Positions 1-64,000 of a DNA stretch of 64,000 nt are shown piece by piece. The notes under the pieces were generated by a model. It was not told where the DNA came from, did no database searches, and saw nothing but the letters and a program-made list of their open reading frames with translations. The position numbers were made by a program, and so were the translations under genes. Positions within the stretch are counted from its first letter, which is position 1. Each line of letters opens with the position of its first letter. This stretch comes from Eledone cirrhosa (lineage: Eukaryota). The stretch covers positions 257,796,001-257,860,000 of the forward strand of contig OZ024740.1 of the NCBI GenBank assembly GCA_964016885.1. Reading direction: 5' to 3'.

Positions 1-142
1 CTCGTCACACATACAGATGGGAAGTAAAAAAGTAAACTTGCAGTTGAGTAATGATAGGTTGGTGGTACAAGGTGTGGATGAGAGAGAAGTGTGTGGGTCT
101 GTGGCCTTTACAGGTGGGTTCTTTGGGGAAGTACGGATGTTT

Positions 143-200
143 GACAGGTGTGTTGGTGGGGCTTGGTCCACCGACAGGTGTGTTGGTGGGGCTTGGTCCA
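143..200. repeat. 30-bp tandem duplication
   Basis: GACAGGTGTGTTGGTGGGGCTTGGTCCA at 143 and again at 173. Confidence 0.9.
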
Positions 201-309
201 TCTACATGTCACTGCACAGGCATGGATACCGAGTTGTTTAGGCGCCTGTGCTTGATGATTCTGAGTCACTAGCCTCCTGGGTGTTTTGTCAATTTGAGGC
301 ATAGGTATG

Positions 310-800
310 AATTTTGTATGCGGTGTAAACATTTGGTGACTAGTTCAGATATTTTATTTAATTGTGTATTTTTGACGAGCAGTATACGAAGTACTTCGGC
401 CGAGCATAAGGTACAGTGACCTCCTCCCCCCTGGTAATGGTAGCCCAGCGTAGTTGGTAGGGTATTCCCTTTTCGCGTAACTGACAGAGGTGCCTGGAGG
501 GGCTTGTTATGTACTTACGTTTTGGGTGTCGGAAGAAATATTTGTGTTGCGTAAATCAGGATTTGAAGGTGAAATCCGTTACACCGATGTGTGTTTTTCT
601 CTGCGTACTGGTGGTGACCACGCATTTGTAAACTGCATCGGAGGCGGCAGGTGCAGTATTGTTCTATGGTCGGGTTGAATGGACCATGGGATCTGTGTCT
701 GCTGATACAAAGATACTTTGTGCTGTATTTGGTGTTTTTATTGAAAATGCTGTGGTATCGGTGCTGCGGTGGGAAGTGCCTACGAGGTGCCTTCTTCATT
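310..800 (-). mobile_element. Decayed Penelope-like element, GIY-YIG endonuclease C-terminal region
   Basis: Manual minus-strand translation gives SIFNKNT...KTHIGVTDFTFKS*FTQHKYFFRHPK...HLCQLREKGIPYQLRW...CTLCSAE...ELVTKC. This follows the PLE endonuclease pattern YIG..FK.R..H..F / L..K...Y.I.W / C.LC..E, with stops and frameshifts. Confidence 0.7.
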
Positions 801-1425
801 TCGAAGAAGATCCGAGTGAGAGGTGTTGCCACTTGAAAGGGTACAAAGGAGGAAAGATAAGTGGAAAATAGGAATTAGGAAGAAAATAATAGAAAAAATA
901 TGTGAAAAATGTGTGAGTGAGATTTTCACATATTATTTCCTTCATTTTCTTTATAATTCATTTTTTCCGTTTATATATATATACATAAATAAAATTAATT
1001 TTCGCTCTTAACGTGGTGTATACCCGAATGTATTCCTGAGTGAATAATTAAAATAATATCATAAAATTATTAATATTCGGTTTGTTTACAAGTAAGCAGC
1101 CTCATAAAGCACCACGTGCTAGATGACAACGCCATCCATTTGTTCCAGCGGTAGCTGAGAGTAAACAATCGACAACTGACAATTGTTTTAGAATGTCTTA
1201 CTCCTTGTCAAGATTATGTATTCTGATCGTTACTGCAACTCACTGGAACTGCTGAGTATGTCAGTATTCTCAAATATATACATCAGCTAATTAGCCTCAT
1301 TTGCATACCCAGCGGATCTTTTACGTATCGAGCGAAATTTTACCGAAAACTAATAATACAAAATTCGTTTTCGCTCTTAACGTGTTGGCTACCAAACTGT
1401 ATTGGTGAGTGAATACTAATATTAT

Positions 1426-1575
1426 AATTGTTTCTACTTTTGGCACAAGGCCAGCAAATTACCCAGTACATATACTGGTACTTTATTGAATCGACCCTGT
1501 AAGGATGAAAGGCAAAGTTAACCTCGGCGGGATTTGAACTCAGACCCCGCCGAGGTTAACTTTGCCTTTCATTCT
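1426..1575 (-). mobile_element. 5'-truncated tRNA-derived SINE with internal fold-back
   Basis: Reverse complement of the SINE 3' half; its end folds back on itself (ATGAAAGGCAAAGTTAACCTCGGCGGG...CCCGCCGAGGTTAACTTTGCCTTTCAT). Confidence 0.85.
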
Positions 1576-1617
1576 TAGTGAACACTAATAATATGATGAC
1601 ATTATAATATTATTATT

Positions 1618-1815
1618 AGGGCGGTGAACTGGCAGTATCGGTAGAGTGTTGGACGCCATGCTTTCTAGCATAGTTACATCCCTATACAGTCTGAGTTCAA
1701 ATCCCGTCGAGGTTAACTTTGCCTTTCATCCTTACGGGGTCGATAAATAAAAGTACCAGTAATGTACTTGGTAATTGCTGGCCTTGTGCCAAATGTAGAA
1801 ACAATTATAATATTA
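1618..1815 (+). mobile_element. tRNA-derived SINE (main family, ~190 bp)
   Basis: A-box-like TGGCAGTATCGG, B-box GAGTTCAAATCC, conserved body CGAGGTTAACTTTGCCTTTCATCCTTACGGGGTCGATAAA, ATT-type tail; more than 10 copies in the window. Confidence 0.9.
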
Positions 1816-2165
1816 TTATTGACTCCCCAATATATGTATACATTACTGACTTGCATGTTACGCAATTTGTAGTGTAGCTTCCGTGTTCCCAGAAACATTA
1901 TCGAAGATATATATCGATTAATATCTAATATCTATCGATAGGTCCAGGTTCGTCTTTAACTTGTCTGTATTTTCGTTGTTGTAGTATTAAAGTGGAAACA
2001 CGCCTCAGCCTACATATTTCATTGTGTCACTATTACCTAACTTATGTTGATTACTCTCTCATTGAGTGAAAAGACTCAGTGGCAACCTTCAAGAATCTAT
2101 TGCGAACATGCTACTCGCAGCTGCAACTTCGGTTATACTTCGGTTATATATATTTATTTAATTTT

Positions 2166-3298
2166 TCTAGTCAACCCCAATAGTCAAGACCTAACATGCC
2201 ATCTATCTTTTTTCTGATTGACCTTTCAGGTGCTTCAATTTCCATGGTACTTTGTTTCGTGTGGGGAGACTACAGTGGACAACAGTATTCAAGGTGGGGT
2301 CGAGCAAAAGTGGAGAAGAGAAGGATAATAAGTGTGGATATCTCTCGACAGGAACACATTCTGTGGGCTATAACAACTTTGTTATTTTTATTAGTAGCCC
2401 AGCTTATATTATTGTCCACAATTACTCCCAAGTCTCTGATGTTCTTGGATGCCACGAGAGTTTCACCTGAAGGGAGGGAGTATGGGAGTTTCAGTGTATC
2501 CTCTTTTCCAAAGTGGATTAACTCAAATTTATCCTGCTCCGCCCATTAGATAACAGCCAGTAGATCTGATTGGAACCATATCCGGTCATCCACGCCATTG
2601 ATAACTTTCTGGTGTTTGAAATCATCTGCTGCAAAGATTCTTATGCTGCTGTGCTTGACGATGTTAGTAATGTCATTAATATAGTTAATGAAAAGAAGTG
2701 GGCCCAACACAGTGCCTTGAGGGACACCACTACTGACTTTGGTTGAGATGGATTGTACTCCTTCGAACATGTTGGGTTCTGTTAGTCAGGAATCACTTGA
2801 TCCATTGCAGCAACTTTCCAGAGACACCAATATTGGATAGGTTTTTCAGTAGAATGTTGTGATCAACCCTGTCAAAGGCCTTGCTGAAATCAATGTTGAT
2901 GACATTAGTGTTGGTGCCCTCAACCAAAGTTCTCGAAATGTCATCAACGTGATGCAGTAGCTGCGTTAGGCAATCCTTATCATTACGGAACCCATGTTGG
3001 TTGGAGTTCAGTAGAGTGTTGCTTTGAAGAAAGTGAATTATTCATGATCTCACCACCTTCTTAAATAACTTAATGATATGAGAGGTGAGTGAGACCGGGC
3101 GGTAATTCACAGCAAGGGACTTGTTTCCCTTTTTGAAAACTGAGACAACAGACATGGATTGTAAGTTTTCTGGTATATATCCAGCATCCAGTGAATTCCT
3201 CCACAGATTAGTAAGAGCAGATGCAAGTTGGTGTCGACACACCTTCAGGGCTCAAGCAGGGAACCTATCGGGGCTTACTGCTGAATTGTGTTTAGGGG
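2166..3298 (-). mobile_element. Decayed CR1/L2/Jockey-group LINE reverse transcriptase fragment
   Basis: ORF pieces NYRPVSLTSHIIKLF, SGVPQGTVLGPLLF..YINDI, FAADD, RDLGVIVD, RPHLEYC. Confidence 0.85.
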
Positions 3299-3332
3299 AT
3301 TAACATCACTTATACAGCCCAGATCTATATAT

Positions 3333-3640
<308 letters not shown>

Positions 3641-4211
3641 CATCCACGCCTCGGCTATTCTCGACAGGACCCTCTAGAGGAGTGTTTTAGGACCCTGTCG
3701 CCACGAACCTCTCTGGAATAAGCTGTCCAAGAAGAAGAAGAAGAAGAAGAAGAAGAAAAAGGCTATGTTAACATGTGTAGATGGCTGATTAGCCTCATAT
3801 GCTCAGATTTAACGTAGAATCAATTATTTTTTTAAATTTTAAATTTTAGCTCCAACATAGCTGTATACATACACGTATAAGAATGTTGTGTATCTAATCA
3901 TATACGGTATGTTTAATAACATTTGAAATGCCGTCTAGCTATGAATATTGAGATGCTGACGAATAGCGCAAATGGAATCTACAGAGGCAAACAAAACTAT
4001 ATTTTCGCCTCTTTCAAGTTCCAGCAGAAAGCAGGGGAAGCACTGTCATTATGATGACCACAGTCTGAAATGTACATTCACAGTTGTTCCACGCTGCCTC
4101 TGCTGGAATCCGGTAGACGGCACCAGCCGTCTTTCACTTTTCATAGGTAGACGGCTTTACAAATTTTTATTTTTTTAAACACATATTGTATAATTATATA
4201 TACGAAATTTT

Positions 4212-4402
<191 letters not shown>

Positions 4403-5708
4403 AAGTCTATTGAACTAAACAAACTGAGTTTGTGCTAGTACGTTGATCTTTCCAAATCGTTCAATGAATTCACGGGGCTTGCACTTCCGAAGCGCCAGTC
4501 CGTGATTCAGAGCGCACACATTTAGTTATTAGTGGCAAGTTCGGATTATGTGCGAAACGAAATCGTTGGTTTCTACTCCATGTCCTGTGCACTGCAGAGC
4601 AATAATTGCACTCAGTACACAGAAGCCATGCATTAAATCCAGAATTGTCTGGAAGGAATGGACGCGGCCAGGATCAACACAAAATTTCGTCAACGGGTAA
4701 CGATCGTTTTCTCTTTTCTATCGCTAGGGTCTACTGGTGAAACGGTAGCAGTCCTTGCCTGCCACTATCGTCAGGTAATTTTCAAAGTCGGAGGAATACG
4801 GAGGCCCAAGATATAGAACCAATTACATAATTAGGCGGATAAATTTCAAACAGTTTGAAAGTAGCGCCAAAAGAACTCCACTTCGAATATAGAGAAAATA
4901 ACAGTTGGAAATGGGTGATACGTTGAATTAATATATATATTTATACACGATGGTCTTCTCGAGTAGGACTGAACTAAGAACCATATAGTTTTGAATCGAA
5001 CTCCTTAACCACACAGGCATGGCTAGATCTAGTCACTTCTATATATATATATTAAACTTAACAACTGAAAGTACAAAACTATACACAGAATATCATATTA
5101 GAAAGGTAGGGGCTGGGAAGAAAGAAATTAAGAGGGAAGTGTTGAGGGAGAAGGGGGTTGATGTAGAAAGGGTTAGGGGAGAAGGGAGATGTAGGAAGAG
5201 AGAGAGAGATTTATGTAGAGGGGAGAGGGGGGATAGTTCTTTTATATGTCATTGAGTAATTGAGAAGTTAATTTTTTCAGAGAGGGAGATAGAAAGGAAT
5301 AGAAACGGAGACAGAAATGGAGGGAAATTGTTTAAAATGACGACGATGACTATGATGATGCTGAGAAGGACGGAGTTGATGATGTTGCTGATGATGATGA
5401 TGACGACGATGCCTATTATGATGTTGATAATGACAGGAATGGGAAGAGGCAAGGACAAAAAAGAGTGACAGTGTGACAGAGGTGCACGGAGCGAGCGTGG
5501 CGTGGTAAAGAAAATGTCAACCGGAGATAAACATCAGACAATATAAAATGAGGGACTGTTTTTAAGGAAAGAAAGAAACGAATATATATATATAACTATC
5601 TATCCATGTTTGTATCTATATATTTATCTATCGATCTTTATATCTATCTTTTTCTCAGTCTATCTGTCTGATATACATTCACCCCCCCCCCCCCACACAC
5701 ACACATAT

Positions 5709-5759
<51 letters not shown>

Positions 5760-5766
<7 letters not shown>

Positions 5767-5970
5767 ATAGATAGAGTGGGATATGGATGGATGGATAGAT
5801 TGATAGAAAGATAGATAGATGAATAGATTGATAAATAAATAGATGAATAAATAAATACCTAGCTAGCTAGATACATAGATAGTCAGAAAAATATTTAAAT
5901 ACATAGACATATAGATAGATCGATAGATAAATAGATAGATCGATAGATAGTTAGATAGATAGATAGATAC

Positions 5971-6010
<40 letters not shown>

Positions 6011-6048
6011 GTAGATAGGTAGATAGATAGATAGATAGATAGATAGAA
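5760..6048. repeat. (GATA)n microsatellite
   Basis: Directly visible. Confidence 0.95.
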
Positions 6049-6283
6049 AGTATCAAACAAGGAGAGAAAGTAAGTGGTGGAGATAGACTATAGAGGAACA
6101 AAAGGAGGAAGGGAAGAAAGGAAGATTGAGAGAAAAAAACAGACAGAACGAGAGTAATGGGAAAGAGTGGGGGAAATAATAAAAAAATGAAGGGAAATAA
6201 CATAGGAGGGAATAACAAGTCATGTAGTCAAAATGGCTGCCAGACATATCTCGATTTTCTTTATATATGAAATGATGATGATG

Positions 6284-6284
6284 C

Positions 6285-6349
<65 letters not shown>

Positions 6350-6370
6350 ATAATAGTTGTAGTTGTTGTA

Positions 6371-6423
<53 letters not shown>

Positions 6424-7110
6424 ATGGAAGTTGTGGATAAACGTGGTTGTGGAGGTGGGTGTGTTGGTGGTTCTAATGTTGAAGCTGATGGTTATTGTGA
6501 TGGTTGTGATGATGATGGTGATCATGATTGTAGTGATAGTAGCGGAAGTAGTTGAGGTGGAGGTGCCAGTTGATGTGAATATGGCTGTGACTGTGGTAGG
6601 GGAATAGTGTCAGGGAGTGGTGCTGTAGGATGGTTAGAGTTGATGATGTATTCAGTGGTAGTAGCTATGCTGGCTCTAATGCGGAAAATGGTAATCATGT
6701 GTAGTTATAGTTCTGGTAAGAGTGTTGGTGTTGGTGATGGCATTGGTGGTGGAGATGGTGATAGTAGTGGTGCTATTGGTGGTGATAGTAGTATGTTGTA
6801 GATGGTGATATACGTGATGGTGGTGGTGGTATTGAAGTTGGTGAGAGTAGTGGTGTTATTGATGGTGATGGACATAATGGTAGCGGTGTTGGAGATGGTG
6901 ATGGTAATGGAGTTGGAAGTGGTGTTAATGACAATAGTGGTGTTGGTGATGGTATTGTCTGTAGTGTTGTTGATAGTGATGGTTGTGCTGGTGGTGGTGA
7001 CGGAGATTATTGTGGTTGTGGTGGTGCTGCTGGTAATGATATTGGTGGTAATGGTGGGGGGATAGATGTTGATGGTGGTGGAGGCGGCGGATGTGATAAT
7101 GGTGATGGAG
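6284..7110. repeat. (TAG)n tract followed by degenerate GGT/GAT trinucleotide low-complexity region
   Basis: Directly visible. Confidence 0.9.
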
Positions 7111-7517
7111 ACGATTTCAATTTCAGGCTTTCACGTAGAGATCTTTATCAGTACTGGGCAATGACGCTCTAAGTAACAATTCAGCACATTGCATGGACGT
7201 TTCAGTCAATTTGGGTCGCCGTTCTTATCTGAACGATCTAGGGGTCATTAGTGCAGTTTGGTCTTTGCAAGGCGGACATTGTTACAGGCCAGGGATGCCC
7301 TCTGTCTTTCCTGTCTCTTGTCAAGGGAAACTACTTAATGGGAAACAGAAAACATAGATGGCAGTGAAGTTGGCATGAAACATTGTATGGGGAATATTTT
7401 AGTTGTCTTGATGTGTATGTGTATATGAATATATGTATGCGTGTGTTATGCATGATATATGTGTAGTAAACGTGTGTTTAATGGTTTGTAACGAATAATA
7501 TATATACATACGCATGT

Positions 7518-7698
<181 letters not shown>

Positions 7699-8149
7699 TT
7701 TGTAAGAATCAATTATTCAAAGCTTAATACAAATTGTATTTCGGAAACGCAAATGAAATAAATAAATATTTACCTGTTTACTTAAAGCGTCCATACTGAG
7801 GTTGTGTGAGCAAAACTTATCATTTTGAACTGTAAAAATCTTAAATTATCAGGGAACATTTTCAAACAAGAAAGAATTCATCTGCATTGTTCGCTTCCTG
7901 TGATAATTTCGAATAATAGAATTATCACGTGATTAGCGTCCTACAGAGGTGCAGAGGTATCTGGACAATGACACGTGAAAAGGCTGCTAAATATACGAGT
8001 CCGATTCGGCCAAATTCTTTACTCGCCCTTAAGGGAGTAATTAACAAATATACTGATGATTTGTGATGTTCACAGCTCAAAATGCTGAGTTTTGCTCAAT
8101 GAAACTGCAGTAAATAAGTAAATACCGATAGATATTCAATCGCCATATA

Positions 8150-8635
8150 GTGAAAATAGGCTATTCGTGTACTAATGGCTTTGAAATCTACACCACTGGC
8201 AAACGCAAACACCCTCCAGAAACATGCCCACTAGATCAACAGTGCAGCACTCCGGCGGTGATATATCAAACAAAAGTTACATCCACAAACCAGAACAACC
8301 AAACTAAAACCTGGAGTTATGTCGGAATATCCGAGAGCCGGTTCAAAAACCGGTACCTGAAGCATGAAACATCCTTCAGGAATCCTGAGAAAAACATTCC
8401 ACCCAGCTCGCAAACCCTATATGGAGCCATAAAATTAATGTCTGCTTTTTCCAGCAAATGGAGTATATAATAATTATATCTATCCCTATGTTAATGGGAC
8501 GAGATTTGACCGTCTTTGTAACTTGGAAAAACAATCTCTCAGCTGGCTTCAGATAAACACTGCTTTAATACAGGCCTTGACTGCTTCAGACGCTGTCCGC
8601 ACGAATCGATAAACATTCTGAGTAAATGGTTTTGA
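8150..8635 (+). mobile_element. Decayed Penelope-like GIY-YIG endonuclease fragment
   Basis: ORF 8150-8470: KIGYSC...CPLDQQC..AVIY...YVGISESRFKNRYLKHETSF; downstream frameshifted RLCNLEK and CFRRCPH. Confidence 0.8.
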
Positions 8636-8992
8636 CCCGACTAAATAATTCTAATGTCAAGGAATATATTTTCTTTGAATTATTAACTTGTATGTTGAGG
8701 AATTCTTTGAGTTAAATTTTCCCTACCCTTGACATTAGTTATGGATGTGTTACCTCATTCAACCTATCAAATAATTTTGGATATTTATAGCTATTACAAC
8801 TATTTTCGAAATTACCTGCCTTTGTAAAGAATTTCAAATATTTTTATGAAGGAAATGATATTCAACCACCGGAGGACATCTTTATTCTTATAACAGGTTG
8901 AATGAGTTGGGGAGCATAACCCAACGAATCTTAAGTATATATACATACGCACACACACACGCGCGCACACACGCGCGCACACACGCGCGCAC

Positions 8993-9088
<96 letters not shown>

Positions 9089-9499
9089 ACATATATATAT
9101 ATAGAGAGAGAGTGAGAGAGATATGGCATTGGCACGTTAATTTTACAAGCAGGCTGTTTCTTTTAACAAGCACCTGGAAAAGTTGTCGTCGGAACCAACA
9201 GAGATCCAACTAGTATGAAATAACCTCGATTAAATATGACAATATTTTCGTCTCCTTTCTCTCTATAAAATTTTACCATGGACTTTCAAACTCTACTTTG
9301 TTGTATGTCAATGTGTGCTAGAGTTCCGTTGATTCCGAGAGCTCGTGAGATTAGCTGAGGATTCCACAGAGAGGTATACCTAAAATGTAGGGATTTTAGC
9401 GTGATAGAGTGTGCGTGGCATGGTTGCTCCTTTTGAATTACAGGTAAAATACATTCCCACCATTTGACTAAGTCGGAAAACTACATAAAATATATCAAT

Positions 9500-9575
9500 G
9501 GCACAATATGCCGGTAGGAATCGAGCTCCTGACCTTATGATCATGAGCCAAATATTCCAACCACTAGGTCTAGAG
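9500..9575 (-). mobile_element. tRNA-like head of a decayed SINE
   Basis: Reverse complement reads TAGACCTAGTGGTTGG...GCTCGATTCC (A/B-box-like). Confidence 0.45.
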
Positions 9576-9731
9576 CCTCCAAGATGTATGCAAAATACCA
9601 ATTGTGTATTTCTTATTGTTTTACAATGATAAGTTAGAAGAATACATGATATTAATATTACCCTCGCATATGCCAGGCTGACAACATAAATAAAGGCAAC
9701 AGTTTTCTTTAATGTACACTCAGACACACAG

Positions 9732-9777
<46 letters not shown>

Positions 9778-9782
9778 ACACA

Positions 9783-9848
<66 letters not shown>

Positions 9849-9857
9849 CACGCACAT

Positions 9858-9894
<37 letters not shown>

Positions 9895-9946
9895 ACTGTA
9901 ATAATAATAACAATGTTGCTATTATTGGGTGAATACGCAACCAGAT

Positions 9947-10001
<55 letters not shown>

Positions 10002-10289
10002 TAAATCATGTCCTTAGAATTATTAGATAAAATATATACCATTTCCTCTCCCAATTAGCATAATTAACCATATAAAAAATCAATTAGACCAAGCTATAAG
10101 AATAAAGGCTCTTATGAAGAAATTTCCGACAAATAGCCGAAAGTGGCCTCTTCGCGGTGGCCCCAATAGAGTATTTATCCAACATTTCGACAGTGTGTTG
10201 AAACTGACTAAATATACCATCAACCATACACAATTAGGTGCAAATTCAAACTTAGAAGAAATGTGTACATACCGTAATTATATCTCTAC

Positions 10290-10448
<159 letters not shown>

Positions 10449-10607
10449 ATATTGTTATACTTTGGGAGGGTCATGTTGCCAATAAGAAACACACGCACCA
10501 GTTGCTTTCACTTCAATTTAATTTATTATATATTTATAAATTTACAAATTTATAAATTTCTGGTTGGTTGGTTGGTTCCACAACCAGATAGTTGTTTATA
10601 TATATAT

Positions 10608-10652
10608 AGTCATAGTTCTTTCGTCACACACTCTGTGACCTCTTCAGTGACT
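10608..10652 (-). ncRNA. Minimal type-I hammerhead ribozyme motif in the left (inverted) pLTR
   Basis: Reverse complement of 11891-11935. Confidence 0.8.
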
Positions 10653-11085
10653 GGGGATTTCTTTCTTCGTTTCTGTGCCTTTCCTTTCTTCTATCCTACG
10701 CCAGTTTGTTTGTGTGTGGGTTGCGTGCTCAGTTTGCGCATGCGCCACATCCGGGTGTCTGTGTGTGTTTGTGTTCATTTTTCTATTTTTCTATTTATAT
10801 TTGTTTGTTTATTTATTTATTGTTGGTTGGTTGTTTGTTCTATGTGTGTGTGTGTTTTCATTTTGTGTGTGTTTTCAATTGTAAGTTGTTTGTTCTATGT
10901 GTGTGTGTGTTTTCATTTTGTCCTTAATTGTAAGTTGTGATGTTGCTGTTCCACTCATGTTGCTGTTCCACTAGTTCTTTCTATTCTAGAATATTATTAT
11001 TATATATTCTATTAGAATAGAAAGAACTAAGAACAAGGCCAATAGAATAAACTCATGGTATGATAGCAATAAATACCAGAGTGTA

Positions 11086-11619
11086 ATGTTCATCAATACA
11101 ACCCCTAGAGGCGAACTAGCCTACAAATTTAGAAGGGCCCTAAAGAAACATAATCTCAATATTAAGATAGTAGAAAGACCTGGTACCTCCGTAAAAACAC
11201 TTATTAGCAAGACATACCCGTTCCAAAGACCCTCATGTATAGATAAGAAATGTATAACCTGTAAAATAAGCCCCCATATTAACTGTAAAACTAGAAATGT
11301 AGTATATAGCATAAGATGTACTGAAGGACAATGTAGAAACAAAAATATAGTGTACATAGGTGAGACAGCTCGTAGTATAGGGGAACGAATAAATGAACAC
11401 TGGCGAGACCTCCAAGATAGTAAAGAATCATCTGTGCTCTACCAACATGCTAAGATAGAACACAGGGGTAAATTAGAGAGCATAGAAATAAAAATAGAAT
11501 CCACACACAAGAAAGACGCAATGTTTAGGCAAATTACAGAGGCAGTAAGCATAAAAGAATTAAAACCAAAATTAAATAGAAAATATGAGTGGAACAGCAA
11601 CATCACAACTTACAATTAA
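11086..11619 (+). CDS. GIY-YIG endonuclease domain with Cys-rich linker, from a Penelope-like retroelement (no RT)
   Basis: C-x4-C-x2-C-x7-C linker, NVVY...C..C...VYIGETARSIGERINEH, LYQH, FRQITEA..I..LKPKLN; uninterrupted. The frame is open further upstream to the junction, so the Met is probably internal. Confidence 0.85.
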   Translation: MFINTTPRGELAYKFRRALKKHNLNIKIVERPGTSVKTLISKTYPFQRPSCIDKKCITCKISPHINCKTRNVVYSIRCTEGQCRNKNIVYIGETARSIGERINEHWRDLQDSKESSVLYQHAKIEHRGKLESIEIKIESTHKKDAMFRQITEAVSIKELKPKLNRKYEWNSNITTYN

Positions 11620-11890
11620 GGACAAAATGAAAACACACACACACATAGAACAAACAACTTACAATTGAAAACACACACAAAATGAAAACACACACACACA
11701 TAGAACAAACAACCAACCAACAATAAATAAATAAACAAACAAATATAAATAGAAAAATAGAAAAATGAACACAAACACACACAGACACCCGGATGTGGCG
11801 CATGCGCAAACTGAGCACGCAACCCACACACAAACAAACTGGCGTAGGATAGAAGAAAGGAAAGGCACAGAAACGAAGAAAGAAATCCCC

Positions 11891-11935
11891 AGTCACTGAA
11901 GAGGTCACAGAGTGTGTGACGAAAGAACTATGACT
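11891..11935 (+). ncRNA. Minimal type-I hammerhead ribozyme motif in the 3' pLTR
   Basis: AGTCA-CTGAAGA-G-GTCAC(AGAGTGT)GTGAC-GAAA-GAAC-TA-TGACT: stem I AGTCA/TGACT, 5-bp stem II, tiny stem III, predicted cleavage after CUA at 11930. Confidence 0.8.
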
Positions 11936-12150
11936 ATATATATATAAACAACTATCTGGTTGTGGAACCAACCAACCAACCAGAAATTTATAAATTTGTA
12001 AATTTATAAATATATAATAAATTAAATTGAAGTGAAAGCAACTGGTGCGTGTGTTTCTTATTGGCAACATGACCCTCCCAAAGTATAACAATATCGGTTT
12101 CAACACACGATTTCAGATAAAGAATCTTGCTAAACAAATTCAGAAACGAA

Positions 12151-12379
<229 letters not shown>

Positions 12380-12655
12380 CCTAGCTATTAATTGTTCGTA
12401 AAAAAACACCGCATATTCGCGGAATCGTAAATATCTTACGCGATATTTTTATGCCTTTTTTCAAGAAGTAAAGACATTCAATGTCACTTGAAGGATTGAA
12501 TATGTTTTTCTTAACTGAAAATATGAAGAGACTTAGACACTCAGAAACCAGTCAAGTATGTCCAAATAATTATGTTAGATTAATTCTAACGTAAAAACTC
12601 AGTTTAATGTAAAGTTTGATAGGTCATTGTAGAGGTCAGTCAGTCAATTATATCT

Positions 12656-12770
<115 letters not shown>

Positions 12771-13491
12771 AACATAAATACATACACACATATATATATG
12801 TGCATATATAGATGTATGTGTGTGTGTGTATATTTGTGCGTGTGAGAGTGCACGTATGTGTGTGTTTGTATCGAATAAACTAAGTTGTTTCTCGGCTATT
12901 AATTTTATTTTTTTACCCTCCGTGGTCCATTAGTCCATGACCCCCCCCCCCCATGGTTACCTTACGTCCGTCACTTTCCCCTGCACACTTAAATGTGAGG
13001 CGAAAAAATTGCCCCGGCGCCACGAGAGTATTTAAAAGCACTTAAAGACAGAGATTTCTAACATGATGTGAGATTTTTATCTTGAGTATCGACATTAATT
13101 TTCCTTGCTCTAAGTGCCTACCATCTGGAGTACTGCTGTACACAATTGGCCAACTTTATTGTTAATCTAGCGGCAATTATAAACTTAGTTAGAGGGTGGG
13201 CAATATCCTCGTATGAATCTTTCAATCTTTCATTTGTTCATTTAATATTTTAACATTTATAACATTTATTGACAGTTAAAATATTCGTATATATGAAAAC
13301 TATAGATCCGTTTTTAATTGGGCCCAAGACTCCTATAATGTTTAATGTATGGAAAATAATGAACCGTTGTGAGGTTCATCGCTTTTTAAAGTAAAACCAC
13401 TTAAACTAATGATTGGAACCTTATTTCAAATAAACACATTTTGTCACAATTACTAAAACGTGGAGTTATCATACCATAAACCGATTTAAAG

Positions 13492-13690
13492 ATGGTGAAT
13501 TGGCAGAATTGGTAGCGCGTCGAAGAAAATGCATTACGGTATCAAGACGCGAACTCTCAATGTTCTGAGTTCAAATTCCGCCATGGTCAACTTTGCCTAT
13601 TCTCCCTCCAAGGTCGAAAAGATAAACTACCTGTCAAGTGCAGGAGTCGATAACATCAACTTTTCTATCCAAATAGTTTGTTTTGTTTCT
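13492..13690 (+). mobile_element. Diverged tRNA-derived SINE copy
   Basis: TGGCAGAATTGG...GAGTTCAAATTCCGCCATGGTCAACTTTGCCT. Confidence 0.75.
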
Positions 13691-14185
13691 AAACTGGTTT
13701 ATTCAGACTTGTGTGCTCTTCTCTGTCATTTTGACATCTGACCCGTATATGGGGCAATCTATAGTCAATATAATCGTTGGTTAAATTTTAAGTGCACGTA
13801 TCTACTTGCTATATGTGAGTTCAATAAGTTAACTATATATATATTCTATTTGACGCAAGTGGTCACACAAGTAATTAATTAACTAATACAAGGATATGCT
13901 GGGCATGAACTGCGAAAATTGTGTATTCTACCCCTATTGTTTAAATAAAGCATTTGGTTAGAAATACCTGGAATATTACCGGACGCAACAGGCATCTGTA
14001 AAGGGCTTGGGAAATAAAACAACCGAAATGTTGGCACAATAACAACGAAGATATGGGCGTTATTCTGAATAGATGAGTTTATAATATATACAGGTATCAT
14101 TTCGAGGTCAGTAAAGTAAAGAACAATTGAAGAGCTGGTAAAGCACACACACACACACACGCACGCACACACACACACACCCACG

Positions 14186-14221
<36 letters not shown>

Positions 14222-14365
14222 ATATATATATGAAAAAGAGTCCTGCATGGCTAAAATAATACATAAAAGACTAAAAGACAGGCGATGAAAATGGAAAAAA
14301 GAATGAAACACAGACAGTCCCCTCTCATCACTAGAGAAGGGCTGTTTCGGTGCATTGACATGTGT

Positions 14366-14407
<42 letters not shown>

Positions 14408-14457
14408 AGATCCCGTTAAGGGTGAAAGCACCGATTCTTTGCTTAAACTTTAATCTG

Positions 14458-14525
<68 letters not shown>

Positions 14526-15069
14526 ACATATATATATATATATACTTACATGATGTGGGCTACAACTCGATTTCGAGTGACGGCATCACTTAATTCTTAA
14601 GCATGAGCATCACGGACGTGGACCTTTAGTCCTGCTAGGGACCTGGAATACCATCCATCACAAAAAATGTCACATACCAATCGGTGCCTGTGTTTGAAGC
14701 TTTTTTAAGTGAGGAAAGACTTAGTTAGGGGCCAATCCCAGTCTCTAAACATCGAATGCATTTGCCCCAAAAGAACTGGTCCACATCATTGGATGCAAAT
14801 GAAGTCGCAAGTTTTATATCAGAGTCGCAGAGGTAGCAGAAGTCACACGTTTTATATGAGTATCTCGCTCCACAAAATAAAAAAAACATATTTATTGGAA
14901 AGCCGATGGCCCTTCTGAGTTCCTTCACCCATAGAGGGATCTTAATTTCCATCCCGGCTGCTGTCCCAAATCCCCCACTTCACGAAGCAAGCTTGGTGGA
15001 GTTGCCGATTTAGTCACAGACGACCCGACCATTCACAGGTTGTACTGGGCTATACGATACCAGTTTGCG

Positions 15070-16050
15070 CGTTGAAGACCGACCTGACATACTCATCCCT
15101 CCAAAAACATCTACACATTTCCAAGCATAGAAACCTATCTATTGAGCAAGTCTGTCTGGATGAGACAGATAAGATCATGAGAGTTGGGAAGGAAATCCTT
15201 AAAAGATACTCCCTGTATTGTAATCAAAAACTCATACCCAGGGAAATTGGCCAGCAATAATGCTGTGAACACATGGATGAAAAGTTGCATGCTTATCAGA
15301 AAAAGTCATGCATGGATATATTGCAAGGAGGCTCCAGAGTGAGAGTAATACAGATAAGCAAAGTAGACTATCTAGGAACAACAACCTCTGTACTGGCTCT
15401 CATTTTAAAGGATATGCGTTTGAAATTCCAAAACAGGAAATCAATACAAAATACCTCATTCACAAAAGAGATAGGGATGCAGGCAAACCTCCTAGATGTG
15501 ACAACAAAAGCAGAATTAACATCAACGATGCCACCCATGTCATAAGCATCTGTCCAAAGACGTCATCACGGTACTTTCTATCTATGGAGCATAATGTAGG
15601 GGCCAAAACACTATACAATGCAATCCATATATAAACATATTAAAAGTTACAGCAACGTGGAAGACATACACATACATAATTTTAAAGAGTACTGGTGGAA
15701 TGTTCCAGTAAAAAACCCCAATAAAATGCAGGCATAACAGACCAGATATTATAATATGGGACAGGGAAAAGAAGGCATGCACAGTAGTGGAACTTAGCTG
15801 TCCAGCAGATGCCAATATAATATCAAAGATTAGCGAAAAGGAGAATATTTATACGGAACTAATGAGTAATCTGCAGATACTCCATACTGACTATACCTTC
15901 AGATTTATACCTGTGATTATTGGGGCACTAGGATATGTTAGTAACTGCCTCAATACAAATCTGGAGAAGCTTAGCTTCACAGAAACAGAAAGAACATGAC
16001 AAGTACAATCCATTAATGGAACAGTAAAAATATGTTAAACATTTCAAAAG
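15070..16050 (+). mobile_element. Decayed RLE-type non-LTR retrotransposon (R4/Dong-like), 3' region
   Basis: HVISICPK..RYFL..EHN, HNRPDIIIWDREKK.CTVVELSCP, KISEKENIY, FIPVIIGALG (zinc knuckle plus PD..D/E restriction-like endonuclease). Confidence 0.8.
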
Positions 16051-16663
16051 TTACAAAGTATATGTACATGCACACATATAACTCAAAACATACACATCCA
16101 CACATACAATATTATCAATACCTTTGCACACACGCATGCATTCAGACATGCATATATGTCTACCTAGTTGATGTTGTTTAAATTCCAATGAGAGAGTCGT
16201 GTAACTATGTTAGAAAATGACACTCACTCTATTGTTAAAGATTCATATATTTATAAAATCACATGAACATACATACACGCATTCATATATATATATATAG
16301 GCACATACATATATACACACTCTTTCACTACTTCTTTCTCTCTATCTCCATCTTTTTCACTCTCTCTTTCTCACACAGTCTCTATAGTTGGTAAAAGGTT
16401 TGAGAGTGTGTCTACGTCTGATCACTACATGGGTAAGAAAAACATTAGATAAAACAGTGTAGATGCTACCAAGTCATACCCGATAGTGAGTGACAACGTC
16501 AGAATTTTTACACATGTATATATTCAAAGATATCTATCTTAAACATCTTCTATATACAATTTTGTATCCGATCTTAATATATTCTCCATTTATTGTAACT
16601 TCATCAAGGTTACTATAGTTTGCCAAAATATATATATTGGCGTTCTCTTCGTTCACCCAGCAG

Positions 16664-16819
<156 letters not shown>

Positions 16820-17150
16820 TAACATTATTATATTTTCCTACAGATATATCTCTAGTACGTTCACATCGATTTTAAATTAATTTTCATATTTCATCTGTGT
16901 TTCGTCAAAGTTTTATCAGATGACTTACCGACACACGGAGACTAACATACATGTGCGTAGATTCATACATGTATACATACATTCGTATATAAATACATAC
17001 ATGCATACATATATTATATATATATATATAATTGAATATACTTGTATGTATGAATACATTTATATATATATATACAATAATATGTATATATATATATATG
17101 TATGTATACATATGTATGTATATATATATGTGTGTGTATATATATGTATA

Positions 17151-17238
<88 letters not shown>

Positions 17239-17317
17239 TGAAATATTTCGGGAGAAAGGGTAAAGGAAGGGAGAGTGCTCTATCTATGCTATAGAGTTAT
17301 TTAATTATGTAATAAGC

Positions 17318-17427
17318 AACACAATATAATTATTCCATTTACCAAAGGTTTCACGATTTCAGACGTCACTGTTGAGCACGCCTGTCTTCGTGAAACCTTT
17401 GGTAAATCGAATAATTATATTGTGCTG
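17318..17427. repeat. Hairpin with ~39-bp arms
   Basis: ATATAATTATTCCATTTACCAAAGGTTTCACGA ... TCGTGAAACCTTTGGTAAATCGAATAATTATAT. Confidence 0.85.
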
Positions 17428-17458
17428 TTTATTATATAAATATATATATGTATATATA

Positions 17459-17501
<43 letters not shown>

Positions 17502-17600
17502 GTATAATTGTACGTAAAGTCGAATAATTATCATTTATGAAGTATGTAAATGACAGTGACATCGAATTTTCGGGTGTAAACTATTTTCTATATAAGTATA

Positions 17601-18142
17601 CTAAATGGTATACCCAGCTTCGCCTGCGTAAACATGTTAAGAGAAGACGGGTAGAAGAGAAAATGACTGTATTGGATGTTTGTCTGGTTTGCTGTAAGAG
17701 GAGAAACAGTGGTGTGTGTGACAAAAACTGTGTGACAAAAACAAAACAGTAAAAAATCTTCTAGAGACACCAAATCTAATACCGTTCGTGCATAGTATAT
17801 GAAGATTTGTAGGTGTTCCCACCCTTGAACAACCTACATATTTAAAACGTCCATGTTTAAAAAGCGATTCTTTGGTATTCAATTCTACAATTTTGAAACT
17901 CTGACCCTGATCTTTAAGTATGGCCATAGCAAACCGGGTCTTGACAATTTCCAAGGCAGCTCAGTGGAGGATAGGAAAATAGGAATCTTGGGAATAAATG
18001 CATTTTCTCGTTGATGATTGCCTCAAAGGAACAGGACCTCTAAGAGGTGGTTCATCTTCCGCTTGACTGCAAAGCGTGTCATTGCATAGATGTGGTTGGG
18101 TCACATTTCTCAAAAGGCTGATGGAAATTCCAATCTTTTATA
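17601..18142 (-). mobile_element. Helitron remnant: PIF1-type helicase C-terminus and 3' end
   Basis: Minus strand: ISLLRNVTQPHLCN...AFIPKIP and FAMAILKDQGQSF...FKHG...YVGCSRVG, matching RepHel LLRN..LCNG / FAMTINKSQGQ / FSHGQLYVA.SRV; short GC-rich subterminal motif and TTAG|T end near 17601. Confidence 0.8.
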
Positions 18143-18261
18143 TTATATATAGATATAGCTATAAATAATTATACATATATATATCGATAATCACATATAA
18201 AAGTGTGTGTATGTGTGTGTAAGTGTAAGTGTATGTATGTGTATGCGTGTGCTTGTGTGTG

Positions 18262-18304
<43 letters not shown>

Positions 18305-18592
18305 GTGCGCGTGTGTGCGCGCGCGTGTGTGTGTGAGTGTGAGTGTAAACCAGGGTTCGAATCAAAGACGCTGGCCGCGAAACATGATCATCTCTGACAA
18401 CGAACGCGCAGAGAGAATCACTTATGGTTGATTCCCAACCTGCTAGAAATAGCAGTCAGTTTGGTTAACATACCCGGGATGTTTTTCATATTCTTTGATG
18501 TTATAAAATTAGTATCAATAAACCTTCCTCTTATTGCAGTGCTGTACTTACTTTTCGATTATCACTTCTCGTCTTTGTGTGATCCAGAGAAC

Positions 18593-18656
18593 TTACATAG
18601 GTGTGACAGCTCGTAGCATAGAAAAAAAGGATAAATGGACACTGGCAAGAACTCCA

Positions 18657-18660
<4 letters not shown>
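18593..18660 (+). mobile_element. Short fragment of the same Penelope GIY-YIG family
   Basis: TACATAGGTGTGACAGCTCGTAGCATAG...CACTGGCAAGAACTCCAAGAT aligns with ~11353-11418. Confidence 0.75.
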
Positions 18661-18722
<62 letters not shown>

Positions 18723-19325
18723 TAGAAAGACATATGTATATACATGCATGTATATATATATATATTTAAATATATGTGTGTATGTGTGTTTGTGTGTCTG
18801 CATATATATGTAAGAGTGGGAGTGTTTGTGTGTGTTCATATTGAACACATCGTTACCCACCCCTTTTTTAAAAGGTCTCTTTATCGATACAACGTCTCTA
18901 GTTTATGACCTCCTCCAGACATCGCTCCCTCCCTGTCTCATGGTTTGTGTGTGGTTGGCGCCCACTGCCATATAGTACACTTTGGTAAAGTGCAAAGTTT
19001 ATTGATTCTGTTACGTAGTGGAATTACTGTAGATACTCTGGTGCGAAGACCTGCTGCTTTATCGCAGACAATTCCCTCGTGAACCCTACAAAACACTGGG
19101 GCATTTCTCTCACATTGTTGGGCCATTTTCAAAATTTCATTTGTCATACATATTTATTTTCGTTTATATATATTTTTATTATCTTTTTGTGAGTACCATT
19201 CTAATCTTATCGTTTTTAGTATTCGTAGTTTTTATTGTTGTATTGCTACTGGTGTTCTGTTGTTTGTGTTGTTGTTTCTAGGCTTCATTTACTATATCTC
19301 TGGTCAACGAGTCTGAAAAGGTAAA

Positions 19326-19388
<63 letters not shown>

Positions 19389-19442
19389 ATATATATATAA
19401 TATATATATTGGAAAATGCGTGGAATCCTTGGTAAGGTTAGG

Positions 19443-19581
19443 TATATTTGAAAAAACGAAAAGAATGACTTCACTTGTAGTTCTAAACAATTTAATTTAA
19501 TTTTATAATACTAAATTATAAAATTAAATCACATTGTTTAGAACTACAAGTGAAGTCATTCTTTTCCTTTTTTCAAATATA
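19443..19581. repeat. Near-perfect fold-back palindrome, ~65-bp arms
   Basis: GAAAAGAATGACTTCACTTGTAGTTCTAAACAAT ... ATTGTTTAGAACTACAAGTGAAGTCATTCTTTTC; loop about 5 nt. Confidence 0.9.
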
Positions 19582-19599
19582 TATATATGTATATATATA

Positions 19600-19830
19600 T
19601 TATAATTTGGGAGGGTCACGCTGCCAAAAAGAAAAAAAATGCAATCACCTGTTGGTTTTCACTTCAATTCCTTATAAATTTCCGGTTGGTTGGTTCATTA
19701 ACCGGATGGTTGTATATATATTGTAAAAGCTCTCTCGTCACATATTCTGTGACCTCCTCAGTGACAGTTTTCTTATTTTGCATCTTTCCTTTGTTCTGTC
19801 ATACACCATCTTGTTTTTGTGGGGGAAACA
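19600..19830 (-). mobile_element. Older partial pLTR of the same Penelope family with a mutated HHR
   Basis: TTTGGGAGGGTCA terminus; minus strand CTGAGGA-G-GTCAC..GTGAC-GAGA (GAAA changed to GAGA) at ~19723-19765. Confidence 0.75.
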
Positions 19831-20223
19831 AGTTAGTGTGAGCCTACTGTGTTGAAGTTGTCATTACAGTAGTAATCTCCTCTCTCAGCGTCTCATGACA
19901 GTGATGTGGAGGTATCAGGCACCTACTATTTCAATGACCACGTTGGCATATTTTTTTTCAAAATGAACAACGAAAAAACGAACTGAGAAGCACTCGACCA
20001 GGGCTTCCAAGTAGATAGCAATGACAAAAATTGCAAACAATCGATAAAAATCGAAATATAATAAACAGAGTAAAAAGTTCAACTTACAATTTCGATGCGG
20101 GCTATCACTGGGAGTTTAAATAATAATACTGAAACGAAATTATCGGATAGGAGCGAAACATCTTCGATCGTCTTACTACACACTCAATGTTTTAATTAAG
20201 CCAGTATACTTAAGATACCAATC

Positions 20224-20255
<32 letters not shown>

Positions 20256-20261
<6 letters not shown>

Positions 20262-21420
20262 ATACTTTGGGAGGGTCATGTTGCCAATAAGAAACACACA
20301 CACCTGTTGCTTTCCACTTCAATTTATTATAATAAATTTATAAATTTAGGAATTTATAAATTTCCGGTTGGTTGGTTGGTTCCACAACCAGATGGTTGTT
20401 TATATATTGTCAAAGTTCTTTCGTCACACATTCTGTGACGTCTTCAGTGACTGGGGATTCTTTTCTTTGTTTTTGTGCCTCTCCTTTGTTCTGTCCTACG
20501 CCATCTTGTTTCTGTGTGTGTGTTGTGTGATCAGTCTGCGCATGCGCCACATCCGGGTGTCTGTGTGTGTTTATATTCGTTTATTTATTTGTTTGTTTAC
20601 ATGTTACAGGTTGGTTGTTTGTTCTATGTGCGTGTGTGTTTTCATTTTGTCCTTAATTGTAAGTTGCCATGTTGCTGTTCCACTCATATTTTCTATTTAA
20701 TTTTGGTTGTAATTCTTTTATGCTTATTGCCTCTCTGATTTGTCTAAACATTGCGTCTTTTCTGTGTGTAGATTCTCTTTCTTTTTTCTTTTTTTTTGTT
20801 ATTTCTATGTTCTCTAATTTACCCTTATGTTCTATTTTAGCATGTTGGTAGAGTACATATGATTCTTTACTATCTTGAAGGTCTCACCAGTGTTCATTTA
20901 TCCGTTCCCCTACACTACGAGCTGTCTCACCTATGTACACTATATTTTTGTCTCTACATTGTCCTTCAGTACATCTTATGCTATATACTACATTTCTAGT
21001 TTTACAGTTAATATGGGGGCTTAATTTACAGATTAGACATTTCTTATCTATACAGGGGGGGGGGTCTTTGAAAAGGGTATGTCTTGCTAATAAGTGTTTT
21101 TTATGGAGGTACCTGGTCTTTCTACTATCTTAATATTGAGTTTATGTTTATCTAGGGCCCTTCTAAATGTGTAAGCTAATTCTCCTCTAGGGGTTGTATC
21201 GATGAACATTACACTCTGGTATTTATTGCTATCAACCATGAGTTTATTCTATTAGCCTTATTCCCAGTTCTTTCTATTCTATTCCAAAATTTGCTCCTAT
21301 ACAAGGGGCAGGTCCCATTTGTGTTATTATTTACCATTTTTTCCCATTTGGTTCTGGCTCCTCTATACACTCTGATTTTATCTCTTTAATTGTAACCAGA
21401 GAACTGCATACGGTGGATGA
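20256..21420 (-). mobile_element. Second, longer, decayed copy of the Penelope element (pLTR + endonuclease + part of thumb)
   Basis: Colinear with 11012-12094 in reverse orientation and extends further 5' (RMQFSGY...CPLYRSKFWNRIERT); frameshifts present; no inverted arm. Confidence 0.9.
20409..20451 (-). ncRNA. Hammerhead ribozyme motif in pLTR copy 2
   Basis: GTCA-CTGAAGA-C-GTCAC(AGAATGT)GTGAC-GAAA-GAAC-TT-TGAC on the minus strand. Confidence 0.75.
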
Positions 21421-21689
21421 AGTGTTGTATATGTCTCTCTAGTTCTTCGGGGCTGCACATGCGGGACACGTTTCTCATCACCTGTACCAAATCCGCAATG
21501 AGTATGTTGATTTTGGTATGGTCCGAAACAGCTGTTTCGGTGGATCAGATATTTGGAAGTCATGGGTTTGGCATAATGGGAATGGAGGATTTGTTTTTTG
21601 TTATTAATGGTTTCTTACCAGAACTCTGTGTCTAGTACAGGTAATCGATGGTTGGGGAGTTGGGGTGTTTAAAATGGAAAACATTGCAT

Positions 21690-22660
21690 TATCACAGAAG
21701 AAAACGTGAATATGAAGACACCAAGAACAAATACGCTTTTAAAAGTGTTGCTCGATTCATTAGAACAGGACTTATTTAGAATGATAGAAAATATAAAGAC
21801 TGAAAAGCAGTCGAAATACACTCTTTTCTGAACTCTCTGCAAACTAAAATTAAGAATATCAGAAACCACGATTGTCTATATATTATGACTGATAAGAAAA
21901 AGAAAGTTTATGAGAAGGACATTGCAACATATAAATCATTGATATTAAAGGAACTAAGTAAACAATTACAAAAGAGCACATAGGGAGACACTAACTGATA
22001 TTAATAATAAAGGGAAGAATATTGTAACTGATTTAGATATTGATAAGTATACAGACCCTTATAAACCAATGACAACAAAATTCATCCGTAAGGATCATAA
22101 ATGTAATTTTATTGAAAACCCATCAATTACATTAATAAGCCCCTCTATTTCTGATATAGGTAGAATTAGCAAAGTAATTTGTAATAGAATTATACCATGT
22201 TTAAAGATAAAATTAATATTAACCTTTGGGGTTAATATTAATTTTATATTAATTAAAGGGTGGTGGATTGGCAGTATCGGTAGAGGGTCGGACGCCATGC
22301 TTTGACGCATATAGTTACGGCCCTTGCTATTCTGAGTTCAAATCCCGCCGAGGTTAACTTTGCCTTTCATCCTTACAGGGTTGATAAAATAAAGTACCAG
22401 TAATGCACTGGGATAATTGCTGGCCTTGTGCCTAACGTAGAAACAATTAATTAAAGAGATTGTTAATTGGTTTAAAAGTTTTGATAATAGGGATAAACTT
22501 AAGTTTATACAATTTGACAAAGATCATTATTATGCCCCAATTCTCTCTATCATGTTAAATAAGGCCTTAATTTTAGTTAAATTAACTAGAAAAGAAATAG
22601 AGATTATCCTTACTGTTAGACGAAAAATGATAGAGTTTGATGGATCTCTTTGGTTATTAT
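21690..22660 (+). mobile_element. Decayed Penelope-like RT N-terminal region, interrupted by a SINE
   Basis: KDHKCNFIENPSITLISPSISDIGRISK and, after the SINE, IVNWFKSF...KFIQFDK..YAPI...LNKAL (PLE RT KDHK..RLINP / FD..FYPSI pattern). Confidence 0.7.
22259..22445 (+). mobile_element. tRNA-derived SINE with target-site duplication
   Basis: Full-length copy; ATTAATTAAAG at 22248-22258 and 22446-22456. Confidence 0.9.
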
Positions 22661-22941
22661 GCAAATTCCCCAAAATTGGTTGAATAATAATCCAAAGAAT
22701 AGGAAATCTACCACGCAAAAGAAAAATGTCCTAGTGTAATAAATTGTGGACCCTCAACTTAGCCTCTAATATTCCTAAAATGTTTTTTACTATCATAGAA
22801 AGAAATTTGCCACTTGAACAAAAATACTATAGCATAATAAATAAAAATAGCGTCAAGTAATCTTTTTCTACAACTACCAGCTTGGGTAACTATATTGCTT
22901 TCAGCAACTACCAAAACTATATATATAAGCATAGATCTTCT

Positions 22942-23125
22942 AATAACTGTTTCCATTTTTGGCACAAGGCCAGCAATTACCCAGTACATTACCGGTGCTT
23001 TATTTTATCGACCCCGTAAGGATGAAAGGCAAAGTTAACCTCGGCGGGATTTGAACTCAGATCATAAAGGGCTGTAACTCTATGCTGCAAAGCATGGTGT
23101 CCGACACTCAACCGATCTTCTAATA
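22942..23125 (-). mobile_element. tRNA-derived SINE
   Basis: Reverse complement of the family consensus. Confidence 0.88.
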
Positions 23126-23199
23126 ACGTAATTTTATCATTACAGCAAAACCCATTAGACACAAACTCTAACACAACCCAAGTAATAATTCTACTAGAA

Positions 23200-23412
<213 letters not shown>

Positions 23413-24152
23413 TTAGATTATATTAACTTATATTAAATTATAAATTCTATATTATATTATGTTTTATTATATTATATTATATTATATCACACCATATTCG
23501 TTTATATACATAGTCACAAGTAACCAGCATTTCATTACAACGTTTCCAAAAGCCATTCAACCAAGCAATGAGAATTCTATTTGGAAGTAAATTGGAGTAT
23601 TTTAGAATTCTTTTGGATTAACTAGGAAGAAAAAATAACAATAACAGCTTCTCTAATATGTTTTCTAAGCCCTTATTCGCATTGTGTAAAGATATTATAA
23701 TAAAAATAATAATAACAAAAAAATGTAGATAAATAAAATTAAATAATCATAAAAGGGTTTCTCGAAGAACGTATTAAATCTACGTGTGTTATTTCAGTGA
23801 ATGTTCAAAGAAAATAATTTGTCATTGGTAGATAGATTGACGGATTTTTAGCTCAATAACAATGCCAAAGTTATTTAGATAATGCAATAAGAAAGAAGAT
23901 TTAGATATGTGAAAATGGCATGTAGAAACAAGTCGTAATATGTAATAATGTCTTTCACTGATAAGGTATCTTGTTCTTGCAAAGATTTTTATGAGGTTTC
24001 ATTTGAAATGAACGGTATTTTTTTATTGCTTTCTTTGACAATTTTGTGGCTTAAGTGTCTCATTTAAACGGCACACTGTAAATATACATTTCACTGGATA
24101 ATATCTGGACTTCTACATACTTATACGTACACAGCCACACATGCATATGTAC

Positions 24153-24224
<72 letters not shown>

Positions 24225-24372
24225 TATGTTTATCTATCTATAGGCATTAAATATATGGGTGTATATATATATATATAATTACATATATACATTATATTTT
24301 ATAACTATAATAATATACATACATGTATATTGTGTACCGAATCCAATTATACATATACTATATACACACACC

Positions 24373-24434
<62 letters not shown>

Positions 24435-24688
24435 GTGAGTGTGTGCGCGCGCGCGTTCATGGTGTGTGTGTGTACAGGGATGCTGTTTAGACCTCTACAT
24501 GACACTAAAGAGAAATTTCAATATTACATTTGCATCTTTCCAAATAGAACAGCCAATGACTTTAGGAGTTGGACTTCAACAAACACACCTCAGCCCCAGT
24601 CACTACCAACACACACTTATCCGTTCTTCTCTAAAACCAATGTAAGACATTTTTCCTTCCGTATTAGTTGCTTATAGTGCAAGTTTGA

Positions 24689-24875
24689 CGGGGTATTGGC
24701 AGTATCGGTAGAGGGTCGGACGCCATGCTTTCCAGCATAGTTACGTCCCTTTACGATCTGAGTTCAAATCCCACCGAGGTTGACTTTGCTTTTCATCCTT
24801 ACGGGGTCGATAAAATAAAGTACCAGTAATGCACTGGGTAATTACTGGCCTTGTGCCTAAAGTAGAAACAATTAA
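24689..24875 (+). mobile_element. tRNA-derived SINE
   Basis: Full-length consensus-like copy. Confidence 0.9.
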
Positions 24876-25109
24876 TTAGGAATAATCTTAACAGAACTGG
24901 ACACTGATCTCTAATCACCATCAGACTAACGACGACAGTCAGAGACAAGAAGAAGAAGAAGAAGAAAGTGGTTTAGAATGAAGGTGTATATGGAAGCATA
25001 TCCAACAACATGTTTAACTTGAAGAAAATATTTGATGGTGAAGACTGGAAATATAGACCCGCCCAATCAGGCTTGAGCTGGAGCTAATCAATAAACAACT
25101 CACATCACG

Positions 25110-25310
25110 CACACTAGTCACTGGCACTTCGTCGGCTACGACGACGAGTGTTCCTCTTTTTTCGATCAACGGAATAACTTGCTCATGAAATTACTTGTAA
25201 GTGGTTAAGCATGCCACAAACACGTGTACACTTAACATATTTCTCAAGGAGATCCAGTGTGGCACAGAATGTGACAAGGCTTGCCATTTGAATTACAGGT
25301 ACTACTAATT
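25110..25310 (+). repeat. Interspersed repeat, also at ~30880-31045
   Basis: Shared ACGACGACGA...TTTTTCGATCAACGGA...GAAATTA...CACGTGT...CAGAATGTGACAAG-like motifs. Confidence 0.55.
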
Positions 25311-25399
25311 TTTTTAAATAAATTGTCTTTCTCAATGAGACAAGCATGACACCAGTACGACCCGTGTACCACCAGTATATCAATACGTCATTACACGGG

Positions 25400-25920
25400 C
25401 ATTACTAGCATTACACCTTCACCACCAAAAACACAACTACGATACCCCACCCCCGCACAAGCACTACGTACAGTAACAAGAATAAGAAAAACGACACAGT
25501 CTCAACACCAGCATTGTAACCATGCCTTACATAACCATCACCATTACCAACACGACCATCGCCACCACTAACACGGCCATCATTACCACGAACACCATCA
25601 CCACTACCAACAAGACCGTCACACAATTAATTCCAATCTGTTCCACAACCAATACATCACCAGCACAAAATTCCACTGCCTCTATCACAACACCATGTCC
25701 ACCACCATCATTATCATCACTACACTACCACAAGCATCATCAAAATACTACAATCATCACCAACAGCAACTCCACTACCACCTTCACCCTCATTACACTA
25801 TTACTACCACTACCATTACACCAGCACCACCACCCTGAGTACTCTATAACCACCATCATTACACTACTACTACAACTACCATTACAATACCACCTCCTTA
25901 CACCACTGTCACCACAAGTA
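25400..25920. repeat. Degenerate (CAC/CAT/AAC)n low-complexity tract
   Basis: Directly visible. Confidence 0.85.
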
Positions 25921-25985
<65 letters not shown>

Positions 25986-26218
25986 GTATAGGTCATATAT
26001 GTATGTTGTATAAAGTCCCAGGTGGAAGAAATTATAGAAAACTGATGGGACTGAACATAGTATATTTGAAATGACAGCTTGGCATTCAGTCTGTCCGTAT
26101 GGCCCCATCACAGCTGGTCACCATATTGTTTTAGTCTCACAATCATTGCCACCTAACTTCCCCTCTTCTCTGTCTTTCTCTTGCTTTCTGGATCTATCTA
26201 CCCCCTTCTCTCTCTCTC

Positions 26219-26301
<83 letters not shown>

Positions 26302-26416
26302 TCTATCTATCTATCAAGCTATCTATCTATCTATCCATATATTTATCTATCTATCTATATATCTCTCTCTATATATATATGATAAAGAACACAAGAGCGT
26401 CTACAACATCAAAACA

Positions 26417-26478
26417 TTTTTATTGGCTTACAATGTTTCTTCCTTACGTAACCGTATGATTCTTCAGAGCTATAAAAG
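26417..26478 (-). ncRNA. Type-I hammerhead ribozyme-like motif (separate family)
   Basis: Minus strand TTTTATAGCT-CTGAAGA-ATCA-TACG(GTTA)CGTA-AGGAA-GAAA-CATTG-TA-AGCCAATAAAA; GUA triplet; irregular stem II base. Confidence 0.55.
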
Positions 26479-26621
26479 CTATATATATAATATTAAGGAT
26501 ACTATTTATGGTTATGTATATACTAAAACTTTTTATAGTTATATATATTTTAAACCCTAAACAGTGAAGGTCAGTAATTTATTACTACCTTATTACCAGT
26601 AAGATAAATAGCTCAATGTAA

Positions 26622-26805
26622 TAACTGTTTCTACTTTTGGCACAAGGCCAGCAATTACCCAATACATTACTGGTACTTTATTTTATCGACCCCGTAAGGA
26701 TGAAAGGCAAAGTTAACCTCGACGGGATTTGAACTCAAACAATAAAGGGGCGTAACTCTTTGCTGCAAAGCATAGCGTCTGACCCTCTACCGATACTGCC
26801 AATCC
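26622..26805 (-). mobile_element. tRNA-derived SINE
   Basis: Reverse complement of the consensus. Confidence 0.9.
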
Positions 26806-26837
26806 ATGTAAGAACATCAGTTGTTCTACAGAGCAGT

Positions 26838-27185
26838 TATATAGAATTCACAAGAATCAAAGCTATGTTCAAAGCATTTATTCACTTACAATTGTTTCAT
26901 CCAAACCTAGGTTTGGATTTTGTTTTTGTTTGACTTTGATTTTGTTTTAATGTGATTTTGATTTTGAATTTGAATTGGTATACAGACATATAATATAATA
27001 TATGTCACTCCACTGTACATCAATATATACATATGTATCTATATGTCTCTTGCGTTGGAAAGGAGGTCAATCATGTGTACAAACATTGAAAAATGCTCCG
27101 AAGAATCCAAGCCTAGGTTTGGATGAAACACTTGTAAGTGAATAAATGCTTTGAACATAGCTTTGATTCTTGTGAATTCTATATA
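26838..27185. mobile_element. MITE-like element with ~80-bp terminal inverted repeats
   Basis: TATATAGAATTCACAAGAATCAAAGCTATGTTCAAAGCATTTATTCACTTACAA ... TTGTAAGTGAATAAATGCTTTGAACATAGCTTTGATTCTTGTGAATTCTATATA. Confidence 0.65.
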
Positions 27186-27539
27186 TATATATATGAAAAC
27201 AGGGAGAAAAAGAAGATTAATAGGAAGAACAATATATTTTTTCCCTTTATATATATATATATATATATACACCTTCCCACCTCATTTTCCTTCTTTCTCG
27301 ATCCACTATCGATTCTTTTGTATTCCCATCTCTCTCACAAATCTTACTTTCTGTTCATATCTCTCACTTTATTAATCTCACTTGTTTCTCTCTCTTTCTC
27401 TCTCCTTCCCCCAGTCTCTTTCTCTGCCCCTCTCTCTCAGTCTCTTTCTCCCTTCACCGTTCTCTTCTTTTCTTTATTCACCCCACTCTTTCTTTATTTC
27501 TCTTTTTCCTTTCCTTCACCACTCTCAACATATGTCTTC

Positions 27540-28095
27540 TAACTTCTCTTTCTCATCAGGAGCAACCGAGCTCATGGACGTTATTCAACCATCTTGCTCA
27601 GGGTTTACCACAGACTTTCCTGCCAGTTGGAATTGCCCGTAAAATTTGTGCAGCAATGTTCTCCTTAAACATTATAGCGGTTCTAACTGGAGTAACCGCT
27701 TGATCTCTAATACACAACCCTTATCGAGTAACGTCTCTTCAAAGGAACCCCCATTGTATTCGAGATCATATTCTATCGGTCTTTACCAAAGGTTTATGAC
27801 CATAAATAAGGGTAAACACGAACTCGAATTGAAGATAGCGAGTTTGACATTTACACCTACCTCCATTCTTCTCATTACTAAATTCTGAAGTTTGTGCACT
27901 ACTGTACCAAATTCTGAAAGTGTTACATTTAGTTCAGCCTACTCTCCCCAGTCTCTCTAGAAAACGCCCTCTGAGATACTTGAACGTCTCTAGCTTGAGA
28001 GTGCACTGCACAGTCTTCCTTGAAAGGATGAGTGTCTCAGTCATTGCAGCAATCATTTTAATTCCTGCCATGAAGCACTCGGCAACAAACCTATT
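27540..28095 (-). mobile_element. Decayed RTE-like LINE 3' fragment
   Basis: Colinear similarity to the 3' part of the RTE at 38000-38760 (GCTCATGGA.GTTAT.CAACC; AATTGAAGATAGCGAGT...CCTACCT). Confidence 0.6.
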
Positions 28096-28509
28096 CAGTG
28101 TATGTTAAATTCATTAATAATATTACTGATGTTGTTTTTGTTCATGATGGTGTTGATGATGATGATGATGAATATGAAAAATATGATGATGATTATGTCG
28201 GCGTTGTTATTGAATTTGTTGTTGTCGACAATGATGTTGATGATATTTTACTGTGGATGTTGTTGAATCTGTTACCGACGAGGTTATTGGTGCTGATTAT
28301 AAAAAGAAAAATCGATTCAAACACACATATTCTTAATTGCGTCCGCACACACATATACTATTTGTATTTGATGTCTTTTACGTCAGATATAAAATCATCA
28401 ATTTGAGAAAATGAGATAGCCGATTAAATAGACCTCAGGTCTCCTACTTTTTTATCGAGCCCGGAAATATTAAAGGCAAAGTTGTCTTCGGTAGTATTAG
28501 AACTCAGAC

Positions 28510-28694
28510 ATAATTGTTTCTACGTTAGGCACAAGGCCAGCAATTACCCAGTGTATTACTGGTACTTTATTTTATCGACCCCGTAAGGATGAAAGGCAAA
28601 GTTAACCTCGGCGGGATTTGAACTCAGAATGGCAAGGGCCGTAACTCTATGCGTCAACGCATGGCGTCCGACCCTCTACCGATACTGCCAAACC
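28510..28694 (-). mobile_element. Young SINE nested inside an older SINE of the same superfamily (28415-28765)
   Basis: Consensus copy flanked by the two halves of a diverged copy (AAAGGCAAAGTTGTCTTCGG..AACTCAG on the left, TGTCCGATGCTCTATCGATTCT on the right). Confidence 0.8.
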
Positions 28695-28878
28695 ACAATA
28701 AGCCGTAGCTATACGCCGCAAGTTATTTTGTCCGATGCTCTATCGATTCTATCAACGCACCACACTGATATTTGTATATAATGATTGTAGTGTAACTATA
28801 TCCATATATGTATCCAAAATTATAATTATTGGCACTGTTTTGCCATCATGATCAAAATCTTATATTTTATTATCACCA

Positions 28879-28958
28879 TTAGAATGTATATACTTATTAG
28901 AATGTATATACTTATTAGAATGTATATACTTATTAGAATGTATATACGTATTAGAATG
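28879..28958. repeat. 18-bp tandem repeat (TTAGAATGTATATACTTA), ~4.5 copies
   Basis: Directly visible. Confidence 0.9.
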
Positions 28959-29150
28959 TAAGTATGTATACGTACATACATATTTGTATACAGACGTACA
29001 GTAGTATGTATATACATACATGCACACATATATATATGTACGTATGGGTTTACCGAACATTTATTATATTGCCCGGTTTGTTTGTAAACAAACAGCCCGA
29101 ATTATTAGTCGTACAGTGTTCGGCAACCATCGTTGCCCTTTTGTTCAACA

Positions 29151-29220
29151 CTGACAAAAGAAACGACGAACTAGTTTCTAGCTTATTGGCTGTCATCAGC
29201 ACCGTATACCTTCCTGTCAG
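29151..29220 (-). ncRNA. Hammerhead ribozyme motif (left arm)
   Basis: Minus strand CGGTG-CTGATGA-C-AGCC(AATA)AGCT-A-GAAA-CTAG-TT-CGTCG. Confidence 0.65.
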
Positions 29221-29514
29221 TTGATTGAAAGTTTGAAAGTATATACTTTCCTTACGCATATTAACGGCTGAGTAGCTTAATTTGCATATCGAATGAATTA
29301 GTCGGACGGGCGTAACGAAAACAATAAATGGAAAAAATGAAATTTCATTTCTCACTCTTAGTACGGCTGATACTTAAATATATGTATACGGAAATGCATA
29401 TATGTATACAGACGTACAGTAATATGTATATACATATATATATGCACACATATATATATGTACTCAGCCGTTAATATGCATAAGGAAAGTATATACTTTC
29501 AAACGTTCAATCAA

Positions 29515-29583
29515 CTGACAGGAAGGTATACGGTGCTGATGACAGCTAATAAGCTAGAAACTAGTTCATCGGTCCTTTGTCAG
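29515..29583 (+). ncRNA. Hammerhead ribozyme motif (right arm)
   Basis: CGGTG-CTGATGA-C-AGCT(AATA)AGCT-A-GAAA-CTAG-TT-CATCG; palindromic stem III ACTAGT; outer stem CTGACA/TGTCAG. Confidence 0.75.
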
Positions 29584-30549
29584 TGTTGAACAAAATGGCA
29601 ACGATGGTTGCCGAACACTGTACGACTAATAATTCGGGCTGTTTGTTTACAGACAAACCGAGCATTATAATAAATGTTCGGTAAACCCATACGTACATAT
29701 ATATATGTGTGCATGTATGTATGTATATACATACTACTGTACGTCTGTATACACATATGTATGTACATATACATACTTATATTTAAGTATCAGTCGTACT
29801 AAGAGTGAGAAATGAAATTTGATTTTTTCTTCATAGAATGTATATACTTGTTTACATACCAAATAAACCTTTTTTTCTTCATATAAAGAAATTACATTTA
29901 TAAATACCAAGAAGAAAAAAAGAAAATAATAAATATATCTTATAAAATCATAGAAAATTATACAAAACATTATTATTATTTCATATGTCCCTTTAAGTTC
30001 TGCGTCCAAAGTCCACCGAGGTTAGCTTTGCCTTTCATCCTTTCAGTGTCGATAAATTAAAGTAACAGAAACACACTAGGGTTGTTTTATCGACTTTCCC
30101 ATCACCAAAAATTGTTGGCCTAGTGGGTAAATCAGAAATATTACTTGAAAAATCATCATCATTATCATAGTTCGTTTTAAGTTTTTCATTCTAAAGGATA
30201 CTCTGACAGACTTCTGATGGAAATACCAAATTGACATATTTAATACAATATTGTGAAAATATGTAGAGAGAAAGGAACCAACAGCCGCGGATGTTTGACT
30301 CACCACTACCACCCACACTGCAATAACCACGATGAAAACCTCCCACGCCAGCACGAGTACCACCACAAGACCATGCCATCATGCAGCAGAGAGATATTCT
30401 ATAGATTAGCTGATAAAATAATTATAACGAAACGAATATTTGATGATAATTTGATACCATTACGTTTTAACAAGAAGATATGACACTATTGGTTTGGAAA
30501 AATTATTGTAAAGTTATCCAGTTGTAAAATAAATTTTGATGAAAGAAGG

Positions 30550-30830
30550 GGGTGCGAGTGTGTGGCCTAGTGGTGTGGGTGTTGGACACGATCATAATGT
30601 CATGGTTTCGATTCCTGGGCTGGGTTGTGTGCTGTGTTCTTGAGCAAAACACTTCATTTCACATTGTTCCAGTATATTCAGCTGAAAATTAGTTCCAGCA
30701 ATAACTGAGGGTTTGAACCTGTAATAGACTGGTCTCCGGTCCAGGGGAAATCTTGTACTCTCAGTCGATTCACGCCACAAAACCTGGATAAGCACCGGCC
30801 TGATGAGCCTCCTGGCTTGAGACAGAGTTT
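30550..30830 (+). mobile_element. Second tRNA-derived SINE family
   Basis: GTGGCCTAGTGG A-box, GTTTCGATTCC B-box, TGTGTTCTTGAGCAAAACACTT body; related fragments near 42660-42820 (-) and 43070-43150 (+). Confidence 0.7.
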
Positions 30831-31102
30831 AGGGTGGAGGTGTGATGGCTGTTCAAACATGAGTATTGGATTAAGTACTGGGTGTTGGTCCTCCATCACT
30901 CACAACGACGACGATTCCAATTTTTCGATCAACGGACAAACCTATTTCTGAAATTAATTTGCAAATGTCTGAGCATATCATAGTCACGTGTGCTCCCAGC
31001 GGATTCTTCAAGAAAATTGAGCATGCCACAATGTGATCCTGTATTTACACAAGTATGCAGATATATGCATAAAGGAACGTGATTATACATACGTAGAAAA
31101 AA

Positions 31103-31156
<54 letters not shown>

Positions 31157-31362
31157 ATGTATGTGTTTGTGTGCATCTTTATTTTACATAGAAATAACTT
31201 CTGCAAGAATAGAATTATTCCATCCATATTTATAAGTAATTTCTATCTAAAATGAAGATGCATATTTTCTGTCAACATATTGAGTACGGTTTTTAACTGT
31301 GGTTATTTCCTGATCCCCGTCGAAACTCCACCTTAATAATAGAGTATAATATATATGTATGC

Positions 31363-31445
<83 letters not shown>

Positions 31446-31594
31446 GATAAATCTACCAAAATGTACGGTAGTGTCGAATCCGTATGAAGAACTCAATGTA
31501 ATCCGAATATCATGAAAAAAGAAGATGTATTCAAAAATCTTTTTTCTGATGAAAAATACAGGAAAACAGAGTCAAGATAAATTAACAAATAATG

Positions 31595-31947
31595 AATAAA
31601 AATAATGAATAAAAACAAAGAAACAGTTCCTTATATTAAAAAATTCATCATTTTACGATCGTTTCTAGGATATATATGTTTGTGTTGGTATGTATATCAT
31701 ATAGATCTATGTAAAATTTTTACAAACTATCAGAGGGTATATACATACCTACACATATATGCTGTCTTCAGAAGACAGCATATATATGTGTAGGTATGTA
31801 TATACCCTCTGATAGTTTGTAAACATTTTACATAGATCTATATGATATACATACCAACACAAACATATATATCCTAGAAACGATCGTAAAATGATGAATT
31901 TTTTAATATAAGGAACTGTTTCTCTGTTCTTATTCATTATTTTTATT
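31595..31947. repeat. ~350-bp near-perfect palindrome with a 1-nt spacer
   Basis: Centre TGCTGTCTTC-A-GAAGACAGCA at 31770; near-identical ORFs on opposite strands. Confidence 0.95.
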
Positions 31948-31970
31948 AATTTATATATATATATATATAT

Positions 31971-32557
31971 AAATGTAATCTGAGTTTTTCGAATATTAAT
32001 AATAATATTCGATTCGTTTGCAATTATGCAAACAAGCCTCTTTTTAAAGCCATGTCAGTAGAGTGAGCCACTCGTTCTTACTCTTGTGTTGGCATGTGAA
32101 CAGAACTGCAGACACTATTGTTTTGGGCTATTACCCTTCATCAGTACAGTTCACTGTTCAACTGCCAACTTTCAGAGCTAGTGAAAATATATATTTTCTA
32201 AAATATACAAAAAAAAAAATATTTTTTTCAAATATGGCAAAGCCTGTCATTGATCGCTCGTATACAGGAAACTAACTGTTCAGTGTGCTGATATGTAAAT
32301 ATGGCCGATCTGTCACTGTATATTTTAGAAAACATATATTTTCCCTAGTTCTGACTGTTGGCATGTAAACAGTCAACTGTACTGATGAAGGGTAATACCC
32401 AGAAACATTAGTGTCTGCAGTTCTGTTTACATGCCAACACAAGAGCAAGAATGCAGGGCTCATTCTACTGACATGCTTTAAAAAAAGAGGCTTGTTTGCA
32501 TAATTGCAAACGAATCGAATATTATTATTAATATTCGAAAAACTCAGATTACATTTA
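31971..32557. mobile_element. Non-coding HHR-bearing ~330-bp unit (32230-32557) preceded by an inverted partial copy (31971-32209)
   Basis: Inverted arms; the same unit occurs alone at 45462-45786. Confidence 0.8.
32356..32439 (+). ncRNA. Hammerhead ribozyme motif with long stem I
   Basis: TGTTGGCATGTAAACAG-TC-AACTGTA-CTGATGA-A-GGGT(AAT)ACCC-A-GAAA-CA(TTAG)TG-TC-TGCAGTT-CTGTTTACATGCCAACA; GUC triplet at 32413-32415. Confidence 0.78.
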
Positions 32558-32597
32558 TTGTATTCAGCCATGTAGATTTTTTAAAATTATATATATC

Positions 32598-33232
32598 CCA
32601 GCAGTGGTACCTGGCGTTGCACGGGATAAGGTATTTTGGAATGCGGACCGCCAACAGACCTAATCGTGGAAAAACTGTATACCAGGACAATATGTAAGGA
32701 AAATAAACCGAATACTCTGATGGCTGGATAATCTTTAAGATTTTCCTCGATGAAGCAGGAAAAATTCAGGTTTTCACCTAATGCGGGCCCTAGGGGATCA
32801 ATAAAATGAATTTTTTATGTGCATAATATGCCTTGAAATTTCGGGAAAATCGGCTACAGATAACGCCTCCAAAAAGCCCGAAGAAGTTGAAAAAATGAAG
32901 ATTTTCACCTAATGCCGGCCCTAGGCCATAAAAAAAGTTGGATTTTCTTTGCTCATGGTATGAAGAATACACTGACTAATACATAGTTACAATTTCAAGG
33001 AAATCGGTCTGAAGTAAGGCCTAAAAAAAACTCTAAAATTAAAAAAATACGCAGTTTTTCACCTAATGCGGGCCCTAGGAGGTAAAGAAGTTGAATGTTT
33101 GTATGTACATAACACTCCCTGAAACATAAGTAATACACATGTAAAGTTTGAAAAAAATCGGTTGAGTACTTCTCGAGTTTTAGGGACTCAAACTCACAGA
33201 GACACACATACACACACGCACACACACACACA

Positions 33233-33297
<65 letters not shown>

Positions 33298-33591
33298 ACA
33301 CACACACACACACACATACATCCTCAGGGAAGGGACGTAATGCAGACACCCAGATATTATATGTATGTATCTAAAAAGAGAAAGACTAAGAATTATAGAG
33401 AGCGATCGCTATATCGCCTAATGCGGTTCCTAGGGCATTGAAAATTTGAAATGTTTTGCTCAGAACACTCCCTGAAAGATATGTATTACACGTGTAAAAT
33501 TTGAAAAGAGTCGGTTGGGTGTTTCTCGAGTTTTAGGGATTCAAACTTACACACACACACAGACAGACATCCTCAGTTTTATATATATAGA
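32598..33591 (-). mobile_element. Non-autonomous Helitron with internal subrepeats
   Basis: Minus-strand 5' end A|TCTATATATATAAAACTGAGGATGTCTGTCTG; 3' GC-rich subterminal motif and CTGG (variant CTAG); internal repeats of TTTTCACCTAATGCGGGCCCTAGG at ~32771, 32903, 33056 and a partial one at ~33415. Confidence 0.7.
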
Positions 33592-34067
33592 TGCGTGTGT
33601 ATGTGTGCGTATGTGTGTGTGTGTGTACGCGTGTGTATTTGTGAATGTGTGTGTATGTTTGCGGAGGTGTATCGGTTGTGTTCCTATTACAGAAATTATC
33701 AGAAATATTTACTCGCATATATACCACACTTGTGTATGATGTCTATATAATAGAAATATTAAACACAAGTACATAACACAAGTGGCTGTGATGTGTGTAT
33801 GTATGTGTAATGTAGATAATGTGTGTATACAAGTGAAGGGCCTGTGAAGTGTGTATATGTCGTATTTTGAATTTAGCAATGAATTGTTAACGTCAATTAT
33901 AACAGAAACATTAATTTATATTCTAATTAATGATTACATCTTAATTACTGGTTTAGATTAGGGAAGATTTCTATCAATGTTTATGCTTGTTAGGTATGGG
34001 GTCCCTATATGAACATGTACATGGCCACGTTTATATAGATTCACACACATTCACACACATTCACACG

Positions 34068-34099
<32 letters not shown>

Positions 34100-34214
34100 A
34101 TAGTCAATGTTTGTTTGGCTTCTAGTTTGTGTGTGCACGATTTTGTCGTTGTTATAAATTGTTGTTTAGCTCCACGTCATCCGTGATCGAGGGGATTTAT
34201 GAATGAAGGGAAGC

Positions 34215-34258
34215 CAAATGTGGCCACTCCATCTAAAAAGATGGAGTGGCCACATTTG
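34215..34258. repeat. Perfect 20-bp-arm hairpin
   Basis: CAAATGTGGCCACTCCATCT-AAAA-AGATGGAGTGGCCACATTTG. Confidence 0.9.
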
Positions 34259-34666
34259 ATCATAGATTGTATATGTTGTTATATGTTATTGCTTTTCTTG
34301 AATCACTTGTTAACCTAGTACCTTCAGTGCATTATGGTATAGAAATAAATAGTTACATATGACTGCTAAAGTGGACACCTGCTGGAATTGAACTCACTAA
34401 GGTGAGAAGATCATTCAACTAAAGCAGAGTTATAATATACAATGTTCACAGCTAATCCCTAAAACCCTTGTCAGCTAGCAAATGTTTGTTGCAACTGTAA
34501 TTCGATGGGCCAGCTTTATATCTTTGGTAATTATGTTAAGGTTACACGTCTGTATTGAATACCCAACTATATGAATGTGAATTTCAGAAGAATATGTCAT
34601 TGGAATAACAACTGGAATATGTGGCCTCGAATCTACAAAGGTCCCATACGCATAAATTGTGAATTA

Positions 34667-34759
34667 TCTTCTTCTTCTTCTTCTTCTTCTTCTTCTTCTT
34701 CTTCTTCTTCTTCTTCTTCTGCTTCTTCTTCTTCTTGTTGGTGTTGCTGTTGTTGTTGC

Positions 34760-34794
<35 letters not shown>
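34667..34794. repeat. (TTC)n-(TTG)n compound microsatellite
   Basis: Directly visible. Confidence 0.95.
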
Positions 34795-34795
<1 letters not shown>

Positions 34796-34972
34796 ATCGC
34801 TAGAGCTTCGGACGCCATCGTTTGCAGCATTGAGTAACGGCCCTTTATGATGAGTTCAAATCCCGCCGAGGTTGACTTTGCCTTTCATCCTTACGGGGTC
34901 GATAAAATAAAGAACCAGTAATACATTGGGAAAATTGCTGGCCGTGTGCCAAAAGTAGAAACAATTATTATT
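34795..34972 (+). mobile_element. tRNA-derived SINE (5' end clipped)
   Basis: Consensus body and tail. Confidence 0.85.
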
Positions 34973-34974
34973 GT

Positions 34975-35660
34975 TTCTTCTCTCCGCTTCTAACGCTACA
35001 GATGTATTACAATGCTATTCACTGCCAGTGAACTGACGTAATGCGCTTATTTTTCGATTATCCTCTGGAGTATTCGAGCAATGTTTCTTTTTCTTAAGTG
35101 TTTCATCCATATTGCAATCCCTATCTGGTTAGCGTACGTCTCACGATCTTTACTCATTCTTCCTAAGACTCCAAATATTATTAGTATTACCACCAACTTT
35201 TTCAGTGACCCTAACTGCTTAATCGCCCAAGCTAACCTATCATAATTATAATTTTTTCCCTTCATACATTTTTATCGGCTGGACATGTTACATCTACGAT
35301 CCAACACTGTTTGTTTTCTTTCTCAATTAATACAATATCTGGTCTCCTAAGCTCAATTTTAATGTGACACTCAATCACAAAATCCCACAGGATCTTTACA
35401 TAATCATTTTAGATAACGCCCTCGGGGTTATGTTCGTACCACTTTTCTGTCCTGTCAAGTGCATATTTGTCACAAAGTGTCCAATGGACTATCCTTGCTA
35501 TGTTGCCGTGACGTTTCATATATAAAGAGTGATACTACCCATGTATTGATAGCCTCCATCTTATTTCGTCCATTCAGTTTCGACTTCAGAATAAGTCTCG
35601 GTCTGCGCTTGTATTCCACCTTAAATATTTCTTTATTTTCCTCCTGCATTATCTTATAAA
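34975..35660 (-). mobile_element. Internally deleted R4/Dong-like LINE, family A
   Basis: Reverse complement of parts of 51600-51740 and 52300-53310. Confidence 0.85.
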
Positions 35661-35662
35661 TT

Positions 35663-37409
35663 TCAAATTTTCTTTAACCATCCCTGGAAACCTTTGGAGA
35701 TAGTCCCCAGTGCGCCTATGACAATCGGGATCACTTTGACTTCATGGCAGTTCCAAATCCTTTTCACCTCCCACTTTAGGTCCTGGTATCGGTTAATTTT
35801 CTCCCTCTCCTTCTCTTGCACTCTCGTGTCGAACGGGCAGGCCACATCCACAATCAGACACGATCTTTTTTCTTTGTCCACAACCACCAGGTCAGGTCTA
35901 TTGTGTTCCAGTTTTTTGTCCGTCTGTATCCTTAAATCCCACAGCACCTTCACCTGATTGTTCTCCATCACCGCCTCTGGCCTATGCTCATACCATTTCT
36001 CAGAATGTGGTAAATTGTTTACTTTGCACAGGTGCCAGTGGATCACCCTGCCCATCACATCGTGTCTCCAGCCCTTATAGTGGGTCTGGGCTAGGTGTTT
36101 ACACTCGGACACAATGTGAGCCACAGTCTCCTCTCTCTCTCCACAGATCCTGCACAGTGGGCTAGCCTCCTCCTTGTAAATATGGTGCTTCAACCACTTC
36201 GTTTTGAGGGCCTGCTCCTGCGCAGCCATTAGCATTCCTTCTGTAGCCTTTTTGAGGTCTCCTCTTCTCAACCAGTTCCATGTCTGTGGATCTCTAAATT
36301 CAGTTTTCTCAAAGAAGGTACTATGAAGGGATTTTCCCTTAAGGCTGCTCTTCCTCCTTGATGTTATTTCCTCCTTGGACATCCCCTGGCCTACTGTCCC
36401 CTCCTTCAGTACAGTTCTGAGCATTGGCTCCTTACTATAGGTCACGTATTTGTATAGGTTGTTTTTCTCCATCTGAACACAGTCCTCTATGCTGATAAGA
36501 CCTCTTCCACCCTCATATCTCCTTAGGTAGAGTCTATCGACATCACTCCTCTTGTGGAACATGTTGTAGATAGTCAATAGCTTCCTAGTCTTCCTATCCA
36601 TTTCTTTTTGTTCAGCAACATTCCATCTCAGAATTCCCGCACTGTACCTAATAATAGACACAGCTCGGGAATTTACTGCGCTTATGGCATTTCAGCTGTT
36701 CAGATGTGACTTCAATACGCTCCTTTTTTTTGTTCTTGATGCCATCAGCCTCCAGAACGCCCAAATACTTGTATCCTTCCTCAGAGTCAATTTCCTTTAT
36801 CATCTCACCTGTTGGTATCTGGATCCCGTTATTTCTGCTCAACCTACCCCTCCTCATCACAATGACTCCACATTTACCAATACCAAACTGCATACATATA
36901 TCACTGCTGAAAATACGGACAGTGTCAACAAGCACATCCAACTCCTTCTCACTTTTCCCGAAGAGCTTAAGATCGTCCATGAAGAGGAGGTGATTGATGG
37001 TAAGCTCTCCCCTTCCCAACTTGTATCCTGCTCTCACTTTTCGCAGCATAATGGTCAAGGGCATCAGGGCAAGGACAAACAACAGAGGGGACAGGCTATC
37101 TCCCTGGAAGATACCTCTCTTGATCTTCACGCTTCCCAAGGATACTCCAGTTGATGTCAACTCTGTCTCCCAGGACCCCATACTCCTGCCTAGCAACTGT
37201 CTGATGTTATCTGCCACCCTGAAGATCTCCAGGCTTTTGGTGATCCAAGAATGAGGCACCATGTCAAATGCCTTTCTGTAGTCTATCCATCCCATGGCAA
37301 GATCAGTGTGTCTCCTCCTGCAATTCCCCATTACCATCTTATCAATAAGTAACTGGTCCTTTGTACCACGTGACTTCTTTCGGCATCCTTTCTGTTCGTC
37401 CGGTAACAA
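35663..37409 (-). mobile_element. R4/Dong-like RLE LINE, family B: RT, CCHC knuckle and restriction-like endonuclease, one frameshift
   Basis: [42 protein letters not shown]; CRICGEREETVAHIVSEC, RHD, HNRPDLVVVD...DVACP...KINRYQDL. Confidence 0.93.
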
Positions 37410-37434
37410 GTTGTTTGTGTGGAGGTGATGGTAG

Positions 37435-37437
<3 letters not shown>

Positions 37438-37492
<55 letters not shown>
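37438..37492. repeat. (TTA)n microsatellite
   Basis: Directly visible. Confidence 0.97.
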
Positions 37493-37995
37493 TTTATCTG
37501 TCTGGTGGCCATGGCGAAAGAGATTGTATGGTGGACACGTTTGAAAGGGCTGAAGACGAGCACTTACCTCTTCGGTGATGCCCTGATTAACTTTTTCAAA
37601 TTTCATTTGAAAAGGAAAATCAGGGTGGAGAGGGAAGTGCTCTCTTTCCGGCATTTTGTTGAAAGATGGGTGAGCGAGGCAAGAATGGCCCGAGTGAATG
37701 GGCCTACTCTGTGTATGTGTCTGTAAATTAAAGGTGGAAAACTGGGAGAGGGCACTTGCCCTGGTGGTCAGGGTCACTGTGGCTTTTTAATGGGCTTTCT
37801 CCACAAATGTCCCTCGGAAGTCTCCCCCTATTGGGGAATTTTTCATTGTTATTTTTTTGCTACATCCTCTGTTTTTGTTTTTTACACCCAGAAATGCCCA
37901 TTTGTACCGTCCTGTATTGTCCCGTACTGTCCTTAATGTCTAATTTATGTAAACTCTAGTGGTTAATAAAGAAAGCATTATTATTGTTATTATTA
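37493..37995 (+). mobile_element. 5'-truncated Tx1/L1-clade LINE 3' end
   Basis: FICLVAMAKEIVWWTR...REVLSFRHFVERW; homologous to 46620-46730 (-); AATAAA followed by TTA repeats. Confidence 0.75.
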
Positions 37996-37999
37996 TTTA

Positions 38000-40900
38000 T
38001 TTTTCTTCTTCTTTGCCGAGAAGAGGGTCGTGGGGATAGAGTCCTCAAACACTCCTTCCAGTGGGTCTTGTCAGAAGTAACCGTCTCTAACTGGTCCGAC
38101 TGGATCGCCAAGATTGACCAGCCAAGCTCATGGATGTTATCCAACCTACTTGCTCGAGGTCTGCCCTGGGTCTCCTGTCGGTTGGTTTTGCCCGTAAAAT
38201 ATATCCAGCGATTCTTTCCTGACACATTCTAACCCCATGCCCATAGTATCGGAGCTATCATCTCTCAATTCGGTGAAGTAGCAGGTCTACATTCAGTGAC
38301 TCTCTCCTGTCGAAGCTACACACTTTATCGAGTATAGTTACTCCAATGACTTTGCGGGGGAATTTCCATTTGGGCCGCATGTATTCTCGATAGTAATATT
38401 CGGTTATTACCACAGGTAACGGTAGGCACGAATACCTAATTGAAGATAGCGAGTCTTGTTTTTACGCCTACCTTCCTTCTGATTACTGAATGTTGAAGTT
38501 AACGGTTTCTGCACCAGTTCCTGCAATTATTGCACTTAATTCAGCTTCTTGCCTTGCAAAACTCCTGAAAACGGCTCTGTGATACTTGAACTTCTCTACT
38601 TGCTTCAGTAGAACTCCATTCACATATAGACTGTACTGCAAAGATTTCCCGGAGAGGATGTATGTCTCGGTTTTACGCAGCACTGATTTCATTCCAGCCA
38701 AACCTATCGAGAGCAAGTCAAAGAGCACCTTCTGTCCTGTTAAGTAACACCATGTCGTCCGCAAATTCCAGCCGATTGATCTTACACCCACGAATCATGT
38801 TACCACCTCCTGCCCGGCAACGCATGTCAATCCTGTTCATGTATATCATGAAAAGGAGAGGTGACAGTTCCCACTCTTGGTGTCGTCCAAATTCCTACAT
38901 TTAACGGTTTAGATTTAGCACCATTAATCCGAACACAAATACTGGAGCATTCGTATGAAGACATCAGGGCAAAAAGAAGCTGACCATCAATCCTATACTC
39001 CTGCACAGTCTTCCACAGCAGGTCCCGAGGGAGGAACACGGTCATATGCCTTTGCAAGTTCGACAAAAAAAGAGTATGACTTCTTGGCAATACTCCCACA
39101 GTTTCTTGAGCAGCTGCCACAGTATGAATATTTGATTGGCTGTGGTGCTTCCGGAGCAAAGAGCAAACTGCAATAGCTAGTTTTGGCTCAATAATCTCCC
39201 TGCATCTCTGCCATACACTTAACATAAACTTTACCGGGGAGGCTTAACAAGGAGGTCTTTGTGCAATTGGAACAATCTCACGTTTTGAAAATTAGCATTA
39301 TATTGCCATTGCTTAGTTGCCATTCCAGTGATCCACGACAACCTGCACACATGAGTCAGCCACAGAATACATTCTGTATTTAAAGCTTCTAACATTTCGG
39401 AGCGGATCTCATCATGCCCAGCGGCTTTGCCATATTTGATCTCTTTAACTGCTCTTGTGATCTCAGCCTCTGAGACATTAGTCACCGCTCCCAAATCTGA
39501 TGTGATTTGGTTTAGATCAGCAAAGTATTCTATCCACCACGTGAGGATGCACCTCTCTGAAGAGTGAAGAACCACAACCGCGTTCTTGATAGCATCAATG
39601 GAGGAGGGCTTCTTATTTCGAAGTCGGTGGATGGTCTGCCAAAACAATTTATTTGCTGATCGGAAATCAGATTCCAGTTTAACACAAAAGTCTTTCCATG
39701 TCTAAACTTTGGACGCTTTTACTGCCTCTGCTGCTATTTTACATGTCTGCTTGTACTGCAAGTGCTAGAAGGAGGATTTATTTCCAAGCATACTTTGTAA
39801 GCTTAGCTTCCTTCTTTGCTCGAATGGCATTTTGACCTCTTGTTTGCACCAAGAGGTGTTCCTGCCATCCAGTCTTTCACCCACAGCATTTAACAGTTGA
39901 ATTAGAAACTGCTGCACTGAACAATCTCCACTTTGAATTTGGATGCAAAGTATTTGCATTCCTAGTCCTGCTTTCCTTATCTGCCAATGCTTCCCACTTT
40001 ATCCTGTAGATTGCCCTGGACATGCCTGTTTGTGAACTTCTTTGGTTTTAGGTAGTCTCAAGTTGCAGATAACTAGATAGGGATCAGTTGACAGGTCATC
40101 TCCACTTTTATCACGAACATCCAGCGTAGAATCAAGGAGATCAGTGACAATAACAAAATCAAATATTGATTAGTGTCCCCTATTCCTTTTATACCATGTA
40201 TATGTATGGATGTCTTTGTGTTGGAAGAAGGTGTTCATAATAGAGAGTCCATTCCTAGAACAGAGGTTTAGTAAGGCCTCTCCTTTCGTATTTAGATCGG
40301 GCTAACCATTCCTTCCAATCATTCCTTTGCATGTCAGTTCGTCAGTGCCAACATATGCATTGAAGTCTTCCATCAGGATATATGACGGCGTCTTAACTAC
40401 ATCTAACACTGCAGTGACTTCACCAAGGAAGGAACTGTATTCAGACCCCTTTTTGGGGCATAAACTTTCACTACACACAGAGACCTATCGTTCAGCCTAA
40501 GCTTCAAGAGCAAATCCTCCCTCCTAACGGGATTCAGTCCGTAACACATACTGACAGCCGGAGAATTGTGTGTATCCTCACTCCTACCTGTGCAGTCATT
40601 TCTACTGTCACATCTGATTAGTGAATGTCCAGCCTCTATCCAAATCTACAGTATCAGAGACACAGAACTTTGTTGAGGAAACACGACTATATCTAGCCGG
40701 TAGAATCTAGCCTCCTCCATCATAGTGCAGTTTCAGTTTCAGTGATCTTATTCGCGCCAGTCACCAATCTGGTACTTTGTCAGACTCGGGAGGACTAGAT
40801 CTTTTTAGATTTTAGATTTTAGATTTTCTTTTCTTGCCTCGTCGTAGATACACCACTTGGTTGTGAAATTTTAGGGGGAGTGACATGTGTCACCCAGTGC

Positions 40901-41040
40901 GCCATCTCCCCTAGTAGTTTACCGCTGTTGGTTCAGGGTTGCTTATTCGTCCGGCTTCAAGGTTGTTTATATTGCAACTAACGATTACATCTGATGGCCT
41001 TATCGCTATCCGCCACCTGCGACCCGTTCTCTTGCAGAAC
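38000..41040 (-). mobile_element. Near full-length decayed RTE-clade LINE (APE endonuclease + RT)
   Basis: FWQTIHRLR, EITRAVKEIKYGKAAGHDEIRSEML, CVRINGAKSK, LKQVEKFKY; APE-like region 40000-40750; AAG-type 3' tail at ~38000. Confidence 0.85.
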
Positions 41041-43859
41041 AGCTCTGCTATCCACATAGATGAAAGATAAATTTTGCTGCAGCGAGAATCGTGCTCACTG
41101 AGAGAGATAAATAAGGATTTCTAGCGTAGGTACAATATTACAAATTAAGCAGTGTAACATGAGATAACATCCTACTTAGAACAGGAATATTTTATTAGTC
41201 CTGAAAGGATGAAATACAATGTTAACACCGGTGGGAATTGAATTCACTATGGTTGTAACATTTTGATTTCTAACAATGGCACATAACGGCAATATACTAC
41301 ACAAGGAGTTGATGCAAGTACTTAACAGCTAGTTTAGTTTAATGAACCCAGAAAATTGAATGGTAACGTTGACATAGGAGCTTGCTAGAAATAGCAACAC
41401 TCTGATTTTGAATCCAAGCGAAATCAACGTCGTCTTTCATTCTTTCGGAGTCGATAAAGTAAAAATACTTATCTACCATAGTGGACGGTTCAATTATTAC
41501 AGCATTGAAAGAAATGTATTTTCATGTTTGTTCTAGCTCTTGGTCATCTGACTTCGAATGCTGTTGTGGCCGACATTACTCTATCCGTCGCCTCGTTTAA
41601 CATAACCACCTAGCCCATAGTTGTCTTTAGCAGTGTTCAGTTTGCTGCAATCATCCAGACCAAGTCCTCAGTTAAAGTATGCCATCCTTCCATCTTCACG
41701 TCTAGAAGGCACTGAATATGTACATGAGCATTTCACTACCATCTCTGACTAAATAGTAAAAAGAAAGATCTAGTGACAAATACATTATATTTGAAACGAA
41801 ATAAAAAAAATCTGTTATGCATGAATGTGTCTAAAAAGAGGTTTACCCATATAGCGACAGTTTGGTGATATACAACAACTAACGCAGTAAAATTGTGATT
41901 TAACTCGTAAACAGAGATAAATTTGGACGTATGTATCATACCTGAAAATCGAACACCATGAGATGAATAGTACAATATTGAAAATCAATCTGTGAGAGAC
42001 ATGAACACACAGCGTAAGGAGACATACCTATACATTAAAAGATATCTTGTCCGATACTCCATCTATTATTATATCCTAGAATGTTCAGTCAACATGATAA
42101 ATATTAAACAAAAATATTAAACCTTTTGCTACTAAACCGACTGAAGCTGTTCCTGGTTCTATGATACGATATTTATTTTTACAGCGTTTACCATTATCTA
42201 AAACTTTCCAATATATAAAACTTTCCATTATCTAAAACTTTCCATCAAGATTCCACGTAAGAACTTTTAACATCAGCTTAATAATTGAAATGTTAGTTAT
42301 ATTACCACATCCATCCAAATTCTTGATTATTTTCAGAATTATTTGAAAATTCTAGGCCGTGTCTACTATTAGAAATATGGTAACGAATGAAGTAAAGTGT
42401 TATATTTTTACCAAAAACATTCCTTCGTAATTTCATGTAAGAACATTTGTTAAAAACATCAACACAATGAAAGAAATTGTTATATTACTAAATTCCTTCT
42501 AATTCTAGTCTATTTTCGATATTATTTGAAAAAGATGGCAGCGTCTTTCATTAGAAATAGGGTCTACAAGCACATCAGGCCGGATAATTGATTAAGAAAA
42601 CATGAATCACCCATGAATAAGATGCTAATCAATCGTAGGACTAACCTCTCAGCTACTGTTACTATTCACGTTTTTTTTCATTTTTTTCAGCTGAGTCGAC
42701 TGGACAAACATGAAAGGAATTGCTTTAGTGAAAAAAACAAAAACACACTGACAGGTTCTGGAATTGAAACATCATCCTTGGGATTATAAGCACCACACCT
42801 CTAACAACAACGCCGCCTTCCTTCAAAGTATAAAGACATCTAAACAAAAGAATTTTGAACGTAAATATATAGCAAAAGGAAGAATGTTAAGTTCATCTGT
42901 TTGTCTTTAGGATAATTTCCTGCTTGTCTCATCTCATGGCATTCTTCTCTGTTTTATCTATCCATTGCTCTGCTTCTAATTCTGACAATCATGCTACCCA
43001 TATTCACACCCCGTACTTCGTTATTTCTACACAATGCTATATAACTATCTGTTTAGTATTCTAGGCTCGTAGCCTAGCGAACATGGCTTAGGACTCGGAA
43101 TGTCGTGGTTTCGATACCGTGACCGGGCATCGCGTTGTGTTTATGAGAAGATTGCTATATATCCCGATGCACAATTTCTTTAGAGGTTACGAGTAGAGAT
43201 GTCACATGTGACACGTTCTCTAGTGGTAACCTGGTATGTTCTGCTATCAATCTAGTCTTCACTGATTGTCAGGCCGGAAAGGGCAAACTGTCAAAGAATC
43301 AGCCGCTCTCTGGTTGTTAAGTCTGTGGCAGTGGAGACTTCCAGCATTCTTGACCCCACCCCCGACCATATCACTAATCATTGCTATCGGGGCGGGGAGT
43401 TGGGTACCCGCAATTGCGAGCCCCGTTGCGATCCTTGTCTTATCAAAAACATAAGCGACAATGACATCACAAATGGAAAAATAGTAAATTTCACATGAAA
43501 AAACATTTGAAAAGGTACGTGTGTGTTTGTGTGTGTGTGTGGTGTATGTAAAAGATAAACAGAAATAACAACGCAAACGACAGGGTACATTATATACATG
43601 ATCCTCTGTTCTTAATAAGTGTGACGGCCATGAAAGTGCTAAGTGCTGATCATGGAACACCCCACCTTCTTCATAGTAACACAGGGCTTAGAAAGTCTTA
43701 ATCACTACAACAGCCACCCGTCTACGCATAAAAATCCGGCTATGAAAGCGCCACTCACTAGACCAGCCACTTCCACCTTATAAACACCCGGGACATTTTA
43801 ACATGTGGTTAATGATAAATTATTCACAATTTCCTCGGCAATTTACTTTGTAGAGTCAT

Positions 43860-44160
43860 ACTCAACCCGTTTATAGATAGGTGGGTGTTGGTTTGGTGGT
43901 GCTGATGGCTGTAGGAGGTAGTGGTAGTGTTGGGGGTGTTGGAGGTGGTGGTGGTGGTGTTGGAGATGGTAGTAGTGGTTGTGGTAATGGTGGTAGTGGG
44001 GGTAACGGGGTGGTAATTGTAATGGTGGAGGTGTTGGTGTTGGTGGTGATGGTGCTTGTAGTGATATTGACAAGAAGGAGGATGAGGACGTTAATGATGA
44101 TGATTGATGAGAAGGAGGAAGAGGAGGATAGAAAAATGATCAATAAAACGAAATAGAAGA
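43860..44160. repeat. GGT/GAG-rich low-complexity tract
   Basis: Directly visible. Confidence 0.85.
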
Positions 44161-44167
44161 CGAAATA

Positions 44168-44203
<36 letters not shown>

Positions 44204-44309
44204 TAAACGGAAAAGAAAATGCTGACAAACTGTTTCACTGTGAATTTGTCAGCATTTTCTTTTCCATTTACCAATATATCATAACTTGTGTGTTACACCT
44301 CTATTCTTT

Positions 44310-44348
<39 letters not shown>

Positions 44349-44357
44349 CTTGTTCCT

Positions 44358-44408
<51 letters not shown>

Positions 44409-44673
44409 AACAAGTAAGACCCCGACGGCAAAGCTCAGGCCGTTTCGGTGTCTTACTTATTCCTATTACCCAATCTACTACCCTAAGTATTGAGTACTTT
44501 GGTACGTTATGGTCCATCTGGTTCCTTACCACAACTCCTTCGCTATATAAATGTATATATATATATATATCAACTGGAAATAGATTGTCATATATATATA
44601 TAAAATAAAAACATGAAAACCCTTAATTTTAATTTTGAATATATATATATATTTTGGAATATATATATATATA

Positions 44674-45451
44674 TTTCGGCTGTGCGAATGATTTTAGGCA
44701 TCGTCTCTATGTGTTGGTATTTTAACGATAGTTATAGCTCTGGTTTATCCAAACTATTGAGCCCTCTGACACACATGTCGAAGATTGTTTATCGTTATTT
44801 CGTAGGCCGAGATACTGATTCTCGATTATTTACTTGTATTAATCTCCAGGCTTTAGCTATTGACCAGTTAATTTTATTGATTTTTTAGTTGATCTTATTG
44901 ACTGATGAATAGCTCTTATTTATTTTAATACGTCTGTTGAGAACTCTTATTCGATATGTGATTTTTTGTATTCTTACAAAATTTACACTTTACTGAATTC
45001 TTTCGCCAAATATAGGGGTTCCCTCCCTTGCTGGACTACACGTGCGTTCAGTAACGGGTCGCCCTGTATTTTTGAACGAAACATCCGCTGAGAAAGCAGT
45101 TTCCTCGTTCGTCTCTTTACTAGAAGTCAGATATATTTTTTTATGTGGGCTGACAGTAATTGATTAAGGAACTGCAGAAACCAAAAAAGCTAGAATTTAA
45201 CATCCTTCTAGCGGGTCCGGGTGAGTTTTTACATTAATTTAATTTATTAATTTATTAATTTATTATTTGAGTGACCCGAATTTTCCTGGCCGTTTTTTCG
45301 GCTGTGCGAATGATTTTAGGCCTCGTCTCTATGTTTTGGTATTTTAACGATAGTTATAGCTCTGGTTTATCCAAACTATTGAGCCCTCTGCCACACATGT
45401 CGAAGATTGTTTATCGTTATTTCGTGGGCCGAGATTCTGATTCTCGATTAT
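44674..45451. repeat. Partial tandem: 156-bp direct terminal repeats, 622-bp period, flanked by (TA)n
   Basis: 44674-44829 repeated at 45296-45451. Confidence 0.85.
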
Positions 45452-45461
45452 ATATATATAA

Positions 45462-45786
45462 TAAATGTAATATGGGTTTTTCCAATATTAATAATAATAT
45501 TCGATTCGTTTTCAATTATGCAAACAAGTCTCATTTTTAAAGCCATGTCAGTAGAATGAACCCTTCATTCTTGCTCTGGTGTTGGCGTGTAAACAGAATT
45601 GCAGATGCTAATGTTTCTCGGTTTCACCCTTCATCAGTAAAGCTCAATGTTCACTTGCCAACTGTCAGAGCTAGTGAAAATATATGCTATTTTTTTAAAT
45701 ACTAATCGGCCCAATTTGCATATCAGCAGACTGGCCAGTCAGTTTCCTGTGTACGAGCGATCAATGGACGGCTTTGCCACATTCAA
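45462..45786 (-). mobile_element. Solo copy of the ~330-bp HHR unit (degenerate HHR at ~45580-45662)
   Basis: Reverse complement of 32230-32557; CTGATGA-AGGGTGAAACCGA-GAAA-CATTAGCATC. Confidence 0.8.
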
Positions 45787-45974
45787 ATAATATATATATA
45801 TATATATATATATATGATGAGGAATAAGGCAAAGAAAGCCAGAGAGAAAGAAGGAATGACAGAGAGAAGGAGAGAGAGAAGGAATGGTGGGAAAGAGATA
45901 GAGAAAGGGTGATAGAGAAAGAAGGGATGACAGAATGACAGAGAGAGAGGATGAGAGAGAAAGAAAGAATGTCT

Positions 45975-46016
<42 letters not shown>

Positions 46017-46074
46017 AAGAGAGAGAGAGAGAGTTAAAATATCTGGAAAATGTAACAAGTAAGCAATAGGGAAT

Positions 46075-48597
46075 AACAATAATAATGATATCTTTATATT
46101 TGGCAGAAGGGCCAACAAAAAGGGGACAATACAATAGACAGGGACAGTGGGATTTACACTGAAATAAAGTAGAAACGAATTAACAAACAAATAATTGTTT
46201 CTACTTTAGGCACAAGGCCAGCAATTACCCAGTGCATTACTGGTACTTTATTTTATCGACCCCCGTAAGGATGAAAAGCAAAGTCAACCGTGGCGGCATT
46301 TGAATTCAGATCGTAAAGGGACGTAACTATGCTGGAAAGCATGGCGTACGACCCTCTACCGATACTGCCAATCCGCGAAACAAATAATAAGTGAATTACA
46401 ACAACGAAAATTCGCCAATAGGACCTCCCAAGAGTGACGTAGGAACCTCAGAAATCCTAAAGCACACGACGCTGGAAGAGCACTTTACGAGGGCGCCACT
46501 CTCCTCTTTAAATCAGTCAGCCTACAGTCGCATGCTCAAAGTAGGCCCATTCACACAGGCCGTTCTTGCAACACTAACCAACCTTTAGCAAATGTACTGG
46601 TGTGGGGGGGGGGGGGGGGGCGGATGGATTGGTCGAAGAGAAAAGTGTCTGTCTTCAGTCCCTTCAACCTGGTCCATCACACAAACTCTTTCGCTACTGT
46701 CACCAGACAGAGGAAAACTGTTTGTCTTACCTGGCCAAAAGAAGGCAGCGGATCGATCTTCACTATGGACTCGGCCGATAGCTGGATCTACAAGCGACAA
46801 CAGCCGTTCGACATAATTCCACAAGTCAATAATGTACGGACACTGGATGAGAGCGTGCAGAACTGTTTCGTCGATCTGTACGCATCTCTGACAAGTCCAT
46901 CTGACAGCACTTCCGTTCCTGCAGAGTTTATCTCGAATCAGCATTTTCGACAGGTAGCTCGAAAGCTGTCTAGAAGAGATTGATCAGTTAAGTATCGCTG
47001 GTGCCCAGAGTGTTTCCTAGAGAATCGTAGCACTTGCCCACAAATCCCTCCATAGTATTCTAAAGTGGAAGTTCCCCAAAGAACAATTCCTGCCTAGTGG
47101 AGGGCAGTGACCGTCTGGCAACATTCCAGATGCCAGGCACCTAGTCTCGGTCTCTTCTTGATCCCTCGCTGTAACTCAGTCAAAGAGACGAGATACGGAA
47201 AGCACTGTCTCACAAACGACGACCACAGCTGTTTACCGTTTAAGAATATCACAAGATGGCGTGGCCTTTTCGGATCATTAACCACAACATGCATAGTGCA
47301 CCGCTTAGATGGTGCTGGCAGCAGATGCCCCCCTCACCGATCGAACCTGTCCCTTCCACAAAAAGCGGGAGAGCAGACGTTCCAAATTGGTGCGGTGTGA
47401 TCGGGGGTAACGAACGTCGGCCAGCCTGTAGTAGATGACGGAAGCGATGTACACCTTTCCCACCCGACCTTTTAGGGATAGCTTAATCTCGGCCGATTTC
47501 TGAGTGAGTGTGGCCACCCTGTACGTTACCTCATCCCATTTCTTATCCACCTGGAGATCTATTCCGAATCAGACCCAGAGCAGTTTTACCTGTCCGCCCG
47601 TCTTGTGCCAGGCGACGCTGTTGTATGGCATGGATTTGCCTCTCCGGGTACGAGCTGGAAACGCTCCGACATTTCCAGACTCAATTTTCCTCCCGTCAAC
47701 CTTCCATATTATTCTAAGGAGGTGCCAACCACCTCGATATCCGAGGTGTTCGACACCATCACCGTGATGTCGTCCGCATATGCCGACACAGTCTTGCCAC
47801 GCCCTGGTTCGAGCGGAACGCTCTGCAATAGCTCGAACTTTCGTACTAATGGATCGTGAGTCAATACATACAGAAGGGAGATGAGTTGGCACACTTGACG
47901 GACCGATCACGTGATCTAAAACGCTTCCGAAAGGTGACCATTTACTTTACCCACTATGCAGATCCAGCTATGAATTGCAGCAATCCAGCCTCTAATGATG
48001 GGACTGAAGCAAGCTACCTTGAGGACAGCCTCCAGTTATCGATGGTCAAACCTACCGAAAAATTTCGATTGATCTAAATTGATCAGAGCCCCACCGAAGC
48101 CAGGTTTAGACCCTACCCCCTCTATGGTGTATCGCATGTGGTGGGGGTTGTCATGTATGGACCTAGTAGGGATTACGCAAATTTGACCCCAGACCCTAAA
48201 CGACAAGAACATGGAGATAGGAATTACAATCTGCCACCATCTCCGAAACCCCGTCGTTCCCCCGAACAGTCGAGCAAAATGCTGGCGAAAGGCAGCACAT
48301 ATCTGACTGTAATCGTTCAGCTCGCTTTTTTTCGGTCCATTAAGAACTGAATCGTGGCTTTGTTATCACACTGCGCCTCCGCGAACAGCTTTCATTCCCT
48401 CGTTTCTTAGAGCATGAGCCTTAGATATGTTTATGCAATCTTCGTGTTTCGCATTGAAGAAACGGTACAATGCCATTCTCACCGTTAGCACGTCAGCTGC
48501 AATTCCAGTTCGCATCGCCTCGTCTAATTAAGCTACTAGATACCCCCCTTTCTATTTATTTCTAGCACTACTTATTTACTAAGCCTATTGACATTAA

Positions 48598-48685
<88 letters not shown>

Positions 48686-51000
48686 TCTCTCTGAAGAGCC
48701 CCCACCATTAACCATGTCTAACATGCGTGTCCTATCTAGGTCTATGCAGATCACACATTTTAATCTGAATAGGTGACCGTTTGAAAATGTAGGCAACCTA
48801 TGCTATCCTTATCTACTGACTTCATAAAAGTCATATCTATATACGATCTAGATGACCCTCTGCAGTTGGTCCAGGTCCACACTAGCGTATTAGGGTGGTC
48901 TAGGTGGTACCTGTCAGACAGTTGGAACTGGCTGATCAGATAATTTACGTTTTTGCACCCGCTGCTCCTATCAGCTACCCCCACACAATCCCAGCGTGCG
49001 TCTAGATGCCATTCCGGTCTCCCGCTTACAGTAAAGGGTGAGTCGTTCCATAAAGGCTTCCATGCGCCTATATTAATCCGACCGCCCAGCCCCGGTCGGG
49101 GCGCAGACGGCCACAATTCTGAATGTACCACCTTCCCTATTGTTCACCTCCAGGACCACCAACTTACCACCCGGTCCCAGGAACATCGATCTCACCTCAA
49201 GATCCAGGCCTTTCGTAAACAACACTGCCAACCCACCTCCCATTCCCAGCCGACTAAGAGATACGTAAATCCGAAAATGTGGGTTAGTCGGTCGGAAATC
49301 CTGGTCTCGCTGACGGCAATCGATCCATATCTAGTGACATGCGATCGTTCAGCAAGTGACCTATCTTACAGAACGACCCCAGTCCGCGAACATTTAAACA
49401 TCCTGCTCATACGATGGTCAGGTTGGGCGGTTGACCTAGTGAGAAAAAGGTCTACTTACATCCCCGGGGCTAGTGGAGTTCGGGTGTTTCCACCTCTATA
49501 TTTGGTGGGTTTCCTTTTGGGAACTCCTTAAGCACTCTGCCTGTTGGCCTACCATTTGGGGGTCCCATGTCACGTGGCATACATAATGCCTTTGTAGGTA
49601 TCTTCTGGTACGTGAAATGTGCTCGTACTATATATTTCCCCCTCTTTCTCCATTTCTTATTTTCGTGCTATGAGGGCCGCCAATTACTCGTTGGCACTTC
49701 TTATTAACACGAAGACTTGTGTGCTTTGTTGTTTTCATGGTTGCACTTGTTTGAGTTTGGGTGATTGTAACGGTGATAGTATTGTTGATGTTGTCGTAGA
49801 TATCTCTGTTTGATTGTCAGTGTTGTGTCTGCGGTTTTAGTTGTTTGTGTGTGGGGGATGTTTGCAGTTTTCTTTTTTCTGTTTGCGTATTTTCTTGTTG
49901 TCTCCTTTGTTTGTCCCTCGTCTTCGTTACTAGCAGATGAGGATTTTGTTTAATTTTCTGATGTTTGTTTCTGTTTGTCTATATGGTTATGTGTCTATTT
50001 GTATCGGGAGGAGTTGGATAGCTTACTCCATTTTTCCGCTGGGGTGGTTTTGATGATGGTGGTGGTTCAACTGGTGTTGCTGGCGTTGGTCGTACTATCG
50101 GTGCTGGGGGCGGTGGTTCTGGTGCTTTACTTCCCGGCACTGCTGTTTGCAGCAACAGGGACTTACGCCCCACCCCAGGCATATTTGAACTAAGGGCAGA
50201 AGGATAGTAGATGTGTTGCTTCGCGGCTGACGAAGCAGTGTAGTTTTCTGACCTAAGTGATCAATTTTATGGTGAACCGGTCCAGAAGGCGCAGATGGTT
50301 CTGATTCTCTTCAGTTCGTCCGGTTTGATTTGGAGAAGAATATCTAAATTTATCCCGAACCAGTACTCTCAAGTACTCCTTACGTCTATGAGGGTAATAT
50401 CGGTACCCTCCTCAACTTTTCATCACAGGTACTACCATAGATTCAGTCCTGATTGGATCTTTGTATGCGGACATTTACTTTTCTCTTGCCCCCGTTGGCC
50501 GGGTACATCACTATACGATCCATTCTACAGAGGCCCACCGTCCGTTTAATATTAAGGACCTCGGTTTTGAACACCACCGAAATAGTGCCGAACTCTCTGG
50601 CACTTGCTCTGTACTCTATGTCATTGTTTATGCATTGCAGTGCAGCTTCCACTTCGGCTTGCGTGCTTAGTTCCGCTTTGCCGGTCTACACAGATCTGTA
50701 TCAATATATCAAGGTTCTCCTCTTCGTTGCTACCATTGCTTCATCCGGGATTGTTAGCTTGACTCAAGTTCTTTCTCACTTCGCCTTGGCGAAATATACC
50801 TCCCAATCCGAAATATCTACCTGAAAAAATTCCTTTGTTCCTGCAAAGATGCGTAAGACTTGTTGTTATACGTTCGTTTTTTTGTTGTTGTTGTTGCTGC
50901 TGTTGCTGGGGCTTATGGTGTCGTTGTTTATATTGTTGTATTTGTTGATGATATTGTCGTTTCTGCTTCTGTAGTGCTGGTTTTCTTCGTGGTGGCGGTG
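46075..51000 (-). mobile_element. Decayed, nearly full-length Tx1/L1-clade LINE (ORF1-like region, APE, RT, 3' UTR)
   Basis: WTWTN..SRSYID (APE), LISLLYVLTHDPL, TVSAYADDITV (RT), CQRC..IDETVLHALIQC; 3' UTR homologous to 37800-37940; interrupted by a SINE and (CT)n. Confidence 0.78.
46196..46377 (-). mobile_element. tRNA-derived SINE with target-site duplication
   Basis: AAACAAATAAT at 46185-46195 and 46378-46388. Confidence 0.9.
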
Positions 51001-51029
51001 GGGGTGGTTTCACCCAGTTCAATCAATAC

Positions 51030-53310
51030 TTAAGGATAGCAAGAGAAAGAAAACCAATTTGACCATGGCGGGGATCGATTACCGCAAAGCCTATGACATG
51101 TTTCCGCACATTTGGATTATGGAATGTGTTATCTTATTTGGTATTGCATCAAATGTTGAGTGATTCTTAAGGAAAAGTTTGAAAGATTGGAAGACTGAAT
51201 GGACAGCATATGGGAGAGATTTAGGAACAATAGAATTCAAGAGAGGTATATTCCAATGGGACAGCCTGTCACCACTGATGTTTGTACTGAGCATAATACC
51301 ACTGACATTGATCTTGAGAAAAGCTAAGCTGGGTATGAATTCAAAGGTTGCCTGCAAAAAATTAACCACTTCTTATTCATGGACGACCTGAAGCTTTATT
51401 GTAAGAATGAATCCCAGCTTGGTTCTCTTGGTTATACGGTGTATACATTTAGTGTTGATATAAGAATGGAGTTCGGATTTTTAAAAATGTGTGGTGTGTT
51501 AATCTTGAACAACGGCAACATTTAAAGCATTGAGGGGTTTGTGCTGCCATCAGGAAAGGTTATGAAGAAAAGAGAAGAGAAAGCTTACAAGTACTTAGGG
51601 ATATTAGAAGTTGATAAAATAATGAAGGAGGAAATGAAAGAAATATTTAAGGTGGAATACAAGCGCAGACCGAGACTTATTCTCAAGTCGAAACTGAATG
51701 GACGAAATAAGATGGAGGCTATCAATACATGGGTAGTATCACTCTTTGAATATGGGAGGGGGTGATCACGTTGACAGTAGAAGAGCTAAACAATTTAGAC
51801 AGAAGGGCAAGAAACATATTGTCTAGATATGGGGTATTTAACCCAATGAGCGACACAGACAGACTATATGTACACAGAAAAAGGTGAAAAAGATGGTTTG
51901 CGAAGACATCATTAGAACAGAAGGGCGTGATCCATAAAGAGTTCCAGGGAACCGCTGTTGTTGGAAGTAGGAAGGTCAAAGCCATACTGAATAAAAGATT
52001 GTAAAGAAAAAAACACAGTAAAAGCATTTGAATATTGAAACTGAAAGTAGATGGACATAAAAAAGAATGTATGGGCTATTCCAGAGAGATTTTGAAGATA
52101 GAACAGACAGAGAAAAAAGGTGGTCATGGATGGCTAAAAGGGATCTAAAACCAGAGCAGAAACCTTAATCTGTGCTTCTCAAGAACAAGAACTGAGAACT
52201 AACTACAGCAAGCATAGAGTAGACCACACAGCAGATAGTGATAAGTGGAGAAAATGTATGGCATAACCAGTCAATGTACACCACTAGTTCAGAAAGAATA
52301 TAAGAGACGTCACGGCAACATAGCAAGCATAGTCCATTGGACACTTTGTGGTAAATATGCTTTTGACAGGGCAGAACAGTGGTACGAACATAAACCCGAG
52401 GGCGTTATCTAAAATGATTATGTAAAATCCTGTTGGACTTTGTGATAGTGTGACCAGGAAATTGAGCATAGGAAACCAGATATTGTATTAATTGAGAAAG
52501 AAAGCAAACAGTATTGGATCGTAGATGTAACATGTCCAGCCGATAAAAATGTATGATGGGAAAAAATTATAAATATGACAGGTTAGTTTGGGGGATTAAG
52601 CAGTTGGGGTCACTCTAAAAGGTGCTGGTAATCTTAACTATAATAAAGAAAGGAGTGCGGGACTGTGTCCAGAATATATTTGTATCCCGTTTGTAAGATA
52701 AGTTGGATTATTTAATAATGAATGAATATTACATAATTCATCTACTAAATTTCGTAATTCTTGATTAAATATAAATAATTTTGTTGCTTATTTTAAGATT
52801 CAATTCTTTAAAATTTTCAAATGTCAACACTTCCGGTTAACAATCGCTTATATAAAATTCATATATTTCCTTCACTAATTTTTTTCCTAATGCAGTTTAT
52901 ATATAATATCGTCTGTTTTTTATGTATCATGGATTACTTTTCTGAGTGTAACGCAGACTACGTTCAATTTCTGTGGATATTGTCAATAACGATATCATTT
53001 GATGTACCATATCTATATCTATATATATATTTGCATATAATATCAATATGCACACTACACATGCTAGTAGAAAACCACCCGAAGGGTTGTTTTTCTGCTA
53101 GTACCAATAATAGTTGGAGTTTTAGGAAGAGAGAGTAAAGATCGTGAGACGTACGCTAAACAAATAGGGATTGCAATATGAATGGAACACTTAAGAAAAA
53201 AACAAGGCTCGAATACTCCAGAGGATAATAAAAAATAAGGGACATTACCTCAGTTCACTGGTAGTGAATAGCTAACATTGTAATACATCTGTAGCGTTAG
53301 AAGCTGAGCT
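51030..53310 (+). mobile_element. Decayed 5'-truncated R4/Dong-like LINE, family A
   Basis: [47 protein letters not shown]; followed by an (AAT)(AAG)(AAC) tract to ~53480. Confidence 0.88.
52632..53101 (+). mobile_element. Non-autonomous Helitron (470 bp) inserted in the LINE
   Basis: A|TC start, CTAG|T end, terminal hairpin TAGTAGAAAACCACCC-GAA-GGGTTGTTTTTCTGCTA, no TSD. Confidence 0.85.
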
Positions 53311-53411
53311 AAGAAACAATAATAATGATGACTTTATTTATAATAACAATAATAATGAAGAAGAAGAAGAAGAAGAAGAAGAAGAAGAAGAAGAAGAAGA
53401 AGAAGAAGAAG

Positions 53412-53466
<55 letters not shown>

Positions 53467-54764
53467 CGGACAACAACAATACGTACACCAAAATGAATAG
53501 AATGTGATTTTTAAGGGATTGTAGCTTTAAGAATCTATTGAATGAAATAATTATCTTATTAAGGTGGTATAAAGGAAAGGATATTAGTTGGGGATAGAGG
53601 TGGGATTGATGGTGGTGGTGTTGTGTTCAGTTTTTAAGGACACAATTCGTTGAATTTCGTTTATTGACGACACATATCATACTAGTTCATATACGTGCAT
53701 GCATCTATATATATATATATATTTATTTAATTATTTGTATTTATTTAATTATTTGCACACACACACAGACATATATATATGTGCGTGTATTTGTATACCT
53801 ATGGCGAGTGTTTTCGCGTATACTTGTGTATGTACGTATATGGATGCGTGTATGTATTTATTTAATTTCAATTTCCTCTGTATTTTATTTACTTCATTCT
53901 TAACTCTGAAGCCGAGAATCATTCCGTTTCCTAGTTAGAATTTTAGTCTACGACTTCAGTTATACAATTTACGTGGTTTTGTCTTTGCGTGCAATTGTCC
54001 TCCCCGTTCCACATATGACGTATTATCTTCGTTTTTTCCGTTCATTGCCAGAGAACGTCTCTATGAACCATCTGAGAGAATATTAGTCTACCACTTCTTT
54101 TATACCATAAACGTGGTTCTGTCTTTCCGTGTAATTGTTTTTCACCGCTCCAAATAATGACGTATTATATTCGTTTTTTCCCGTTCTTTGCCAGGGAACG
54201 TTTCCACGAACCAAAGTATCGTCTTCCTGTCTTCCTCCGGTTGCAACGTTTTTGAAATATTCACTCCTGCGTTCACAGATTGAATTTGTTAGTTTCAAAA
54301 GATCCCGTTAAGGGTTAAATCAGCGATTCTTTGCTTAAACTTTAATCTGTTATTTTAATAAATATTTGCTCTACGGTTCTTATATATTTGATATATATTT
54401 ATCCTTATCGAGCCCTCTTTGGATTTTAGTCTTCAAATTTATTATTATTACTATATATATGTATATATATATGAGGCTCGGTTGGAAATTTCATAGGCAT
54501 GCATTAATTTGAAATCTTCTTACAAATAACTGCATTGTTTCTTTCCTGGGAAGATGGTAAAAGATAAACCTCATTTGGTCATTCTGATGCTCTATCAATT
54601 CTGCCAATTCACCCCAGCCTTCCCATTGCCAATAAAATATTGATTATGATTGTTTAATAATAGGGGAAACACTATCGAGGGAAACTATGATCAATTAACA
54701 TTGTAGCTGTGACCACCTCATGCAGTATTTTAGTAGTAAATATGGCTACATAATCCTTTCGACG

Positions 54765-54910
54765 TCAAATTGGCAGAGTCGTTAGCACATCAGATAGAAG
54801 GCTTTGAGGTACTCGCTTCTGCTCTCTGAGTTCTAATCCCACCCAAAACAACTTTGCTGTTCATCCATTCTAGATCGATAAAATGGTACCAGTCTACTGA
54901 GGTCGATTAG
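54765..54910 (+). mobile_element. Old SINE copy
   Basis: TGGCAGAGTCGTTAG...GAGTTCTAATCCC...AACTTTGC; further remnants at ~30010, 41190-41470, 55885-56025 and 57980-58060. Confidence 0.6.
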
Positions 54911-55294
54911 TCCTCTATATCTCTTTCTCGTTTCCATTATTTCAGGATCTATCCGTCTCTCGAAGAAATCTACTGAATACAGTCCTGAGGATGGGATCTG
55001 CCAGGTTTTACAATGATACGGGACCATGCATGCAAACTAATATATCATTTAATTCAGTGATAATATAAGGGATATACGCATTTGATTGCAACATCTAACT
55101 ATGACAAATGTGTCTTCTAATTGGATTACGGAATCTTCTGATGAACGAACTGTTAGATTTGTCCTTCACATGTAAACAATATACTATATCATATGATTGT
55201 TTACACGGTGAAAACCCTAGTTCAGTGACTTACAGTATATAATGCTACTTTACATTAGTACTATTCGCATGAAATTAATCAAGAACTGTTAATG

Positions 55295-55297
<3 letters not shown>

Positions 55298-55368
<71 letters not shown>

Positions 55369-55450
55369 TGAGACCCAGGTTCAATCAGGAGTAAAGATAG
55401 CAAGTACTTGCTATTTTTACCCCTGATTGAACTCACTCACACACACACGC

Positions 55451-55488
<38 letters not shown>
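55298..55488. repeat. Palindrome: (TA)n(TG)n, 52-bp hairpin, (CA)n(TA)n
   Basis: GTTCAATCAGGAGTAAAGATAGCAAGT|ACTTGCTATTTTTACCCCTGATTGAAC, with no loop. Confidence 0.85.
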
Positions 55489-55490
<2 letters not shown>

Positions 55491-55576
55491 AAAATTAAAA
55501 TTAAGGGTTGTCATATCTGAGAGACATGCGCCATATCCACCGTAGAATAAGCTCAAAGATTAGATCCGAGCATTAC

Positions 55577-55844
55577 ATATCAACTAGAAATAGATTGACA
55601 TATATATATATATATATATCCAATAAATACATGAAACAATCACAGGGAATAATTTGTAAAGAATGTAGGCACACATAGGAGATTAATCATTTTAAAAGGT
55701 ATCTATATTTTAAGTTCTAGTCAAACTTTAATTAGTTACCTACCTAGCTATGTGGGCCTACATTCTTTACAAATTATTCCCTGTGATTGTTTCATGTATT
55801 TATTTTATATATATATATATGTCAATCTATTTCTAGTTGATATA
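55577..55844. repeat. Inverted repeat, ~100-bp arms
   Basis: 55577-55678 versus 55748-55844; a rearranged related piece lies at ~44570-44640. Confidence 0.85.
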
Positions 55845-56891
55845 TATATATACATTTATATATATGTGTATATGTATATTTTTTATTTGATAGAGTCGTT
55901 CGAACGTCGGATAGAATGCTTTATTATATTCCGGCTCACTGGAATTCAAATCCCACCGAGGCCAACTGCCTTTCATCCTTTCGAGTTCAATAAAAAAAAA
56001 AGTACCAGTCTAGTACTAAGGTCGATTCTTCCTTTGTATCTCTTTCTCATTTTCTTCACTCTCATTTTCTAACTGTCTCTGGAACAAATCTACTGTATTT
56101 AGGCCTGGAGAGGACGTTAAAACTCCCAAGAAACGTCGTGTGTCAATACGGCGCCCCTACGACACTATTGGGACTTACGGGATCACACATACACGCATAC
56201 ATAGATGTTAAAATATCGTATTATACACACACACAGACACACACACGTATATACATATATATGCGTCCAATGTTGGACGACACTACACTACCATTAACCT
56301 TAAATCCAAGCAACAGCAGCCGGTCTAATTAATATATTTGATTGCAGTTTGAGAGCAGAGGCTAGTGTATGTAAGGTGATGTGAACCCCCAGTAAAGAAG
56401 AGGGGTAAAGTTAAAGAGAGTGTATCAGTTGGGTAGTTGTTTGTCAATTAGACGCCATAGTGTCAGGTTACCTCATCTGCATCTAACTTGAATGGCACAC
56501 GGAGAATGGATGGAGAGAGGAGATATTTCTCACCTCTCTCTCTCCCTCTGCCCCTCTCTCTCTCATTGAAATATTAAAGTCAATTGAGAAACTATACAAC
56601 TATACAGACCACCCAAGTAGAGAGCTACCCGATCGTTTACTCACACACACACATAGTCTCAGACACACACATACACTTATTCATTTCTCTTTTTCGGTTG
56701 ATCTTACATATTGTGACTTTATATAGTATTTATCTCTCACCCCCTTTCTCCAGACACACTCACACATTTGCAACTACACGAACATAAATATATATACATG
56801 TATATGTGAGTATGTATTTACATAAATTCTCTCTTATACTCTCTCTCTCCTTCTCTTATACATACACACAAATACACACACACTCGCACAC

Positions 56892-56957
<66 letters not shown>

Positions 56958-56959
<2 letters not shown>

Positions 56960-57060
56960 GTTGTTATATTTGGGGAGGGTCATATTTGCGTAATATTGCC
57001 AGAATTAATAACAGAACACACTCACTGTTTGGTTGGTTTTCGCTTCTCGCTGTCTTTTAT
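56958..57060 (-). mobile_element. Short terminal fragment of the Penelope pLTR family
   Basis: TTGTTATATTTGGGGAGGGTCAT matches the terminus at 10452 and 20257. Confidence 0.6.
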
Positions 57061-57116
57061 ATATATATATCTGCGATCTAACTTACTCGGTCCTCAATGT
57101 CGCCGCTATGTATATA

Positions 57117-57162
<46 letters not shown>

Positions 57163-57627
57163 AACATATATACATATATATATATATACAAACATATATA
57201 TATATATATATATACATGCACACTTATTTGTACATATCTGTCAACTAACTGTACACATTTTGCCAGAATAATACATCTCTACATGTATCTTACAATGTTC
57301 TACAAACATTAACATATTAATGCTGGATAAAATGCGTGGCACTATTCGTCTTGGCCTATTGTGCTCCGAGTTCAAATCCCAGGCTCGCTGTGTAGATAAA
57401 ATTACCTAGGCCGCCGACACAGGCTCTTCAGCTTTCAGTCAATACAAATACACGATGTACACAATTACAGCCAGGCATGCTGAGTACATAAAACTATCTA
57501 GCTCATTGACTCAGTATCGTTAAGTCCCACTCTGTATAAATATACGTGGTACACATTCACAGTCAAGCAGCCCGTGTAAGTTTTATTATCTAGGTAATGG
57601 ATACAGCTTCTATAACTCTCAGCTATT

Positions 57628-57870
57628 ATCATCATCATCAGGTCGAGCTTGCTCGGCTTTCTACGACACGTTTCCTCCATCCATCTCTGTCTCTCATAGC
57701 GTTTGCCAGTTCTTCCGCAGTGCATCCAGTATCGTCCTCAAGTTGCTTGACGTATGTCTTCTTGGGACGACCAGCGTTTCTTGCTCCATGAGATGGACTC
57801 CATAACAACACATCACCTGCTATTTCTTCATTGCTGCGCCAACAGTGGACAGCAAATCTGAGTCTCTGTC
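57628..57870 (-). mobile_element. RTE/RTE-X LINE 3' fragment with (ATG)n tail
   Basis: Minus strand RLRFAVHCWRS..VLLWSPSHG..GRPKKTYVKQL..AMRDRDGW. Confidence 0.75.
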
Positions 57871-58399
57871 CACGTATTGACCTGCTGATAGGTGGTATAT
57901 TGCCATAGAGATCCTTATTATAAACTTATATAAGCTATTATAAACATATATAAAAATAAATATTTTTAAACTGGCTACAAATTGGTATTCTTTTCCAGCT
58001 CCCTGCGACCTGAGTTTCCAACAAGGTCGATAAATAAAGTAACAGTTCAATACTGGTCTCGATTATTCCTCTATATTTCTTTCTAGTATATTTTGCTCTC
58101 TCTCCTCCTCTCTATCTCTCTTTCTCTCCTCCTCTCTCTAATTCTCTCGCCCCTCTCTCTTTCATTTCTCCTCTGGAAGAAATCGGCTTTCTTCAAACCT
58201 TGTGTGTGATGGAATCTGCCCAAACACGGCCAAAATACTTCAATGGCTACATCGTGAGTTAACAGCTCTGGATGAATGTGCGAATTACCCAACTCACAGA
58301 AGATTAACAATATTATATAACCATGCTTATTTCTTATTTAGGCAAATTCATTTACTGTATGAATGTAATCTATCTATATGGGGCGGGCAAAATTCCCGA

Positions 58400-59475
58400 G
58401 ATCCAGGGACGAGTTCTCTCCTGCGGTCTCTGTCCTTCATCATCACCGCCATGTCCTGCGTCTCAAGAGACCAGTGTCTGTACTTAGGGCATCAACATAT
58501 GTCAACCTCGGTTTCCCTCTCCAGGTGTGTCTGTGTAGGGGCTCCCACGGGAGCACCGAGTACAGCGTCAACTCAGAATGTCGGTGAGCATGTCCAGCTA
58601 ACCTCAATTTCCTCTGTGTTACGTTGGAGCTGACGTTTGGTAGGCTCCCGTACAGCACTTAGTTCTTCGTCCTCAGTGTATACTGACAAATATTCAGAGC
58701 CATCCTCAGCATTCTCGTGTAGCACCCATCCACCATCTGAGTGAGTTTCTTGATCAGTGTCCAAAACTCAGACCCGTACAGTAGCACAGACTCCACTGTA
58801 GCACTATCAGATACTTCGTCTTAATCTCATTCATTCTCAGCCCCACACCCATCGACACAGTCTCCGCCTCCTGCGTCAACTGCTCTGCTTCCTTCAGTGT
58901 GTTTGTCACCAGAACTATGTCATCAGCAAATTCAGCATAGATAACTTTTTCACATTGACTCTCCTGTTCTAAGCCAGTGCTACAGTAAAGCAAGAGTCCC
59001 GGTGTTTCAACAGCGCAAGGTGCATACGATAGCCCACAATATATCTCACTGGAGCACACCAGCCAGAATCTCAAAGAACTCTGTCATCCTGTCAGGTGCA
59101 ATGACTTGGGCTTTGGTGTTGGTGTAGAGCAGTGATATCAAGTCCACTATCTTCTTGGGGATTTCATAAGCTTATAAGATCTTCATCAGGCAGTGACGGT
59201 CGACAGAATCAAAGGCCTTCCTAAAGTCAATGAAAACACTAACAGCAGGAAGGCTCTTTGCTCTAGCTCCCTCTAATATTCTCCTCAGCATCAGGATGTG
59301 ACTGGTGGTTGATCTTCCCTCTCTGAAGCCGTTCAGGTTGTCCTTGAGGTTCTTCTCCATCTCGGGCTGGATCCTGCTAAGAATCATTCTGTTGAGTGAC
59401 GTCAGTGAGATCCGCCTGTAGTTGTTGGTGTTAGAAAGATCTCTCTTCTTTGGGACTGGGACGGTGTTACTGATA
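58400..59475 (-). mobile_element. Decayed RTE/RTE-X LINE RT fragment
   Basis: NYRRISLTS, GFREGRSTTSHI, FIDFRKAFDSVDR, FADDIVL, LRLAGH..RH..VLPWEP..RGKPRLTY. Confidence 0.85.
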
Positions 59476-60504
59476 TGAATGTAAAGGAGCCGATTATCAG
59501 ATCGAACAAAGGAGACAGTGGTCTTTGCATTGTTAATATTAATTATAATGCAAATCGGAACTCTGAGGCGAAGGACCAACGCGAAATAAGGTATTTTGCT
59601 GAAATTGCACACATCAGAAATTGAACATGGGCCAACAATTTATAGCATGTTTACTGACCCCATTTATTTGAATGTTCTTTTTGCTAGAAATAACAACACA
59701 ATTTCCCTGAAAACGCGTTCTACATTGTTTACAAAAGACATAATGTTTAGATAGTATGGTTCTCTCTATTTAAAAGGCGATTTAGACACGACGGGACTGA
59801 ACTATGGTTAAACAATAACAAACATGATAACAGCAGCCAAGACAATAAATAATAACATAAACACAACACAGGGTGCTGTTTCCAGTGTTGCTGAGGCTAC
59901 TGTTGCTGCTGCTGCTGTTGTCGCTGTTGTTGCTGTTATAGTTGCCGCTGTTGTTGCTGCTGTTGTTGCCGATGATGTTGCTGATATTGTTACTGATGTT
60001 GCAACATTGCCAGACGGAAATAGTAGTACACAATTGGAGTTGATTGACTTGGAAATATCAAATATTAATTAGAATGTATGAACAGTGAGACACATAGAAA
60101 TACATATATGTATAAGTAATGTACACAGAGGCATTTATTTATATATGTGTGTGTGTGTGTGTATGTCTGTATGTATGTACTATATATATATATAGAGAGA
60201 GAGAGCATAAAGCAAGGAGATAATGATAACGAGGATATGTGTGGGTGTAAGAGCTGGCTGTGAGTGTTATTAAGTAAGTAACTATTTGATAGCATCAATA
60301 TAATTTAGTGCTAAACCAGGATGGCTGAGGGACATGCTGAGAAAATTGATATATTTAAAGGTTAACATAGTTTGAACCCAGGTCTCATCGGTCACCGCCT
60401 GCCGTGGTATGAATTTATAGATTGCATTAAATATGTATGTGTCTATACACTGAATGATACACACAATTGTATACACACATCTGATGTACTATATATACAT
60501 ACTA

Positions 60505-60564
<60 letters not shown>

Positions 60565-60734
60565 GTATATATATATATATATAAATATATAGGAAAAAGT
60601 ATGACCCCGACAGCAGAGCTTAAGCCGTTTCGACGGCTATTTCTGGACGTATATATATATAAATATATATATATATACATACAAGAAAATATATATTTGC
60701 ATATAGGTATGTATGTGTGCATCGGTGTGTATAT

Positions 60735-60797
<63 letters not shown>

Positions 60798-60927
60798 GGT
60801 GAGTGTGTGTACACACATATATACATATGCATATGAATATTTGTATATATATCTAAAATATATATATATAGATATGTACATATTATACATATATGTTTAT
60901 ATGTATGAGTGTGTCTGCGAGTGCGTG

Positions 60928-63900
60928 GGTGTGTTTGTGTGTATGTGGAAGTATCATTATGCGTGTGTTTGTGTGTATGTGGAAGTATCATTATGCGTGT
61001 GTTTGTGTGTATGTGGAAGTATCATTGTGGGTGTGTTTGTGTGTATGTGGAAGTATCATTATGCGTGTGTTTGTGTGTATGTGGAAGTATCATTATGCGT
61101 GTGTTTGTGTGTATGTGGAAGTATCAGTGTGGGTGTGTTTGTGTGTATGTGGAAGTATCATTATGCGTGCGTTTGTGTGTATATGGAAGTATCATTGTGG
61201 GTGTGGTTGTGTGTATGTGGTAGTATCATTGTGGGTGTGTTTGTGTGTATGTGGTAGTATCATTGTGGGTGTGGTTGTGTGTATGTGGTAGTATCATTGC
61301 GGGTGTGTTTGTGTGTATGTGGAAGTATCATTATGCGTGTGTTTGTGTGTATGTGGAAGTATCATTATGCGTGTGTTTGTGTGTATGTGGAAGTATCATT
61401 GCGGGTGTGTTTGTGTGTATGTGGAAGTATCATTGCGGGTGTGTTTGTGTGTATGTGGAAGTATCATTGCGGGTGTGTTTGTGTGTATGTGGAAGTATCA
61501 TTGCGGGTGTGTTTGTGTGTATGTGGAAGTATCATTGCGGGTGTGTTTGTGTGTATGTGGAAGTATCATTGCGGGTGTGTTTGTGTGTATGTGGAAGTAT
61601 CATTGCGGGTGTGTTTGTGTGTATGTGGAAGTATCATTGTGGGTGTGTTTGTGTGTATGTGGAAGTATCATTGCGGTGTGTTTGTGTGTATGTGGAAGTA
61701 TCATTATGCGTGTGTTTGTGTGTATGTGGAAGTATCATTGTGGGTGTGTTTGTGTGTATGTGGAAGTATCATTGTGGGTGTGTTTGTGTGTATGTGGTAG
61801 TATCATTTCAGGTGTGTTTGTGTATATGTGGAAGTATCATTGTGGGTGTGTTTGTGTGTATGTGGAAGTATCATTGTGGGTGTGTTTGTGTGTATGTGGT
61901 AGTATCTTTTCGGGTGTGTTTGTGTGTATGTGGAAGTATCATTGTGGGTGTGTTTGTGTGTATGTGGAAGTATCATTGTGGGTGTGTTTGTGTGTATATG
62001 GAAGTATCATTGCCGGTGTGTTTCTGTGTATGTGGAAGTATCATTGTGGGTGTGTTTGTGTGTATGTGGTAGTATCAATGTGGGTGTGTTTGTGTGTATG
62101 TGGAAGTATCAAAGCGGGTGTGTTTGTGTGTATGTGGTAGTATCATTATGGGTGTGTTTGTGTGTATGTGGAAGTATCATTGTGGGTGTGTTTGTGTGTA
62201 TGTGGAAGTATCATTGTTGGTGTGTTTGTGTGTATGTGGAAGAATCATTGCCGGTGTGTTTGTGTGTATGTGGAAGTATCATTGTGGGTGTGTTTGTGTG
62301 TATGTGGAAGAATCATTGCCGGTGTGTTTGTGTGTATGTGGAAGTATCATTGTGGGTGTGTTTGTGTGTATGTGGAAGAATCATTGCCGGTGTGTTTGTG
62401 TGTATGTGGAAGTATCATTGTGGGTGTTTGTGTGTATGTGGAAGAATCATTGCCGGTGTGTTTGTGTGTATGTGGAAGTATCATTTTGGGTGAGTTTGTG
62501 TGTATGTGGAAGAATCATTGCCGGTTTGTTTGTGTGTATGTAGAAGTATCATCGTGGGTGTGTTTGTGTGTATGTGGAAGAATCATTGCCGGTGTGTTTG
62601 TGTGTATGTGGAAGTATCATTGCCGGTGTGTTTGTGTGTATGTGGAAGTATCATTGTGGGTGTGTTTGTGTGTATGTGGAAGAATCATTGCCGGTGTGTT
62701 TGTGTGTATGTGGAAGTATCAGTGCGGGTGTGTTTGTGTGTATGTGGAAGTATCATTGTGGGAGTGTTTGTGTGTATGTGGAAGTATCATTGTGGGCGTG
62801 TTTGTGTGTATGTGGAAGAATCATTGCCGGTGTGTTTGTGTGTATGTGGAAGTATCAGTGCGGGTGTGTTTGTGTGTATGTGGAAGTATCATTGTGGGAA
62901 TGTTTGTGTGTATGTGGAAGTATCATTGTGGGTGTGTTTGTGTGTATGTGGAAGAATCATTGCCGGTGTGTTTGTGTGTATGTGGAAGTATCATTGTGGG
63001 TGTGTTTGTGTGTATGTGGAAGAATCATTGCCGCTGTGTTTGTGTGTATGTGGAAGTATCATTGTGGGAGTGTTTGTATGTATGTGGAAGTATCAGTGCG
63101 GGTGTGTTTGTGTGTATGTGGAAGTATCATTGTGGGAGTGTTTGTGTGTATGTGGAAGTATCATTGTGGGCGTGTTTGTGTGTATGTGGAAGAATCATTG
63201 CCGGTGTGTTTGTGTGTATGTGGTAGTATCATTTCAGGTGTGTTTGTGTATATGTGGAAGTATCATTGTGGGTGTGTTTGTGTGTATGTGGAAGTATCAT
63301 TGTGGGTGTGTTTGTGTGTATGTGGTAGTATCTTTTCGGGTGTGTTTGTGTGTATGTGGAAGTATCATTGTGGGTGTGTTTGTGTGTATGTGGAAGTATC
63401 ATTGTGGGTGTGTTTGTGTGTATATGGAAGTATCATTGCCGGTGTGTTTCTGTGTATGTGGAAGTATCATTGTGGGTGTGTTTGTGTGTATGTGGTAGTA
63501 TCAATGTGGGTGTGTTTGTGTGTATGTGGAAGTATCAAAGCGGGTGTGTTTGTGTGTATGTGGTAGTATCATTATGGGTGTGTTTGTGTGTATGTGGAAG
63601 TATCATTGTGGGTGTGTTTGTGTGTATGTGGAAGTATCATTGTTGGTGTGTTTGTGTGTATGTGGAAGAATCATTGCCGGTGTGTTTGTGTGTATGTGGA
63701 AGTATCATTGTGGGTGTGTTTGTGTGTATGTGGAAGAATCATTGCCGGTGTGTTTGTGTGTATGTGGAAGTATCATTGTGGGTGTGTTTGTGTGTATGTG
63801 GAAGAATCATTGCCGGTGTGTTTGTGTGTATGTGGAAGTATCATTGTGGGTGTTTGTGTGTATGTGGAAGAATCATTGCCGGTGTGTTTGTGTGTATGTG

Positions 63901-64000
63901 GAAGTATCATTTTGGGTGAGTTTGTGTGTATGTGGAAGAATCATTGCCGGTTTGTTTGTGTGTATGTAGAAGTATCATCGTGGGTGTGTTTGTGTGTATG
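60928..64000. repeat. 34-bp minisatellite array (~90 units, runs off the window end)
   Basis: Unit GTGTGTTTGTGTGTATGTGGAAGTATCATTGTGG with variants. Confidence 0.97.

Follow-up and report, generated by a model that had tools for sequence, protein, structure and literature searches.

Organization of the locus

We analysed a 64,000-nt stretch of the Eledone cirrhosa genome (GCA_964016885.1, OZ024740.1: 257,796,001-257,860,000, forward strand), referred to here as the window, which contains a palindromic element enclosing the reading frame of a GIY-YIG endonuclease. The features of the element and of the DNA that borders it are listed below in window coordinates.

10309-10448, no strand: interrupted (TA)n target tract, 140 nt; its interruptions recur in the same order to the right of the element
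10449-10958, minus: left arm, inverted pLTR; holds the ORF end, the 3'/5' UTR and the first 26 nt of the ORF; no tail; stops at site A
10608-10652, minus: minimal type-I hammerhead motif of the left arm
10959-11012, no strand: composite junction with a single genomic occurrence; 13-nt duplication, 17-nt inverted piece and AT-rich filler
11013-11619, plus: remnant of an ORF truncated at its 5' end; corresponds to the C-terminal 201 aa of a 1,266-aa RT and endonuclease (EN) protein, with CX4CxxC linker, GIY-YIG domain and internal ATG at 11086
11585-12094, plus: right arm, pLTR in sense orientation
11789-11844, plus: probable promoter and RNA start of the family; hotspot at 11836-11840 where both arms stop
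11891-11935, plus: minimal type-I hammerhead motif of the right arm; predicted cut after 11930
12069-12154, plus: first 86 nt of the next ORF, of which 12095-12154 form the one-sided tail; stops at site B
12155-12288, no strand: 134-nt interrupted (TA)n tract, nearly a copy of that at 10309-10448

In a pairwise comparison the two arms are exact reverse complements over 510 nt, with no substitutions and no indels, and lengthening the alignment to 513 nt brings in one mismatch. An earlier note on this DNA had described these identical arms, an uninterrupted 177-aa frame with a Cys linker and a GIY-YIG domain, and a minimal type-I hammerhead in each arm; the arms and the frame are as described, and the hammerhead is borne out as a sequence motif. 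The note had overlooked that the insertion reaches 12154, with a 60-nt tail of the kind carried by Penelope-like elements (PLEs) on the right side only.

The interrupted TA tract present at both ends of the element may be an unusually long target-site duplication of about 140 nt. The two tracts give the most complex flank match among the 126 insertions compared below, as judged against a shuffled control that ignores that both flanks can share one tract and is therefore also compatible with an internal repeat of the TA tract, rather than a duplication of the target. At another insertion (L072) a 15-nt non-repetitive word is present on both sides.

The junction between the left arm and the forward piece is composed of a 13-nt duplication of the left-arm end (10959-10971), 17 nt that repeat the beginning of the forward piece in inverted orientation (10972-10988) and AT-rich filler (10989-11012). 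A 30-mer from this junction matches the 3.0-Gb genome once, and the best 40 scored of 744 candidates include no match to the whole junction elsewhere. An A>C variant specific to the window is found in no other insertion among the loci compared.

The earlier note had also raised the idea of a non-autonomous unit that carries only the endonuclease and moves whole, like a TIR transposon, and had named a unique junction as the sign of a one-off insertion. The open 177-aa frame from an internal ATG and the perfect inverted arms are what such a unit would look like, and one sister locus (L003) turns at the same base, 11013. The junction is nevertheless single in the genome, L003 has a different junction and a different pLTR haplotype, and even the roughly 200 short palindromes of the family with a common stop site, described below, have varied junctions. 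TIR DNA transposons and MITEs occur as many copies with the same interior and symmetric ends, and the window element has a junction of its own and a tail at one end; we give the idea next to no weight. Judged from its structure, the locus is a single 5'-truncated insertion of an abundant, young EN+ Penelope-like retrotransposon in a (TA)n tract, and taken by itself it is ordinary retrotransposon debris.

The endonuclease frame and the full-length ORF

The frame at 10990-11619 is open for 209 aa, 177 of them from the first ATG at 11086. Pfam places GIY-YIG in it at 23.1 bits against a cut-off of 22.6 (E 9e-5); the linker reads C-x4-C-x2-C, and two more Cys lie within the GIY-YIG core. Its last 201 aa are the C-terminus of a 1,266-aa RT and endonuclease ORF that is intact elsewhere in the genome (L036), a full-length RT-bearing copy such as the earlier note had proposed to look for. 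By this correspondence the window frame is a remnant and no separate gene, and an open frame is what the youth of the insertion, 100% identical to 38 copies, would by itself lead one to expect.

Among 20 ten-kb stretches retrieved around other copies of this piece, three (L036, L042 and L050) hold the full-length ORF, uninterrupted over about 1,270-1,290 aa and with one common start codon. The 1,266-aa ORF of L036 gives RVT_1 at E 1e-4 and 22.4 bits, below the cut-off of 29.6, and GIY-YIG at E 9e-5, and a YVDD motif is visible in the full-length ORF. Atlas neighbours of the family protein, at 0.95-0.97, are RVT_1/GIY-YIG/HTH_animal proteins; a Pfam scan of the whole protein at E<=0.01 gave no match, and a sequence search of the PDB found no relative. 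An Asn/His/Thr-rich low-complexity stretch of variable length lies at about aa 250-400, towards the N-terminus of the full-length ORFs (L036:3535-7332), and recalls the N-rich inserts of rotifer PLEs (PMC3846280).

The arrangement of RT followed by a C-terminal GIY-YIG domain in a single ORF is that of EN+ Penelope-like elements, as are the pLTRs derived from partial tandems, the inverted 5'-truncated copy and the tail. The C-x4-C-x2-C sequence fits the CX2-5CxxC linker between RT and EN by which Neptune and Nematis elements are recognized (following the motif definition of PMC8557442).

Beside one insertion, in head-to-tail orientation, lies a distinct RT-like ORF whose C-terminal part is GIY-YIG-like (L045:1182-3887, minus strand); it is probably a member of another PLE family that shares this TA tract. 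Non-LTR RT-like frames are present as fragments in the window at 35666-37436, 39234-39701 and 59175-59639, all on the minus strand.

An abundant and young family

The family unit is 4,272 bp long and occurs as partial tandems in L036, L037, L042 and L050; the arm of the window element is the pLTR of this unit. Searching the inner piece against the 3.0-Gb genome gave 38 other places that are 100% identical over 588 nt, among the best 40 scored of 1,066 candidates. These near-identical copies, together with the uninterrupted long ORF in three of 20 stretches, agree with the earlier reading of the locus, namely that a Penelope-like element with an inverted pLTR inserted here very recently in 5'-truncated form and that its family is perhaps still active; by these signs the family looks active or very recently active.

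A 24-mer from the pLTR end has 27,851 genome matches, and 56 of the first 100 form 28 head-to-head pairs (hand count). The density of the pLTR-end motif is about one per 107 kb, and extrapolation from the first 19.5 Mb of one contig suggests roughly 20,000 insertions. The Eledone genome thus offers the question of PLE integration tens of thousands of very young products along with intact ORFs. The family also seeds long perfect palindromes genome-wide, a matter of interest for the stability of the genome, for dsRNA production and for the quality of assemblies.

The minus strand of the window holds two older family members, at 20254-21660 (91% identical to the L036 unit) and 19600-19825 (74-85%); the former carries, at 20413-20447, a hammerhead motif whose cleavage base is U. 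The window also holds a second palindromic element at 28955-29829, with 324-nt arms that are 94% alike and hammerhead-like cores on opposite strands at 29165-29199 and 29536-29570, which is probably another PLE family, and two related hammerhead-like motifs of a third family at 32382-32415 (plus) and 45604-45637 (minus). A SINE-like repeat at the flanks of L035, L046 and L050 and at about 30000-30080 of the window is one that we take to be typical of octopod genomes.

The hammerhead motif

The motif has a 5-bp stem I, the core CUGAAGA, one unpaired G, a 6-bp stem II, GAAA and a helix III of 2 bp with a 2-nt loop. It thus combines the core, helices I and II, the extra base before helix II and the NUH site of minimal type-I hammerheads. 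Rfam gave no hammerhead match, either at its gathering threshold or at E<=10, and the 71-nt stretch with the motif folds no better than its shuffles (z -1.22). We identify it as a minimal type-I hammerhead, with putative cleavage, because of the published minimal-hammerhead pattern and the pattern of variation. Across 228 homologous matches only three positions of the motif carry at least 39 changes (one each in loops II and III and the H17 base, A>U), and the 41 nt upstream hold six such positions. No recurrent stem changes were seen across these matches, in a family too young for a test of compensatory change.

The helix III duplex of a dimer has a computed energy of +1.4 kcal/mol in the window variant and of -1.7 kcal/mol in the GA variant. 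Arms that end at the hammerhead cut are not in excess: about four candidates were present among the first 100 matches (~196 Mb), against 40 genome-wide at a control position. The matches themselves come mostly from an older subfamily with U at the cleavage base, and they show no genomic footprint of ribozyme cleavage. The hammerhead is probably dispensable for insertion, and the absence of a cut-site excess is consistent with in vitro PLE work in which hammerhead cleavage was dispensable (PMC11167929).

Non-LTR retrozymes, as defined in PMC7229834 and 10.64898/2026.07.22.740005, are short tandem direct repeats with a hammerhead in each; here the motifs lie on opposite strands within an ORF-bearing insert. 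It had been suggested that a transcript from either strand of the element would fold into a 510-bp dsRNA stem with one sense hammerhead. A read-through RNA would form the 510-bp stem, but its sense hammerhead would pair with its complement in the other arm and be unable to fold.

One short and one long end

When the loci under comparison were mapped to the L036 unit, both ends could be classed in 126 head-to-head insertions; the loci had been chosen by several patterns, none of which selects end type, and L130 and L131 are probably one insertion counted twice. One end, site A, lies near nt 26 of the ORF (exactly there in 116), and the other, site B, at nt 71-86, with 94 at nt 86 and 19 at nt 81. 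One A and one B end were found in 124 of the 126; one insertion is A/A and one B/B. In the subset taken in genomic order, 26 of the 27 determinable insertions, out of 28, have A/B ends. Both kinds of end show AT-rich letters running into the TA tract, and a TA run lies at a junction in 110 of the 126 insertions. Every sister insertion examined has a junction of its own.

The tail-less A arm is longer in 31 of 108 insertions and the tailed B arm in 30; in 47 they are about equal, most of these being hotspot loci picked as such. With the hotspot loci left aside, the count over 69 simple cases is 32 against 23. The tail-less arm can exceed the tailed one by up to 3 kb (L032, L036), and in the reading proposed next the two cDNAs would overlap for up to 3.9 kb, whereas those of L1 twin priming are not known to overlap.

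We propose that the mirror arms result from two reverse transcriptions of the same sense, uncleaved RNA, with either end of the cut target serving as the primer for one of them, and our judgement tips slightly towards this reading. Priming at B alone, followed by fold-back or self-priming to make the mirror arm, trimming by the endonuclease at A and later conversion that keeps the arms alike, would also yield identical arms with one tail, and an idea of self-priming with resolution by the endonuclease has been put forward for an antisense template (PMC3846280, PMC8557442). The excess of near-equal arms and the small palindromes at junctions, including 10972-11029 in the window and one in L003, speak for such a course. 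A fold-back copy, however, cannot exceed its template in length or gain a tail that the template lacks, and the tail-less arm is the longer one in 31 of the 61 unequal cases, so that deletions would be needed after half of all events. Together with the stop hotspot and its extra G, described below, which point to a sense capped template, this makes fold-back improbable in our view.

A fold-back read or a collapsed repeat in the assembly could likewise give arms that are 100% identical, and the contigs of four public runs placed on 10900-11584 leave the junction uncovered, with depth 0 at 10969-10991 in the best run, a gap that in itself proves nothing. Against this, the two flanks are different unique sequences, the tail is present on one arm only, and 125 other insertions have the same build, many with a few differences between their arms; an artefact is very improbable. 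Three runs labelled as other organisms (X5, X6 and X7) also contain parts of the element, which over 114-223 nt (on 10900-11584) show 0-2 differences and are far less deeply covered than in X1; close relatives, carry-over or recent transfer are alternative explanations for them.

Arm haplotypes

We compared the arms of 28 out of 42 insertions, 12 having been dropped for fewer than 100 shared nt and two for lack of the end motif. Arms of the same insertion show 85 differences in total, against 382.5 for the median foreign arm, and 27 of the 28 insertions fall below that median. The partner arm is closer than the best foreign arm in 17 of the 28; a foreign arm is closer in eight, and three are equal.

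A rare 30-nt deletion, present in both arms of the window element, has 124 genome matches, and the first 100 of them include 24 pairs with the deletion on both arms (hand count). Of 52 unpaired carriers listed, 20 were retrieved: six have a partner arm without the deletion, one has a partner with it and 13 are uninformative. In the six discordant pairs the arms are also 2-4 substitutions apart, one pair has a common private SNP, and the marker of the main deletion lineage is missing; their deletions look like new slips in one arm. Later conversion between the arms may also have contributed to arm identity, as the A>C variant of the window, absent from the other insertions compared, would allow.

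These haplotypes also bear on a further alternative, in which the two cDNAs derive from two RNAs of one source locus, copied by an asymmetric RT-EN dimer whose subunits start at A and B. If one locus is active per cell, this would account for the A/B rule, for either arm being the longer one and for the common haplotype; it allows the six discordant deletion pairs, and an RT-EN dimer has been predicted (PMC11167929). It requires an extra asymmetry to reach 124 A/B insertions out of 126, and alone leaves the excess of joint stops reported in the next section unexplained. This alternative fits the data nearly as well as a single RNA does, but we regard it as less likely. Genome data cannot separate a single RNA from two RNAs of one source locus.

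A stop hotspot upstream of the ORF

Both arms stop at 11836-11840 in 262 matches, against four at a control of the same geometry placed 50 nt downstream, some loci being counted on both strands. About 200 loci are short palindromes of about 575 bp in which both arms stop at this hotspot (examples L104-L121 and L142-L165), and the letters at their junctions vary from locus to locus. We ruled out a single amplified MITE behind them, given that junction letters vary and subfamily markers follow the autonomous subfamilies; on the same grounds these palindromes are independent insertions that resemble MITEs, for which repeat annotators could take them.

The hotspot, which precedes the ATG by 230 nt, is the probable start of the family's RNA. 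Motifs upstream of it resemble Ets, NRF1 and YY1 sites. At the sense 5' end an extra G replaces the C of the reference in 20 of 82 listed loci, with eight more ambiguous (hand count), and in 17 of 36 of the loci compared, a set that is biased towards the extra G. In L1 insertions an extra G marks cap copying (PMC11702581), and the hotspot G is cap-like in this sense. Against this reading, and against double priming, a hairpin could equally leave a perfect palindrome in which both arms carry the G.

In 10 of 69 insertions the two arm stops are no more than 10 nt apart, against 2.4 under permutation, although some of these cases may reflect divergence of subfamilies from the reference. Joint stopping leans towards one RNA and is partly confounded by that divergence.

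A proposed double-priming model

We favour double priming on one sense, uncleaved RNA over fold-back or antisense self-priming because of the A/B rule, the finding that either arm can be the longer one, the common haplotype and the hotspot. In such a model the GIY-YIG domain would cut both strands of a (TA)n tract, and one 3' end of the cut target would prime at site A and the other at site B. PLE RTs are not known to carry an RNase H domain, and the trailing cDNA would displace the leading one, so that both overlap. Each cDNA would end at a random position, where the RNA is broken, or at the capped start of the RNA, and host end-joining would then fuse the two free cDNA ends, leaving microhomologies and templated fillers such as 10959-11012. 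The endonuclease frame in the loop would be a passenger, with no sense promoter upstream.

Parts of this model have precedents in vitro, where a PLE protein cut and extended both target strands and started reverse transcription at two internal RNA sites that bound the tail; a dimer was predicted, and hammerhead cleavage was not needed (PMC11167929). We see an even chance that the inverted repeats and the one-sided tail of PLEs are in general one phenomenon, namely fixed double priming on the same capped, uncleaved sense RNA at sites 55-60 nt apart. The openly accessible literature searched yielded no published double-priming model for PLE inversions.

Comparison with known systems

Inverted pLTRs with a one-sided tail have already been described in EN+ PLEs, and the structure found here is that of Pen2a_Av and its relatives (Arkhipova et al., 2013, PMC3846280; Craig et al., 2021, PMC8557442). 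The tail is 55-60 nt long in the Eledone family and 30-40 nt in Pen2a_Av and relatives, and these papers say 'optionally' or 'often' where the end rule is counted here (124 of 126). A sense capped template is favoured here, whereas the 2013 paper proposed antisense self-priming (PMC3846280). What our analysis adds is the strict rule of one short and one long end, counted in one young family. How PLEs build inverted structures is a named open question (PMC8557442), and the end rule, together with the symmetric arm lengths and the cap-like hotspot, leaves fewer mechanisms to choose from.

In its features the family is like the Neptune/Nematis-type PLEs: these share the RT and C-terminal EN in one ORF, the CX4CxxC linker, CCHH-type residues, the (TA)n bias and a hammerhead in the pLTR (PMC8557442). 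It also resembles PAc, a Poseidon element of Anolis (Frangieh et al., 2024, PMC11167929), in which two RT start sites at the beginning of the ORF bound the tail, the target is AT-rich, both strands are extended and hammerhead cleavage is dispensable. In PAc the hammerhead overlaps the start codon and initiation takes place 111-118 nt into the ORF (PMC11167929), whereas in the Eledone family about 135 nt separate the hammerhead from the ATG downstream of it, and the ends fall at nt 26 and at nt 81/86; the sections of the PAc paper considered here tie the two start sites to no inverted arms.

The hammerhead itself has the short helix I, long helix II, vestigial helix III, unpaired base before helix II and G-C first pair of the minimal hammerheads known from metazoan PLEs (Cervera and De la Pena, 2014, PMC4209133). 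That study had already noted opposite-strand pairs at distances of 100-700 bp; the window hammerhead differs in a loop III (AA or GA) that is not strictly palindromic and in arms about 1.3 kb apart.

In L1 twin priming, as here, both break ends prime on one RNA, the cDNAs are end-joined, and complete 5' ends carry an extra G (PMC11702581). The second L1 primer acts at a variable internal site, whereas the sites of the Eledone family are fixed and 55-60 nt apart; fixed double priming, if true, would count as a separate form of target-primed reverse transcription, different from the twin priming of L1.
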